Below are positions 1 to 64,000 of a DNA stretch of 64,000 nt, piece by piece (position 1 is the stretch's first letter; the number at the start of each line of letters is the position of its first letter). Origin of the DNA: Chitinivibrionales bacterium (GTDB lineage: Bacteria > Fibrobacterota > Chitinivibrionia > Chitinivibrionales > WJKA01); assembly GCA_014728295.1 (NCBI GenBank), contig WJLW01000083.1, positions 149,860-213,859 on the forward strand. Reading direction: 5' to 3'. The notes below the pieces were generated by a model. It made no database searches, had not been told where the DNA came from, and saw nothing but the letters and a program-made list of their open reading frames with translations. Both the position numbers and the translations under genes were made by a program.

Positions 1-381
1 TTGAGGGATACCTCGAAAATGTATGTCAACAAGCGCAATGGGCTATCAGGTAATTATATCCGCTGCATCGTGTGCGACTCCACGCCGCGCTGGGTGGGAA
101 GCTGGGATGGCGGGCTGGATCGGCGCGTCGAGGATGTGTGGGTGCATCAAAGCGAGATTCCGGCGCCGGTTGTATATGCCGCGTATGATGCGAATCGAAA
201 TCTCTGGGTTGGCACCTGGGGTGCGGGAGTCTTTTATCGCAGCGAAGGAACCTGGCGCCACATTAGCCCGCAAAACAGCGGCTTGCCGGACGGGCATGTG
301 CTCGATATTGAATTTGCGCAGGACGGCAGAAATTATTTCGCAACAAATAAAGGAGTAGCGGTGTGGAAGCGAGGCAAGTAA
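1..381 (+). CDS. 3' fragment of a beta-propeller repeat protein (two-component-regulator-propeller / Y_Y_Y-like); the gene begins upstream of the window
   Basis: The reading frame is open from base 1. Repeated W/G-rich beta-strand motifs are visible (LWVGTWGAGVFY, NYFATNKGVAVW). There is no start codon context here. Confidence 0.35.
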   Translation: MRDTSKMYVNKRNGLSGNYIRCIVCDSTPRWVGSWDGGLDRRVEDVWVHQSEIPAPVVYAAYDANRNLWVGTWGAGVFYRSEGTWRHISPQNSGLPDGHVLDIEFAQDGRNYFATNKGVAVWKRGK

Positions 382-547
382 CAAAAATCTCATTCGATAT
401 TGCCTCCAACAATGTTTATATTAATAATGCCCTACGGATGAGCAACGTTCGGGGAAAATATAACCGTTTAAATGGTTTTGGTTTGCAATGTCGCAGGTTG
501 CAGTTGAGTCAAATTCAATTTGAATAATCATATATCAGGAGATAATC

Positions 548-1447
548 ATGGTATCTCGCAGAGGATTTCTCAAAGCAGGCGCGGCCGCATCCGCCGCATC
601 GATGGCGGCAGCACCGCTGCAGGCCGCTGATGCCAAGCCGGTGGTGGCAGTTGGCAAAGCCAACGCGGCAGAGGCAACGAAAAAAGCAATAGACGCATTA
701 GGCGGCATGCAGCAGTTCGTCAAGGACGGTGACCGTGTCGTGCTCAAAGCGAACATGGGTTTTCCCAATCCACCCGAATGGTCGACGACAACTCACCCCG
801 AAGTCGTTAAAACCGTTGCCCAACTTTGCCTGGATGCAGGTGCACGCCGTGTGATTTTGATCGATCATCCGCTGCGAGATGCTGAGCTGTGCAAGGAGCA
901 TTCGGGCATCGCCGCAGCCGTCAAGGATTTGAAGGGCGTCGTCCTCGCCATGCTCGAGGATGCCAAGTTTTATCAGGAAGTTGAGATCAAGGGCGGCAAG
1001 CAGCTTAAAAAAACTGCCGTGGCGAAAGAAGTGCTGCGTGCCAACTGCCTTATTAATGTGCCCACCGCAAAGTCGCATTCGGCAACCGGGGTGAGCCTGG
1101 GAATCAAAAACCTGATGGGCCTGGTCTGGGACCGATTGGTGTTTCACGAAAAGCTCGAGCTGAATCAGGCCATTGCCGATCAGTTATTCGTCATGAAGCC
1201 GCACCTGACCGTGATGGATGCAATTTACGCGCTGTTGACACGCGGCCCTGGCGGACCGGGCAAAACACAGCAGCTTGACACTGTCGTTGCCGGAGCGGAT
1301 CCGGTGGCGGTGGATTCGTATACGGTTGGGCTGGCACGGTGGTACAATCAGCAATTCACCGGAGCGCAGGTGAAGCATATTAAATGCGCGGCCGAATTAG
1401 GATTTGGCGAAATTGACATAGGCAAGATGACCGTGAAGGAAGTGTGA
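548..1447 (+). CDS. DUF362-domain protein with a twin-arginine (Tat) signal peptide
   Basis: The ATG at 548 is preceded by AGGAG. The N-terminus MVSRRGFLKAGAAASAA is a Tat motif. The body matches the DUF362 signature (VVLKANMGFPNPPEW...INVPTAKSHSATGVSLGIKNLMG). It lies 180 bp upstream of an Fe-S membrane protein. Confidence 0.75.
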   Translation: MVSRRGFLKAGAAASAASMAAAPLQAADAKPVVAVGKANAAEATKKAIDALGGMQQFVKDGDRVVLKANMGFPNPPEWSTTTHPEVVKTVAQLCLDAGARRVILIDHPLRDAELCKEHSGIAAAVKDLKGVVLAMLEDAKFYQEVEIKGGKQLKKTAVAKEVLRANCLINVPTAKSHSATGVSLGIKNLMGLVWDRLVFHEKLELNQAIADQLFVMKPHLTVMDAIYALLTRGPGGPGKTQQLDTVVAGADPVAVDSYTVGLARWYNQQFTGAQVKHIKCAAELGFGEIDIGKMTVKEV

Positions 1448-1629
1448 TTGAAATCAGCAATCAGACGCGATAATAAGCATCAGGCTCACCTTGTGAGTTG
1501 TCGCCGCGCGACAAAAACCGATGTTGGCCTGTTAGTCAGTTTCGGTGGGAGCTTCATCGAAATCCAACGCAAACTCAGAAACTGTTCTGTGCATATTCCG
1601 GTAAATCCTGTAACTCCCGGCAAAAAAAC

Positions 1630-3393
1630 ATGAAGTTACGCACCATTCGCATTCTCTCCCAAACCGTCACTTTTGCCCTATTCATAACGCTTTTTTTCCT
1701 GACGCTCTATCCGTTTGCCGAATACCTTCCCGTCGAACTATTCCTGCAGCTTGATCCGCTCGTTGCTCTGGTTGCCATGATTGCCGGGCATGCCCTGATC
1801 GTCACCATGCTCTGGTCGGTGATTATTCTGCTGGCCACCCTAATACTCGGCAGATTTTTCTGCGGCTACGTCTGTCCGCTCGGGTCGATGATCGACTTTT
1901 CGGATTGGCTGCTGTTCACTCATTTTCGCAAGGCCGAAGACCCCTACCCCAAGCCCCGCCGCAACATCAAGTATTTCGTATTGACCGGCGTCGTTGCCGC
2001 ATCGCTACTGGGCGCCAATATGCTCCACTTTTTCAGTCCGATGTCGATTGCGCCGCGCTCGATAGCACTGGTGATATTCCCGCCACTGGTCTGGCTGGGA
2101 AACTTTACGCTCGATATTCTGCGGCCGGTATTCTATCGCATCGGTCTGGACGGTATTGCCGTCTTTTCATTCCAGCAGAAAGCTTTTGCCGGATCGATTC
2201 TATCATTACTTTTGTTTGCCATCGTCATCGGCGGGGGGTATTGGCGCAAGCGCTTCTGGTGCCGCTATGTCTGCCCGACCGGTGCACTGCTCAGCATCAT
2301 CTCCCGCTGGGCGCCTATCAAACGAAAGGTCGGTCCGTCGGCCTGCAACAATTGCGTCAAGTGCATGCTGCAGTGCGACATGCGCGCCATCGAAGAGGAT
2401 CCGCGCAAAACGGTATTGACCGAGTGCACGCTCTGCGGCGACTGTATCGGCTCCTGCAATAAAGGCGGCGTCTCGATCGGCTGGACGTGGCCCGGCCCGC
2501 GCGGCTCTAATGACAAATTGGTGGTTGGTCGCCGTCAATTCGTCTATTCTGCAATAGGCGGGGCAGCCCTGGCAACGGGGCTCAAAAGCGGCATGCTGGT
2601 TCCGGCAAGTGATGACGGTCGCTTCATTCGTCCGCCGGGGGCGATTCCCGAAAAAGAATTTCTTGCTCAATGCATTCGCTGCGGTGAATGCATGAAGGTC
2701 TGCAAAACCAACGGTCTGCAGCCTGCGTTGCTCGAAGCGGGCATGGACGGTCTCTGGACACCCTGCCTGATCCCCCGCCAGGGTGAATGCGAGGAAAAAT
2801 GCAACATGTGCGGGCATGTCTGTCCGACGCAGGCCATCCGTGCGCTGCCGTTGCGGGAGAAGCAGTTTGTCAAGATGGGCACCGCAGTCATCGACCGGCA
2901 TCGCTGCATCGCCTGGGAGCAAAACAAGCTCTGTCTCATTTGCGATGAAGTGTGCCCCTACGATGCGATCGAATTCAAAATCATTCAAACACATGACGGC
3001 AGCTTCAAAAGGCCCTACGTGCTTGAGGATAAATGCACCGGCTGCGGATTGTGCGAAAAGAAATGCCCGGTTGACGGACGCGCCGCCATTGAGGTGTATT
3101 CGTTTGGTGAAGAGCGCAGCAAACGCGGCTCGTACATCACCGATACCAAAATCAGAATGCGCAAGGTAACCGAAGATCATACGGGCAGCTATGATGCACG
3201 TTCGCTCGGTTCGGGCGGGGAAGGCAGGGCTGTTCACTCAGACCGCAAAGCACCGCCATCAGCGGACACGACGAAGAAGCTTCCCGGAGGATTCATTGTC
3301 GATGATGCAAAACAGGAGGCGTTGCCGGGTGGGTTTATTACCGATGATCCAGCGCGGCAGCCGTTACCCGGCGGATTTATCGTGGACGAATAG
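1630..3393 (+). CDS. NapH/MauN-like polytopic membrane polyferredoxin with six 4Fe-4S cluster motifs and a C-terminal 14-aa tandem repeat
   Basis: An in-frame ATG at 1630 (MKLRTIRILSQ) is followed by a hydrophobic segment; the track ORF at 1498 is an upstream extension. The motifs CGYVCPLG and CRYVCPTG are typical of NapH/MauN. Six CxxCxxCxxxCP ferredoxin motifs are present. The protein ends LPGGFIVDDAKQEA / LPGGFITDDPARQP / LPGGFIVDE. Confidence 0.8.
   Translation: MKLRTIRILSQTVTFALFITLFFLTLYPFAEYLPVELFLQLDPLVALVAMIAGHALIVTMLWSVIILLATLILGRFFCGYVCPLGSMIDFSDWLLFTHFRKAEDPYPKPRRNIKYFVLTGVVAASLLGANMLHFFSPMSIAPRSIALVIFPPLVWLGNFTLDILRPVFYRIGLDGIAVFSFQQKAFAGSILSLLLFAIVIGGGYWRKRFWCRYVCPTGALLSIISRWAPIKRKVGPSACNNCVKCMLQCDMRAIEEDPRKTVLTECTLCGDCIGSCNKGGVSIGWTWPGPRGSNDKLVVGRRQFVYSAIGGAALATGLKSGMLVPASDDGRFIRPPGAIPEKEFLAQCIRCGECMKVCKTNGLQPALLEAGMDGLWTPCLIPRQGECEEKCNMCGHVCPTQAIRALPLREKQFVKMGTAVIDRHRCIAWEQNKLCLICDEVCPYDAIEFKIIQTHDGSFKRPYVLEDKCTGCGLCEKKCPVDGRAAIEVYSFGEERSKRGSYITDTKIRMRKVTEDHTGSYDARSLGSGGEGRAVHSDRKAPPSADTTKKLPGGFIVDDAKQEALPGGFITDDPARQPLPGGFIVDE
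3280..3390 (+). repeat. In-frame 42-nt tandem repeat (two full units plus one partial unit) encoding the LPGGFI(V/T)DD motif at the polyferredoxin C-terminus
   Basis: Direct comparison of cttcccggaggattcattgtcgatgat... / ttgccgggtgggtttattaccgatgat... / ttacccggcggatttatcgtggacgaa shows the repeat. Confidence 0.8.
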
Positions 3394-3503
3394 GATTGTG
3401 TGGTATTTGCCATACACACCGGCTGGAGACGGGATGCGCCCGGTCTACTCCGCCTGGCCATGAATCATCACCCCGGCTATGACTTGCATCTGTAAGAGCA
3501 TTC

Positions 3504-4136
3504 TTACCCACGGAATATCTCCCCTACTTTCTTCGCTACCGCTTCCCCCAGCTTGCGCTGCTCGGGCGCCTCGAGATGGATTCCGTCAATCGGGGATGAA
3601 TTCACATGATCTCCTGCATTCAGATAATAACACCCCTGCAGCTCCGCAATCTGGCGGTAATATTTGTCAAACAGCTTCGACTTCTCCTCGCCATTGGCAA
3701 AGTTGTCGGCATAGCCGGTCAACTTTCCGAAGGAAGGCGGAGCAATAAGCAGCACGATGGGCGCCTTGCCGTTGATGCCGGTGTCACTTGCCTGGATGAT
3801 CGTCACGAGCTTGCCGGCGCCTTGGGCGACGTCGATAGGAGCGGCGCTAAAGCGAGTTTTCAGATCATTCGTCCCCAGCATAACAGCTACCAGATCGAGC
3901 GGCTTGTGCGACTCGATGCAGGCAGGAAGATAGGTCAGGCCGTTTTTATGCGCGCCCTCGAATGGATCGTCACGCATGGTCGTTCTGCCGTTCAGGCCTT
4001 CGGGAATGATTTTGTAATCTGTTCCCAGCCAGCGTTGCAGGATGCAAACCCAGCGGTCCTCTTCGGCAAAACGCCGTGAGGTGGCGGGATTATAGCCCCA
4101 GGTATTCGAATCGCCATAGCAAAGGATGGAAATCAT
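3504..4136 (-). CDS. SGNH/GDSL-family hydrolase (arylesterase/lipase-like)
   Basis: An ATG at 4134-4136 (complement) starts MISILCYGDSNTWGY, the GDS(N) catalytic-serine block I. The GTND block III is present in VMLGTNDL. A GGAGAG Shine-Dalgarno sequence lies upstream. The longer track ORF to 4220 is probably an N-terminal over-extension. Confidence 0.75.
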   Translation of the reverse strand: MISILCYGDSNTWGYNPATSRRFAEEDRWVCILQRWLGTDYKIIPEGLNGRTTMRDDPFEGAHKNGLTYLPACIESHKPLDLVAVMLGTNDLKTRFSAAPIDVAQGAGKLVTIIQASDTGINGKAPIVLLIAPPSFGKLTGYADNFANGEEKSKLFDKYYRQIAELQGCYYLNAGDHVNSSPIDGIHLEAPEQRKLGEAVAKKVGEIFRG

Positions 4137-4203
4137 AACAATCTCTCCGGCAAAAATGCATAGACCAGAAACAGGAAGGTAATGAATATAATCTGTTGAT
4201 TGC

Positions 4204-5040
4204 TTATTGGGGGACGGCAACTGCCAGCACCGGGCAAGTGACGTGCTTGAGTACCTGCTCGGTAATACTGCCGGTAATTTTCTGCGGAAGCGTGTCGCGG
4301 CCGTTGGTGGTCATGACGATGAGATCCGCCTTTCTCGCTTCTGTCTGCCGGTTGATCAGCGAAACGATATTCTCACTGTAGGTTTCTTCCTGCCAGTAAG
4401 GCATCAGATTATTGGGGATCGTAACTTCGGGGAAAGACCGGCCGTCGTGGATGCCGATGATTTGCGGAGATGATTTGAGCAACGGTAAGGTCTTGCTCAG
4501 AAACATCAGCCCGTCGAATGCAAAAGGGAAATCGGCCGTCGGAAGCAGGATCGTGTCAAGCCTGATGTCGCCTGTGTCAAAGTCGACAAAACCGCGGCAG
4601 TCCTCGGGAATATACAACGTGGTCTGTCGAAAAGTGTTAACCAGAAAGGAAGTAAGATCGCTGCCGAACAGGCGTCCGAAGGTTCGCCTCGGATTGAGGC
4701 CGATCACCAATAAATCATTATCATGTTTGGTGAAACGCTTTTTGATAACTTTTTTGTAGTTATTGCTTGCACGCAGCTTTTTTACCGAGATGCCCAGTCC
4801 ACTCACCGCATCCCGCGAACTGCTTTCGGGCAGCCAGCCCCACTTCTCGTACATGCTGCGTACGCTGAAATCGGGCACGTCATCGCTGTGCGGACGCACG
4901 TCGACAATTTCGATGGTTCCCTGGAACGCGACGGCCAGGCGCAGGGCATGCGCAAATGCATTGATGGAAGAGTCGTGTTCGTGAATGATGTGACTGGTGC
5001 GCAGAGGCGTCTCATTGGGGCTAACATCTTCTCCTGCCAT
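4204..5040 (-). CDS. Tandem universal stress protein (UspA-family) domains
   Basis: Two USP-like halves are visible: HIIHEHDSS...LLVIG and LIVMTTNGR...ITGSITEQVLKHVTCPVLAV (an ATP-binding G-x2-G-x9-G-S/T-like motif). The ATG lies at 5038-5040. Confidence 0.65.
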   Translation of the reverse strand: MAGEDVSPNETPLRTSHIIHEHDSSINAFAHALRLAVAFQGTIEIVDVRPHSDDVPDFSVRSMYEKWGWLPESSSRDAVSGLGISVKKLRASNNYKKVIKKRFTKHDNDLLVIGLNPRRTFGRLFGSDLTSFLVNTFRQTTLYIPEDCRGFVDFDTGDIRLDTILLPTADFPFAFDGLMFLSKTLPLLKSSPQIIGIHDGRSFPEVTIPNNLMPYWQEETYSENIVSLINRQTEARKADLIVMTTNGRDTLPQKITGSITEQVLKHVTCPVLAVAVPQ

Positions 5041-5087
5041 ACGAGTATCATACTATTGAATCAACACGCGTGTCAAACCAAATGTGA

Positions 5088-8000
5088 TTACGTTGTACGG
5101 CGCTTGTACAGCGTTACCTGCTTGTAATCGGCCGTCAGGTCGAAAGCTGCGCGCAAAGCGTCGAGGTAGGGGCTCGATATGGCGGGATCATTGTTGATTG
5201 TTTCGACAACGATGCGCGCACGCGGCTGGAAGCTCCGGGAAAGCAGATGATGCAACGGCGCAAAATATCTGGTGAGGTCGGGATCGGTACTGTCCGGTTT
5301 GATGCGTAGATTTTTGCCGTTCTTACGCGAAATCAATACCGGTTCAATGCCGTGCATGACGACATGGCTGCTTTCCAGTCGGTGCGGCAGCTTTCCCCTG
5401 AGTTGGGCAAGACCAAGACCGCACAGGGAAGCCGGATCGGTGGCATTGAACCAGTAAATGCGATCATCGTCCTTGAGCCGCTGCAGCGATCGCAAAGCGC
5501 GGTGTGAAATAAACTGCGGCCCGGGTATGCCCTCGAAAAAGTAGCCGGAGGTAATTTCACCCGACAGTTCCATAATACGCAAGGTGCGAAATATCGATCG
5601 CCACTGAAAGGATGCCGATTCGCGGGCAAGCAGTTCCCGGAAGAGAATGCCGTAGCGTTCGAGCAGAATGCGTACCCGATCCTTATTGTTTTCCTCCGCA
5701 TCAATCGGATCGTTTGCGTTCCGGTCAACCGGCAGTGCGTACCAGTTGCCGGCAAAGGGGGTCGATGCTTTCCAGCGGGCAAAGCCCCGGCGAGTTGTGC
5801 GCGGGTCGGCATGCTGGTGATGTGCGTCGGCCGGTTGTGCGCCAAACCCGGATTGTATTCCCTTGCGAACGGCAGCGTAACTGTCGTTAACCAGAACTCC
5901 GGCCCAGACGAGATCCCACAATCTGCGCGCCAGTTCGTCGCTGCGCATTCCGGTATGACGCACCAGTGCTGCAAAGTCGTGCTTGCCCAAACCGGCGGGA
6001 ATAAGCTCGTCAAGCTCATCAGGCCTGGATTGCACATGCGCGAGCAGGGAAATATCGCCATCGAATCCAAATGTCAAGCTTGGCCTGCCGGCGCCGAACC
6101 AGGCAGCATCACTTTCCTGCATGACGGCGTCGAGCCAGGCCGTATCGTACCGCGCGATTCGTGCGGGGAAGATGTCGGACTCCCATGCTTTGGCGGGAGC
6201 TGGATAGCCGGTTAGCTGCTCGATGGTTTCATACACACCGGTGGTTGCCTGGCGAAGTGAGATCAATCCCTGCCGATGGGCCAGAAACTGCTGCAGTGCG
6301 ATGAGCGGGCACGGCGCAATGTGTGGTACGGCGTCGGCACGCTGTATGCGCAACATTATTTCAAAATTGCGGCTGTCACACAAGTACACCGAATCGTCGG
6401 CTTCGAGCAACCGGCCGCAAACCAGGGTTTGCGCGTCGGTCAAAGCTTCGATGCAATGCGACCCTCGCCCCCGGGATATCTGCAAGTTCTGGCTCACAAA
6501 GTCAACGTCCACCGGCCCGTAATACTGCAGCCAGGTTGCGATAATCGAAGTCACTTCCTCATCGGCATCGGTTTCTGCGTCATGCGCGATGGGGAGCATA
6601 TCGAAAACATCGCCTGCAATCCCGGTTAGTGCAATAAGCGACGGATCCCAGCCGCATCCGTGAGTCAGTCGCGGCAGCGCTTCACGTGCGGCAATTATGT
6701 CCAGGTCCAACTGCATTGAGCGAATTCTCACCAGTTTGGGAGCTGCCTCATCAATCCAGCCGCATTCGTCCTGCTGGTCCAGCCTGATCCGTTCAAGCAT
6801 TATTTCCCATTCGCCAAACGGCACGGCAATGCGTTCCTTGACCCATTCGATCAGCTCGACGGGGGAATCCGGTGCATAGCCCGGCGCCAGGCGTTGCCGC
6901 TTGCGTACAAACTCCTGCACGATGCCGGGCTTAAGCGACGGGCGAAGGCCGGGCGAGAACACAACGTCGCGCAAAATATCATCGCTGAGCTGTGACGGTT
7001 TGCCTTCGGCAGGATCGTCGCGCTGGTACATGTATTGATTGATCTGGTTCCAGGCAATGCCGGCGGCCATCGGGCCGGGGCTTGTGGTATGGGTTTCGCT
7101 CCAGGCAATGTGGCCGCCGGCCAGTTCGCTAAGCACCAGGCGCAAACCGTCGAGATCAAACTCGTCCTGCAGGCAGGTTCGCCACGCTTCGAGGAGCATG
7201 GGAAAGTCATGATAATTCGAGACGGCCTGCAGCAGCTTCTGTGAGCGCAGACGATTCATCCATAGCGGCAGACGGTGTTTTATGCGGTTTCTGGTGACGA
7301 GCAGGGCGCGCCCGGCGCATTCCCGAAAGCGTGCGCCGAAAAAGCCTGAACCCTCGAGTCGCGTGCGCAGCAGCGATTCGAGATTCTCCGGCGTGACCAG
7401 CGACAAAAATTCCTCTCCCCTGATTTCATGCGGTAGTTGCATGACAACCGAGTCGTTTTCGGGAAAAATTTCGGCGCGGTGCTTGAATGCCTGTTCCCAC
7501 GCAGTATCGAGAGCCAGGGCAAACGGTCGATTAACCCGTCCGCCCCAGAACGTATGCAGCACAACCTGGTTGCCGGGTGCTCCACCCGGCCCGCGGGCGA
7601 TATGCTCGATCACGACGTGGTGACGATGCGGCAGGGCAACACCGGTCGCTTCTTTCTGTCGCTTGAGAAAGTCAATGAGCTGCTGCGCCGCAACGCCGTC
7701 CATGCAATGACGCTTTTCAAGTTCGGCCCGAAAGGAGCGGTCCCCGATCAGGTCATTGGCATGTTCGAGAAACTCCCCGATCGCAGATGAAAAGTGGAAG
7801 TCACGATTGAGCGATTCGCCTACCCAGAAGGGAATTTCCGTGCTGTGCGGGCCTGCGGCCGAGACGAATACATCGTTGTGGGTAATCTGCTCGATGCGCC
7901 ACTTCTGGGTTCCCAGAGTAAACGCATCACCGATTTTGGCTTCCCAGACAAACTCTTCATCCAGATCGCCGATGCGTGCATTGCTCTGCTGGTGACGGAG

Positions 8001-9518
8001 AGTGTAGTGCCCCCGGTCGGGAATCATACCGCCCGAGGTGTACAGCGCGAGCCGTACGCCTTTGCGCGCGGCAACTCTGTTTTCGAGCTTGTCAATTGCT
8101 ATGCGGGGCTGCAGTTCACGAATACGGCTGTCGGCATAGCGTCCGGCAAGCATGGCGAGCACGAGGTCAAACAGCTTTCGCTCGAGATGCCGATAGGGAT
8201 AGCTGGTATGCAGCAGGCTATAGAGCTCGTCGCAGCCCCACTCCCGCGTGATGGTCATCGATATGATGACCTGCGCCAGCACGTCCAGCGGAGCATCGAT
8301 CGGTCTGCATGATTCGATATGCTGATTGACGATCGCGGGGGCAAGCACGGCGGCTTCGACAAAATCCATCGGATGTGAAGGACAGATGGTTCCCCTGCTC
8401 GCCTCACCCACCTGATGGCCCGCACGGCCAATGCGCTGAATAGCGGAAGAGACCGAAAACGGACTTTGTATCATGATTACCTCGTCAAGCGCTCCTATGT
8501 CAATGCCCAGCTCGAGCGAATTGGTGGCCACGATGGCCTTGAGTTCACCGGATTTCAGCTTGTGCTCGACCGTCGTGCGTATTTCCCGGGAAAGCGAACC
8601 GTGATGCGCATAGGCGAGTGGTTGACCTTCGCCACTATTGATCTTTGTAGTGATTTTCTCGCACAGCCGGCGACTGTTGGTGAAGATCAATGTCGAGGTA
8701 TTGGCGGCGATGCGGGACTTGAGGGAGGGCGCCAGCGTATCCCATAATGATTCCTGCACATCGCGGTCGACAGCTTCCCGGGGAGAGATAACGCTCACTT
8801 GATACTTTTTAGTCACTGCGCAAGAGAGGATCGCTACCTTGCGGGGACGGCAGGTTCCGTCCGGCAAAGCAGTGTATCCCCCGACAAATGCAGCAACGGT
8901 CTGCAGCGGCTTGACGGTTGCGGAGAGGGCAATGCGCTGAAAATCGCCGCTTAAGGGCACAATCCGGTCTATGGCGGTTATCAGATGCGTACCCCGTCGC
9001 TGGTTGACGACGGCATGTATTTCGTCAAGTATGACACATTTGATCCGGTGCAGCACCGCCGTGCCGCTGCGGGAGCTGAGCATGATGTTGAGGCTTTCCG
9101 GCGTGGTGATAAGTATCTCCGGTGGCGCGCGCAGCATTTTGCGGCGCTCCTGCTGTGGCGTATCACCGCTGCGCGTAAGCACGTTGATGCGGGGAAAGGT
9201 CTTGTTGTTGCGGTCGAACAGAGAGTGCAGCTCATTCAGCGGGCGAATCAGATTTTTGCGAATATCGTTATTTAATGCTTTGAGGGGGGAGATGTAGATC
9301 ACCGACGTCTCTCCCGCCGGCCACTGTTTGCGAATCAACTGGTTCAATGCCCAGAGAAATGCAGCCAATGTCTTGCCGCTGCCGGTGGGTGCGGTAATGA
9401 GCACATGCTCATCCTGCGAAATGTGTTCCCATGCTTTACGCTGGATATCGGTCGGCTCGCCGACCGAAGTCAGCAGCCACTCGGCAATACGGGGGTGAAA
9501 TTTGTGCAGCGCATCCAT
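5088..9518 (-). CDS. lhr: Lhr-family large ATP-dependent DEAD/DEAH-box helicase
   Basis: The protein is 1476 aa. The N-terminus (TDIQRKAWEHISQDEHVLITAPTGSGKTLAAFL) carries a Q-motif and Walker A. DEIH (VILDEIHAV), SAT and helicase motif VI (QRIGRAGH) are present. The long C-terminal extension is typical of the Lhr core plus CTD. Confidence 0.85.
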   Translation of the reverse strand: MDALHKFHPRIAEWLLTSVGEPTDIQRKAWEHISQDEHVLITAPTGSGKTLAAFLWALNQLIRKQWPAGETSVIYISPLKALNNDIRKNLIRPLNELHSLFDRNNKTFPRINVLTRSGDTPQQERRKMLRAPPEILITTPESLNIMLSSRSGTAVLHRIKCVILDEIHAVVNQRRGTHLITAIDRIVPLSGDFQRIALSATVKPLQTVAAFVGGYTALPDGTCRPRKVAILSCAVTKKYQVSVISPREAVDRDVQESLWDTLAPSLKSRIAANTSTLIFTNSRRLCEKITTKINSGEGQPLAYAHHGSLSREIRTTVEHKLKSGELKAIVATNSLELGIDIGALDEVIMIQSPFSVSSAIQRIGRAGHQVGEASRGTICPSHPMDFVEAAVLAPAIVNQHIESCRPIDAPLDVLAQVIISMTITREWGCDELYSLLHTSYPYRHLERKLFDLVLAMLAGRYADSRIRELQPRIAIDKLENRVAARKGVRLALYTSGGMIPDRGHYTLRHQQSNARIGDLDEEFVWEAKIGDAFTLGTQKWRIEQITHNDVFVSAAGPHSTEIPFWVGESLNRDFHFSSAIGEFLEHANDLIGDRSFRAELEKRHCMDGVAAQQLIDFLKRQKEATGVALPHRHHVVIEHIARGPGGAPGNQVVLHTFWGGRVNRPFALALDTAWEQAFKHRAEIFPENDSVVMQLPHEIRGEEFLSLVTPENLESLLRTRLEGSGFFGARFRECAGRALLVTRNRIKHRLPLWMNRLRSQKLLQAVSNYHDFPMLLEAWRTCLQDEFDLDGLRLVLSELAGGHIAWSETHTTSPGPMAAGIAWNQINQYMYQRDDPAEGKPSQLSDDILRDVVFSPGLRPSLKPGIVQEFVRKRQRLAPGYAPDSPVELIEWVKERIAVPFGEWEIMLERIRLDQQDECGWIDEAAPKLVRIRSMQLDLDIIAAREALPRLTHGCGWDPSLIALTGIAGDVFDMLPIAHDAETDADEEVTSIIATWLQYYGPVDVDFVSQNLQISRGRGSHCIEALTDAQTLVCGRLLEADDSVYLCDSRNFEIMLRIQRADAVPHIAPCPLIALQQFLAHRQGLISLRQATTGVYETIEQLTGYPAPAKAWESDIFPARIARYDTAWLDAVMQESDAAWFGAGRPSLTFGFDGDISLLAHVQSRPDELDELIPAGLGKHDFAALVRHTGMRSDELARRLWDLVWAGVLVNDSYAAVRKGIQSGFGAQPADAHHQHADPRTTRRGFARWKASTPFAGNWYALPVDRNANDPIDAEENNKDRVRILLERYGILFRELLARESASFQWRSIFRTLRIMELSGEITSGYFFEGIPGPQFISHRALRSLQRLKDDDRIYWFNATDPASLCGLGLAQLRGKLPHRLESSHVVMHGIEPVLISRKNGKNLRIKPDSTDPDLTRYFAPLHHLLSRSFQPRARIVVETINNDPAISSPYLDALRAAFDLTADYKQVTLYKRRTT

Positions 9519-9866
9519 TCAGGCAGCCCGATCGAGAGCGGAAACGGAAACGCCGGCGGAATTGACGGACTCAAGCCGCTGCCAGTCATCAACGATCTCA
9601 CCGATGTGCTCGACCGGCCAGGCGGGACGTTGGCCGTAGAATATGCACAGGTAATTGCCCGGGGAGGAATAGGCCAGTCCACCTGCCGGAATTTCGGCAA
9701 CCGGCGAATCCGAGCCAAAATCTATGCCGATTGATCCGTACAGCTCGTTGCCCCAGCCGCTCAGATTGATCGTGCAGGGCAGAATCTCATAAAACGAACG
9801 GCCAATCCTGGTATCAAACACCGTGGCGGTAAGAGTAAAGTTTTCGAACGCAAGTTTGATATTCAT
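9519..9866 (-). CDS. Small hypothetical protein (possibly cyclophilin-like fold) translationally coupled to lhr
   Basis: An ATG at 9864-9866 starts MNIKLAFENFTL. Its TGA stop at 9519-9521 directly abuts the lhr ATG at 9516-9518. No motif is firmly recognised. Confidence 0.4.
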   Translation of the reverse strand: MNIKLAFENFTLTATVFDTRIGRSFYEILPCTINLSGWGNELYGSIGIDFGSDSPVAEIPAGGLAYSSPGNYLCIFYGQRPAWPVEHIGEIVDDWQRLESVNSAGVSVSALDRAA

Positions 9867-10285
9867 ACTATCGCTCCGGTCGGCAATAGCAGGCAACACT
9901 CCACGTGCGTCAATTCGCAAGTATTCCCCGCAGCACATCTAGCCAATTAAAGATAAAATCCGCCGGTAGCTACAATTCGGTTCAGGGACGGGCCGCATAG
10001 TGCTTCAAACAACCAGTCCGACTATTGAGTCCCGACACATTACCCCTGCGCGTTGTACAGAATCGCCGAAGACCGGGCTCGGTTGAGTCGAAAGCAATAC
10101 CCTCAATGCCTTCCCCGCTCAAAAAGGTAGCCAAATCCTGAAATGTTGTGTATAATAGTCACTAGTCTAGTATGGAGAAGTTCCGTCCAACCTAAGCGCT
10201 TAAACTCGTGCTGGATTCCCGAGCATGCTCATAATCTACGGATAAATAATTGAGACAGGGAACCATTCCGAGCGTTAGAGTATCT

Positions 10286-12148
10286 ATGCAGTTTGATGGC
10301 ATCGAAAAGGATATTACCGTTTATCCGGCAGTGAATCGTCTTGCACTGCGCCGGACGATCGTTATGCCCGATGGGTCTCAGCCGGTTGCGCTTGGATCGG
10401 GGACCATTTCAAATTTCCTGGGTTCGGGGGGCATGGCGAATGTCTACGAGATCTGGAACCAGAGGCTGGAGGTTTATCGTGCGGTCAAGCTGATGAATCC
10501 GAATTGCGACGAGGAGTCTCTGGAGCGATTTCAAACCGAAATAAAAATCTGCGCAAAGCTGCACCACCCCAATATCATCGAAATCCACGGCGTTGGTGAA
10601 TGGAATGATCTTCCCTACATTGAAATGGAGAAAATTGACGGACGCACGCTGGAAGATTTGATCCGCCTGCGCGGTGCGCTTCCCGTCGAGGTGGCTGTAG
10701 CCATCGCCATTATGGCAGCGCGGGGATTGAAGCATGCGCATAATCAGGAATACGTCATTTACGGCAAAACGTATCACGGCGTAATTCATCGTGATTTGAA
10801 GCCGAACAACATCATGATATGCACAAACGGCGTGGCAAAAATTATGGACTTCGGTATTGCTCGACCGACCGAAGCTTCGTTTCATACCATGGCCGGGACC
10901 GTGGTCGGCACGCTTCAGTATTTGTCCCCCGAACAGATGAATGGTGAGATCCTCGACGTCAAGACGGATATCTACGCATTCGGTGCATCATTGTACGAAG
11001 CCATTACCGGCAAAATGGCTTTTCCCGAAAAAAACATACACAAACTGGTGCTTGACAAAAGCGAAAACAGATATATACCGCTTGAAAACTACGACATTAA
11101 AATTCCGGCCAGATTGAGAAAGCTCGTCCATAATTGTCTGCTGTTTGATCGCAACAAACGAATTGACAGAGTCGAAGCCATTCTTGCCGAACTTGACAAA
11201 GTGTATTGCGCTATGACCGGCAATTCGCCGCAATCGATTGTCCGCAAATATCTCGATAATGAAATAAAATTCGGCAAACTCGTCATTGAAACAAAAAAAC
11301 GCCTGCCGGTGCTGGCGATTGCGGCCGTGATTGCATTCATAGTCCTTGGCAGCGGCGTGTACCGGCTGGCACACTTTCTCAACCGCCGCAATGAGGAACC
11401 TGCCCCAATTGCGCAAGATTCCTCGATCACAAAGCTGGCCGTGACCGGCAATCCTGCCGGGGCCACAAGCGCCCAAAAGGACATCGCACGAGTCGGCAAA
11501 CCGGCCTCTCCCAAACCAGCAGCAGCTTCACGGCGCAACACACCGACACTCCAAACCGAAAAATCCAAAGCGTCAGAATCCGCACAGCCCAAAAAACTCA
11601 GCCTCAGCGAGAAGTTGCGGCGAAAATATGACACGCATAATCTGTTGCTCATTGTGGAGAATGAATACAAGGCCGGAAACTATCAGACGGTGGTCAGTCT
11701 GTTCAGCAAGCTGGACCCCAACCAGGCCGCTGCGACGAAAGCAGTAGTGTATACGCTGCGCTCGCTGGAGCGACAGCAAAGCTCCGGACTTGCCGATTTT
11801 CTAGGTACTCACCGCATTAACGATGCGGAATATTACCTGATCGCTGCGCGTGCGGCCTATAAAGCAGGTAATATAGCCAGGGCAAAAGAACTGATCTCCA
11901 GGAGCCTTTCTGCTCCCAAAGCACTCATAACCTACACCGAACTCAAACGGGAGGCGGGCTACTACCTTGCGCTGTGCGCCAGCCGGGAATTTGACGCGGC
12001 GCCTGATGAAGAGCATTATAAAAAGGCGCTTGAAGCGTGGTTCAATGTCAAAGGTCAATTTGTCGGCAACAGAGAGCATCGGTACTTCCAGAAAGCCGAA
12101 GCCGAAAGAAAGCGCATCGGCGCCAGGTTCAGGAGTTTGCAGGGATGA
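10286..12148 (+). CDS. Transmembrane Ser/Thr protein kinase (Hanks-type) with a C-terminal extracytoplasmic helical-repeat (TPR-like) domain
   Basis: Motifs seen: Gly-loop LGSGGMANVY, catalytic-Lys region AVKLM, HRDLKPNNIM, DFG (MDFGIA), and APE-like SPEQ. A TM helix VLAIAAVIAFIVLGSGVY follows the kinase domain. The ATG at 10286 is chosen over the TTG at 10250. Confidence 0.85.
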   Translation: MQFDGIEKDITVYPAVNRLALRRTIVMPDGSQPVALGSGTISNFLGSGGMANVYEIWNQRLEVYRAVKLMNPNCDEESLERFQTEIKICAKLHHPNIIEIHGVGEWNDLPYIEMEKIDGRTLEDLIRLRGALPVEVAVAIAIMAARGLKHAHNQEYVIYGKTYHGVIHRDLKPNNIMICTNGVAKIMDFGIARPTEASFHTMAGTVVGTLQYLSPEQMNGEILDVKTDIYAFGASLYEAITGKMAFPEKNIHKLVLDKSENRYIPLENYDIKIPARLRKLVHNCLLFDRNKRIDRVEAILAELDKVYCAMTGNSPQSIVRKYLDNEIKFGKLVIETKKRLPVLAIAAVIAFIVLGSGVYRLAHFLNRRNEEPAPIAQDSSITKLAVTGNPAGATSAQKDIARVGKPASPKPAAASRRNTPTLQTEKSKASESAQPKKLSLSEKLRRKYDTHNLLLIVENEYKAGNYQTVVSLFSKLDPNQAAATKAVVYTLRSLERQQSSGLADFLGTHRINDAEYYLIAARAAYKAGNIARAKELISRSLSAPKALITYTELKREAGYYLALCASREFDAAPDEEHYKKALEAWFNVKGQFVGNREHRYFQKAEAERKRIGARFRSLQG

Positions 12149-13047
12149 GCAAGCATTGGATATCAGCAGGGGTGCGATTTGCCGTTCTCATCGGTGCACT
12201 TTTTACCTGCACCTACTCGATGCAGCCGCTTGATGAGCACGCGCGACGTCAATTGACACTCGACACACTCTCCGGCCCATTGCCGAAGCTGATCAAGCAT
12301 CGCAAACTTCCCTACGTCGTAGCGGCCGACATCGAGGTGCCGGCGAATCGGTCGGTGACCATCGAACCGGGTGTGGTACTTGTATTTAAAAATTTTACCG
12401 GACTGCACGTACAGGGGCAGTTGATCGCTGAAGGCACACCGGCCAAACCAATTGTATTTACATCCGAGTACGACGGCGAACATAACCCGGCAAGCATCGA
12501 ATACGCCAACCCCTATGACTGGAACGGCATTTACATTCACGGCGGCGGAATCGGCAGCCGGTTCAAAGACTGTTTTGTGCTATACTCGGTATATGGCATT
12601 GTTACCGAAACGAAGTTCGTGCGCCTCGATCCGGTGATATTCATGTCGAACGGCAAAAGTGACTTTGTTGTCGAAACTGAAAAAAAAGAGACGGGAAACG
12701 GACCATTCCGCTATGTTTTGTCAACCAAAGACGCAACGGTTGACGGCGTATCGGTCAAGTTGCTGGAAGACCCGCTGGCGCCGCGGCGCAATCTGTTCAG
12801 ATACAGCGGTCTTGCTGCAACCATTGTCGGACTGGGTGTCGGTACGCTCTACCTTACCCAAATCAAGCCGGCGCAGGATAATTTGAACAATTACAGCACC
12901 ACGGATGCCGACAATTTGACAAATCATAGCGGCGCCGACTGGCACAATGCCAGAAAGCACCGAAACGCGACGGTGACAATGACCACACTCGGGGGGATTG
13001 TCGGCCTAATGGGGGCCACAGCCTTTGGCTGGAGCTTTACGTTTTAG
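12145..13047 (+). CDS. Membrane protein with an N-terminal signal/anchor, a beta-helix-like extracytoplasmic domain and two C-terminal TM helices
   Basis: The ATG at 12145 overlaps the kinase TGA (ATGA). The N-terminus MSKHWISAGVRFAVLIGALFTCTYS is hydrophobic. A pectate-lyase-like strand pattern follows (VTIEPGVVLVFKNFTGLHVQGQLIAEG). The C-terminal hydrophobic segments are GLAATIVGLGVGTLYL and LGGIVGLMGATAFGW. Confidence 0.5.
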   Translation: MSKHWISAGVRFAVLIGALFTCTYSMQPLDEHARRQLTLDTLSGPLPKLIKHRKLPYVVAADIEVPANRSVTIEPGVVLVFKNFTGLHVQGQLIAEGTPAKPIVFTSEYDGEHNPASIEYANPYDWNGIYIHGGGIGSRFKDCFVLYSVYGIVTETKFVRLDPVIFMSNGKSDFVVETEKKETGNGPFRYVLSTKDATVDGVSVKLLEDPLAPRRNLFRYSGLAATIVGLGVGTLYLTQIKPAQDNLNNYSTTDADNLTNHSGADWHNARKHRNATVTMTTLGGIVGLMGATAFGWSFTF

Positions 13048-13051
13048 CTGG

Positions 13052-16000
13052 ATGAAGCGTCTTATGAAAAAAAATGTACTGTGGGTAGTGCCTGTTTGCC
13101 TGGTAATGCTCTGCACCAATGACTACAACCCGTTCGGTGATGCGGCCAATGCGCGCATGGTCGTCAGCTCGATGTCCCTGGCCCTTGAAGACGGCGACAC
13201 CGCAGCTATTTTCAGCACCGACACGCTCTGGATTTCTCCGGCAGTTGTCGAGCTGATCGATTCGTTTTCGATATCGATACCCGGCAACCGCTTCTGGACG
13301 GATACCTGCATCGCAAAGCCGGCAAAGGACGATTACGGTTTTGCCGTTTCATTTTACCAGACGGGAAAGCACCAGATTTTCATTACCACCCATCGCACCT
13401 CGGGAACACACGAAACAAATGCATTGGGTGTTTTCGTCACATCTCCACTCGGGCAGCACGACGTCCATGCCCTGGCCGGCTACCCCTGTACACTTTCAAC
13501 CAGTCCCGTGCAGGATGCCGACATAATTTACACCTGGTCATTCGGTGCCAAAGTGCAGCAACAGATAGAATCTCCTTCCGAAATGCTGATTACGTCAATT
13601 CTGCAACGTGACAGCATGCCGGGCCTGTTGTGGGTTTCGGATGCACGGAAAAGATTCCATTCGCCCAAAGTAGAATTTTCAATTGTGATCAGTGACAGCG
13701 TCGGGCCGTCAATTGCGTGCGTTAACGATTCGCTGCTCGGCACCGACACCGTCCTTGCCGGGGAGAACACGTTTCTTTTCAAACTGGAAGTGAACGATCC
13801 GGGCGGCGTGGGCACCGTTTCGATGAATGGGACGGTGATTTCTGATATCTCCAAGCCGCTCTACGTCAATCGATACAACAACATGTCCGATTACGAAGAT
13901 TCGGTTTTTACCGTAAAAGTGCTGGCGCAGGATAAGCATGGAAACACGCGGGAGAAATGGTTTTGGCTCACCTACGACGGAAGTCTGCCATCTGCATATA
14001 CTACCAGCATTGTCATCGATAACATCACCGGCGATTCCGCCACGACCAACAAGCCCTCCTATACGATTTTCGGTTCGCTGCGTGAGTATAATGAAAGTCG
14101 CGTCTGGGTAAGCGCACAGGTAAACGGCGTGTCGCTCAACACTGCCGCCCTCGAAGTGAATGTTGCCAATGAAGTCGGCGCCTGGAATCGAACGGTCAGC
14201 CTCGATACGGGATTGAATGTGGTTGACATTCTGGTGAAAGACCGCAATGATACGCACCTGGCCAGGAGCTCAGTTTCGATATATCACGATCCGGATGCCG
14301 TTGACAAAATCAAACCCCGCATACTCCAGGTCGAGATCAACGAAAAAGAAGCGATTCCTTTCAGCAATCACATAGTTCGTGACAGCAGCTTTTCGCTTCG
14401 GGCGCTTACGTTTGATGAAAGCGGAATAGACAGCGTTATTATGCACCATCCCGACATTGCGGTCGAGCAGGACGGGTTTTACTGGCTTGGCAGGAACCTC
14501 CTTGCCGAACATGATGATTCGATGCTGGTAGTTATCTCAGCAAAAGACAGCGCAGGCAACTGGGGAACCTTTCATTTTTATGTACAGCAGAACAGGATTG
14601 CGGACATTGCGGATTTCGATCTGTGGCCGCAACAGCTCATCGTTACCAGTGAGCTTGCAATCGATTTTACCGTGCAGGACGAGGACCCGGTAATCCCGGA
14701 ATTGAAATTTGGATGGCACAAGCCGCAAAGCGTGGTGCTGAGCAATCTAAATGGCTTGAACAACTGGCGCCTGAAGGTCGATCCCGCTGATGATGATACC
14801 GGAACGTTCAGCATCGGCCTGAAGCTGGATGACGGTCTTGAGGATACCACACAATACTGGACATTTGCCATCCTGGCTGATTCCTCGGATTTAATTCGAA
14901 TCAAAACGACAAAAAGTTCATTTCCGGATTTTATCGAGTTGGGGGATACTCTTGCCACCGACATTCAGATACAAAGCGGTACCGGTGCCGAACCGTTTTA
15001 TTTTCAGGTGAAGGAGTTGACTACGGGCAGTGTTTTGCTGGACAAATCAACGAATTCGGAACAAAGGGCATTTAGCTGGAAACCGCAGTCATCCGACGTT
15101 GGTTACAGGACGCTGGAGATTTCCGTTCGCGACAATACCGGGTGGGCTGACACGCTTATTGTGGGCCTTGAGGTGCTACCATCAAATCAGAATAGCCCAC
15201 CGGCTTTTTCCGCAGGCTTCGACAGCGCACTTGATACAACGGGTGGCATAGTCAATCTCAGCAATCCCGATACGACGTTCTCATTAACATATCATCTTAT
15301 CGATAATGACGACCCGCGCGTTGACAAACACACATTTGCCGTGTCCGGTCCGGCGACCTTTACCTTCAGCAGCGATTCGACAACAATTAGCGCAACGGTC
15401 AATACCGCACATATCGATACTGCCGACACCATAAAAATGTGGGTAGTTGACGGAACCGGCAACAAAGATTCGGTAATTACTCCCCTGAGACTAGCGGCGA
15501 TTGCCGCAACTGACGGCATCCCCCCGGATAGTATTGACAACTTTCGGGCCTGGCTTGATCCGGCGGAAGATGTAGTGTACGACGCAGGCGACAGTTCAGT
15601 CACGGCGTGGCACAGCAAACACATTGCAGGGATTAGCGAAAAAGTCACCTTTGAAGACAGGTCGTCTTCCAGCAGACCCACACTGGTTTATGATGCACAA
15701 TTGAAGCAGAATGTGATTGAGTTCAGCGGAACCGACCGGCTCGCAGACGATGATGGCGTACAGCAATGGGAGAAGGATCCCTTTACCTTTTTTGTCGTTG
15801 CAACGATAATGTGGAATTCTGAGCCGGAATTTAAATCTCTCATCTCTCCGGGGTCTCAGCCTGAGTTTTCGTTGGGGATAACCGATGCGTTCAAGGCCGG
15901 AATAAACTACAACGATATCAGCACGAATACCGACACGGGAATAGGCTTCCTGCCTGTGTCCAAGGATGCCTGGTATGTATATGCGTATGCATCTTCCGGA

Positions 16001-16249
16001 CACAGCGGCAATAGTATCGAAGTTGACGTCTGGGTCAACGGCACAAAATCGATTCCATCGCCTCAGTCGCATCAAAGCAACGGAAGCGGCTATCTGGTGC
16101 TCGGCTCTGCCCATGTGGGGTCAAATTACACTACTTTTGACGGACGGATGGCCGATATCTGCTATTATCAGCGGAAATTGTCCGATGGTGAAATCGAAGC
16201 GGTATCTACCTGGTTGCTGGAAAAATACGATCTCACACCAAAGTGGTAG
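13052..16249 (+). CDS. Giant (about 1065 aa) secreted or cell-surface protein with multiple Ig-like/cadherin-like repeats and a C-terminal LamG/concanavalin-like domain
   Basis: The ATG at 13052 lies 4 nt after the upstream stop. The signal sequence is MKRLMKKNVLWVVPVCLVMLC. The body consists of repetitive D/T/S-rich beta-sandwich-like segments. The C-terminus (YLVLGSAHVGSNYTTFDGRMADICYYQRKLSDGEIEAVSTWL) matches the LamG_3 pattern. Confidence 0.6.
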   Translation: MKRLMKKNVLWVVPVCLVMLCTNDYNPFGDAANARMVVSSMSLALEDGDTAAIFSTDTLWISPAVVELIDSFSISIPGNRFWTDTCIAKPAKDDYGFAVSFYQTGKHQIFITTHRTSGTHETNALGVFVTSPLGQHDVHALAGYPCTLSTSPVQDADIIYTWSFGAKVQQQIESPSEMLITSILQRDSMPGLLWVSDARKRFHSPKVEFSIVISDSVGPSIACVNDSLLGTDTVLAGENTFLFKLEVNDPGGVGTVSMNGTVISDISKPLYVNRYNNMSDYEDSVFTVKVLAQDKHGNTREKWFWLTYDGSLPSAYTTSIVIDNITGDSATTNKPSYTIFGSLREYNESRVWVSAQVNGVSLNTAALEVNVANEVGAWNRTVSLDTGLNVVDILVKDRNDTHLARSSVSIYHDPDAVDKIKPRILQVEINEKEAIPFSNHIVRDSSFSLRALTFDESGIDSVIMHHPDIAVEQDGFYWLGRNLLAEHDDSMLVVISAKDSAGNWGTFHFYVQQNRIADIADFDLWPQQLIVTSELAIDFTVQDEDPVIPELKFGWHKPQSVVLSNLNGLNNWRLKVDPADDDTGTFSIGLKLDDGLEDTTQYWTFAILADSSDLIRIKTTKSSFPDFIELGDTLATDIQIQSGTGAEPFYFQVKELTTGSVLLDKSTNSEQRAFSWKPQSSDVGYRTLEISVRDNTGWADTLIVGLEVLPSNQNSPPAFSAGFDSALDTTGGIVNLSNPDTTFSLTYHLIDNDDPRVDKHTFAVSGPATFTFSSDSTTISATVNTAHIDTADTIKMWVVDGTGNKDSVITPLRLAAIAATDGIPPDSIDNFRAWLDPAEDVVYDAGDSSVTAWHSKHIAGISEKVTFEDRSSSSRPTLVYDAQLKQNVIEFSGTDRLADDDGVQQWEKDPFTFFVVATIMWNSEPEFKSLISPGSQPEFSLGITDAFKAGINYNDISTNTDTGIGFLPVSKDAWYVYAYASSGHSGNSIEVDVWVNGTKSIPSPQSHQSNGSGYLVLGSAHVGSNYTTFDGRMADICYYQRKLSDGEIEAVSTWLLEKYDLTPKW

Positions 16250-16251
16250 TA

Positions 16252-16836
16252 TCAAGCCCTGAAGCATTTTTGCTCATGATCGTTGACCATGCCCGTGGCC
16301 TGCATATGGGCATAACATATTACGGGCCCGACGAATTTGAATCCCCGTTTGTATAAATCTTTGCTCATCGCGTCCGATTCGGGCGTACTTGCAGGAACAT
16401 CCTGCCAACTGCGATAGGGCACTTTGGGTTGCAGCGTCTGGTAGTTGGTAAATTGCCAGATGTAGTTGTCAAATGATCCGAATTCTTTGCGTACCTCAAT
16501 GAAGCGCCGGGCATTGTTGACGGCCGCATTAACTTTGAGCTTGTTGCGAATGATGCCTTTGTCGTTGAGCAAGCGGTCGATATCTTTTTGTGTGTATTGT
16601 GCAATTTTGCGCCAATCCCAGTTGCTGAATGCTTTGCGAAAATGCTCCCTCCGCTTGAGAATGGTTATCCAGCTCAATCCCGCCTGAAACCCCTCGAGGA
16701 TCAGAAACTCAAATAATTTGCGATCGTCATGAACGGGAACGCCCCATTCATTGTCGTGATAGTCAATGTAAACGGGGTCGGTCCCCGCCCAAAAGCAGCG
16801 TTGCTTTGCTTTCACAAAGGGCCTCCGCAATGGCAA
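16252..16836 (-). CDS. tag: DNA-3-methyladenine glycosylase I
   Basis: QRCFWAGTDPVYIDYHDNEWGVPVHDDRKLFEFLILEGFQAGLSWITIL closely parallels the E. coli Tag N-terminus (RCGWV..DPLYIAYHDNEWGVP). The start is TTG at 16836 or GTG at 16815; either overlaps the 3' end of ispD. Confidence 0.8.
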   Translation of the reverse strand: MPLRRPFVKAKQRCFWAGTDPVYIDYHDNEWGVPVHDDRKLFEFLILEGFQAGLSWITILKRREHFRKAFSNWDWRKIAQYTQKDIDRLLNDKGIIRNKLKVNAAVNNARRFIEVRKEFGSFDNYIWQFTNYQTLQPKVPYRSWQDVPASTPESDAMSKDLYKRGFKFVGPVICYAHMQATGMVNDHEQKCFRA

Positions 16837-17488
16837 GGTCGGTTGGGGTGGTGATTTTGAAATTCAGTGAGTTGCAGAATGCGATACCGGTGGTGTGTCC
16901 GATTTTTTCCATGAGCATGGCTTCATCGGTGGGCACGGGATGCATATGAGCCGCACGGGAGAAAGCATCCAGCAGCGCTTTTCTGTGAAACAGTTGCGGC
17001 GTGCCGACGCGCGCAAGCTCGGTGCGATCAAGTGTTTCCGTGCAGGCGTCACCGCAATAGCGCCGCACCGTATCGACGACGGTCGTGGCGATGATCGCAG
17101 ATTTGAAGCTGTGCCGTTTCTGCAGCAGGGCGTCGATTATTTCGTGGTTGACAAAGGGACGCGCCGCATCGTGAATCATTACCCACTCGCATGAGTCATC
17201 GCTTGCGGCAACACCGTTCAGCGTGGACTGCCAGCGATGCTCGCCACCCGCAACGATGTTCCATGCGTGCTTCGAGCCGAGTGTTGCCAGATGCGAGTCG
17301 GTAGCGTGCGTACGCGCCTGGGGAACGACGATGATTCCCTGTGACGTTGCCTCGTGAGAATCGAATTGCTCCAGTGACCACTGATACAAAGGCTTGTTGC
17401 CGAGCGTGATGTAGGCCTTGGGAATCCCGGCGCCGAGTCTGGAACCGGCCCCGGCAGCTACGATTATTGAAGCCAGGGAAATGGGCAT
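16763..17488 (-). CDS. ispD: 2-C-methyl-D-erythritol 4-phosphate cytidylyltransferase
   Basis: An ATG at 17486-17488 starts MPISLASIIVAAGAGSRLGAGIPKAY, the IspD P-loop-like motif. Further matches include IHDAARPF and the GTPQLF region. Confidence 0.85.
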   Translation of the reverse strand: MPISLASIIVAAGAGSRLGAGIPKAYITLGNKPLYQWSLEQFDSHEATSQGIIVVPQARTHATDSHLATLGSKHAWNIVAGGEHRWQSTLNGVAASDDSCEWVMIHDAARPFVNHEIIDALLQKRHSFKSAIIATTVVDTVRRYCGDACTETLDRTELARVGTPQLFHRKALLDAFSRAAHMHPVPTDEAMLMEKIGHTTGIAFCNSLNFKITTPTDLAIAEALCESKATLLLGGDRPRLH

Positions 17489-17520
17489 AATATCGTCATT
17501 GCACAGGTTACGGAACTGAT

Positions 17521-18411
17521 CTATATCTGCAAATCCGCCGCCGCCGCATTTTCGACTACCTGCCGCACGTCTTTGCAGCCCGGAATCACGCAACTTACTA
17601 CCGGATTTTTCAGACACCAGGCCAACGCCCATTGCGCCAGGGAAATACCTTCCGGAACTTCCTCACGGGCGATGCGTTGGGCTTCTTTGATTTTCGAGAG
17701 GCGTTTCTCATCCGAATGCGAGGCACGCACATCATTTTCGCCAAAGGTCGAGTCTAGCGTGTATTTGCCGCTCAAATAGCCGCTGGCCAGGGGAACACGG
17801 GCCAGGATGCCGAGATTCTGCGACTTCGCAATCGGTAAAAGCTCCAGCTCGGCATTGTTGTCGATTCGATTGTAAACCAGTTGTAAAGCCTCCGCGCCAA
17901 CACGGGAAGCATCCTGTGCCTGTCGAATACTGAGATTACTGCCGATCGATACGCCGACATGCAGGATCTTACCTGCTTCTTTCTGTCTGGCGAGCATTTC
18001 CCACAAACCATCGGTATCAAAGTGCTCGTCGCTACCGGAATGGAACTGGTATAGGTCAATATGATCCGTCTGCAGTGCTGCGAGTGAATCTTCAAGTTGC
18101 CTGCGGACTTCCTCCGGTTTCCAATGCCAGGTGCGTTGGAGGTGTTTGTGAAACTTATGCCCGAATTTGGTTGCCACGATCCATTGGTCGCGCCTGTCTT
18201 TCAGCGCCCCGCCAACCAAACGCTCGGAAGTATGATCGCCGTAGCATTCTGCTGTGTCAACCAGATTGACGCCCAGATCCTGGGCTTTGTGCATAATGGC
18301 ATCAGCCTCCGCCTGCGAATACTCTTTGCCCCATTCCCCGCCAAACTGCCATGTACCGACCCCAATGACGGAGATGTTCATGTTTGTTTTACCAAGTGTT
18401 CTGAATTGCAT
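17521..18411 (-). CDS. Aldo/keto reductase family oxidoreductase
   Basis: MQFRTLGKTNMNISVIGVGTWQFGGEWG resembles the AKR N-terminus. Further AKR motifs are DTAECYGDHTSE, LYQFHSGSD and IPGCKDVRQVVENA. Confidence 0.85.
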   Translation of the reverse strand: MQFRTLGKTNMNISVIGVGTWQFGGEWGKEYSQAEADAIMHKAQDLGVNLVDTAECYGDHTSERLVGGALKDRRDQWIVATKFGHKFHKHLQRTWHWKPEEVRRQLEDSLAALQTDHIDLYQFHSGSDEHFDTDGLWEMLARQKEAGKILHVGVSIGSNLSIRQAQDASRVGAEALQLVYNRIDNNAELELLPIAKSQNLGILARVPLASGYLSGKYTLDSTFGENDVRASHSDEKRLSKIKEAQRIAREEVPEGISLAQWALAWCLKNPVVSCVIPGCKDVRQVVENAAAADLQI

Positions 18412-18564
18412 GTTTTGCCTTTCTTTGTTTTCGGGGCGAAGCGAACCGCTTGCCGGTGCTTCTATTTAGGCTTTCCGGCTAATCGATCTGCTCACCTTTT
18501 CCGTCACGGTGGCATGCTTCAAAAAACCAGCATGCGCCCTTCGCGAGTAAATATACTCTGCCTT

Positions 18565-19764
18565 CTACCTCCGTTCAACCATCCCCGCAACCTTCATCGA
18601 CAACCCGAACAACCGGATAAACCCGGCGGCATCTTTCTGGTCGTACAACTCGGTATCACTGAACGAAGCCAGGTCTTTCAGATAAAGCGACGTATCCGCC
18701 CGGGTGCCCGCCGGTACAATGTTGCCTTTGTAGAGCTTGAGCCGCACCGTGCCGCTTACCCTCTGCTGGGTGACGGCGACAAACGCATCCATTGCCTCAC
18801 GCAAAGCAGTATACCACTGGCCGTTATAGACCAGCTCCGCATATTTGCAGGCCAGGGTTTCTTTGTAAGCAAGTGTGGTACGATCCAGAACCAGCCGTTC
18901 CAGCTCGCCGTGAGCAGCATACAATATCGACCCGCCCGGTGTTTCGTATACACCGCGCGACTTGATCCCGACCAGACGATTTTCGACCATGTCGACATGG
19001 CCGATTGCATGGATTGCGCCGATCTTATTGAGGGTGCTCATCAATTCGACCGGGCCGAGGTCTTTGCTGTTAACGGCGACTGGTGTACCTTTGTTAAAGC
19101 GAATCTCTACATATTCAGCTTTATCGGGCGCCGTCTCAATGGTATTGGATATCGTGAAGACATCATCAGGCGGCTCGGATGCCGGGTTTTCAAGTACGCC
19201 ACCCTCATGGCTGATATGCCAGATGTTGCGATCTTCGGAATAGATGCGCTTCTTTGATTGACTGATTGGAATATTGCGCTGCTCGGCATATTCGATGCAA
19301 TCCTCACGCGAGTGCAGCGTCCATTGCGGATCTTTCCAAGGTGCGATAATTTTGAGTGAAGGATCAAGTGCCATGTAGGTCAATTCAAAACGTACCTGGT
19401 CGTTGCCTTTGCCGGTTGCACCATGTGCTACCATGGTGGCGCCCTCTTTTTGCGCAATTTCAACCTGGCGTTTCGCAATAAGCGGACGGGCAAAACTGGT
19501 TCCCAGCAGATAGTGCGACTCATAAACAGCGTGTGCTTTGAGCGTCGGATAGATGTAGTCTTTAACAAACTCTTCACGCAGGTCTTCGATATAAATTTTT
19601 GATGCGCCGGTTTTAAGCGCTTTTTCGTTCAGGCCCTCCAGCTCTTCTTCCTGGCCTAAATCTGCTGCCATGGCGATTACTTCGCATTGGTAGGTTTCCT
19701 TGAGCCAGGGGATCATGACTGAGGTATCCAGGCCGCCGGAGTATGCCAATACAACTTTTTCCAT
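18565..19764 (-). CDS. argG: Argininosuccinate synthase
   Basis: [16 protein letters not shown] is the PP-loop SGGxDTS motif. The ArgG motifs [16 protein letters not shown] and [13 protein letters not shown] are present. Confidence 0.95.
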
Positions 19765-19814
19765 AGTGCCGTTTCCTTTCGTGTATTTGTCAATTATCTG
19801 ATAGTGGAATATAC

Positions 19815-20984
19815 TTAAATCGATGCCGCAAAAATAGCGATTGCTTTATCGATTTCCCGCTGGGTAATTATCAACGGCGGCATGAAACGAATCGTATTGT
19901 TACCGCCTTTGATAAGCATTAATCCCTTACTCATGCACTTTTTGATAATCGGCGCCGGGTCGTCCTTGACCCGCACACCCACCATAAGACCGTCGCCGAC
20001 AACCTCGACAAGCCTGGATCGCCGTGCTGCAAGCTCTTGCAGTTTGCCGGTAAGGTATGTTCCCCTGTCGCAAACATTTTTCAAAAATGACCTTTTGGAC
20101 ACGACCTTGATCACCTCGCCCCCCAGCGCACAAGCCAGCGGATTACCGCCAAAGGTCGTGCCGTGATCGCCCGGAGAGATGCAGGCGGCAATCTCATCGG
20201 TAGTGAGCACGGCCCCAAGCGGCAGACCGCCTCCAAGCGGCTTGGCCAGCGTCATCATATCGGGAATGACGCCGTGCTGTTCGTAGTGCCACAAGGTTCC
20301 GGTGCGCCCGACGCCACACTGGATTTCATCGAATATCAATACGGTTCTGGAGTCGGTTGCATATTCGCGCAAAAAGTGCAGAAAATCTTCCCGCGCCTCG
20401 TTGATGCCGCTTTCCCCCTGAATCGGTTCGATGATGATGGCGGCATATTCGCGTCTGGCAAGCTGCTTTTCGGTTTTGGCAAAATCATTAAGCGGGGCGG
20501 CATAAAAGCCCTTCATCAGTGGTCCGAATCCGGCATGAAATTTTGCCTGTGGAGTAGCGCTCAAGGCTCCGTAGGTTCGCCCGTGAAATGCATCACCGAA
20601 TGAGAGAATGTTGATTTTTTTATCAGATTGCAGCCCCGCCCATTTGCGCGCAAACTTGATTGCCGCCTCAATTGCTTCGGTTCCGCTGTTGCAAAAGAAC
20701 ACCCGGTCGGCAAAGCTTTGTTTGATTAACAGATGCGCCAGGTCGATTTGTGGTTGCATGAAATACAGGTTGGATGCATGCAGGAGCTTTTTGCCCTGCC
20801 GCTCCAGTGCTTTTTGAAGAGCGGGATGGTTGTGCCCCAGTGCATTCACTGCAATGCCGGAGCAAAAATCGAGGTACTTCCTGCCGCTTGAGTCTTGCAG
20901 CCGGGAGCCGTCGCCTTTGACAATAGCGGGCGCGGAACGGGTGTAGGTAGGAACGAACAGATCGTTGGGATTTTGATTTTTCAT
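19815..20984 (-). CDS. argD: Acetylornithine aminotransferase (class III PLP aminotransferase)
   Basis: An ATG at 20982-20984 starts [40 protein letters not shown]. Motifs include [16 protein letters not shown], the PLP-lysine region [17 protein letters not shown], and [10 protein letters not shown]. The gene is adjacent to argG. Confidence 0.85.
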
Positions 20985-21169
20985 CACGAGTACCAATGTG
21001 TATGAGGTTAAAGAGGTGTAAAATACATGATCTTTTGTTTTTAAATCTATACATAGAAACAAAGCAAATTAAAGTGCATGTTCATTGCTCATTGAATTCT
21101 CATAAGCCGTTAGTATATTTAATTCTTCCAAAACGAAAGCGGGATCTCATATAACTTAAGGAGCACAGT

Positions 21170-23194
21170 ATGAAGAGTTCCACTCCAATTCCCGTCGTCC
21201 TGGTGATAGGAATATGCGCCGTTTTAAAGGTGGTTGCCGGTACAGATAATATGCCGGTCAAAATCCCGCAGCAGCACAAAGAAATAGAGCATTATCGGCT
21301 CAGAAATCTTATATCCTTCAATGATCTCTATGCAATTATCAATACCGGCAACAAAGCGGGTTTTGCGTTGCAGTGCTCTCACATAACAACGTTGCTGGAT
21401 GGATCGGTTGTTGATCCTCAGAAAATTTACGGTACGTGCTACTACGGCCCGCAAGACTTTGAAGCACAAGAAACGAATTACCGCTACGCCCGTTTTCGCC
21501 TGACATCGACGATACAAAACGGCAAAGCTACGATGCCGGTCGGCAGGCTGCTCGCATCGAAGTATAACAGCGAGGAATGGACCGACGGGGGCCGGCTTGC
21601 CGTTCGATTTGAACTCTACGAAGCTGCGGACGGACCGGACAGGTCGCTGGGAATTTATGATATACGGATGCGATTCAAACAAAAGGACGGAACGTTTATC
21701 CATGCACCCTCACTTATTACCGGCCCCTACGTCAATCTGCTCAACAGCGACCATCCCGATTCCCTGGTAATATCATTTACCACCGACCGAAAAGTGAATG
21801 CATCTGTCGTCCTTTCCAATGGAAAAAAGTACTCCTCATCCGCAAGCGCTGTACAGCATATCATTCCTGTCAACTCTCTTAAGCCCTCGACAAGGTACCG
21901 CTATTTCATCGATCTCAACAACGAAGCGGCTACCCGCCAATTTAGTATTAAAACGGCTCCTCCCAAAGGTGACGCCCGGGTCGTTTTCGGCTACGCCGGC
22001 GATAGCCGCGAAGGGGTGGGGACCGGCGATGAAGCGTTTATGGGCGTCAACCGGAAAGCTCTGCTCCGGCTGTGGAATATCGCCTACCAGAACGGCGCCG
22101 ATTTTTTCGCGATGGGTGGAGACCTGATGAATGGCTACACCAGCGTTGTGCACGATTTTGAAATGCAAATGACGGCGTACAAAGAGGCCATCAGCGGCTT
22201 CTGGCACGAGCGTCCCGTCTATCCGGCAATGGGCAATCACGAAACGCTGCTGCGCGTATTTGACGATGGCGGCAAATACGGACTCTCGCTCGACAGGTGG
22301 CCCTACGCAACGCAAAGTGCCGAAGCCATCTTTAAAAATGAGCTTGTTAATCCCGGCAACGCCCCGTCCGTTTCCGATGCCCGGCGCCCCACGTACAACG
22401 AAAATGTTTACTCCTACGACTACGGGCCGGTGCGAATGATCAGCTTCAACAATAATTACTGGTATGCCAATAATCCTGAAAAAACCGGTGGCTCTCCGCA
22501 AGGCTATCTCTTTGATGATCAACTGCAGTGGATCAAGAGGCAGCTTGAGGATGCGCAAAACGACGCGACCGTCAAATACGTTCTGCTTTACGCGCAGGAG
22601 CCGGTCTTCCCTTGTGGCGGGCATGTCAAAGATGCGATGTGGTATCATGGGAACAATGATATGCGTGGCTGGATTAAAGACAAGAAGAGCGGGAAGCTTA
22701 AACCCGCCCCGAAAGGCATCATCGAGGTACGCAATGAACTGGCGAGCATGGTGGCGAAATCCACAAAAGTTGCCGCCGTACTTGGCTCCGACGAGCACGC
22801 CTACTATCGCATCCTGATCGACAAGAACGTCCCGATCGGTCTGCCGGAAAAAGACACCGACAAAGGCAGTGATGTTGTCTGCCGCAAAGGCGGCTCCTGC
22901 TCGCCGATGAAAGCCCTCAAACATGCCACCTGGTACATCACTTCGGGCGGAGCCGGCGCTCCTTACTATGCCGAGGAACAGGCCCCGTGGAATGCCTATT
23001 GGCTTGAGAATCAGAAAAAACCGGGACTATTTTATTATTATTCATCCCAATCTCACCTGATGCTTTTCGAAGCGGATGCCGATAAAATTTCGTGTCGTAC
23101 AATTAATCAATATGGTGAAGTAATTGACAGTGTGGACGATTTGATGGCGGTCAAGCACAGTGATGCAAAGAAATATTCTCCCCGCAAGAAGTAG
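21170..23194 (+). CDS. Secreted calcineurin-like metallophosphoesterase (purple-acid-phosphatase-like)
   Basis: The ATG has an AAGGAG Shine-Dalgarno sequence, and the signal peptide is MKSSTPIPVVLVIGICAVLKVVAG. Metallophosphoesterase metal-ligand blocks are YAGDSREG, GGDLMNGY and PAMGNHE (the GNHE motif). Confidence 0.7.
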   Translation: MKSSTPIPVVLVIGICAVLKVVAGTDNMPVKIPQQHKEIEHYRLRNLISFNDLYAIINTGNKAGFALQCSHITTLLDGSVVDPQKIYGTCYYGPQDFEAQETNYRYARFRLTSTIQNGKATMPVGRLLASKYNSEEWTDGGRLAVRFELYEAADGPDRSLGIYDIRMRFKQKDGTFIHAPSLITGPYVNLLNSDHPDSLVISFTTDRKVNASVVLSNGKKYSSSASAVQHIIPVNSLKPSTRYRYFIDLNNEAATRQFSIKTAPPKGDARVVFGYAGDSREGVGTGDEAFMGVNRKALLRLWNIAYQNGADFFAMGGDLMNGYTSVVHDFEMQMTAYKEAISGFWHERPVYPAMGNHETLLRVFDDGGKYGLSLDRWPYATQSAEAIFKNELVNPGNAPSVSDARRPTYNENVYSYDYGPVRMISFNNNYWYANNPEKTGGSPQGYLFDDQLQWIKRQLEDAQNDATVKYVLLYAQEPVFPCGGHVKDAMWYHGNNDMRGWIKDKKSGKLKPAPKGIIEVRNELASMVAKSTKVAAVLGSDEHAYYRILIDKNVPIGLPEKDTDKGSDVVCRKGGSCSPMKALKHATWYITSGGAGAPYYAEEQAPWNAYWLENQKKPGLFYYYSSQSHLMLFEADADKISCRTINQYGEVIDSVDDLMAVKHSDAKKYSPRKK

Positions 23195-25052
23195 TGCGCT
23201 GCTTACGCTCGTTTGCTGCATAATCGCACAGATTCCTGAACGTGCTCTATACGACATTCAGGGAACTGCCAAATCGTCATCATATAACGGCGAAATCGTC
23301 AAAACATCCGGGATCGTTACTGCAGATTTTCAGGACAGTCTGCAACTCAGCGGGTATTTCCTGCAGGATTCGGCCGGAGACGGGGACAGTACGACGTCAG
23401 ACGGCATTTTTGTCTATGATCCGGGCGGGATTGATGTCAACCCGGGCGATTACATAGAAATTGAGGCGACAGTTGCGGAATACTTCGGCCTGACGGAATT
23501 GAAAGATGTTTCGGCGGTGTCGATCATATCGGCCGGGCATGTCATCGAGCCGGTATCCCGTGCGGTACTCGTCGATACTGTGCGGGTGTGGGAACACTAT
23601 GAAGGCATGCTGGTGACGCTACTCGATACAATGCATATTGCGGGTCTTTACAATTTCAATCGCTACGGGCAAATCGTCGCATCAGGGAGTAGGCTGCCAA
23701 TGTCGCCGACACAGCGGGGCGAGCCCGCGGGCAATAATCCGGTATCGGCAGGCGCCGTCGACCTGAGCAACGGCAGAAACCGCCTGGTGCTCGATGACGG
23801 CTCGTCTAAAACATATCAGGCTTCTTTTCCGGGCTATGCAAATATTGCCGCCCTGTGCGCCGGAGGAATACTGACCGGTGTTTCCGGGGTGATCGATTTT
23901 GCCTTTGGAAAGTACCGTTTACATCCGGTATCACTGCCGCATTTAGTTCCCCACAATTCACCGGGAGCTCCGGTATTCGTCGATTACCGCATGTCCGTCG
24001 CCTGCTTCAACGTACACAATTATTTCATCACCATCGACAACGGCACAAACGGCGCCAGAGGCGCAGACAGCGAGGCCGAACGCAATCGTCAGCGAAGCAA
24101 GCTGGCTTCCGCGCTGTTTCAATTGCAGGCTGATATTTTCGGTCTCGTTGAAGTGGAAAACAACGGCGATACGGCGCTGATTGACTTGATCAACGCGCTG
24201 AACGATTCGGTTGGACGAGCCAAATATGCGGCTATTACCGGCCTGGACGATGCCGACGGTGATCGCATCAAAGTGGGCATTGCCTACAACCATCTCGAGG
24301 TAGCTCCCGCAGGCAGCGCAAGGCATATCAGCGATCCGCTTTTCGAGCGCGCTCCCCTCGTGCAACGATTTACCCGCAATGCGACCCCGGATACTCTGCT
24401 CGTTGTTGTTGTGCATTTGAAGTCAAAGAGCTGCCGGGGCGCAACGGGGCTCGATGAAGATCAGAATGATTATCAGGGTTGCTATAACCATCATCGCACA
24501 ATGCAGGTGCGGCGGCTGATCGACTCGCTCGAACGATTCGGCCGGGAGAAAATACTCATCATGGGCGACTTTAACGCCTATCCCAACGAAGCACCGGTTA
24601 AATTGATGGAATCGAGCGGATTCAGCAATCGCGGACGGGGAGAGATCACCTATGAATTCGACGGCGCATTTGGCCAGTTGGATTATATCTTTGTCAATGA
24701 CGCCCTGATGGATGCCTGCAGTGACGGGCAAGCATGGAACATAAATTCACGCGCCTCACCGCTGCTGGATTACAACCTGGAGCATCGTGATTCCGGTTTA
24801 TTCAGCCCCGGCCCCTGTCGCAGCTCCGATCATGATCCCATTGTCGCCGGCCTTTTCGCCGCCCCGGGGCGTATCAGATATGTCGACTACCTGCGCACAG
24901 ACTATTCACCATCTCACGCGCGAAAATTGTTTCGAATAGATGGCAAATTGCTTTTCCCCGGCACAGATAACGGAAAGTTACTTCCCTCTGTCAAAGGGGT
25001 TGTTGTTGTAAAGAATGGTTCCGGCGTGAGCCGGGAGCTTTTGCTCCACTAA
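23160..25052 (+). CDS. ExeM/NucH-family extracellular endonuclease (N-terminal OB-like domain plus endonuclease/exonuclease/phosphatase domain)
   Basis: The signal peptide is ...ALLTLVCCIIAQIP. It is followed by ALYDIQGT, typical of ExeM/NucH. The EEP domain shows NVHNYF, GLVEVENN and a C-terminal SDHDPIVAGL. The first 35 nt overlap the preceding gene in another frame. Confidence 0.7.
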   Translation: MMQRNILPARSSALLTLVCCIIAQIPERALYDIQGTAKSSSYNGEIVKTSGIVTADFQDSLQLSGYFLQDSAGDGDSTTSDGIFVYDPGGIDVNPGDYIEIEATVAEYFGLTELKDVSAVSIISAGHVIEPVSRAVLVDTVRVWEHYEGMLVTLLDTMHIAGLYNFNRYGQIVASGSRLPMSPTQRGEPAGNNPVSAGAVDLSNGRNRLVLDDGSSKTYQASFPGYANIAALCAGGILTGVSGVIDFAFGKYRLHPVSLPHLVPHNSPGAPVFVDYRMSVACFNVHNYFITIDNGTNGARGADSEAERNRQRSKLASALFQLQADIFGLVEVENNGDTALIDLINALNDSVGRAKYAAITGLDDADGDRIKVGIAYNHLEVAPAGSARHISDPLFERAPLVQRFTRNATPDTLLVVVVHLKSKSCRGATGLDEDQNDYQGCYNHHRTMQVRRLIDSLERFGREKILIMGDFNAYPNEAPVKLMESSGFSNRGRGEITYEFDGAFGQLDYIFVNDALMDACSDGQAWNINSRASPLLDYNLEHRDSGLFSPGPCRSSDHDPIVAGLFAAPGRIRYVDYLRTDYSPSHARKLFRIDGKLLFPGTDNGKLLPSVKGVVVVKNGSGVSRELLLH

Positions 25053-26095
25053 AAGGTTTCAACCGGCATACCTTCCAGATGCAGAGATGCATGAATTTTG
25101 TTGAATTCCTTTCCGATATCTCCAACTACTTCGTCTACGATTTCCTGAATAGACTGCTCTTTGGTTATGAGGCCGACGGATTGCCCCGCCATAAGCGAGC
25201 CATAGTCCGTGTCTCCGTCCATAACCGCGCGCCGCAATGCACCGACCCAGTAACTTTCTACCTCAAGCTGTGCTTCAACCCGGCCGATAGATCCGCTTTC
25301 AAGCCTTTTGAGCAGCTCCATCTGCAATTTACTGAAGTCCGCATGGCCACGATTGCGTAAGGCGCGCACAGCTACCACCGGCAGGCGACTGTCAATTTGA
25401 GGCGTCGAGACGGCATCGCGGGCGTTTGCCTTGATAAAGCGCTCTTTAAATTTTTTATGCGCAATACTTTCTGTTGCCACGGCAAACCGCGTGCCAAATT
25501 GAACGCCTGCCGCGCCCATAAGCAAAAGGTGCGCGCACATTCTACCCGATGCCAGACCGCCGGCAACAAAAATCGGCACCTGGTCGAAGTTGAACAATAC
25601 CTGCTGTAGCAAAATGGTCAATGTCACGTGTCCGACATGCCCGCCGGCTTCCATCCCTTCAAGAATCAACCCGTCGACGCCATAGCCGATCATTCGTTCG
25701 GCAATAGACTGGGTAGATGCAAAGGTCAGCACCTTGGCGCCCGATTGTTTGGCAATGCGAATTTCCTTTTCGCGGGGAAACGATCCGGCGAAAATAATGA
25801 ACGGAACGTCCATTTCCTTTACTAAGGCAAGGTGCTCTTTGTAAAGGGGTGCAATGGTGATCAGATTCACCGCAAACGGCTTGTCGGTAAGCCGGCGCGT
25901 TTGCTCGATTTGCCCGCGCAGAATGTCAATCGGCGTATTGCCGCCGGCCAGACATCCGAATCCGCCGGCATTCGATACGCCCGAGACCAGCTTCGGTTCG
26001 CTGACCCAGGTCATTGCGCCGCACATGACGGGGTAGTGCGTCCCCAGAAAATCCCGACCGCGCTTGAAGAATTTGTCTACAATCGCATTGTTCAT
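25049..26095 (-). CDS. Nitronate monooxygenase / FabK-like FMN-dependent enoyl-ACP reductase II family protein
   Basis: HYPVMCGAMTWVSEPKLVSGVSNAGGFGCLAGG and VDGLILEGMEAGGHVG are the NMO/FabK TIM-barrel FMN-binding motifs. Confidence 0.75.
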   Translation of the reverse strand: MNNAIVDKFFKRGRDFLGTHYPVMCGAMTWVSEPKLVSGVSNAGGFGCLAGGNTPIDILRGQIEQTRRLTDKPFAVNLITIAPLYKEHLALVKEMDVPFIIFAGSFPREKEIRIAKQSGAKVLTFASTQSIAERMIGYGVDGLILEGMEAGGHVGHVTLTILLQQVLFNFDQVPIFVAGGLASGRMCAHLLLMGAAGVQFGTRFAVATESIAHKKFKERFIKANARDAVSTPQIDSRLPVVAVRALRNRGHADFSKLQMELLKRLESGSIGRVEAQLEVESYWVGALRRAVMDGDTDYGSLMAGQSVGLITKEQSIQEIVDEVVGDIGKEFNKIHASLHLEGMPVETF

Positions 26096-26224
26096 AGTGT
26101 TCCTCGCAAGTATATGTCAACGTGCGCTGTTCAATTGTTACCGAAATATAATCTCAGTCTGCATTTTGCTCAAATGAGCCTGTTGAACCAATGCGGCGAA
26201 GAGATGAAAATCGATGAGCGCGTC

Positions 26225-27202
26225 TTAGGAGCGCGCAAAGACAGCATAAAATCGAGAGCGAATCGCCTCATCCCCCCGTTGCGCCACAACCACCTGCAGG
26301 CGCTCGACGAGCTTTTCATCATGCCCATAGGAGCTGAGCGCTTCGAGTGCGTGGTGTGCACTTGCCACCTCCTCATTGGCAACGGCATCTATCAGAAAGC
26401 CAAGTGCCTCATCGGTGCGAATCAAGGCGACGGCAATGAGTAAAGTCCGTTTCCACTCCGTATTAAACGTGTGTGCATAAACGTTACGCAACGCGTCCAG
26501 CGCCGGTGCGACACGGGATTCGCCTAACGCAAAGGCCGCTTCCTCAGCAATGGCAGGATTTTTATCCTCTAAGTACCGTGCGACAAAATCGAATGACTGG
26601 TGCGGATTAATGCCCATCAATGCCGAAAAGCAGGTTCCGACGACGTCCTCGACAAGCTCACCGGCCAGAATGCGCGCCCGCAAGATCAGCTCGGAAGATT
26701 CGGTTCCCATGAATGCCAGAGCCCGCGCCGCTCCCGAACGCGCCCGGGGTTCCGAATCGTAAAGCAAGTCCGTCAATTCATAGTAGATGCCAGCATACCC
26801 GCTTCCGGCCAGCGCGGTTGCGGAAATTGCACGCAGCTCGCCGGCAGTATCGGTTGAGCCGCCCCACGAGGGTTCATATTGCCTGCAGTGAATGCCCTTG
26901 AGAAAAATGCCGCAGTCGACGCAGTTTAGTTCGTCAAGCGCAGTGGTTATAGCGGTTTTGGCATGGCAGAGTTTATCGGTTTTTTCGCCCTCAATGAGAA
27001 AACGTTCGAAGGCGGCAATCAGTTGGGGCGTGTGGGCGGTCAGTTCATGCATTTGTACTGCTTTTGCGGCTTTGGCAACAAGCAGGTTTTGTTTGCTTTC
27101 GAGTGCTTTGGCAATTTCGGATTCGGCGGTGGGGGTGAGCGGAGCGGAGATAATCTGGCTCAGCAGGCGCAGCTTGTCTTTTAATTTTCCGGATTGCGCC
27201 AT
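26225..27202 (-). CDS. HEAT/PBS-lyase-like repeat protein (cytoplasmic)
   Basis: The ATG at 27200-27202 lies 1 nt after the stop of the upstream gene. Several about 30-aa helical repeats are visible: RARSGAARALAFMG, NPAIAEEAAFALGESRVAPALDAL, EEVASAHHALEALSSYG. Confidence 0.55.
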   Translation of the reverse strand: MAQSGKLKDKLRLLSQIISAPLTPTAESEIAKALESKQNLLVAKAAKAVQMHELTAHTPQLIAAFERFLIEGEKTDKLCHAKTAITTALDELNCVDCGIFLKGIHCRQYEPSWGGSTDTAGELRAISATALAGSGYAGIYYELTDLLYDSEPRARSGAARALAFMGTESSELILRARILAGELVEDVVGTCFSALMGINPHQSFDFVARYLEDKNPAIAEEAAFALGESRVAPALDALRNVYAHTFNTEWKRTLLIAVALIRTDEALGFLIDAVANEEVASAHHALEALSSYGHDEKLVERLQVVVAQRGDEAIRSRFYAVFARS

Positions 27203-27203
27203 T

Positions 27204-27878
27204 TCACTCAACCGGCGCCGGATGAACCGGCAGCACGGGGCGCAACGGCTCTTCGGGGTCTTCCTGCTGCGAAGTGACAAAAAGTGCAATCCCCGCCGCG
27301 CCCGCGCCGATAACACCGGCCCCGATCAGCGACCACGTTACAATCTTTTTTGTCGTCTGATCATAGGCGTACAGCTCCTTGCGGGCCGCTTTGCTCTCCG
27401 GCCAGGGAAGCGTGAAGTTTACCTGCCGGAAGTAGGGGCTTTCAACCTGCAACGTCTTGGGCCGGGGAGGTGGAGAACATTCAACCGTAACCTCGAGGTT
27501 AAATTGCCAATCCGGATTCATTCCCTTAATCGCTGCGTTTTTGTCAACTCTTTTCGGCGCTACTTGTATCCCCCTCAACGGCCCGGCATTTACCTCGGGA
27601 TAGGCGCCGAACTTGGTTTCGGCATCTAAAAATTCAATTACTATTTTCTCGCCCCGAGTATCGACATTGTAAAAAAACTGAGGATGCTTGTCGGAGAAGT
27701 TGAATGAAAGCGTATACAGCGAATCACCGGCCTTGTTGGCGGACGGGATAAAGTCAACGCTGAAAAGCTCGGTCAATATCGTATCCGGACGGACAGGGTA
27801 AATCGACCCATCCGATTCCTGCGCGCGGATCGGCAAACAAACTGCGAACATGATCGCTATCAGAATAGTCCTGTGCAT
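27204..27878 (-). CDS. Type-I single-pass membrane protein of unknown function (signal peptide, extracytoplasmic domain, C-terminal TM helix, acidic/Pro-rich tail)
   Basis: The N-terminus MHRTILIAIMFAVCLPIRAQ is a signal peptide. The C-terminal helix is WSLIGAGVIGAGAAGIALFV, followed by QQEDPEEPLRPVLPVHPAPVE. A 12-nt gap separates it from the upstream gene. Confidence 0.45.
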   Translation of the reverse strand: MHRTILIAIMFAVCLPIRAQESDGSIYPVRPDTILTELFSVDFIPSANKAGDSLYTLSFNFSDKHPQFFYNVDTRGEKIVIEFLDAETKFGAYPEVNAGPLRGIQVAPKRVDKNAAIKGMNPDWQFNLEVTVECSPPPRPKTLQVESPYFRQVNFTLPWPESKAARKELYAYDQTTKKIVTWSLIGAGVIGAGAAGIALFVTSQQEDPEEPLRPVLPVHPAPVE

Positions 27879-27890
27879 AGTCAGTCCCGC

Positions 27891-30017
27891 CTACTTCATA
27901 ATGGGAAACGAAATTTTGTGAATCCGGACATGATCGGCATGCTTGTCACGCACCACTATCTGCCCAAAGTACATACCCGCCGGAAACGACTCGGAAAATG
28001 GTATCGACATGTGCAATTGGGCGCGCCGCACGCGCCGGTAATAAACCTGTTCTCCCTTTGCAGAATACAGCTCAAACGTGATGTGCTCTGCATATTCAGG
28101 TACATTCAGGTCGATGCGTATGCGTCCCGCGCTTTCGGCATAAACAACCGATTCGATCTCAAAGCGATCATGTGCGGGTGACGGCGCCCGCCCGATGAAG
28201 GCATGGTTGCCGATCACCAGATTGTACACCGCCTCTTTTCGGGCAGGCAGTGACAAAGTAAAGGTGTCGCCCGTACTCACAACCTTTCCGGCTTCTGATT
28301 GCAGGGCATATTCAATTCCCGCCGGCAGTTGCGACAACGTCTCGAAAGCACCGCTTATTTCCCCGGCCCGGGATTCTCCGTTGTAAAAGCGCACCGGTAG
28401 TACTGCTTCGGATTGGTTCGGACTCAAAAACCGGACGGACGCGCCGTCATTACCGTCTGGAAAGTATTGCTTTGAGCGATGAAATGCCGGTGGTAACGGG
28501 TAGCCGGTCTCCTCACGCCGCTCGCCGCTGCAGACGTATAAATCAGGCAACGGCTTGCTGCCGATTCGCGCGGCTATCCTCAGCGACCACGCCGTAGTAG
28601 AAGTGGTCGCAATGCGCCTGGGCAATGACATTGCAGAGAGTGTCGGCGGAATCCGCAGGGTAGCTTCACTGCCAAGCGGATTGTAAACGGTGTAGCCCGG
28701 ATCAGCGGCGCCGGAAAGCACCTGCTGCAGGCTGTTTTTGCCGGGCACGCCGCCGAGAAAATACGCTGTTGCGTCATAGGTTCCGGTCGCTTCATTTTTC
28801 TGCCAGGCATATACCTGCAACGAAGTGCCGTTTGCACCCGTAGCGCGCATGACGTCGCGAAGGTGAACACCGAATTGATAGGGAATACTGAAGTCGGTCC
28901 ACTGCAACGGCTGCAAGGCAATCTCAAAAGTATCCCGCAGCGAAACGGTTCGGCCTTCCCCGAAATTCAGCCCGATCGGCATTTTCGTAATCAGCCAGAA
29001 CAGCTTGCCGGGGGCAAAGGTAAATACTCCCGCGTTTGCGCTCGAGTATTCAACCCATTTATCATTGGCAAACGTATTGGCGGGGTTGGGATACCACCGA
29101 TAGAGCCGGAACCTGGTGTTATCATAGGCGCCGCCGGTCAGCGCAAAAAGGGCCTGCAACGCGGCCTGAGGCGTAGAGTCGCTGAGCAGGGCCGTCGTGT
29201 GCACCGGTTGAATAAATTCCTGCAGGGTGTTGTAGGGATCGGATGCCAATCGCACGCCGCAGCGGGAAATATCAACCGTGTCGACATTAACCCCGTCGGT
29301 AACTATCAGCAGCATTCTGAAGCCGCTTTCACCAACGCCGATCGTACTTGTCGTCGTGGCGACACGGGCGCAGGTGTCGCTGACTTCACCCGAAGATGAT
29401 GGTGACCCCGCCAAAAGAGCAGCGCTTCCCTTTGCGGCAACAAGCTTCCATGTGCAATTGGAGATATTATCGCAAAGGCGAAACGAATCAACCACCGAAT
29501 TTCCGCCAACGCAATCCGTCAGATTCGACAGCATGGTAATTGCGGGCATAGTCGTATCGATAAAGCAGTGAAAGGGATATTTGAGATTTGTCGTCTTGAC
29601 ATAAACCAGCTTGCGGGCAGTATCGACTCTGCTGTCGTGCTCAACTTTTAGAACCCCCAGGCTGTCACGATACAGCTTGATCTTGAGCGGATCGAGCGCG
29701 ACCGTCGTGTCGTACCGCACGCCAACGAATACCGGCGGCGTTTCACCGGATGACGCAAAGCTCAACGACGGTCCGGCAGGCGCAAACCCCGGCAGGGTAT
29801 CCGGCGCGGCAGACAAAGTGAAGGTATCGTTATAGGGAGCCGTTGACGCAGGATAGCTGATATCTTTCCAGAGCACGGCGCTGCCGCCGAAAAGCGTGAT
29901 GGTATCCACGCCTGCAGGAAAAAAGGAGGCGGTATCCCGAATCGTCCAATCCTGAGTCTGTGCGGCACCGTATACAGCAAACAGCAGTATAAACGCTAAC
30001 CCGATACGGAATTTCAT
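27891..30017 (-). CDS. Large secreted protein with a probable T9SS C-terminal sorting domain
   Basis: The signal peptide is MKFRIGLAFILLFAVYGAAQ. The body is 708 aa and S/T/G-rich. The last about 70 aa (ITFELYSAKGEQVYYRRV...GMYFGQIVVRDKHADHVRIHKISFPIMK) resemble type-A T9SS CTD beta-strand motifs. Confidence 0.55.
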   Translation of the reverse strand: MKFRIGLAFILLFAVYGAAQTQDWTIRDTASFFPAGVDTITLFGGSAVLWKDISYPASTAPYNDTFTLSAAPDTLPGFAPAGPSLSFASSGETPPVFVGVRYDTTVALDPLKIKLYRDSLGVLKVEHDSRVDTARKLVYVKTTNLKYPFHCFIDTTMPAITMLSNLTDCVGGNSVVDSFRLCDNISNCTWKLVAAKGSAALLAGSPSSSGEVSDTCARVATTTSTIGVGESGFRMLLIVTDGVNVDTVDISRCGVRLASDPYNTLQEFIQPVHTTALLSDSTPQAALQALFALTGGAYDNTRFRLYRWYPNPANTFANDKWVEYSSANAGVFTFAPGKLFWLITKMPIGLNFGEGRTVSLRDTFEIALQPLQWTDFSIPYQFGVHLRDVMRATGANGTSLQVYAWQKNEATGTYDATAYFLGGVPGKNSLQQVLSGAADPGYTVYNPLGSEATLRIPPTLSAMSLPRRIATTSTTAWSLRIAARIGSKPLPDLYVCSGERREETGYPLPPAFHRSKQYFPDGNDGASVRFLSPNQSEAVLPVRFYNGESRAGEISGAFETLSQLPAGIEYALQSEAGKVVSTGDTFTLSLPARKEAVYNLVIGNHAFIGRAPSPAHDRFEIESVVYAESAGRIRIDLNVPEYAEHITFELYSAKGEQVYYRRVRRAQLHMSIPFSESFPAGMYFGQIVVRDKHADHVRIHKISFPIMK

Positions 30018-30259
30018 ACATCATCTCCCAATCGCAAAAACATGATGCAACAAAAATCGTTTCTGCAGCTTCCACACACAAAGCCTTTTGCGGCAAATAC
30101 TTATAAATCTTTGCCTCAAGCCGCATCATGCAATTATAGCATACCTGTCATCAACAATTCGTAGCAATTGTCTGCCGGCATTGTTTTTGTGGAAATGTAA
30201 GAACTATCTTTTAGAGTACCCAAACCGTTGTGTTCTTCAGAGTGAAAGGATATCGTGCG

Positions 30260-30694
30260 ATGCTTCGTGGAATATCGCCTGTAGTTTCTCCCGAAATGCT
30301 GTCGGTGCTCTATCGCATGGGTCATGGTGACGAAATCGTTCTGGCCGATGCGCATTTTCCCGGCGAAACATATAACCATCGAATTGTTCGCGCCGACGGG
30401 ATTACCATACCGGATCTGCTCGCCGGCATTCTGCCCCTGTTTGTGCTTGACGAATACGTCGACGCACCGGTAATCATGATGCTGGCGGTCGAGGGAGATA
30501 CGCCGGACCCCGCCGTTGAGAAATCGTATGTAAACGTCATCAACAATCAGTATCCCCACACTCCCGCCCCGCTGCGCATGGAGCGATTCGCTTTTTACCA
30601 TCGCGCACAAGAAGCATTTGCCGTCATCATGTCCGGTGATACGGCAAAATATGGCAACGTAATCATAAAAAAGGGCGTAACCCCGGTTGTCTGA
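30260..30694 (+). CDS. RbsD/FucU-family sugar mutarotase / pyranase
   Basis: An ATG at 30260 with a GAAAGGA Shine-Dalgarno sequence starts [34 protein letters not shown]. This closely matches the FucU/RbsD N-terminus ([27 protein letters not shown]). Confidence 0.75.
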   Translation: [144 protein letters not shown]

Positions 30695-30715
30695 TCTTCC
30701 AACAAAGGAGCTCTC

Positions 30716-31300
30716 ATGAGAAAATTGACTCTTGCCTGTCTGATCATCGTAAATGTCGTGCTGACATCTGTTGCCGCGCCGCCGGCGCCCGTGCTCAAAG
30801 AAATACGGATTACCCAAACCGGCCTGCTCAAATCAATCGTCGTCGAGGCGTACAATTTCAACATTGTCCTTGATTCGGTCGGTAGCATCATCGGTGTGGA
30901 AACGTTCGCATCCCCTGGTGACAAGAGCAACTACTCGATCGAAAAGGACCGTATCAAAAGCCAGCTCGATAAAAACATCTACTGCGTTTTTAATGGCGGT
31001 GAGTTGCGTCACATTGATGAATTGCAGTTTACGTATAATCGTACCCAAAACGATCGCGTCGACATGATCGGCACGATGAAAATTGACTACGAATCCAAGC
31101 TGGGCAAGCTCGGACGCGTCGAACGGATCGGCGGATTCACGATCACCTATAGCTACCCGCAGGCCAAGGTTAAATCGATCGGCAGTATCGAATTTTATTA
31201 CGACATCGACAATAAACGTATCGAGCGATTTGCCTCACGCTCGACCGACAGGTCGAATCTGGTGGTGAAAATATTTCATCCGGCAGAAGATTTCCGCTGA
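30716..31300 (+). CDS. Hypothetical secreted protein
   Basis: The ATG has an AAAGGAG Shine-Dalgarno sequence, and the signal peptide is MRKLTLACLIIVNVVLTSVAAPPAP. No motif is recognised. Confidence 0.45.
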   Translation: MRKLTLACLIIVNVVLTSVAAPPAPVLKEIRITQTGLLKSIVVEAYNFNIVLDSVGSIIGVETFASPGDKSNYSIEKDRIKSQLDKNIYCVFNGGELRHIDELQFTYNRTQNDRVDMIGTMKIDYESKLGKLGRVERIGGFTITYSYPQAKVKSIGSIEFYYDIDNKRIERFASRSTDRSNLVVKIFHPAEDFR

Positions 31301-31444
31301 TGCACGGCCGGCCGATACGATTGCAAACCACGGCGATTTTTTTTACTTGCATACATGCAGCTTCCAGGGTACATTTAAAAAAGAAGGGCATGTATTGCAT
31401 GCGGGTTCCTGCGTTTGCGGATTGATGCCTAACAAAGGAGATTC

Positions 31445-32557
31445 ATGGGCACGAACAACATCATTTTTCTTGAAGTAATCGAATGGTTCGACCCGGACGG
31501 CAGTGAAGTTGCACATCGTATTCCCGAAGAGGGTTCCGGCGAAATCAAATTCGGCGCGCAACTCGTCGTGCGGGAGTCGCAGGTCGCCGTCTTTTTTTAT
31601 AACGGAAAAGCGATCCAGGTCTTCGGCCCCGGGCGGCACACCCTGAAAACCGGTAACATTCCGGTGCTCACCAAGCTGATGAGCATTCCCTGGGGCATGA
31701 CCAGCCCGCTGCGCGCCGAGGTTTACTTCTGCAACATGAAGGTGTTCGCCAATCAAAAATGGGGAACCCGCGATCCGGTTGCGTTCAAGGACTCGGAGCT
31801 GGGGCTCATTCGCCTGCGGGCATTCGGTCATTTCAACTTCCGGATTATTCAGCCGCTGCTTTTTGTCAATTTCCTCGTTGGTACCGTCGCCAGTTTCGGT
31901 ACCGCAGACATCTCGGATTATCTCAGCAATCTAATCGTCTCCCGCTTCAACGACTACATGGGTGAAAACCTCGATTCTCTTCTTAGTCTGCCGGCGCAGT
32001 ATGATGAAATGGGTGAAGGGCTGCTCAGCAAGATTCAGCACGACTTTGCCTCATTTGGATTGAGCCTGCATCAACTACTGATCAACTCCATCACGCCGCC
32101 GCCCGAAGTGCAAAAGGCCATTGACGATCGCAGCAAGCTGGGCGTATTCGACAACCTCGACCAATTGACAAAGATGAAAACCGCCATGGCCATCGAAAAA
32201 GCTGCCGACAATCCCGGCGGTGCGGGCGAAGGCATGGGCATGGGACTCGGCTTCATGATGCCGGGCATGCTGTCACAACATTTTCAGCCGGCGCAGCCAA
32301 AGAGCGCAACGCAACAGTGCCCCGACTGTCGACAGGCGATCGCGCTGGACGCCCGGTTCTGCCCCCTGTGCGGCCACCAGATTCTGGTGTTTGACAAATG
32401 CGCAAACTGCGGCAAGAATCTGCAGCCGTCGGCGCAGTTCTGTTCGCGTTGTGGAGAGAAGGCTGCGCGCACAACGTCCAAAAAACATTGCAGCGCATGT
32501 GGTGCCGAAGCATTAGCAGATGCGAAATTCTGCAACCGGTGCGGTGAACAGCTCTGA
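31445..32557 (+). CDS. SPFH/band-7-domain protein with three C-terminal zinc ribbons (COG4260-like)
   Basis: The ATG has an AAAGGAG Shine-Dalgarno sequence. The body is SPFH-like (VRESQVAVFFYNGKAIQVFGPGRHTL). A Gly/Met-rich linker precedes three zinc ribbons: CPDC..CPLC, CANC..CSRC and CSAC..CNRC. Confidence 0.75.
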   Translation: MGTNNIIFLEVIEWFDPDGSEVAHRIPEEGSGEIKFGAQLVVRESQVAVFFYNGKAIQVFGPGRHTLKTGNIPVLTKLMSIPWGMTSPLRAEVYFCNMKVFANQKWGTRDPVAFKDSELGLIRLRAFGHFNFRIIQPLLFVNFLVGTVASFGTADISDYLSNLIVSRFNDYMGENLDSLLSLPAQYDEMGEGLLSKIQHDFASFGLSLHQLLINSITPPPEVQKAIDDRSKLGVFDNLDQLTKMKTAMAIEKAADNPGGAGEGMGMGLGFMMPGMLSQHFQPAQPKSATQQCPDCRQAIALDARFCPLCGHQILVFDKCANCGKNLQPSAQFCSRCGEKAARTTSKKHCSACGAEALADAKFCNRCGEQL

Positions 32558-33932
32558 TTTCAGATTAGAATTCCAGTGCCCGCAATGCGGCGCCCCGGTC
32601 ACGATCGTGGAAAACGACCGGCTCTTTGCATGTCCCTTTTGCAAAGTAAAGCACATAATACATTCGACGAGTCACTGGTGTTTTTACCTTCCCGCGGCCC
32701 AAGGCGTTCATTCGCAGATATACTATGTTCCGTACTGGCGCTTTAAAGGCATCGAGTATCGCCGCCGCAACAACGAAGTTACCGGGACGATCATTGACAG
32801 GAGCGCAATCGCCTTTGATGTCGATGAATTCCCGCCGTTTCTCGGGTTCAAGGCGCAAATCCACCGGGCCAAACTCCGTATGGCTACTCCGGATGTCAAT
32901 GGGTATTTCCTGCCGTTCACTCTGCATCGTGATGAGTTCATGTCCCGTATGGAGCGCGGCATTGCCGGCTCCCGCAAGCTGGGAGCCGTGCTCAATCAGG
33001 GCAACGACGGCGTCCCGGCGATGAAAGACCTGCTCTTCACACTCCAAAACAGCGAGTATCAGTCCGACCGCTACATTGCGCAAGCATCCCGCAACGCCAT
33101 GCAACGCAGCGCGATGCAACAAAAGAAGCAGGGCGAACTCAAGGACTACATCGGCGAGGTGCTGAGCATTATCTACTATCCCTACTATTTTGACGGCTAC
33201 CACGTTTACGACGGCATATCCCAACAGCAAATCAGCATGGCGCAATTTCCCGACAAAGTATCGCAAAAGCTGCTCAGAGCGCCGCGCTGGACTCCTTGCT
33301 TTTTGCCGACACTCTGCCCCAATTGCGGATGGGATCTGACCGGGCAGGCCGACAGCTTTGCCTATCAGTGCAAACACTGCTGCACTCTGTGGAGCGCGGG
33401 CAGCGGTGAGCTCAAGCAGCTCTCGTGTGCAATTCTGCAAACCGCTCACACGGCCGGCATCTATCTTCCCTACTGGTGCTTTCGCTTCCGTATCGCCGGG
33501 CAGAACATCGAATCATACGCCGATCTGATCCGTAACGCCTATCTGGCCAAAGTACCCACTCCCGAAATGGAAAAACTACCCTGCTGCATTTTCGTTCCCG
33601 CATTCAAAATCGCCCCCCGACCGTTCCTCAAATACGCCTTCCTCATGTCAAGCCGTCCCGTCGAGCTGCCGGCGCCGTCTTCAACCGTGCCAGAGCATAC
33701 TTTTGCACTGACCCTGCCGATGAATGAAGGCCGGGCAGCCGTGCCCCTGGTAGCCGCGCAACTGTTTCGCAGAAACAAAGACATTGCGCCGGCGATCACA
33801 AAAGAATCGGTGGAGGTATTTGATGCCCGCCTGGTGCTGATTCCCTTTGTATGCGGCGGGTATGAGTATACGCAGCCGGAGCTGAATTTTGCGGTGATTA
33901 AGAATACGGTGCAGTGGGGGAAGATGCTGTAG
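32520..33932 (+). CDS. Internally duplicated zinc-ribbon protein of unknown function, overlapping the 3' end of the SPFH gene
   Basis: The two halves each carry a CxxC..CxxC ribbon: CPQCG..CPFC followed by YYVPYWRFKG, and CPNCG..CKHC followed by YLPYWCFRFRIAG. The start is ATG at 32520 or GTG at 32544; either overlaps the upstream gene. Confidence 0.55.
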   Translation: MRNSATGAVNSSDFRLEFQCPQCGAPVTIVENDRLFACPFCKVKHIIHSTSHWCFYLPAAQGVHSQIYYVPYWRFKGIEYRRRNNEVTGTIIDRSAIAFDVDEFPPFLGFKAQIHRAKLRMATPDVNGYFLPFTLHRDEFMSRMERGIAGSRKLGAVLNQGNDGVPAMKDLLFTLQNSEYQSDRYIAQASRNAMQRSAMQQKKQGELKDYIGEVLSIIYYPYYFDGYHVYDGISQQQISMAQFPDKVSQKLLRAPRWTPCFLPTLCPNCGWDLTGQADSFAYQCKHCCTLWSAGSGELKQLSCAILQTAHTAGIYLPYWCFRFRIAGQNIESYADLIRNAYLAKVPTPEMEKLPCCIFVPAFKIAPRPFLKYAFLMSSRPVELPAPSSTVPEHTFALTLPMNEGRAAVPLVAAQLFRRNKDIAPAITKESVEVFDARLVLIPFVCGGYEYTQPELNFAVIKNTVQWGKML

Positions 33933-34013
33933 CAACCGGACGCTTGCGCCGCAGGATCTTCAACCAAGATGCGTATGTTTGAAATCATCGCCATACTTGA
34001 GCCCGTAAACCAC

Positions 34014-34604
34014 TCAACTCCCTGCCACATACACCAGAATCGGCGTTCGAAAAAGATCCGCAACGACCACCTTCTCACGCTCCCGCCATCCCGGAAAAGC
34101 AAAGGTATTACTAATCACCAGCGTCCCCGGACGGCACTCGCGCTCGATCTTTTCCTTCAGCCGCGCCATCGCCTTCGTGTAAAGAAAGCAGACAATACCA
34201 TCAGCCGGCGAAAGATCCTCGGCAAAAAAATCCTTCCGCATAAAAGTAACATTGCCGACTCGCAAAATACGCTTGAGCAGCAGCGAAAAGAGGTAGGGGA
34301 AGAGTGATATTTCGTATCCGACCACCCGCATATCGGGCGCCTTTCGGGCGATTGCGCAGGCCAGGGTTCCCCAGCCCGATCCCGTATCATAGACGACGCC
34401 TTGCGTGCGATACTTGCTCAGCATCGTGCAGATGTACCGGATTGAGCGGGGATTTGACGGAGAAGGCGATATGTTGCAGCGAACGGTGGATATCGTAACG
34501 GAAATGAGAATTGCCGCGAACAGGAGAGCAAGAGAAGCAGCGATACTAAGTGAGAATGTCACAAATGGAAACCGTCTCGATACGCCGTGGGCTGGAAGAT
34601 GCAC
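34014..34604 (-). CDS. Small class-I SAM-dependent methyltransferase with an N-terminal hydrophobic anchor
   Basis: VVYDTGSGWGTLACAIA is a motif-I-like DxGxGxG sequence. VVGYEIS is a motif-II-like acidic residue. An N-terminal hydrophobic stretch is present. Confidence 0.55.
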   Translation of the reverse strand: MHLPAHGVSRRFPFVTFSLSIAASLALLFAAILISVTISTVRCNISPSPSNPRSIRYICTMLSKYRTQGVVYDTGSGWGTLACAIARKAPDMRVVGYEISLFPYLFSLLLKRILRVGNVTFMRKDFFAEDLSPADGIVCFLYTKAMARLKEKIERECRPGTLVISNTFAFPGWREREKVVVADLFRTPILVYVAGS

Positions 34605-34643
34605 AATCGATGTTTCGCCGGATTCATTGTGCGTGCCGGGCGA

Positions 34644-35033
34644 TCACTTCTTGACCAGCTTGCTTTTTTTCTTCCAGGCGCCGTCTCCGGTTTCGAACAG
34701 CTCATTCCCGCCGGCTTTCTTGAAGATGCGCAGGGCATTGTTTTTGGCTACAGCGTTGGGTGTCGTTTCGGTTTCTTCGGCGATAATTTGGTAAAGCGCC
34801 TTGCGGTCGGTGTTTTCTGCCTGGATAAGCGCGGATGCATCCTCCGATGCGTTTTCGGTATCGACAAGTGCGACAAGACCATTGGTTTTTTCGCCGACAA
34901 TGCCTTGCGCCTTTAATTTCGTAATCGTTGCGAAGCGCTCTTTCATGCTCTGTTTGATGGTTGCCTTTTCTTGCGCGCCAACGCAGAGCGACAAGATGGA
35001 CGTAATGAGGCTCACCAGCGCGATGTTTTTCAT
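34644..35033 (-). CDS. ydbL: YdbL-family (DUF1318) periplasmic protein
   Basis: An ATG at 35031-35033 starts the signal peptide MKNIALVSLITSILSLCVGAQE. It is followed by ...KAQGIVGEKTNGLVALVD, typical of DUF1318. Its start overlaps the ynbE stop. Confidence 0.6.
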   Translation of the reverse strand: MKNIALVSLITSILSLCVGAQEKATIKQSMKERFATITKLKAQGIVGEKTNGLVALVDTENASEDASALIQAENTDRKALYQIIAEETETTPNAVAKNNALRIFKKAGGNELFETGDGAWKKKSKLVKK

Positions 35034-35034
35034 G

Positions 35035-35238
35035 TCAGCCTTCCTTTCCGGTACTTTCGACGCTTTCGTCAACTTCGATTTCATCTTCAAAATCAAAAAA
35101 CTCCTCCAGCTCCTGTTGCACCTTGACGTTGACATCCACGGTGATGTGAATCGGCTCGACTTTGTGCTTGACGGTTACCGTGGGTTGACAGGCAATCACC
35201 AGTAAGGTTGCGAACAGCATCAACAAACCATTTTTCAA
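35035..35238 (-). CDS. ynbE: YnbE-family small lipoprotein
   Basis: This is a 67-aa protein. The lipobox is MKNGLLMLFATLLVIAC, followed by QPTVTVKHKVEPIHITVDVNVKV, the YnbE-like pattern. It sits between ydbH-like and ydbL-like genes. Confidence 0.55.
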   Translation of the reverse strand: MKNGLLMLFATLLVIACQPTVTVKHKVEPIHITVDVNVKVQQELEEFFDFEDEIEVDESVESTGKEG

Positions 35239-35333
35239 CGCAAACCTCCGCGGCTAATGGTACTACCTGCTAATATACATAGAAGGTGCGCCCCCAATGC
35301 GATAATAACTGTCGACAGATCGCCACAGATTCA

Positions 35334-38051
35334 TCACCGGCCCTGTTTTTGACCGGCGGGTGAGACGAGGCTGTTTATCAGATAATCAAGCCCGTTGATA
35401 TTCACCGTCAACCCCCCGATCGGCACCCGGTTTTCGGTTGCCCCGCGCGGCCCGTATCCCTCGGCCCGTACCTGCGATTGCCACTCCTGAGAAGAGACGC
35501 GTGTAAAGTCTGCTTCGAGTCGGGAGTACTCCATATCCCGCAGTGCATCGAGCATCATCAACTGGGCAGTCTCTTGCGCAGTTGCGCCGGTGCGATCGAT
35601 ATCTTTTTTTATGCCCAGAATCTGCCTGGCGTATTTCTCGGACAACTGCAAACTGCCTTTCGGCGGATCGGCGCGCAGGTAGCCGTCACCAAAGGAGAGC
35701 AGCCACTTCGCCGCGGGGCGGATCGTAACCGGAATCTCGCCATGAATCGTGCCGCTTCCCTCAATGCCCTCGTAATCGAAAAAGGCCAGCACCTGTTTCA
35801 GGTCAATGTTTTTCATGCGCAGATCGAGGTCGGTTTGTGCAAAGTCGCTTGTGGGCTGAATGTCGTGCGCTTCGACGGTTCCGCCGGACCAGACAGCCGT
35901 AATCTGCCGGGGACTAAAAGGCATGCCGGCGTTAACGGTAAATTGGCAAATGCCGTCAGCGGCGCTAAAGTCGCCGATTGACGCACGAGAGAAACTGAAA
36001 CGCTGCACCGCATCGCTCATCAGGGGATCGAAATTGTCAATTGACAGCGTGCCGGCGATTCCGTTGACGACCAGGCCGGTCGATCGATGCCTGAGAACCC
36101 CATCGGCGAAACGAAACGTGGCCTCGCTCACCAGCGTGTCCCTGCGAAATCGCAATCGGGCCCTACCCTCGCATCTGCCTTCGTAAGCAAAGTCCGCCAC
36201 AAATCCTATCCACGGCTCAAGTTGTGCGCTTTTCGTGAGGCGTGAGGGAGGAGCCAGCACGTCGATGACGCCGGTCAACTCATCGCGGACAGCGAATCGA
36301 GCCGTTGCCGTGTAATTGAATTCAGAGGAAAAGCGGCCCTTTCCCGAAGCTGCCAGTGAGTCGTCGCCAAGCGAGTAGTCGCCCGCAATACCAGGCAACA
36401 CTTGTTCACCGACGAGCAGGGATTCAAAGTCGAACGCACCCCGAACACCTCCCGCCCCGCCGTGCAACGGTATCGTGACATGCGCATTCTTTATCCAGAG
36501 ATCAGCATTGTGATGAACGAGGTCGAAATTATTCAAAGCCAGTGAACCGCCGGTGGCGTCAAATGTTGAATCGAATTCAAGCTCGGCAACTACTGTATAC
36601 GGAACGAAGGAAAACAGATTGCTTTCATGTACAAAATCAATCATCGCTTCATCCGAAAACGCTTCCAGACGCACCACATGAGCGCCTTGCTTTGCGCTGC
36701 CGCGTGCCGTAACCAGAAAAGCGCCGGCATTATCAAAGGTAACGTCCTGGAACAGATTGTTTAATGAGGCCTGCAATTTCGCAGCACCTATTCTCTCTGC
36801 TTTGCAGGTCCATTTCAGTCGCTTCTTATCCAAATTAGCTTGTGCACGTGCGTCAAAGGAAGCCCCGTCAAGCCGGCTGCGAAGTTTGATACCGACTCTG
36901 CTGCGCGCCAGGTAGTCCAGATTGAAGCGCAGCGCGCCGATACCCAGCGGAGCCATGCGCAGGCTGTCCGCCAATACGACCCCCAGCGTATCGGCACGAA
37001 TTTCGGTAAAAAATCGAGTTCTGCCGGCATTGATCGAACCCGAGCTTTTTATATCGATAGTTCCACTGATTTTTTTAGTCTGCCCGAATAACCTCGAAAA
37101 CTGGTCGGCTTCGAGTTCATCGAAATAGGTTTCCCACCCACCGCGTCCCGTGCGCAGGTTGTAATTGACATGCAGGGTACAGGTTGCATCGAAAACTTGC
37201 AGGTGCGAAACCGTAATTGCGTTCAAATCGGGAGACAGACTGAGCTGTGATACGGCCCGGTCAAGCCTGAGGCGGGTCTTGCGCCGGTCAACCGCAACCG
37301 TCAGGCCGCAGGTATCAGTCTGCAATCGTGCTGCAATCAGTCCGGAAACCTGATCGTATTCGATAGTACCCCGGGCGCTAATGGAACTGCAGGGCGCCAG
37401 TCTAAACTGCTGCGTGTTGAATCCCTGGAAGTGCTTGGTCAGCTTTTCAATCGTGAGTGACCAGGTACCGGCTAAAACATGGTTGGCCGTCAGTTTGACG
37501 CTTCCCCGCATGAGCGGTTCATTGCTGTCGAAATTGAGCTGTACGGCGTTATCGGCAAGCAAGCACTCGATATGCCGAATCGCAAAGCCCGATTTGCCGC
37601 GTTCGTTTCCCGGGACAATCGTGGTGTGGTAAGCGTGTATGCTCTGAATTGACGGCTGCTTGAGATAGGAGATGAGCGGATTGAGCACTTCACGATAGCC
37701 GGCCCGTTGCTGCCCGGATATGCGGGACTGCTTGAGCTGCAGCGTCGTGTTGTCGATGCGCAAGGATTTCATTTTACCGCCGACGAATTTCAAGAATTCG
37801 AATTGCAGCGCACACCTTTTTACCAGCCCATGCATCTGATCGTTTTCAAACTCGAAATTGCGAATGACAATATTGGCAAACGAGACATGGCTTATGGCAA
37901 ACCGGGCATTGGTAAATCCGTTTCGAGTGAGGATACGATCTACGACATTCGAAACCAGCCGGGGACCGATGATATAGCTGGCAACCCCACCCAGAATCAG
38001 CAGGATGGCAAAAATGACGGCAATGCGTTTGACCGTGCGATTGAGTTTCAT
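35334..38051 (-). CDS. ydbH: YdbH-like AsmA-family large periplasm-spanning protein
   Basis: The protein is 905 aa with an N-terminal TM anchor (RIAVIFAILLILGGVASYII) and a long beta-rich body. It is in synteny with ynbE and ydbL, as in the E. coli ydbH-ynbE-ydbL operon. Confidence 0.6.
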   Translation of the reverse strand: MKLNRTVKRIAVIFAILLILGGVASYIIGPRLVSNVVDRILTRNGFTNARFAISHVSFANIVIRNFEFENDQMHGLVKRCALQFEFLKFVGGKMKSLRIDNTTLQLKQSRISGQQRAGYREVLNPLISYLKQPSIQSIHAYHTTIVPGNERGKSGFAIRHIECLLADNAVQLNFDSNEPLMRGSVKLTANHVLAGTWSLTIEKLTKHFQGFNTQQFRLAPCSSISARGTIEYDQVSGLIAARLQTDTCGLTVAVDRRKTRLRLDRAVSQLSLSPDLNAITVSHLQVFDATCTLHVNYNLRTGRGGWETYFDELEADQFSRLFGQTKKISGTIDIKSSGSINAGRTRFFTEIRADTLGVVLADSLRMAPLGIGALRFNLDYLARSRVGIKLRSRLDGASFDARAQANLDKKRLKWTCKAERIGAAKLQASLNNLFQDVTFDNAGAFLVTARGSAKQGAHVVRLEAFSDEAMIDFVHESNLFSFVPYTVVAELEFDSTFDATGGSLALNNFDLVHHNADLWIKNAHVTIPLHGGAGGVRGAFDFESLLVGEQVLPGIAGDYSLGDDSLAASGKGRFSSEFNYTATARFAVRDELTGVIDVLAPPSRLTKSAQLEPWIGFVADFAYEGRCEGRARLRFRRDTLVSEATFRFADGVLRHRSTGLVVNGIAGTLSIDNFDPLMSDAVQRFSFSRASIGDFSAADGICQFTVNAGMPFSPRQITAVWSGGTVEAHDIQPTSDFAQTDLDLRMKNIDLKQVLAFFDYEGIEGSGTIHGEIPVTIRPAAKWLLSFGDGYLRADPPKGSLQLSEKYARQILGIKKDIDRTGATAQETAQLMMLDALRDMEYSRLEADFTRVSSQEWQSQVRAEGYGPRGATENRVPIGGLTVNINGLDYLINSLVSPAGQKQGR

Positions 38052-38170
38052 CAGGCAACTGAGACGTCGGTGAATAGCAGTCTAGTAAAATACTTGCATT
38101 CGAGCCGGATAATAAGAGAGAGGGCGGTTTTGCCGGCCTCTCCCCGGAATCTGCCCGGTGCCGGGCACGC

Positions 38171-39850
38171 TCAGAGCCCCGAAATCGACACCTCTTTTGG
38201 ATATTTTATGGAGAACCAAAGCGGGATTTTTACTTCCTGTCCCGGCTGAAGCTTGAAGAACCATTCGAGATAGTTATGTTCGTTCATTTTGAGCGCATCG
38301 GTTGGTTCCCGGTAATCGGGTTCAATGAGTTTAACTTCGATTTGTTCGTTATTGGAGATGGGGATTTGATCCCAGACGACAATTTCTTCGCTCGTTTTTT
38401 TATTGTTGATGAGGCCAATCCGGTATTCGTAGATGAACCTGGTTTTTGACTGGATGCCTTCCTGTTTGCGATAGCGCTTGAGCAGCTTGTGTTCGACGCT
38501 AATGGCATCGTCGACACCCAGGAAGGTCCAGAACTCCTCGGTCGGGGCGACGAGCTCCATCTTTGAATTGGCAACAAAAGCGTTATCGAGAAAGACATTC
38601 GTCGGTCCGGCCAGAAAGGGATATTCGGTTGAGTTGGTAGCTTTTGCTTTGAGATAGGCGTGCTGGGCGAGCTTGGGTACGGTGGAGTAGCGGAAGTGGG
38701 CGGGAAACTCGTGCGTGGTGATGGTGACGGTGTGGGGATTGTTGTCGCTTTTGATGGTAGTCGCACCGCGCGGGACAAACACAACCGATGTCGAACGTTG
38801 TTCTACGGATGCGGTTGCAACTTCCAGAGGAGCGGGGCTGGAAGCAAGCATGTCTGCTCGATCCTCCTCAAGTGCTTCGGCTTCTTCCATCCTGTTCATC
38901 ATTTGCGGCATGGGCGCAGACGCTTTTTTCATCACGCCTTGCTTCAGCGTCCGGCTGATTGCGCGCGGGTGGTGCACATTCAGGTACCAGGGATGCAACT
39001 CGGGATGCTTGCCGCCGACCTGCGGCTGCGCAGTCGAAAGCTGCACCGTGACATTGTCCCAGTCTTCATTCGTATTTTGCACGACCTTGCCTTTGTAAAC
39101 CACTTCCATAATCCGCTTCTTAGAATCGACCCGAATATCATACAGAGGAATCCATGACGGCCCGTAAATGATATAGCTCAAACGCAGCGCGATTTTGCCG
39201 GCCTGTCTGACGTTAATTCTGGCTTCAACCCGGTTAAGCAGTTTCTGCCCGGACGGCATGAGTTCGTTCAACTCGCGGCGTATTTTGTCAACGGCACGAT
39301 TGACGGCTCGCTTCTCCAATTCCAGGGAGCGCGCCTGACGATCCAGGCTTTCCAGCTTGTCTCGGTAAAAGCTGACCATTTTCATCCACTTGTCGGGATC
39401 GAGTTCGACAGGAGCTTCTTTTGCGTCGTGCTGAGTGAGGCCGTCGGCGATTTTTTGCACGAATTCCTTTTCCTTGCGTGCATGCGCCTGACGATCCAGG
39501 ATCCAGGCGAGTGAATCCTGCAGCACGGTCTGCTTGTCTTCCAATGCCTTGCGTTTCGGATCGGGGGTTTCGGCGAGCTGTTCGCGGTCAAAGCGGATGT
39601 CGCTGAGTATCGCACTTCCGCTGCCGCTGAGCTGAATGCTGTTACGGTCGATTCGGTCGGGCAGTCCTGCAAAAACCAGCCGGTGCTCGCCGGTCGAAAG
39701 TTGCCTCGAGGCAACTCTGATCACCTGCGCCCGGTCACCGTAAACCGTAACCTCGGCAATTCGCGAATTCAATTCGACAGCGCCGGTAGGTGCGAGTATA
39801 CCGATTGCACTGATCAGGCTCACCTGCAAGCAATTGCGCATCAAAGTCAT
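38171..39850 (-). CDS. DUF4139/DUF4140 (mucoidy-inhibitor MuiA-like) family protein with a signal peptide
   Basis: The N-terminal signal is LISAIGILAPTGAV. The central region is a coiled coil (DRQARSLELEKRAVNRAVDKIRRELNEL). A C-terminal beta-rich domain follows. The protein is about 559 aa. Confidence 0.55.
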   Translation of the reverse strand: MTLMRNCLQVSLISAIGILAPTGAVELNSRIAEVTVYGDRAQVIRVASRQLSTGEHRLVFAGLPDRIDRNSIQLSGSGSAILSDIRFDREQLAETPDPKRKALEDKQTVLQDSLAWILDRQAHARKEKEFVQKIADGLTQHDAKEAPVELDPDKWMKMVSFYRDKLESLDRQARSLELEKRAVNRAVDKIRRELNELMPSGQKLLNRVEARINVRQAGKIALRLSYIIYGPSWIPLYDIRVDSKKRIMEVVYKGKVVQNTNEDWDNVTVQLSTAQPQVGGKHPELHPWYLNVHHPRAISRTLKQGVMKKASAPMPQMMNRMEEAEALEEDRADMLASSPAPLEVATASVEQRSTSVVFVPRGATTIKSDNNPHTVTITTHEFPAHFRYSTVPKLAQHAYLKAKATNSTEYPFLAGPTNVFLDNAFVANSKMELVAPTEEFWTFLGVDDAISVEHKLLKRYRKQEGIQSKTRFIYEYRIGLINNKKTSEEIVVWDQIPISNNEQIEVKLIEPDYREPTDALKMNEHNYLEWFFKLQPGQEVKIPLWFSIKYPKEVSISGL

Positions 39851-39910
39851 AGACGCCTCCGTGTAGGAAAAAGTTGCTGAAATTTAAATTACATCCCTGC
39901 ATACCGGATG

Positions 39911-40170
39911 CTGGGGAATGTTGGGGACGAAAGTTGGGGACGGGGTCAAAAATTACATTATTAACATGCTATGTACAACTCGAACAAAGTATCGCGGCCT
40001 GACCTAGCACGTTCCCCTCTCACAACGAAGAGACTGATGAATATATATGTATTAGGGTACGCACAACATAAAAAGTTCCGCAGGTAACTCAGGTGAAACT
40101 TGTGAGCTTTGGAGTTTGGGACGGGAGCTTTGTGAGCTTTGAGCTTTGGGACGGGGTCAAAAATTATATT
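39911..40170. repeat. Cluster of short G-rich direct repeats (TTGGGGAC; GAGCTTTG) plus two copies of a GGGACGGGGTCAAAAATTA terminal-repeat motif upstream of the Y1 transposase gene
   Basis: The repeats ctggggaatgttggggacgaaagttggggacgggg and gagctttggagtttgggacgggagctttgtgagctttgagctttgggacgggg are visible. Copy 1 (39934-40020) carries a roughly 75%-identical degenerate duplicate of the first about 46 nt of the transposase CDS. Confidence 0.6.
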
Positions 40171-41162
40171 ATCAACATGCCACGTAAAGCTCGTATAGAT
40201 TATCCCGGCCTAACCCTCCACGTAATGGCGCACACCTTTGATAAAATGCTGCTCTTTAGAGACAACTGCGACAAAAAGCAGTATTTATCCTATTTATCAA
40301 AACGCATTCATGAAACCGGCTGTATCTGTTTCGCCTGGGCATTAATGAATAACCACCTGCATTTGTTGATTAAAACCAGCGAGAATCCTTTGTGGAGCCT
40401 TATGCGGCCTTTGCAAAGCGAATATTCCCGCTATTACAATAAAAAATACCAGCGCAAAGGTCCGCTGTTTCACGATAGATATAAATCAATCGCAACGCAG
40501 GACCAGCTCTATCTTGAGCAGTTGGTTTGCTATATCCATCTCAATCCGATTCGTGCCGGCATCTGCAAAACGCTCAAATCTCTTCGCCGCTATCGCTGGT
40601 CCGGGCATGCCTGTCTGATGGGCGTCTACCCTAATGATTTTCAGGACAGCAAAACTGTTCAAAAAAGATTTGGTAAAACGCCGTCGTCAGCCCGTGCAGC
40701 ATATGAGCAAATGTTGCGCAAGCAACTGCACACTCCCGTTGAAGATGATCTCACCGGCAACGTTCGCCGGAGCAATAAAGGAACGAAAAGCAAAACGTCG
40801 CCTGAGATCTGGGTCATCGGGGACGCTAAATTCCAAAAATCAGTAATAAAAAAGGACATCGACCAAAAACTAACGATTGCACGATTCAAAAGGGAAGGGA
40901 TTGACTTGCACGGCCTATTGGTCCGGGTCGCCAGCAAAATGAACGTGCCTGAAGAGCTGATAGTATTTGCTTCGAAACGTACCGCGCAGGCTGAAGCTCG
41001 AAAAGTGTTTTGCTATTTTGCCGGTATGCTTCAATTTCCCACGCGTCAAACAGCAGCGTTTCTGGGCATCCAGCAGGCGGCAGTGACCAATGCCGCTCGG
41101 CAGGGAAGAATAATTGTGCAACAATCCAGCCTGACAATAATATAATTTTTGACCCCGTCCCC
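40146..41162 (+). mobile_element. IS200/RAYT-like unit: Y1 HUH transposase gene bounded by 21-23 bp inverted repeats
   Basis: The left IR is gggacggggtcaaaaattatatt (40148-40170). The right IR is aatataatttttgaccccgtcccc (41138-41161), a near-perfect reverse complement. A single ORF lies between them. Confidence 0.5.
40177..41145 (+). CDS. REP-associated tyrosine transposase (RAYT, IS200-like Y1/HUH) with a C-terminal DnaA-C-like HTH domain
   Basis: The ATG at 40177 starts MPRKARIDYPGLTLHV. The HUH motif is NNHLHLLIK. The catalytic Tyr region is YIHLNPIRAGIC, matching the RAYT pattern YIxxNPxRAGL. The C-terminus (ELIVFASKRTAQAEARKVFCYFAGMLQ) is DnaA-domain-IV-like. The track ORF from 40093 translates the repeat region and is rejected. 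Confidence 0.8.
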   Translation: MPRKARIDYPGLTLHVMAHTFDKMLLFRDNCDKKQYLSYLSKRIHETGCICFAWALMNNHLHLLIKTSENPLWSLMRPLQSEYSRYYNKKYQRKGPLFHDRYKSIATQDQLYLEQLVCYIHLNPIRAGICKTLKSLRRYRWSGHACLMGVYPNDFQDSKTVQKRFGKTPSSARAAYEQMLRKQLHTPVEDDLTGNVRRSNKGTKSKTSPEIWVIGDAKFQKSVIKKDIDQKLTIARFKREGIDLHGLLVRVASKMNVPEELIVFASKRTAQAEARKVFCYFAGMLQFPTRQTAAFLGIQQAAVTNAARQGRIIVQQSSLTII

Positions 41163-41176
41163 AATATCCTTATTCT

Positions 41177-41827
41177 TCACTGCATCTGCACTACCCGCAC
41201 CAGCCGTTGCGTCACACTCTCAACATCGAAGGAAACCGGTACCGTTTCCCGGTGAATTTCACGAAATCCCTCACGCGGAGCATAGGCCCTCTCTCCATCC
41301 GCCAGAAACACCTCCACACCTTTCGCTCGTTGCGCATCAAGAAAGGAGCGCGTTGGTCCGGCTTTGCTGCGTTCGTAAAACATGTCGGCAACGAGGATGA
41401 CATCCGCAGCAACGCCGGTTGATTCCAGCAAATTGCCGGCGGTAAAGTCTGGGTCGACGCCATTTGCTGCGGCATTTTTGCCGGCGACATACAGTGCTAC
41501 CGGATCGATATCATTTGCTTCGACCTGTGCCGCACCTGCCTGGCAGGCTGCAATTGACGGAATCGCTCCGCCGCAGCCAAAATCCAGAACCGATTTGTTG
41601 CGAACCTGGATCGTTCCATTGAGCAGCAACCTGACAATAGCGATTGACGCGGGCCAGATCACGCCCCAGAATGGCGTCTCGCACTCATGTCCGCACTCCT
41701 TCTCCCAGGCCTCCCACAGCGCCATGATGTGCGGGGTGTGATGAGCGCGCACTTGCGCAAACCGGTGAATCGGTGCAAGGGGTGCGTATTGGTTGAGGAA
41801 CACATCCGTCGGATATGTCGGCATCAC
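41177..41827 (-). CDS. Class-I SAM-dependent methyltransferase (small PrmA/Methyltransf_16-like)
   Basis: VLDFGCGGAIPSIAACQAGAAQVEANDIDP matches motif I plus post-I of Rossmann MTases. Its stop overlaps the start of the downstream response-regulator gene by 4 nt. Confidence 0.65.
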   Translation of the reverse strand: MMPTYPTDVFLNQYAPLAPIHRFAQVRAHHTPHIMALWEAWEKECGHECETPFWGVIWPASIAIVRLLLNGTIQVRNKSVLDFGCGGAIPSIAACQAGAAQVEANDIDPVALYVAGKNAAANGVDPDFTAGNLLESTGVAADVILVADMFYERSKAGPTRSFLDAQRAKGVEVFLADGERAYAPREGFREIHRETVPVSFDVESVTQRLVRVVQMQ

Positions 41828-43161
41828 GTCTCGATTCCGTGCGTATTCATTTTCGAATACAACGCGCGCCGGGAAATACCCAGCAGCTTGGCGGCGTTCG
41901 TCTTGTTGCCCTGCGCCAGACTCAGCGCCTGCAGAATAAAATTTTTTTCCACTTCGTCAAGAGCAATTCCCTCGGCGGGCAGCAAATAATTGTTGGCGCT
42001 TTGCTGCGTTTGACCGGTCGCGATGTGTTCGGGCAGGTGAACTGCCTCGATGCAGGTTCCGGCGGACATAATGACGGCGCGCTCGATGGTGTTTTCGAGC
42101 TCGCGTACATTGCCGGGCCAGGCATAGGCCCGTAACTTGTCTGTCGCAATTGCGCTGATGCCGGCGACATGATGAAGCTTCAGCATGAAATACTCGACCA
42201 GCGGGGGAACGTCGTCGCTGCGTTGTGCAAGTGGCGGGATCCGTATCGGGAAGACGTTGAGGCGATAATACAAATCGTTGCGAAAGGCGCCGTCCTGTTG
42301 GGCCTGCTCCAGATTTTTATTGGTTGCCGCGATGACCCGCGCATCGGTGTGCAGCGTTTCTGCGCCGCCAACCCGCGTAAACTCCCGCTCCTGCAACACG
42401 CGCAGCAATTTCACCTGCAGGTTCAGCGAGATATCGCCGATTTCGTCCAGAAACACCGTCCCGCTTCCCGCCCGCTCGAACAAACCGGTTTTGCGATCAT
42501 GTGCACCGGTAAAGGAGCCTTTTTCGTGGCCGAACAATTCGGATTCCAGCAGCGTCTCGGTAAGTGCGGCGCAATTGATCGCCGTAAAGCCTTTGCGGCC
42601 GCTTTCGACATGGATGCCGCGGGCGATCAGCTCTTTGCCGGTTCCGCTTTTGCCACGAATCAGAACCGTAGTATCGCGTCCGGCGACAATTTTAGCCTGG
42701 CTGATAACCTCCAGCATTGCCGGGGAACGCGTGATGAGTCTGTCAAGGCTGTAGCGCTCCTGCACGTCATTTTTGAGGCCGTTCAATTCCAGCTTGAGTG
42801 AATGATTACCGAGAGCGGATTTAACCAGCAGCAGCATTTCATCCATCTCGAAGGGCTTGGCCACATATTCCATAGCGCCGTTGCGCATGGCGTCGATGCC
42901 GCTCTTGGCGTCGGCATAGGCAGTCATGACGATACATTCGATACCGGGATGCCTGCTTCTGATTTGCTTGACAAGCTCAACGCCGTCCATGCCGGGCATG
43001 CGAACATCGGTAATAATGACATCGGGAATCGCCCTGAGCAGGTAATCCAACGCCGCTTCCGCCGAATCCGCCTCGTCAATATCGTAGCCCTCGGCATCCA
43101 GAGCCATGGCCAGCAGGGCGCGCATTTTGCCTTCATCGTCAACAATCAGGATTTTTGCCAT
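41824..43161 (-). CDS. Sigma-54-dependent response regulator (NtrC family: REC + AAA+ + Fis-type HTH)
   Basis: The REC domain is MAKILIVDDE...DVRMPGMDG. Walker A is GKSGTGKE. GAFTGA appears as GSFTGA. Walker B is TVFLDEIGD. The arginine finger region is WPGNVRELEN. The C-terminal HTH is NAAKLLGISRRALYSKM. Confidence 0.9.
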   Translation of the reverse strand: MAKILIVDDEGKMRALLAMALDAEGYDIDEADSAEAALDYLLRAIPDVIITDVRMPGMDGVELVKQIRSRHPGIECIVMTAYADAKSGIDAMRNGAMEYVAKPFEMDEMLLLVKSALGNHSLKLELNGLKNDVQERYSLDRLITRSPAMLEVISQAKIVAGRDTTVLIRGKSGTGKELIARGIHVESGRKGFTAINCAALTETLLESELFGHEKGSFTGAHDRKTGLFERAGSGTVFLDEIGDISLNLQVKLLRVLQEREFTRVGGAETLHTDARVIAATNKNLEQAQQDGAFRNDLYYRLNVFPIRIPPLAQRSDDVPPLVEYFMLKLHHVAGISAIATDKLRAYAWPGNVRELENTIERAVIMSAGTCIEAVHLPEHIATGQTQQSANNYLLPAEGIALDEVEKNFILQALSLAQGNKTNAAKLLGISRRALYSKMNTHGIET

Positions 43162-44435
43162 GCATCCTCCGGCAGTTCAATCTCAAAACAGGCTCCCTGC
43201 CTTTGCTGCCGAAGCAGTCGTATCGACCAGCCGTTGCGTTCACACAATGTTTTGACGATGGAGAGACCCAGGCCGGTGCCCGTTTTATTACCCGATACGA
43301 ACGGGTCGAAAATGTGCCCGGCGAGTGTGTGGGGTATTCCCGGACCGCTGTCTTTAAATTGCATTTTCATTTTTCTGTTGTCGAAAATACATTCAACCGT
43401 CAAGCGACCGGATTCCTGCATCGCCTGAATTGCGTTGCGCCAGAGATTCGAAACAATCTGGACAAATGCATCTTTGTCACCGATGATACACAGACCGCCC
43501 GGCGCCTGCAGATCGAAAGTGATGTGCGGATATTTTTGCAGAAGCACCTCTTTTGCTTCGATAAGTGTTGTTTGGAGCGGGATGGTATCGCGGGCCGGCT
43601 TGCGCTCGCGCGAGAAGCTGAGAATATCACTGATCAGCCGCGACAGGCGCATAATTTCTTCTGAGAGAAAATCAAAGGCTTTGACCTGCTTCCCGGCATC
43701 ATATTTTTTGCGCAAGACATCGCTTGATGATTTAATAATGGCGAGGGGATTTTTCAATTCGTGGGCCAGCTCCGCGCTCGTGCGGCCCAAAAATGCCAGT
43801 CGTTCGTTGCGTTGGGAAAGCTCCTGGGCCGTGCGAGCCTGGCGGGAGACAAAGAGAATCGTTGCGATCATCGCCAGCAGCATTGCGGCAAACAGAACCG
43901 ACAAAAACAGCATGCTTTTTCGCGACCGTTCCAGCGCGGCAAAGAAATTGTGATCCGATTCGATTATCACACAGCGCGACTCTTCATCTATGAGGCAGGG
44001 GAAATAGAGCGAAAGGAAGACCTCCTCGGCGATGGTAACCACATCGGTAAATCGCGGCTCCTGCTGCTTCCACGCCCGGTGGTAGGCCGCTGTATCAATC
44101 AGATAGGGATAAACATCATCGCCCGGGGCAATCATGCGTTGCGACGACCATACCGTCAGCCCCAGTGAGTCGACCACAACCGCTCGGCCGATTCCCATGG
44201 CCGCCAGCAGCTTTTCAATTGTCAGAATGCCGATATCGTCCTCGAGCATCGAAACATAACCGCCCTGCTTTTCGTCAAGATAGGCGGCTATGGTTGCGGC
44301 GACCGAAATCATGCGATTGCGTGAATCGTACCTGGCTATACGCACCGACCTGTTGAACAACGTAAACGTGCTGATTGAAAGGATGATCACGGCCAGGACC
44401 GCAGCGGTCAACAATGAAGCAAAGTAGCGATTCAT
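43146..44435 (-). CDS. Sensor histidine kinase (two N-terminal TM helices, HisKA, HATPase_c)
   Basis: The H-box is LAHELKNPLAII, the N-box is NLWRNAIQA, and the G-boxes are DSGPGI and GTGLGLSIV. It overlaps the RR gene by 16 nt. Confidence 0.85.
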   Translation of the reverse strand: MNRYFASLLTAAVLAVIILSISTFTLFNRSVRIARYDSRNRMISVAATIAAYLDEKQGGYVSMLEDDIGILTIEKLLAAMGIGRAVVVDSLGLTVWSSQRMIAPGDDVYPYLIDTAAYHRAWKQQEPRFTDVVTIAEEVFLSLYFPCLIDEESRCVIIESDHNFFAALERSRKSMLFLSVLFAAMLLAMIATILFVSRQARTAQELSQRNERLAFLGRTSAELAHELKNPLAIIKSSSDVLRKKYDAGKQVKAFDFLSEEIMRLSRLISDILSFSRERKPARDTIPLQTTLIEAKEVLLQKYPHITFDLQAPGGLCIIGDKDAFVQIVSNLWRNAIQAMQESGRLTVECIFDNRKMKMQFKDSGPGIPHTLAGHIFDPFVSGNKTGTGLGLSIVKTLCERNGWSIRLLRQQRQGACFEIELPEDAWQKS

Positions 44436-46505
44436 CTAAAAATTGAGTGCGGAGTAAAATGAAAAGTAGCTATTGCGATTTCGTTCGCCGGAGTCATTCA
44501 GCGTCTTGAATTCGAGATCGGCATTGCCTCCAAGCGCCAGCCACTGCACGACCTGCCAGGATGCTCCCAGCCTCATAATCATGGATCGATTGTCCTGCTC
44601 ATCGGCGTCAAACTGAGTAAGTGCATACTGTTTCGGCGCGTTGGTGTAATCTATATATCGTGAGGTAAGCTCGTCAACGGTTTCGATCCGGTAGGCAAGT
44701 GCGAGTTCGAGGGCAAAGTGACCGGCATTTAGGAGCATCTCAAGGCCGCCTTCATACCCAAGCAGCTTTTCATAGAACGAGAGTGAAACGGGATTGAACA
44801 GTTCGATACCTTCGGCCTCAAAAAGCGCCGGGGAATTTTCCTGTGTGTATTCAGCGAAGAGGGACAACGTCAATTGCTGTCCGAACACAATTGCCAGCGA
44901 TGGGCGGATCGAAAACTCCAGCAGACGCAAACGGTAATCAAGCTGCTTCTTGCGAATCAAAGGTTCGGAATAGTAGGCCATGGAATCGTGAACGCTGGTA
45001 TCGGTGATACTGGTAACGTAGACGATACTGGAGGTAACAAGGGTATCGAATTCTTTGATCGGCAACAGCCCATGCAATTTATGCTGTTCAAATTCCGCCA
45101 CCCCCTGCACCGAAAGCTTCAGCCATTCCCACGGCGTCAAGCGCAGCTCGCCCCCGCTTTCGACAACTTGGCGTTGAAGCGCCGGCGCTACACCCAGACT
45201 TCGTTCCAGTCGGTACCGCCCGTTGCCGTCGAGTGTGAGCGGTCCCGCGCCAACGCAGAATCGCAGCAATGGTTCGGTCGCAACGTAATCCGCGGTATCA
45301 CGTACCCGGGTATAGGCCGAGTCCCGGCTCGAAACGGTAAACGTATCACGCGTACCGGAGTAGAAGTACATCGTCTGATCCAATGCCGTGTCAACCCGGA
45401 CGGTATCCACATACGTGCGCACGGAGTGATGGTTGGCGCCTTCGTTGCGCCAGACAATTTCCAGCGATTGTTGGTAATCGGCAGAATGCACTTCCCAGGC
45501 CGGAGCAAATTCCGCACGCCAGTTGGAAGCATAGAACCGACGACTGACCGAATAGTTTCGTCCGGTAATTGTCAACGGCAAGGTGATGCTGGTGAGCTTA
45601 TTGCGCGGCGCCGTCGTAAAGCTCAATCCCGCATCCGCACTGATGTTATCAGATGAATCGCCGAACTCCTGCCAGATTAGCTTCTCCGCCTCAAAGCCCA
45701 GGGTGCTTTGCAGCATATCCGAAAGCATGCCGAATTCCGCATCAATTCCGAAAGAGCGCCTGCTGCTGCCGATCGATACCGTCGGGGTAATGGATTTGAG
45801 ACCACCGGTCGAGACCGGCGTCCACCGCATGGCGATGCGTAAGTCTTCAGACAGAGGTGAAAGGCTGTGCGCGTCAACCAGCTTCTGATACGATCCGTAT
45901 TTTTTTGAGTCGATGCCGCCGGTATCAAAAGAAGTGTCCAGAACAATGTCCATTATTTCAGCGGTATCGGCCGGATCGTCTTCCCACAAAAAGTAATCGA
46001 CCGATCCGTAGATGTCCCAACTGAGCGTGCCCGACCCACCGGCCCGGGGCGATGCCTCGCTCGGGGCGCCGGATTGCAAAAAGTCCAGCGTATCAATCGA
46101 TTGATCAAATTCGCTGAAAAGCCTATCCGATAAGTCTATCACGGTTGCGGTGTCGCCGCTTACATCATCGAGCAAGTCCAGCGCTTCCTCAAAAAAGCCC
46201 TCATCGGCCAGCTCCCGGGCAGCTTCGAGCAGAACGGCGTTACCAATATCCGCATCAAGACCGGCGGCATACAGTTTCGTCGTACGCAGTTCAAACTTCA
46301 GCGAGTCTGTGCGAGAAGACACGATGCTGCTGTGCTCATCCCTGCCCTCACCCGACCGAACCGCATCGTCTACCGAAGAGTCAATCTGCTCAGCAAAGAT
46401 CGAGTCTTGAACTGCTTCAACCCCGGTTTGGGCAGGAAGGTTTGCAACACAGATGATCACCGCACCACAAAGTGCGGCCGCCAGCCTTAATCGTATCATG
46501 CACAT
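44436..46505 (-). CDS. Putative outer-membrane beta-barrel protein (signal peptide, C-terminal aromatic residue), first gene of the two-component operon
   Basis: The signal peptide is MIRLRLAAALCGAVIICVANLPAQ. Alternating amphipathic strands are abundant. The C-terminus ...SFYSALNF ends in Phe. Its stop directly abuts the HK start. The start is assigned to the ATG at 46505. Confidence 0.5.
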   Translation of the reverse strand: MCMIRLRLAAALCGAVIICVANLPAQTGVEAVQDSIFAEQIDSSVDDAVRSGEGRDEHSSIVSSRTDSLKFELRTTKLYAAGLDADIGNAVLLEAARELADEGFFEEALDLLDDVSGDTATVIDLSDRLFSEFDQSIDTLDFLQSGAPSEASPRAGGSGTLSWDIYGSVDYFLWEDDPADTAEIMDIVLDTSFDTGGIDSKKYGSYQKLVDAHSLSPLSEDLRIAMRWTPVSTGGLKSITPTVSIGSSRRSFGIDAEFGMLSDMLQSTLGFEAEKLIWQEFGDSSDNISADAGLSFTTAPRNKLTSITLPLTITGRNYSVSRRFYASNWRAEFAPAWEVHSADYQQSLEIVWRNEGANHHSVRTYVDTVRVDTALDQTMYFYSGTRDTFTVSSRDSAYTRVRDTADYVATEPLLRFCVGAGPLTLDGNGRYRLERSLGVAPALQRQVVESGGELRLTPWEWLKLSVQGVAEFEQHKLHGLLPIKEFDTLVTSSIVYVTSITDTSVHDSMAYYSEPLIRKKQLDYRLRLLEFSIRPSLAIVFGQQLTLSLFAEYTQENSPALFEAEGIELFNPVSLSFYEKLLGYEGGLEMLLNAGHFALELALAYRIETVDELTSRYIDYTNAPKQYALTQFDADEQDNRSMIMRLGASWQVVQWLALGGNADLEFKTLNDSGERNRNSYFSFYSALNF

Positions 46506-46586
46506 ATGAGGTAGGTTGAGAAATTTCAACTGCTCGATAAAATTTGCCGATTTTTCAAAAAAAGCGACAGTCACCGATGATATAAA

Positions 46587-46592
46587 ATTATA
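46587..46592 (-). promoter_or_regulatory. Candidate extended -10 element (TGaTATAAT on the minus strand) about 85 nt upstream of the OMP-HK-RR operon
   Basis: Plus-strand attatatca at 46587-46595 corresponds to TGATATAAT on the minus strand. No clear -35 was identified. Confidence 0.3.
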
Positions 46593-46965
46593 TCACCAGT
46601 GCACAAAATTAAACCTGAATATCTCGCATGGATGGGGCTTGTTACCGAACCGCGTGTATGAGCAGGTTTCGAAATTTAATTTACCGATTACGTAGCCGGA
46701 GCAGAAGATTATTAACCGGCGGCAGTTTCTGATTGCTGCGCGGAACCATCCGCTTCTTTGATTGGGCTCAGCGCAAGAATCCGTGCCATTTTCAAAAGCG
46801 ACACTGCAGCGCGTGGCTGATCGACATGCGCCTTTACCTTTTCGACAAGTGGACAAGCTGGCTTCGCCGCTTTGATTGCCTTATCGGCTGCGGCAACCTT
46901 GCATGCCTCTGGATCCTTTGAGTTTGCCACATAATCATGTCATGACCGGCAAGGTGCATAATTAT

Positions 46966-48357
46966 TTAGTGCGCGCTCACCAGCACATCAAATGCGAGCG
47001 AGGTCGCTTTATTCAACAGAATTTTTGCGGCTTGCGGCCTGGATTGGCTGATCGCTTGTTCGACAAGCTCGCGGGCCTGCTTTATTTCTGCTTTTTTATC
47101 TGCGGTTAGGGCGACCGCATCTGCTTTATTGATTATCAACCTGGTTTTTTGTATATCGGCATAGTGAGGACTGCGGGCTGCAGTATCCGATCGCGCGATG
47201 TCAACGGCCCGGGCGGTCAGTTTTGTGGCGATGTGCAGCTCGGCTTTGAAAAGCCTGGTATTGTTTTTTACCGAGCGCGCCTTTTCAAAATGGGTGCGCG
47301 CCTTGTCGAAGACCGCTCGAGCCTTTTCATTCTGACTGTCTTCGATGAGCTCGCGGGCCTGCTGCATCTTTCGCTTGAGCTGAGTGATTTTATTCTCGCG
47401 CTGTCGGGTATTTTGAGCACGCAGAGAAATTTCGTCAATAATTGCTTCCGCTTTTTGAGCATGCCGCATCGCGATAACCATCTCGGCACGTTGAAGCGAA
47501 TTGGCGCCCTTATTGAGATGTTGCTTTGCTATCTCGACCAGACGTGCTACACGCGGCAGAGCTGCCGTGTTGAGGCGTGATTCAATTTGAACTATCATTT
47601 CTCCGGTTCTGCGCAAATGCGCTTCGATCTGATCATGAAGTGCGCGCTGCTCAACAGCGGCGGAGGCGATGTCGGTAATGAGCTCCCTCGCTCTGAGGGA
47701 AAGGGTCTTCGCCAGCAGGAGCCGGTCAGCGTTCATGGCTTTTTTCGCCCGCTCCTGAACATCAAATGCATGGCGCAATTGAGGCAGTGTGGCCGCCCGG
47801 CTTTGAACTCCCTTTGATTTACGAATTGCAGCTTTAAGCCTATCTTCTGTTTCGTTGAGAAATTGCCCGGTGCTTTGTTTGAAACGGTGGTACTCGGCAA
47901 TTTTGAACTTGACCGTTACCTCGAAAGATTGTATTGCTCTGAGCCGGGCGCGGGTCTCCTGACTGAGCGTCCTGACATAGGTGCAAAATTCGCCGGTTCC
48001 ACGGACCAGATTGCCAGTGAGCGAAGCAGCCCGGCGATCGGCATCACCGATACGCCGTTTCAATTCCGTTGCCCGCGATCGTTCGGGAGTGAGAAATGAT
48101 CGGATATGCGATTTGATCTCATTGGGAGATGAAGCAATTCTCGATTCAAGGCGATGCACAGTCTGAATGAACCGGTCGAACTGCACTCTGGTTTCATCAA
48201 GCACAATTTTGCATTGGTCAAGCGCTGGTGAGGCGCGGTTCTGATTGGTGCGTTGGGGATCCTGAACTATCTCCTGCCCGCTACGGGCGGCAAGGGAAGT
48301 TGTCAAAACCAAAAACACAGGCAGTAAAGCTGTAGCTGGTACATTGTGACGTTTCAT
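46966..48357 (-). CDS. Secreted, almost entirely alpha-helical/coiled-coil protein of unknown function
   Basis: An ATG at 48355-48357 starts the signal MKRHNVPATALLPVFLVLTTSLAARSG. The rest consists of long heptad-like A/R/E/K/Q-rich repeats. No catalytic motif is recognised. Confidence 0.45.
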   Translation of the reverse strand: MKRHNVPATALLPVFLVLTTSLAARSGQEIVQDPQRTNQNRASPALDQCKIVLDETRVQFDRFIQTVHRLESRIASSPNEIKSHIRSFLTPERSRATELKRRIGDADRRAASLTGNLVRGTGEFCTYVRTLSQETRARLRAIQSFEVTVKFKIAEYHRFKQSTGQFLNETEDRLKAAIRKSKGVQSRAATLPQLRHAFDVQERAKKAMNADRLLLAKTLSLRARELITDIASAAVEQRALHDQIEAHLRRTGEMIVQIESRLNTAALPRVARLVEIAKQHLNKGANSLQRAEMVIAMRHAQKAEAIIDEISLRAQNTRQRENKITQLKRKMQQARELIEDSQNEKARAVFDKARTHFEKARSVKNNTRLFKAELHIATKLTARAVDIARSDTAARSPHYADIQKTRLIINKADAVALTADKKAEIKQARELVEQAISQSRPQAAKILLNKATSLAFDVLVSAH

Positions 48358-48674
48358 GGTGCGATTCCTTAAATGAACAACGAAAGTAACCGTAGCCGAA
48401 AGGTCAGGATGCAAACGATATGCCACAGGCAATGCTAATTGCCCGCTTCTTTCCACTTTGGTCAACGGCCGCAATGATTTTGCGGGGAACATCACAGCAA
48501 CTCCCTCAAAATCAGTTGCTTATAAGCAAAGCTGCGGCGGGGCCCTCGAAATGAGCTGCGCCCAAAGAGCAGGCGGCACGAAATTCCGCCGATGAAGCTT
48601 CAGAACCTATGGCTATGGATGTACTATATCGTATGAACGGGTGTACGCTTTGGTACAGGGCGTGCAACGCACAA

Positions 48675-50129
48675 TCAATTTGCTCCCTTGCCGGTGAACA
48701 CCACCAGCACGGTTCTGAGCATGATTTTGAGGTCCAGTATCAGCGACATATTTTCAAAATAGTAGAGATCATACATCACCTTCTGCTTTACATCTTCAAT
48801 TGACTCATCGTATTTGTGCTTGACCTGGGCCCACCCCGTGATGCCGGGTTTCATTTTCAGCCGGCGGACATACCAGGGAATCTCCTTTTTAAGCTGCTCG
48901 ATGAAAAAGGGTCGCTCGGGACGGGGCCCCACCAGGCTCATTTCACCGCGCACAACGTTGATAAATTGCGGAAACTCATCCAGCCTGGTCTTGCGCAGGA
49001 AACGACCGACCGGCGTAATGCGCGGATCGTGCCTGGTTGCCCACTGCGGTCCACTGCGCTTTTCGGCATCCACATACATCGAGCGATATTTATACAGCAT
49101 AAACGGTCTGCCGAATTTGCCGGCACGTTCCTGTTTGTAAAAGGCCGGCCCGGGAGAGGTTTTGCGCACCAGCCACGCCAGAAAAAGCCACAGCGGGGCG
49201 CCCAGCGACAATACTAAAAGCGCGGCAACAATATCAATGCTGCGCTTAATCTGGGCCTTCCACGGCGACATGTGATCCTGCAACAGGATCATAAGCGGGA
49301 CACCATATATTTGATGCGTTTTAAAATGGCCCGATATCACGTCGAGCAGTCCAGGTAGCATGTATATGGTAATACTCAGATCGCCCGTGTATTCAATGAC
49401 GCGCATGATTTCGTTGGCGGAAGTAGACACATGCGAAATGATAATGCCGGCAACATGCTCTTTTTTGGCGATTGCAGGCAAATCCGAATAGGTGCCGAAT
49501 ACCGGCAGGTCGGCGCAGGTCGTTGCTTTTTTGCGCCCGTCATCGTCGATGAAGCCGATTACCCGGTTGCCCATTTCGGGATAGTGGCTCATCTCTCTGA
49601 CCAGCTTTTCGGCCGACTCGTTGGCGCCGATGATCAACAGCCGGTTTACTCCGAGTCCGCGTTTGAACAGTGAGGCCATGGTTGTGTGCATGGCGAAGCG
49701 GTTTGTCGTTGCAAAAAAGAGCATACATAAACCATACGTAGCCAGTACGCCGAACTTCGTGCGCGTAAAGAGCGGGCCGGGGTCACCTGATTTGAAAAAC
49801 GCAACAATCTGATCGGCACTGGTGATCAGAAATACCAGGGCAATGCCAATAAGTACCGTGCGGGTCACCACAAAAAATTCATCAAGGCGCGACTCCTTAT
49901 ACCATTCACGATACAAGCCGCTGAGAAAAAAGAGCAGAAACCAACCGCCGGATATCAGCAGCATGGGGGCTATCGGAAACAGCAGGCTGAGAAAGCTGAT
50001 TGACGGATCGTATGTTTCGGGAAAGAGACCGCTTTTATAGCGAAACCAGAACGAGGCGGCCAATGCAAGATTAAATGCAACGATATCAAAGGTGAAGGTT
50101 AGGAGCTTTTCAAGAAAGCGCATTGACAT
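48675..50129 (-). CDS. Polyprenyl-phosphate hexose-1-phosphate transferase (WbaP/WcaJ-like bacterial sugar transferase)
   Basis: A multi-TM N-terminus is present. The C-terminal Bac_transf domain shows [11 protein letters not shown]...[10 protein letters not shown] and [16 protein letters not shown]. Confidence 0.85.
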
Positions 50130-50168
50130 AGCAGCCTGAAACTGAATACGGTATAATACGGCGAAGGG

Positions 50169-51383
50169 CTACCCGAACGTACCGGTAATCAATTGCTCAC
50201 AGACATCAACACCGCCGAATACCGGTGCATGCGCGGCGGCCTGTTCGTTGTAGACACGGACGGTATCCTTGCATATACCGGGGCCACATACTGCAAAGGG
50301 TACCGGGGTTGCGTCATGCGTGCGCGTGGAGAGCAGCGTTGCATGATCGGGCATGACGATCAGCCGCAGGTCGGGCATCTGCTTTTGAAGCTGCACCATC
50401 TCAGCAACGACTTTCGAGTCGAAATCTTCGATCGACTGTATCTTTTTTTCCAGTGATCCTTCATGCGAAGTTTCATCGGGCGCTTCGATGTGCAGGTAGA
50501 CAAAATCACCATACCGATATGCGTCAACGGCGGCGGCGACTTTGCCGGCATAGTTCGTATCGAGATAGCCTGTAGCACCGGGAACATTGCAGACCGCCAG
50601 GCCGGCAAGCATACCGATGCCCTTGACAAGATCAACAGCGGAGATAACCGCCCCGTCGATGCCGAATCGTTGCCGAAATGAGGGATAGGCAACGGATTTT
50701 CCCTGCCCCCACAACCAGATCGCATTGGCCGGGACTTTTCCCTGAGCCGTTCGTTGGGCGTTGCGCGCACTGCGGTTCAGAACACTCTGTGCCTTATCGA
50801 ATATTTCCCGCAACAGATGATCGCCGGCTCCCTGGGGCAGGTAATCTGAATACGCTTTTCCTGAAATGTCATGCGGCGGCGTGCAGGTCAACTCGCCATC
50901 GGGATAATCGTTTATGATCAACAGGTGCCGATAGCTTACGCCGGGAACCAGGCGCACCGATTTCGCATTCAGCTCCTTTTGCACATCCTCGATCAGGGCA
51001 TGCGCATCGTCGGATTCGATATGACCACTAGCGTAATCGGCCATGACGCCCTTGTCAAGGTAAACGAGATTGCACCGGAATGCGACATCGCGGGGGCCGA
51101 GGTCAACCCCCATGCTGGCGGCTTCGATTGGCGCCCGCCCACTGTAGTAGGTTCGCGGATCATAGCCCATAAGCGACATATTGGCAACATCACTGCCCGG
51201 CTTCATACCGTTGGGAACCGTTTTGGCACGACCAACCAGACCCGCCTGCGCAATCGCATCCATTGCCGGAGTTTGGGCGTATTCCAGCGGCGTTTTATTG
51301 CCAAGCTCCGGGATGGTAATGTCGCTCATCCCGTCACCAAGCAATATGGCAAATTTATGTGGGGTATCAGTCATTGCAATCAA
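50169..51383 (-). CDS. apgM: Cofactor-independent phosphoglycerate mutase, archaeal-type
   Basis: FAILLGDGMSD, TPLEYAQTPAMDAIA and YLHIEAPDETSHEG are metalloenzyme/alkaline-phosphatase-superfamily signatures of the ApgM type. Confidence 0.8.
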   Translation of the reverse strand: MIAMTDTPHKFAILLGDGMSDITIPELGNKTPLEYAQTPAMDAIAQAGLVGRAKTVPNGMKPGSDVANMSLMGYDPRTYYSGRAPIEAASMGVDLGPRDVAFRCNLVYLDKGVMADYASGHIESDDAHALIEDVQKELNAKSVRLVPGVSYRHLLIINDYPDGELTCTPPHDISGKAYSDYLPQGAGDHLLREIFDKAQSVLNRSARNAQRTAQGKVPANAIWLWGQGKSVAYPSFRQRFGIDGAVISAVDLVKGIGMLAGLAVCNVPGATGYLDTNYAGKVAAAVDAYRYGDFVYLHIEAPDETSHEGSLEKKIQSIEDFDSKVVAEMVQLQKQMPDLRLIVMPDHATLLSTRTHDATPVPFAVCGPGICKDTVRVYNEQAAAHAPVFGGVDVCEQLITGTFG

Positions 51384-52744
51384 ATACTCGAATGTGCATG
51401 TTCATCAATGTAGTCAAGCAGCTTGTCGACATCGGCCGGGAGTTGTACCGGCTTGTTGCTGTAATCGCCGGTGTCGATTTTGCTGCCTCCCGAAACACTC
51501 GAAGTTCGTTTTGCATCCGCATACAGCTCGTCCTTGTGAAAATCGACGGTATAATCAGGGTCCTTAAGCAAATGACCGGTCAATATGCAGATAATTTTTT
51601 CCCGCGAATGCATGAATCCTTTTTCTACCAGTTTCTTGACTCCGGCAACGGTCGTAGCAGAGGCGGGTTCTGAGCCAATGCCATCCGCGCCGATACGACT
51701 CTTGGCGATGGCAATTTCGGTTTCACTCACCTGCTCGACGAGTCCTTCGGTCGAATCAACTGCGTACAATGCCTTGTCAAAGCTCACCGGATTACCGATC
51801 TTTATGGCGGTTGCCCGGGTCTGCGCGCTCACCGGCTTGAGTACGCGCTCTTTCGAGGCGAACCCGCTATAGAGCGGGTTCGCACCTTCGGCCTGAATAA
51901 TGGCAATCCGGGGCACTTTAGTAATAAATCCGCATGCTTTCAGCTCGGCAAATGCTTTGCCGAATGAACTGGAGTTGCCGAGGTTGCCGCCCGGAACCAC
52001 CACCCAGTCGGGCACTTTCCAGTCAAGCTGATGCAGCATTTCGATCATGATTGTTTTCTGACCTTCGATGCGAAACGGATTGATTGAGTTGAGCAAGTAA
52101 ATTCTGCCGCGTTTGCATACATCCTGCACGACTTGCATGGCTTTGTCGAAATCGCCGGAAATCTGAATGGTCAAGCTGCCGTAATCGAGGGCTTGCGAAA
52201 GCTTGCCGTAGGCGATTTGTCCTTCGGGAATGAACACAATGCTTTTCATGCGGCTGCGGGCGGCATAGGCGGCCATCGATGCAGAGGTGTTGCCGGTTGA
52301 TGCGCAGGCAACCATGCGTGCGCCGAGTTTCTTGGCCATGGTTACTGCGGTGGTCATCCCGTTATCTTTAAAAGAGCCCGTCGGATTGAAACCTTGATGC
52401 TTGACAAATAATTCCTTCATGCCGGAATAGGCTGCGCAGACGGGCATGGTATAAATCGGCGTGTTGCCTTCGCGCATGGTAATAATGTTATCGTACGGAG
52501 CGAATGCCGATAAAAATTCGCGAAAGCGCCAGACGCCGCTTCTGTCAACCGGATTACGCGAAAACTGACGCATGTCGAAGAGCTGTTTGAGATCGGCAAC
52601 GTTATCTTCGGACAGCTTGCGCATCGGATTGACGACTTCAAGCAGCCGGCCGTCATCGCTGCGATAGCGTATCTGGTCGAGTGGGTATTTTACCACCTGC
52701 TCGGTACCGAACGATTTGAGATAGGCTTTTTCGGGTTTATCCAT
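51380..52744 (-). CDS. thrC: Threonine synthase
   Basis: The PLP-lysine motif appears as FNPTGSFKDNGMT. The protein is 454 aa. It is adjacent to homoserine dehydrogenase. Its start overlaps the apgM stop by 4 nt. Confidence 0.9.
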   Translation of the reverse strand: MDKPEKAYLKSFGTEQVVKYPLDQIRYRSDDGRLLEVVNPMRKLSEDNVADLKQLFDMRQFSRNPVDRSGVWRFREFLSAFAPYDNIITMREGNTPIYTMPVCAAYSGMKELFVKHQGFNPTGSFKDNGMTTAVTMAKKLGARMVACASTGNTSASMAAYAARSRMKSIVFIPEGQIAYGKLSQALDYGSLTIQISGDFDKAMQVVQDVCKRGRIYLLNSINPFRIEGQKTIMIEMLHQLDWKVPDWVVVPGGNLGNSSSFGKAFAELKACGFITKVPRIAIIQAEGANPLYSGFASKERVLKPVSAQTRATAIKIGNPVSFDKALYAVDSTEGLVEQVSETEIAIAKSRIGADGIGSEPASATTVAGVKKLVEKGFMHSREKIICILTGHLLKDPDYTVDFHKDELYADAKRTSSVSGGSKIDTGDYSNKPVQLPADVDKLLDYIDEHAHSSI

Positions 52745-52754
52745 GATAAAGATG

Positions 52755-54056
52755 CTAATCCTCTATGCGAATGACCTGAGTTGTGTGTTTGATAAAGCTT
52801 TTGTGCTCAATTTCCTGCAGCGCTGTGCGAAAATGTTCTTCCCGGGCCATATGCGTCAGAAAAATTACCGGCACAGCATCTTTAGCAAAACCCTCTTTTT
52901 GCATGACCGAGGCAATTGAAATACCGTGTTCGCCAAACATCGCCGCAATTGTAGCAAGAACGCCGGGCTCATCCTTGACGGTAAATCGCAGGTAAAAACG
53001 TGAAATAACTTCGCCGTGAGGTTTCAAAGAAAGCTCTTTTTCCTGCGCATAATAGTCCATGTTAATTCGCCGCACAGGACCGGATACAAGATCGCGGGCC
53101 GCATCGATTATATCGCCGACCACCGCCGAGGCCGTCGGCATTTCCCCGGCTCCTTTGCCATAGAGCAGGATGTCACCAACGGCGTCACCTTCCAGCAAAA
53201 CGGCATTAAACACATCGTTTACGCTTGCAAGAATATGTTCTTTATGCAGCATAGCGGGGTGCACCCGGACATCAACGACATTTGCTTCGGCATCGTGTTT
53301 GATAATGCCGAGCAATTTGATACAGTAGCCCAGCTCAGCAGCAAAAGCAATGTCCTCCGGTGTTATGGAAGTAATACCTTCGATAGCAATGCTATCGTAG
53401 GGGACATAGCCGCCGTAGAGCAGGGACGCCATGATGGCAACTTTATGCCCCGTGTCGCCCCCGCCGATATCCAGCGTGGGGTCCGCTTCTGCATAGCCGT
53501 TTGCCTGAGCTTCGGCCAGTACCGTTTCAAAGGCCGTGCCCGCGCCGGACATCTGAGACAGGATATAGTTGCAGGTTCCATTGATGATCGTTTTTATTGC
53601 ATGAATATCATTGCCGATCATCGCCTCGCGAATGGTTTTTATCGTGGGCATGCCGCCACCGACCGCGGCTTCGAACAGCACCGAGACATTGTTTTTCTCT
53701 GCAGCGCTGAAAATCTCCGGGCCGTATTCAGCAAGCAGGGCTTTATTTGCGGTAACAACGTGCTTTTTACGGTTCAGGGCATCCAGCACCAGTTTGCGAG
53801 CGAAAGCGGTGCCGCCGACCAGCTCGACAACAATGCTAATCTCATCGTCGCTGAGAACATCATCGGCATTGGCACTGCAAGCGGCATCGCCAACCGGCAA
53901 ATTTGCAAACCGTTGTGTGGCCACATCGGCTACACGCTTGAGATATATTGGCAATCCAAGTTTGTTGCGAAAAAACTCCCCCTGTTTTGCAAGAATCTTG
54001 ACGACACCGCCACCAATCGTTCCCGCTCCAACTAAACCGACATTTATGGGATTCAT
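52755..54056 (-). CDS. hom: Homoserine dehydrogenase with a C-terminal ACT domain
   Basis: An ATG at 54054-54056 starts MNPINVGLVGAGTIGGGV, the NAD-binding GxGxxG motif. Later motifs are ...EAAVGGGMPTI and an ACT domain (RFYLRFTVKDEPGVLATIAAMF). Confidence 0.9.
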   Translation of the reverse strand: MNPINVGLVGAGTIGGGVVKILAKQGEFFRNKLGLPIYLKRVADVATQRFANLPVGDAACSANADDVLSDDEISIVVELVGGTAFARKLVLDALNRKKHVVTANKALLAEYGPEIFSAAEKNNVSVLFEAAVGGGMPTIKTIREAMIGNDIHAIKTIINGTCNYILSQMSGAGTAFETVLAEAQANGYAEADPTLDIGGGDTGHKVAIMASLLYGGYVPYDSIAIEGITSITPEDIAFAAELGYCIKLLGIIKHDAEANVVDVRVHPAMLHKEHILASVNDVFNAVLLEGDAVGDILLYGKGAGEMPTASAVVGDIIDAARDLVSGPVRRINMDYYAQEKELSLKPHGEVISRFYLRFTVKDEPGVLATIAAMFGEHGISIASVMQKEGFAKDAVPVIFLTHMAREEHFRTALQEIEHKSFIKHTTQVIRIED

Positions 54057-54163
54057 AACCTGACCTTTAAACAATTCAAGCGGGCAACCGATAATCAAGG
54101 GCACCACCAGCGGGCCCTACCCGCATAGCAAACGTGTAAATAAATTAGAACGTATGTAAAATA

Positions 54164-54430
54164 CTAATTCTCATTGAATTTATCTTCAAAAAGCTGAGCC
54201 AGAGCCGTAGCAGCTTCTGCTTCATCACTTCCCTCTGCCTGAATTTTGATTACCGCTCCTTTTCCGGCAGCCATAATCATTATACTCATGATACTTTTCG
54301 CATCTGCCTGCATATCATCTTTGACAAGCTTAATAGACGAGTCGAAGGTTTTGGCACGCTGCACGATCATCCCCGCCGGCCGGGCATGCAAACCGAGCTC
54401 GTTGAGTATGGTAACGTCCTTTTCAACCAT
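54164..54430 (-). CDS. ptsH: HPr-family phosphocarrier protein (HPr/NPr)
   Basis: An ATG at 54428-54430 starts MVEKDVTILNELGLHARPAG, carrying the His15 phosphorylation motif. The region-2 serine lies in KSIMSIM. The protein is 88 aa. Confidence 0.85.
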   Translation of the reverse strand: MVEKDVTILNELGLHARPAGMIVQRAKTFDSSIKLVKDDMQADAKSIMSIMIMAAGKGAVIKIQAEGSDEAEAATALAQLFEDKFNEN

Positions 54431-54459
54431 GCCGTATGCACATCCTGCTCGAAAACAAC

Positions 54460-55410
54460 TCAATCACCCCAGTCTTTGTTCTTGCGAAACGTAACGCGCA
54501 ATTTCAGGCCCTCTCCCTTGATATCATTCACCAGCGTGTCCAGCGAACTGAGAGATTTTTTAATATCCTGATACATCTCATCATCATTGATCATCAGCGA
54601 TATTGTGCCGTCGCCGTGTTCGATAGCATGCACGATTTCACCAACCGCAGTGCCGATCGAATCTATCTCATCAACAAGTACCAGGCCGCGATCGGTCAAG
54701 GCCACGGCATTATTGGCCAGCTTGTCGATGTTGTGGCGGTTGTCATTGACAATAACATTGAGCTCATTTGACAGAAGCTTGAGATTATTCACAGCCAAGG
54801 CGATGTCGGATTTGTTTTCGGTAATCATCTCCGAAGCCAGCAGACTGAGCGTGTCGACACGCTTAACGAGACGGTCGAACACAACATAGAATGATGAATC
54901 ACCGACGGTCTTGTCGACAATAACGCCAACATTATCAACCAACACCTCAACCTGGCCCAGAACCGTCCCGATCATGCCCATTGCCTCGGCAAGTCCGCTG
55001 TCAAAATAGCCCTGGATATAGACCGGTTCCGTACCGGTTTTATTGGTCGGAATGGGTTTGCCTTCCTCAGACAATTCAATTCCGACAGCCCGCTCGCCCA
55101 TTAAACCGACATTTTTTACCGTAACCAGCGCGGCATTGGTAATTGTTACGGATTTGTCGATGCGCATGACAACCTTTACTTTTGTTTTGAAAAGGGCAAT
55201 GCTTTTCACCGTACCCATTTTTAAACCATTCACCGAGACGGGATCGCCGACCTGCAAAAAACCGACTTTGGGAAAAAGCGCAGTATATTCAACCTGCCTG
55301 CTGGTAATCCGATAGCCTTTCAGCCAGATCACGCTGGCAAGCAAAATAAAAATAGACAGCAAAATGGATCCGCCGACAATTAAATCCATCTTGGTCTTTC
55401 TCACGCTCAA
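54460..55410 (-). CDS. mlaD: MlaD/MCE-domain protein (N-terminal TM anchor plus MCE domain)
   Basis: The TM anchor is MDLIVGGSILLSIFILLASVIWL. The MCE domain follows (YTALFPKVGFLQVGDPVSVNGLKMGTVKSI). A helical C-terminal extension completes the protein. Confidence 0.75.
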   Translation of the reverse strand: MSVRKTKMDLIVGGSILLSIFILLASVIWLKGYRITSRQVEYTALFPKVGFLQVGDPVSVNGLKMGTVKSIALFKTKVKVVMRIDKSVTITNAALVTVKNVGLMGERAVGIELSEEGKPIPTNKTGTEPVYIQGYFDSGLAEAMGMIGTVLGQVEVLVDNVGVIVDKTVGDSSFYVVFDRLVKRVDTLSLLASEMITENKSDIALAVNNLKLLSNELNVIVNDNRHNIDKLANNAVALTDRGLVLVDEIDSIGTAVGEIVHAIEHGDGTISLMINDDEMYQDIKKSLSSLDTLVNDIKGEGLKLRVTFRKNKDWGD

Positions 55411-55513
55411 TTTCCTTTCGATACTACGTTAAAAAACAGTGACTTAAGCGCATTAATCGTTCACCCGCGTCGTGCCGGCAGACAGCAAGCTTGCTTATCA
55501 AAATCGTCGTGCT

Positions 55514-55870
55514 TCAATACTCGGTAAATTCGTCCTCATCATCGGCCTCGGCCTGCAGTGGGGTAACGACGAGTTTTTCCGCTTTATGATTCTTAAGTTT
55601 CTGGTTGATTTTTTTAAGCTGGCGCTCGGCTTTGGAGATCGCGCCGTCCAGTGCTTTGGCCAGTTTATCGGCCTTTGCCTCTGCCTTGACCGTATGGTTT
55701 TGCATATTAACGATCAGTTCGACCTTTTGATCGATGTGCTCATTATCGGTGATAACATGGCACGAAGTGATTTTGTCATGATACTTTTCCAGTTTGGTCA
55801 ACTCTTCTTCCACCATTTTCTTGAAGCTCTTCGATGCGGTGTCGTGGCGCGAAGTGAATTTAATTTCCAT
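55514..55870 (-). CDS. hpf: Ribosome hibernation-promoting factor (HPF/RaiA, sigma-54 modulation protein family)
   Basis: MEIKFTSRHDTASKSFKKMVEEELTKLEKYHDKITSCHVIT is the classic HPF N-terminus. It lies immediately downstream of rpoN. Confidence 0.85.
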   Translation of the reverse strand: MEIKFTSRHDTASKSFKKMVEEELTKLEKYHDKITSCHVITDNEHIDQKVELIVNMQNHTVKAEAKADKLAKALDGAISKAERQLKKINQKLKNHKAEKLVVTPLQAEADDEDEFTEY

Positions 55871-56067
55871 CTTCAGCTCCTTTCCAGGTAGAGATCGTCA
55901 AGGTGCAAAAAGCTTTCCCGCTTATATAGATTCGTGGAAAATACTTTTTTATTGTATGATGATGTAGCTTGTCCTTCAATTGACCAGGTCGAATGGTTCG
56001 TTGTTGTCGCGGCCATTTTGTATCCCCGTCACCCGGGCATGAAACACAGGAGAGCGCGGCCGGCTTG

Positions 56068-57495
56068 CTAATCATATTTTTGTCTGAGGCGAGCCGGGAG
56101 GATTCTCATCTGTTCGCGATATTTTGCTACGGTACGCCGCGCGACTTTCAGATCTTCCCGCTTGAGCATATCCGAGATTTTCTGGTCCGACAGCGGCTTT
56201 TTCGGGTTTTCTTTTTCAACCAGCTCTTTGATGCGATTTTTTATGCGCTCGGCTGAAACGTCAACGCCCTGGGCATCCGTCCCCATTGCTTCGGTAAAGA
56301 AATGCTTGAGTTCGAAAATGCCGTGCATGGTCTGCACGTATTTGCCGTTGGTGACCCTGCTTACGGTAGAGATGTGCATTTCGATGTCGTCGGCAATATC
56401 CTGTAGCTTAAGCGGGTTGAGATTGGGCGGCCCGTTTTCGAAAAATTGCTTCTGATGCTTGATGATTGAATACATCACCTTCAGCATCGTGCTTTTGCGC
56501 TGTTCGATTGAACGGATCAGCCAGGTTGCGTTATTGAGTTTTTCACGGACATATTTTTTTATCTCTGCATTAACTTTGCTGCCCCGCCGGATCATATCGG
56601 CATAGGCCTTGTTAATGTGCAGCATCGGAACCGAGCGGTCGTTAAGAATAGCAATAAACTCACCGTCGACTTTCTCGACAATTAAATCGGGAATGATCGC
56701 CGCAGCATTATTCGAATTGAGCAAATAACCGGGCTTGGGGTTGAGTGTCTTTACTACGTTGAGGGCGGCCTGTACTTCGCTGGTATCAACATTGAGCTGT
56801 CGGGCGATTTCCGGAATTTTCATGCGTTCGAAGAGATCCCACATCTCGCTGAGAATACGCATGGCAAGTGAGTCGGTCATGCCTCTCTTGCGCAATTGCA
56901 GAATCAGACATTCCTGCAGGGTGCGCGCCCCAACTCCGGCAGGCTCCATATTCCATACAACATTCAATGCCTCTTCAACGTCATAAATGCTTTCCTTGGT
57001 GAATTCGGCAATGTCGTTTATGTCAATTCTTAAAAAACCGTCTCCGCTCAATGAACCAATGATAAAGCGGGCAAGTAGCTCAACTTTTTCGGGGACCTTC
57101 CTTTCGGCCAACTGATTTTCCAGGTGCTCCTGGAGATTGGCTTCGTAGACAGGGGTGGGCTCGTAGGTTTCCTCTTTGCCGGTAGTTTCTTCACTCATGC
57201 GACTTCCGATATCGAAGCCGTCTTCGAGATACTCCTCCCAGTCAATCTCATCTTCCTCGACCTCAAGCTCTTCTTCTTCTGCCGGAGTCTCCTCCTCCTC
57301 TTCCTGTTTTTCTTCCGGTTCCTCCTGCTCCAGTTCCATGTCTTCCTGCATTTCGAGGACCGGATTCATTTCGAGTTCGGTCTTGAGCATTTGCTCCAGT
57401 TGTAATGTGTTTACCTGCAAAAGCTTCAGCGACTGAATCATCTGAAACGACAGATTCTGCTTTAGCTTCAGGGACATGTCAAGACCGAGATTCAA
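56068..57495 (-). CDS. rpoN: RNA polymerase sigma-54 factor
   Basis: Region I is LKLKQNLSFQMIQSLKLLQVNTLQL. Region II is long and acidic. The RpoN box ARRTVAKYRE lies near the C-terminus. The HTH is GPPNLNPLKLQDIADDIEMHISTVSR. Confidence 0.95.
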   Translation of the reverse strand: MNLGLDMSLKLKQNLSFQMIQSLKLLQVNTLQLEQMLKTELEMNPVLEMQEDMELEQEEPEEKQEEEEETPAEEEELEVEEDEIDWEEYLEDGFDIGSRMSEETTGKEETYEPTPVYEANLQEHLENQLAERKVPEKVELLARFIIGSLSGDGFLRIDINDIAEFTKESIYDVEEALNVVWNMEPAGVGARTLQECLILQLRKRGMTDSLAMRILSEMWDLFERMKIPEIARQLNVDTSEVQAALNVVKTLNPKPGYLLNSNNAAAIIPDLIVEKVDGEFIAILNDRSVPMLHINKAYADMIRRGSKVNAEIKKYVREKLNNATWLIRSIEQRKSTMLKVMYSIIKHQKQFFENGPPNLNPLKLQDIADDIEMHISTVSRVTNGKYVQTMHGIFELKHFFTEAMGTDAQGVDVSAERIKNRIKELVEKENPKKPLSDQKISDMLKREDLKVARRTVAKYREQMRILPARLRQKYD

Positions 57496-57701
57496 CGAAC
57501 ATCCTCCTCAATGATTAACAAGCTGGTATAGTTGTTTCGGATTAAGAAAATAAAACATGCAAAAAGCTGCAAAGCAGATGCCAAGAGTGGCACCCGAATT
57601 TTGTCACGCATATATACTACTATGCCGTATTTCGAATGCGAAGCAAAATGTCTGCGCGAATTGCGCACACGACGATTTTCGCTTGACACAAATAATGCAG
57701 A

Positions 57702-58526
57702 TTAATCCAACTTGAAGCTTTGGCCAAGATAGATTCGACGCGCTTCTGGATTTTCCGCCAGTTCCCGGGCGGTGCCGTCAATCAAGATTTTGCCTTGGTT
57801 CATGATATAGGCCCGGTCGGTAATACGCAGCGTTTCGCGCACATTGTGATCGGTGATCAGAACGCCATAGCCTTTATAGCGCAAATCATGAACGATACTC
57901 TGTATGTCTTCAACAGCAATTGGATCAACACCTGCAAACGGCTCGTCTAATAATATAAAATCCGGCCTTATCGCCAGCGTACGTGCAATCTCAACGCGAC
58001 GACGCTCTCCCCCGGAAAGCGTGAAGGCCATATTTTTTTCCAGATGGGCAACATTGAGTTCGTTGAGCAATTCTTTCATGCGTTTTTTGCGCTCCTTACC
58101 GTTCATGCGTTGGGTTTCCAGAATTGCCATGATATTATCACCGACGCTGAGCTTGCGAAATATCGATGCTTCCTGGGGAAGGTAACCGATTCCCATCCGG
58201 GCGCGCTTGTACATGGGCCGGGAAGAGATTTCTTTGCCGTCGATAAATATTTTGCCTTTATTGGCGCGAATCATGCCGACGATCATGTAGAAGGTGGTTG
58301 TTTTTCCGGCGCCATTGGGACCGAGCAGGCCGACAATTTCACCCTGCTTAACGGAAATGGAAACCTCGTCGACGACTTTGCGCTTGCTGTAAATTTTTAC
58401 CAGATTATCGGTGGCAATAAGCCGCCGCGGCTTGTCGCTCGGCTCAAGCGCCTCTTTGCGCACCTGCTCCTGGGTTTCTGGTACCGCTTGCATAGCATCT
58501 TGATTTGTTGACATGTATCTGCTCAT
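57702..58526 (-). CDS. lptB: LPS export ABC transporter ATP-binding protein LptB, with an N-terminal extension of about 40 aa
   Basis: Walker A is GPNGAGKTT. The signature is LSGGERRRVEIAR. Walker B is ILLDEPFAGVD. The H-loop is ITDHN. The TGATG junction with the upstream lptA-like gene suggests translational coupling. Confidence 0.9.
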   Translation of the reverse strand: MSRYMSTNQDAMQAVPETQEQVRKEALEPSDKPRRLIATDNLVKIYSKRKVVDEVSISVKQGEIVGLLGPNGAGKTTTFYMIVGMIRANKGKIFIDGKEISSRPMYKRARMGIGYLPQEASIFRKLSVGDNIMAILETQRMNGKERKKRMKELLNELNVAHLEKNMAFTLSGGERRRVEIARTLAIRPDFILLDEPFAGVDPIAVEDIQSIVHDLRYKGYGVLITDHNVRETLRITDRAYIMNQGKILIDGTARELAENPEARRIYLGQSFKLD

Positions 58527-59620
58527 CAGGGAAAATAGGCGCCGCGAACTCCGCCCAACAAACGCAAGCGAACGGCTTTTCCGTCTTCAAACCAGACTGA
58601 AAGCGTATCTCCCGACGCCTCATTTCGTCCGGAATTCTGTTCTTCGTCAAGGTAATATACACTTTCGGCATTTCCCCAGAGTCTGGCATTATCGATCCGG
58701 CTTTTTTCACCAAAATCCAGAATCATATGCTTGCCGGTCACGTTATTTGGCCTGGTGGAATCGGCAACCTGATAGTATTTGCTTTCAACACTGCCGATTA
58801 TCCAGACCGAATCCATATATCCTGAATCGCTCAGCGCCATATAAATGCTGTCGCCCCAGACGTGGGTAATCGTGGTATCAAGTTTTGCTTTATCAAAGTA
58901 AATCCCGTGCCCCTTACCCACTACCGACATGCCTTCAATCGTATCTCCCTTGAAGAAAATATCAACGGAATCTCCGTCCAGCACATGCTCTTCATAGATC
59001 ATTTCGGGATCAACCCGCATAAGTGCGAGGTCCTTCTCACTGAAATAAAAGGCCGTATCACATATCGAGCGCAGTGCGCCTTTGGTAACCACGACATCAT
59101 TGATTACCGTCGTTTTTTGCAACGAATCGTTGTAGAGCATTTTGCGGCCCACAATCGTCAGCGTCTCTGCGGCAGCGGTATCATATCTGAAAAAGTGCGG
59201 CTGCCCCTCCAACACGCAGAAGCGGCTTGCCAGATCATATGTACATCGGTTGCCGGTGATGCGTATGCCCTCGTCGTGATCGACGAAAACGACATCTCCT
59301 TCGGCAATGAGCACGTCTTGTTTTTGCTTGAAGTGCACCCTGTCGCAGGTGATGATTTGCTCATCCTGAGTAACTTCAACATTTTTGTGGAGAATTACCT
59401 CGCCGCGACCCTTCCACCACTTTGCCAGCTCGGATCGAATCACGGCCGAATCGTAATGAAAAATGACATTGTCCTTCAGCACGCATTCCAGTTCGTCCTC
59501 ATAGAATGAACACTCCTGGTAGTGGGCGCTTTTTAAAATCAAATCAGGGCCCTGATCGACTTCCCCGAACAGCATACTTATCAGCAGCAACGTGCATGCA
59601 CCTGTTTCGCGCACGGTCAT
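58526..59620 (-). CDS. lptA: LptA/OstA-family periplasmic protein, about twice the length of canonical LptA
   Basis: Its position between lptC-like and lptB is the main evidence. A signal peptide is present. The body consists of repeated beta-jellyroll-like strands. Its start overlaps the lptC-like stop by 4 nt. Confidence 0.55.
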   Translation of the reverse strand: MTVRETGACTLLLISMLFGEVDQGPDLILKSAHYQECSFYEDELECVLKDNVIFHYDSAVIRSELAKWWKGRGEVILHKNVEVTQDEQIITCDRVHFKQKQDVLIAEGDVVFVDHDEGIRITGNRCTYDLASRFCVLEGQPHFFRYDTAAAETLTIVGRKMLYNDSLQKTTVINDVVVTKGALRSICDTAFYFSEKDLALMRVDPEMIYEEHVLDGDSVDIFFKGDTIEGMSVVGKGHGIYFDKAKLDTTITHVWGDSIYMALSDSGYMDSVWIIGSVESKYYQVADSTRPNNVTGKHMILDFGEKSRIDNARLWGNAESVYYLDEEQNSGRNEASGDTLSVWFEDGKAVRLRLLGGVRGAYFP

Positions 59621-60210
59621 TGGAGAAATCCTTCCTCGCTTTCGGCACGCTGCTTGAAGTTGGGGAATTTGCCGCTGACATCACCGGTCAGCGAAAAACG
59701 TGAGAAGCTTTCGGTCGCGTCAAGTTTGCTGCCGCGCAGGATATCGCCTTTGGGCGTTTCAATCTGTACGTACTGGTTTGAGGTGATCTTGCGGGTCTTC
59801 TGTGACCAGGACAACCGTTGGGCCTTTACCTCCAGAGAGTCCTGATTTTTAACATAGACATTGCCCCACACTTCAAAGCGGTCACGGGCGTCGTTGGTAT
59901 GACCCGAATCGGCAAGGACGCGGGAGTTCGGACGTCCCAGCGAATCGTACAGCCAGAGCTTTACCGGATAGGCCAGCACAGTACCGGTATCCCCCATCGA
60001 CCTGCGCAAAACCTCCGATTTCAGCATCCACTTTTTATGGGCGCCGTCGTAGGAGTAAATCGTTGCATCATACATTTCGGAGTGGAGTGAGGCCGAATCG
60101 GCCGTTGTCATGGGGATACGATTTTCGGTCTGCGTGCAAGCAGCCTGCAGCAGAATCAGGCCGGCGACTACGAGGACGGGAAGTGGTAATGCATGCAATA
60201 ACGTTCTCAT
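59617..60210 (-). CDS. lptC: LptC-like membrane-anchored LPS export protein
   Basis: An ATG at 60208-60210 starts MRTLLHALPLPVLVVAGLILLQAAC, an anchor. The roughly 170-aa beta-rich body lies in the lptC position of the lptCAB cluster. The assignment rests on context and architecture only. Confidence 0.45.
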   Translation of the reverse strand: MRTLLHALPLPVLVVAGLILLQAACTQTENRIPMTTADSASLHSEMYDATIYSYDGAHKKWMLKSEVLRRSMGDTGTVLAYPVKLWLYDSLGRPNSRVLADSGHTNDARDRFEVWGNVYVKNQDSLEVKAQRLSWSQKTRKITSNQYVQIETPKGDILRGSKLDATESFSRFSLTGDVSGKFPNFKQRAESEEGFLQ

Positions 60211-60265
60211 GGTACTAGAGTATATAATATGGCAAGGAAAATGTTCGATCACCGGCGCGTTGGGC

Positions 60266-61219
60266 CTATTTCGATGCAAGGGTATCGATGTTAAGCGCAT
60301 CACGCCACCGGGTGTGCTCCGGCCTGCGTTTCCAGCGATTATGCATCCAGACCCACTGCTCGGGATGTTCTTGAATTTGAGCACTGATGCGTTTGTTGAC
60401 CATTTCAACATTGCGCACGAGGTCGTGCTCAAATTCACCACTGGTAGCGAATTGCAGCCGCGTGCCGATCCGAATCTCGTGCCGATCATCCGGTGTGCGA
60501 TGCGTGGTGACCACAAACGCGGGAACAGCGTATTTCATCGCTATTCTGATTGGCATATCGGGGGTCAACGCCAGTCTTCCCAGAAAATGCGCAAAAACAC
60601 CGCCGCTTTTCAGGTCCTGATCGACGAGAATACCCATCGCCCGGCCCTCTTTGAGCTTGCGCACGATTGACAGCATATTCTGCGTACGGTTGTGAAGATA
60701 CTCAAAATTATCACCGGTTCGATTTTGCAGAATCAACTGATCGATGCGCCTGTCATACGACCGGCGCCCGATAGCGAATGAACGGAAGCCTTTGCGCGCA
60801 AAAAACGGCAAGAGCATCTCAAAACAACCCAGATGGGCGGTGATCACCAGCACGCCCCTGCCGAGATTGTAGGCCTGCTCAAAGTCATCCAGCGAATCGT
60901 ACGACACGATTGCATCAAACGTTGCGTCATCGGCATTGCGCAGACAAAGCGCGTCAAACGCGTTTTTGCCGAGCATCTGATACACCTTCCGTGCAAGCGC
61001 CAGCCGCTCGCTTCCGCTCAACGTATCACCCAGGATGAGCCTGATATTATGGTGCATGCGTCGCTTTTGGCGATCGGGAAACAGATACACACCGCTTCCA
61101 ATACCACCGAACAGGCTCAGGCCTGCCTTGCGGGGAATCATGCGGGCAATCCGCAGACACAACAGGATGAGCACGTAAATGATGTCGTTTTTCAGTTTGC
61201 CGGATCCGTCGCGAGACAT
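60266..61219 (-). CDS. lpxL: Kdo2-lipid IVA late acyltransferase (LpxL/LpxM, HtrB/MsbB family)
   Basis: The N-terminal TM helix is followed by GRGVLVITAHLGCFE, the HX4D-type acyltransferase motif region of the HtrB family. The family C-terminal pattern EQWVWMHNRWK is present. Confidence 0.75.
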   Translation of the reverse strand: MSRDGSGKLKNDIIYVLILLCLRIARMIPRKAGLSLFGGIGSGVYLFPDRQKRRMHHNIRLILGDTLSGSERLALARKVYQMLGKNAFDALCLRNADDATFDAIVSYDSLDDFEQAYNLGRGVLVITAHLGCFEMLLPFFARKGFRSFAIGRRSYDRRIDQLILQNRTGDNFEYLHNRTQNMLSIVRKLKEGRAMGILVDQDLKSGGVFAHFLGRLALTPDMPIRIAMKYAVPAFVVTTHRTPDDRHEIRIGTRLQFATSGEFEHDLVRNVEMVNKRISAQIQEHPEQWVWMHNRWKRRPEHTRWRDALNIDTLASK

Positions 61220-61286
61220 ACGCTCCCATTCAAAAATGCGCAGAATTTCCGCGCCCCTGGTTTACCTGCAAGTGATGTGCCGGTTA

Positions 61287-64000
61287 TTATTCAACCGGCG
61301 CAATACTCAGTTGCGCTTTCATCGAATCAATCTCGATTGCTATCTTTTCGCCGCAAAGCTCAGACGTATCCCACGTCAAAACAGTTGCCAATGTCTCGTT
61401 GCGCACATACTCTTCGAATGCACCTACTGCCTGGCGCAGCTCGGCCGGTGCGTTGCAGGCAACGGCAATGCGATCGGTTACGTTGAGCTCTAACGTTTTG
61501 CGCGCGTTCTGGATGCGGTTGACAAACTCCCGGGCAACGCTCTCGGCGGCGAGTTCGGGGGTGATCTCGGTATCAAGCGCCACGGTCAGCTCGCCCTGCG
61601 TTTCAACCTCAATGCCTTCGCGCTGATTGCGCTGTAGGATAATATGCTCGAAGCCGAGATTTTTGCCCAGGACCTCACGCGTGCCCCCCTCTTCGAGCTC
61701 ATGAATATCCTGCGCGGTAAATGCGCCGATGATCTCGGAGGCCTGGCGCATCAACTTGCCGTATTCCTTACCGAGCTTTTTGAAATTGGGTTTAGCGCTC
61801 AGTGTGACGACGCCGTTTTCGTCATGATCGAAAGTAACCCGCTTGACATTGAGCTCATCCTGAATCAACTCCCGCATCATGTCGAGCAAGGCGCGTTTGT
61901 GGTCGTCTTTGACAATAACGGTCATTTCCTGAAGCGGCTGGCGGATTTTGATATTAAAGCGGCTGCGCAGGGTGCGGGCCATGGCAACGGCCTGCCGTAC
62001 CAGTGCCATCCGCACTTCCAAATCCTCATCCGTCAAGCCGGCGACTGCTTGGGGATACTCGTTGAGATGCACGCTTTCGGCCGCATCTTGGCGACATGCG
62101 GTAAGATTGCGATAGACAGCATCGGTCAAAAACGGCAGAAACGGGGCCATCACTTTGGAAAAGGTAACGAGCACGTGGTACAAGGTGGCATAAGCCATGC
62201 CTTTGTCGTCATCATTTTCGCTCTTCCAGAAACGGCGGCGGCTGCGCCGGATGTACCAGTTGGTCAGGTTGTCGATAAAGTCAACCAGATGAGGCACGAC
62301 CCGGTAGAGATTGTACGCCTCCATCTCGGTGTTGACGGATGATATTACGTGGTTGAGCAGCGAAATGATCCAGCGATCGAGTTCGTTGTCGCTTTTCGGA
62401 GCCCGATCACTTTGCGGGGTCCAGCCGTCTACATTGGCGTAGGTAACAAAAAACGAATATGCATTCCAGTATGGTAGCAGCACCGACCGGGCCATCTCGG
62501 CCACGCCTTTGTCACTGAAACGCAGGTCGTCGGCTTTGACCGCGGCCGAATTGATCAGAAACAGACGGATTGCATCGGCGCCCATTTCTTCCATCGCGGT
62601 GTTGGGGGGCGTATAATTCTGCAGGCGCTTGGACATTTTCTGTCCGTCTTCGGCCAGGATGATACCGTTGACGACTACGTTGTTGAACGCCGGCTTTTGA
62701 AAGAGGGCTGAGCCCAGCACCGTCAGGGTGTAAAACCACCCGCGTGTCTGGTCGATTCCCTCGGCAATGAAATCTGCCGGAAACCGTTGCTCGAAGCCGT
62801 CGCTATGCTCGAACGGATAGTGCGTTTGCGCATAGGGCATGGAGCCGGATTCAAACCAGCAGTCCAGCACCTCCTGCGTGCGCGTGTAAAGCTTACCCTG
62901 CGAATCGAAATGCTTCCCGTCACTGGTGCGCACCTCGAGCGCGTCAACTGAGTGCAGGTGGAGGTCTTCCACCTTTTTTGCGGTCAGCGCTTCCAATTCT
63001 GCGACGCTGCCGACACAGATCATATCGCCGTCCTCGGCGATCCATACCGGGATGGGAGTGCCCCAGAAACGATTGCGGCTGAGATTCCAGTCACGCGCGC
63101 CCTCCAACCATTTGCCGAAGCGCCCCAGCTTGAGGTGATCGGGTACCCAGCGGATTTGCCGGTTGGATTCCAGCATCCATTGCTTGAGCGGTTTGGCGAC
63201 GCCTTCTACATCAGCCACTTCTTTTTCGACACTGAGAAACCAGGTTTTGAGCGCACGATAGAGCAAGGGCACATCCGTCCGCCAGCAATGCGGATAGCTG
63301 TGTACCATGGTTTCGTGACGGAAGACACGTTGCTTTTCCTTGAGCAGCCTGATGATATCCTTGTCGGCTTCTTTTGCATCGCGTCCCACAAAATGCGGCG
63401 CCTGGTCGGTGAAACGCCCGTCAGCATCGAGCGGATCAAACAGGCCGAGCTCATAGCGGCGACCGACGATGAAGTCTTCCTCGCCAAACGAAGGCGCAAT
63501 GTGTACCGCACCGGTTCCATCTTCGGCGGTAACAAAATCGGCCGGCAAAATCGTGTACTGCCTCGCCGACATTTTTGGTGCATAGGTCAAGAGGGGTTCG
63601 TATTTTTTTCCCTCGAATGCTTTTCCTGAACGAGTAGCAACGATCTCGGTGTTTTCGTCAAAATAGGCCTGCAGGCGCGGTTTGGCGATCCAGTATTGTG
63701 AACCCTCATGCCTGACTTTGACGTATTCCATTTCGGGATGCATGGCAATAGCCAGATTGCTGGGCAAGGTCCAGGGTGTGGTCGTCCACACCAGCAAAGC
63801 GGCATCCTCACCTTCGATCGGAAAGCTCAACGTGATCGAAGGATCCTGGCGATCGTGGTATCCCTGGTTGACTTCGAAGTTGGAAAGTGGCGTTGCCAGG
63901 GCCGGACTGTACGGCTGCACGCGATAGTCCTGATAGATCAAGCCTTTTTCAAAACATTGCTTGAACACCCACCATACCGATTCCATGAAGCTGGAATCCA
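61287..64000 (-). CDS. ileS: Isoleucyl-tRNA synthetase; the N-terminus lies beyond the window end
   Basis: The KMSKS loop appears as KMSKRLQNY. Further matches are WTTTPWTLPSNLAIAM and the CP1 editing region. The frame stays open to the window edge with no HIGH motif seen, so the 5' end is outside the window. Confidence 0.9.
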   Translation of the reverse strand, partial: DSSFMESVWWVFKQCFEKGLIYQDYRVQPYSPALATPLSNFEVNQGYHDRQDPSITLSFPIEGEDAALLVWTTTPWTLPSNLAIAMHPEMEYVKVRHEGSQYWIAKPRLQAYFDENTEIVATRSGKAFEGKKYEPLLTYAPKMSARQYTILPADFVTAEDGTGAVHIAPSFGEEDFIVGRRYELGLFDPLDADGRFTDQAPHFVGRDAKEADKDIIRLLKEKQRVFRHETMVHSYPHCWRTDVPLLYRALKTWFLSVEKEVADVEGVAKPLKQWMLESNRQIRWVPDHLKLGRFGKWLEGARDWNLSRNRFWGTPIPVWIAEDGDMICVGSVAELEALTAKKVEDLHLHSVDALEVRTSDGKHFDSQGKLYTRTQEVLDCWFESGSMPYAQTHYPFEHSDGFEQRFPADFIAEGIDQTRGWFYTLTVLGSALFQKPAFNNVVVNGIILAEDGQKMSKRLQNYTPPNTAMEEMGADAIRLFLINSAAVKADDLRFSDKGVAEMARSVLLPYWNAYSFFVTYANVDGWTPQSDRAPKSDNELDRWIISLLNHVISSVNTEMEAYNLYRVVPHLVDFIDNLTNWYIRRSRRRFWKSENDDDKGMAYATLYHVLVTFSKVMAPFLPFLTDAVYRNLTACRQDAAESVHLNEYPQAVAGLTDEDLEVRMALVRQAVAMARTLRSRFNIKIRQPLQEMTVIVKDDHKRALLDMMRELIQDELNVKRVTFDHDENGVVTLSAKPNFKKLGKEYGKLMRQASEIIGAFTAQDIHELEEGGTREVLGKNLGFEHIILQRNQREGIEVETQGELTVALDTEITPELAAESVAREFVNRIQNARKTLELNVTDRIAVACNAPAELRQAVGAFEEYVRNETLATVLTWDTSELCGEKIAIEIDSMKAQLSIAPVE

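Follow-up and report, generated by a model that had tools for sequence, protein, structure and literature searches.

The 64-kb window, i.e. the whole stretch of DNA analysed here, carries one intact element, and we conclude that this locus is very likely a TIRtron, a single TIRYT gene tightly enclosed by two 25-bp terminal inverted repeats. The element belongs to an already published class and is not a new system. In the original description (Di Nocera, De Gregorio & Rocco 2013, BMC Genomics 14:522; PMC3733652), RAYT-like genes located between terminal inverted repeats (TIRs) are named TIRtrons and their proteins TIRYTs; the repeats share the motif GGGGWSAS, may overlap the ends of the coding sequence, and form families in only some genomes, where they stand singly, as dimers or in groups. 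In a later survey (Quentin et al. 2018, BMC Genomics 19:475; PMC6006769), TIRYTs are placed in subclass 2.1 of the TnpA_REP-like HUH proteins; in its subgroup 2.1.2 the C-terminus resembles Bac_DnaA_C, HTH_23 or HTH_28 and REPs are not located nearby, and the equivalent subclass is present in 14.9% of strains.

An earlier note on this DNA had described the gene as coding for a RAYT-like Y1/HUH transposase with a DnaA-C-like HTH, flanked by inverted repeats and preceded by a degenerate copy (hereafter ghost) of its own 5′ end and by short direct repeats. All of these features were recovered in the present analysis, well above what chance would produce. The open reading frame is listed at 40093-41145; the actual start is the ATG at 40177, yielding a protein of 322 aa encoded on the forward strand (40177-41145, stop codon TAA at 41143-41145). 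This protein is 100% identical to hypothetical protein GF398_14870 of a Chitinivibrionales MAG, found on a single 249-kb contig. The HUH/Y1 domain was detected with Pfam Y1_Tnp (E 2.7e-11) at residues 12-121 (40210-40539), including the HUH residues in the motif H60-L-H62 (40354-40362) and the catalytic Tyr Y119 (40531-40533) in the motif Y119-IHLNPIRAG. H60, H62 and Y119 were invariant in 60 homologues of the window protein, as was R275, which by our own reading of the HMMER alignment with the family profile stands opposite the minor-groove arginine of DnaA. Judged from the invariance of these residues, the transposase looks intact.

The C-terminal DnaA-domain-IV-like HTH was located at approximately residues 237-317 (40885-41127) by means of the family profile and the predicted fold. 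Pfam finds no DnaA-like C-terminus in the window protein alone; among the 60 homologues, Bac_DnaA_C (PF08299) was matched individually by 46, and HTH_23 by 6. When the family profile was compared with DnaA domain IV, positions 237-317 matched Aquifex and E. coli DnaA (E 6e-5 and 0.011). The AlphaFold model of the window protein, calculated with the 60 homologues as input, was confident (pLDDT 87), and its C-terminal helices resembled the DnaA DNA-binding domain 3PVP (TM 0.67, rmsd 2.8 A over 78 columns). The top solved structure in the Foldseek search with this model was E. coli TnpA_REP on a REP hairpin (4ER8, E 2e-5), followed by the TnpA proteins of IS200, ISDra2 and IS608.

The terminal inverted repeats were found at 40145-40172 on the forward strand, ending 4 nt short of the ATG, and at 41137-41164 on the reverse strand, covering the last codons and the stop codon. 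The two pair with each other over 28 nt at 96% identity and include a perfect 25-nt core, GGGACGGGGTCAAAAATTATATTAT. This core occurs three times in the 64-kb window versus 0 expected, and all three copies belong to the locus: the copies at 40148-40172 (+) and 41137-41161 (−) are perfect, and that at 39937-39961 (+) carries one mismatch. On sequence grounds, we place the putative boundaries of the element at the repeat tips, 40148 and 41161, which gives a length of 1014 bp from tip to tip. The tips read TTGGGGACGG in the ghost and the right repeat, and TTTGGGACGG in the left repeat. Single-stranded DNA folds of both ends on both strands indicated no end hairpins above shuffled controls (z −0.08 to +0.85), and the ends of the element are plain, non-palindromic terminal inverted repeats. 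Since these ends are devoid of hairpins, the recognition mode of IS608 or of REPs is not simply to be assumed. A search for an empty site found none; the closest homologues of the neighbouring MuiA-family gene are 52-56% identical, and their contigs have no shared synteny with the window. A DnaA box was also considered at the inner edge of the repeat (TTATCAACA, 8/9 to TTATNCACA), and was dropped as a family feature because the family shows no conservation at repeat positions 26-29.

The organization of the locus is the same as that of TIRtrons in several respects: TIRs enclose the gene of a RAYT-like Y1 protein that has the HUH motif, the catalytic Tyr and a C-terminal HTH and that exceeds RAYTs in length; these TIRs are able to overlap both the 5′ and 3′ ends of the coding sequence, and they carry a G-rich tip near to GGGGWSAS. 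In BLASTP comparison with the TIRYTs of Additional file 5 of Di Nocera et al., eight of nine were matched at E 1e-13 to 1e-22 with alignments from residue 1, the Acidobacteria-type TIRYT aba 3477 being distant from the window protein (E 0.013); canonical RAYTs gave E 1e-12 to 0.015 with partial alignments only. The protein matches subclass 2.1.2 of Quentin et al. (2018) by its predicted C-terminal extension. There are also differences from the named examples. The host here belongs to Chitinivibrionales/Fibrobacterota, outside those examples, and the tip GGGGACGG agrees with the published motif GGGGWSAS at 7/8 positions, with G for A at position 7.

The element lies between a PrmA-like methyltransferase gene and the MuiA-family gene, antisense to both, and is assembled through inside the 249-kb contig. 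The earlier note had raised the possibility that the repeats are dispersed in a REP/BIME-like manner. In the 64-kb window, the number of copies of the terminal repeat outside the locus was 0, and no other repeat family, tRNA gene or Rfam match was detected there. The GC content of the element is 43-49%, versus 55-58% for the flanks. These findings, i.e. the lone copy in 64 kb, its position inside a 249-kb contig and its lower GC, fit a single, probably horizontally acquired copy.

Upstream of the element, a ghost left repeat is located at 39934-39961 (+), 24/25 identical to the core and also pairing with the right repeat over 37 nt at 89%. It is followed at 39966-40012 (+) by a ghost coding sequence that corresponds to the first 47 nt of the gene, opens with an ATG and meets an in-frame stop at codon 14. 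As a whole, 39934-40012 aligns with 40145-40223 at 80% identity over 79 nt without a gap, so that the ghost stands 211 bp upstream of its counterpart. Beyond the repeat, the ghost matches the element in register at 37/51 bases (binomial p = 2e-12), indicating that the similarity is significant in alignment, and the homology breaks off abruptly at 40012/40223. The spacer at 40013-40099 is unrelated to the element as judged by local alignment against shuffles, and the 132 nt from the ghost to the true left repeat (40013-40144) hold no similarity to the element except for one tip copy. The order in the window is thus ghost, 102 unrelated nt (40013-40114), a tip-only copy, 19 nt and the intact element. 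The sequence TCCCC at 40013-40017, just after the ghost coding sequence, was considered as a remnant of a right-repeat tip; it is too short and is not claimed as such.

Short direct repeats accompany both left repeats. A 13-nt tandem duplication, GAAAGTTGGGGAC (2.1 copies at 39916-39942, +), was detected by TRF and motif scan, and a tip-only partial repeat end, TTGGGGACG, lies at 39921-39929, immediately 5′ of the ghost repeat. A 26-nt repeat of the type 'flank plus tip' (TTGTGAGCTTTG..TTTGGGACGGG) is present twice at 40100-40155 (+), the copies being 88% identical: the first (40100-40125) ends as the tip-only copy (40115-40125), and the second (40130-40155) leads into the true left repeat. 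In addition, TGAGCTT is repeated 2.3 times at 40133-40148. A partial 'flank plus tip' copy thus stands ahead of each left repeat, ghost and true alike. The tip motif TTKGGGACG was found five times in 64 kb, all at the locus, versus 1.05 expected, and a count of five was reached in 0/100 shuffles.

The mismatches of the ghost are unevenly distributed, with 1/25 in the repeat versus 14/51 in the coding-sequence fragment (Fisher p = 0.016), and the fragment shares 34/47 identities with the resident gene versus 26-31/47 with other family members. Given that the repeat is better kept than the coding sequence and that the fragment is only slightly nearer to the resident gene, the ghost may stem from an older or divergent copy, and a recent duplication is not required.

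As to the relatives, 1768 homologues of the window protein were collected at E <= 1e-3, most clusters being represented on one contig each. The 25-nt repeat GGGACGGKGTCAAWWATTAYAYTAT brackets homologues of 50-61% protein identity with unrelated neighbouring genes; in those loci one copy of the repeat GGGACGGTGTCAAATATTAYATTAT precedes the ATG by 4-9 nt, and the other covers the stop codon or follows it closely. The repeat is almost invariant across approximately 50% protein divergence in this subfamily. At 37-43% identity, the tip GGGACGG(T/G)G is retained, and the inner part differs and remains AT-rich. Full elements of the relatives and the window are 1014-1081 bp in length, and in six full elements no target-site duplication was seen.

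The repeat scans employed the exact 21-mer GGGACGGKGTCAAWWATTAYA, a choice that biases which repeat copies were sampled. A scan of 185,579 species genomes, which do not include the source MAG, yielded 22 stretches, nearly all from MAGs of Fibrobacterota, Chitinivibrionales or Chitinispirillaceae; a few in Bacillota and Saprospiraceae resemble chance hits or hits to coding sequence. The same scan of JGI metagenomes yielded 61 stretches. Viral contigs gave no match in the 21-mer scan, and plasmids gave partial matches only, at <38% identity. Repeat positions 22-25 are conserved although they are outside the search pattern, and conservation decays past position 26. Outside the repeats, the flank is rich in A/T, and position −1 is hardly ever C.

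Derivative units are frequent in this family. In one Fibrobacteraceae MAG, the repeat occurs in exact form 10 times, spread over 9 contigs; several of these copies are at the end of a contig, and most are joined to gene fragments. A 99-bp MITE in one locus (L080) consists of the left repeat, about 20 nt of the start of the coding sequence, a short remnant and the right repeat. Genes near-identical to one protein cluster (P0008) were found with at least two left flanks and at least two right flanks, all different. One-repeat units of approximately 80-160 nt recur with flanks differing on both sides; units of one repeat plus a covarying hairpin are seen in other metagenomes, and Rfam gave no match in the loci with this hairpin module. 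The MITEs, the solo ends and the many 5′ ghosts of the relatives indicate real mobility, i.e. that the family is or was mobile.

For about 93 non-redundant repeat ends, the adjoining sequence was classified. Full genes adjoin 17 of them, and 8 are cut by a contig end; 5′ ghosts were found at 11 (the window's own excluded) and 3′ ghosts at 7, 41 have no detectable gene remnant, and 9 are too near a contig end to judge. Five independent ghosts (L019, L042, L026, L011 and L015) show the same arrangement, in which a new GGGACGG tip comes directly after the left repeat and 23-55 nt of coding sequence. The tip in L019 is that of a complete element whose repeat is of another subtype, and the remainder of the old element is absent past the right end of the new one. 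Ghosts of the 5′ end are thus a family trait, and the window represents a looser version of the ghost-plus-tip pattern; it differs from the clearest cases in the relatives by the unrelated 102-nt stretch before the next tip. Tandem duplications of the 'flank plus tip' type, 11-21 nt in length, were found at 6-8 of 89 ends. The enrichment of tip duplications upstream of the ends was not significant (6/89 vs 3.3% background, p = 0.07), and they are only an occasional feature.

What is known of Y1/HUH chemistry and of DnaA domain IV allows a possible sequence of events to be drawn. The HTH would anchor the protein by binding the inner, AT-rich half of each repeat in double-stranded form, and the HUH/Tyr domain would make its nick at the deeply conserved GGGACGG tip or close to it. 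Movement of the element would then proceed without target duplication, and defective copies could be mobilised in trans. Ghosts may arise where a left end already in place draws in another insertion or a deletion next to it. As for the window, earlier events at this spot most likely left the ghost and the tip micro-duplications behind as debris: the ghost might represent a truncated older or divergent copy, or else the product of aberrant one-ended processing of a left end, and the intact copy would have arrived, or remained, approximately 100 bp downstream of it. The earlier note had offered abortive transposition or a partial duplication on the one hand, and a REP-like array on the other, as the origin of the ghost. 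The former is plausible, as ghosts recur in the relatives; the latter finds no support, hairpins being absent.

Three patterns recur in these data: a left repeat plus 20-55 nt of coding sequence abutted by a fresh GGGACGG tip (five independent cases in relatives), the 11-21-nt 'flank plus tip' micro-duplications, and the units of one repeat with a covarying hairpin. It is conceivable, though rather doubtful, that these patterns are footprints of a transposition mode undescribed for Y1/HUH enzymes. In such a mode, the DnaA-like HTH would recognise the duplex repeat, the ends would be processed one by one, and a transposase-bound resident left end would draw the next insertion or an adjacent deletion. 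If this were true, the family would provide the first sequence-level handle on how TIRYTs work. The consulted passages of PMC3733652 and PMC6006769 make no mention of recurrent 5′ ghosts abutted by a new tip or of junction micro-duplications, and the only features that may be new are the ghost-plus-tip architecture and the one-repeat-plus-hairpin units of other metagenomes. TIRYTs form a large HUH/Y1 branch between the selfish IS200/IS605 elements and the domesticated RAYTs, and they join a single-strand nuclease fold to a double-strand DNA-binding domain borrowed from a replication initiator. We found no later experimental work on TIRYTs in the literature. The locus alone adds little; the comparative picture, with a near-invariant 25-bp repeat, fixed length, no target duplication or hairpins, and frequent stubs and MITEs, supplies substrates and predictions for a first biochemical study.

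Alternatively, the ghost and tip repeats could be functional, serving as operators or decoys for the HTH in regulation of the transposase or of the MuiA-family gene. The uneven distribution of mismatches between the ghost repeat and the ghost coding sequence, the tip-only copy ahead of both left repeats, and the position of the ghost in the promoter region of a 559-aa gene are all in line with such a role. However, the length of the ghosts in the relatives varies widely, from 23 to about 390 nt of coding sequence (about 130 codons in L082), as does their spacing; some ghosts are without a partner, and no conserved arrangement is found across loci. A better-kept repeat is also what a ghost of divergent origin within the family would show, as the repeat hardly varies among the members. 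A regulatory function of the ghost is thus considered improbable, and its interpretation as debris of earlier events is preferred.

Each RAYT lineage has its own REPs, which are short hairpins bearing a GTAG-type tag and numbering hundreds of copies. The earlier note had regarded the gene as a possible host-domesticated RAYT with its cognate repeats, so that the inverted repeats and G-rich repeats would be local members of a genome-wide REP/REPIN-like family. The protein indeed shares with RAYTs such as E. coli TnpA_REP (4ER8), the nearest solved structure, the catalytic fold and the HUH and Y..NP.RAG motifs, and REP_Tyr_transpos is its best NCBIfam model; the score of 58.4 bits is, however, below the curated cut-off of 80. 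As in the case of RAYT genes, which are usually single-copy and bracketed by inverted copies of the cognate repeat, the gene is flanked by inverted repeat copies and was seen in a single copy, and some relatives are accompanied by dispersed short repeat units and doublets of about 150 bp. In contrast to REPs, the 25-bp ends are non-palindromic and form no stable hairpin, a dsDNA-binding domain is added to the protein, and neither a further copy nor any other dispersed family is present in the 64-kb window. Moreover, the repeat is not species-specific as a REP would be, being common to different hosts and to homologues only 50-61% identical; the protein is nearer to the named TIRYTs than to RAYTs; and the relatives leave truncated gene copies in the manner of insertion sequences. 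A domesticated RAYT with REP-like repeats is therefore judged very improbable, and since neither the REP/RAYT nor the domestication reading is supported, the locus is better placed in the TIRtron/TIRYT class described in PMC3733652 and PMC6006769.

The earlier note had also considered that many identical copies would point to an ordinary IS200/IS605 element; what was found is one copy, with no IS200-type hairpin ends. Elements of the IS200/IS605 family (IS608, ISDra2) carry subterminal hairpins and no inverted repeats, encode a transposase that lacks an HTH and measures about 130-150 aa, and move by a strand-specific, single-strand 'peel and paste' route that has been shown experimentally. An ordinary insertion sequence of this family is hardly credible here: the compact single-gene form, the Y1 HUH chemistry with its Y1_Tnp domain, the structural neighbourhood of the IS200, IS608 and ISDra2 transposases and the lack of target-site duplication are shared, but the window protein reaches 12.9 bits with the IS200 model NF033573 (cut-off 55), it has a length of 322 aa and an extra HTH domain, tnpB is absent, and the assignment is contradicted by the structure of the ends, which are 25-bp inverted repeats free of subterminal hairpins.

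The duplication of the G-rich tip of the terminal inverted repeat (TIR) together with the adjoining outer DNA was observed in its strongest form at the related loci L005/L006. At 2930-2990, a tandem array of three copies of (ATTTGGGGACGGTG) leads into the left TIR of a homologue that is 43% identical. A local cluster was found in genome GCA_054922515.1 (locus L007), in which the transposase gene is present as two divergent paralogues (P0071 and P0117). One of them is adjoined by a pair of inverted TIR doublets, each about 150 bp long (3993-4141 and 4306-4456), and by a second, degenerate gene copy (5914-6582); clusters of this type were termed dimers or groups by Di Nocera et al.

At locus L019, on its reverse strand, a left end of the TCAAAT type extends exactly 23 nt into its CDS, at which point a complete TIRtron (a transposase gene between TIRs) of a different TIR subtype (GGGACGGTGGTTTTTTAAT...) begins. 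The two tips are located at 2441 and about 2389, and the right end of the complete TIRtron at about 1365. Past this right end, nothing left over from the older element was found; the next feature is a trpE-like gene. A miniature form (MITE) of the TIRtron family, 99 bp in length, is present at 6181-6279 of L080 in a relative, and consists, in this order, of the left TIR, about 20 nt from the beginning of the CDS, a short remnant, and finally the right TIR.

In peat and wetland metagenome contigs, we also observed a short recurring unit of about 135-160 nt, of which both the left and right flanks vary. The 25-nt TIR at one end is followed by about 90 nt, the conserved sequence GCAAKCCAAC and an 8-bp hairpin closed by AAC...GTT. 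Covariation was observed at 6 of the 11 predicted pairs among eight sequences. Such units are located in L055 (about 3430-3586, 840-987 and about 4870-4963), L085 (549-710), L037 (about 1400-1561) and L079 (about 560-693), and further in L084, L050, L033, L034, L072 and L083. An Rfam search of these loci gave no match, and no copy of the motif occurs in the window. The unit could represent a non-autonomous element bounded by a TIR on one side and a hairpin on the other; alternatively, it could be a small structured signal acting as RNA or DNA.

The 21-mer of the TIR was also matched exactly in Bacillota/Clostridiales/Eubacteriales and Saprospiraceae MAGs (L012 5572, L014 2096, L020 66, L028 4181 and L017 4378), none with a transposase nearby. 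Members of two pairs share longer context, suggesting conserved coding sequence; these matches were therefore taken as chance or unrelated.

The window element itself lies antisense to, and between, co-directional host genes, in the order sigma-54-dependent response regulator (41824-43161, minus strand), PrmA-like methyltransferase (41177-41827, minus) and DUF4140/DUF4139 (MuiA-family) protein (38171-39850, minus). Because of this arrangement, the MuiA-family gene may be separated from upstream transcription. Reading outward, TTGACC lies within the right TIR and TATTCT follows after 16 nt (41149-41176, plus strand), which together resemble a promoter that faces outward and would read the 3' end of the methyltransferase gene in antisense. 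The count of promoter-like sites in the region is no higher than in shuffles; at the position of TTGACC, the TCAAAT subfamily carries a perfect TTGACA.
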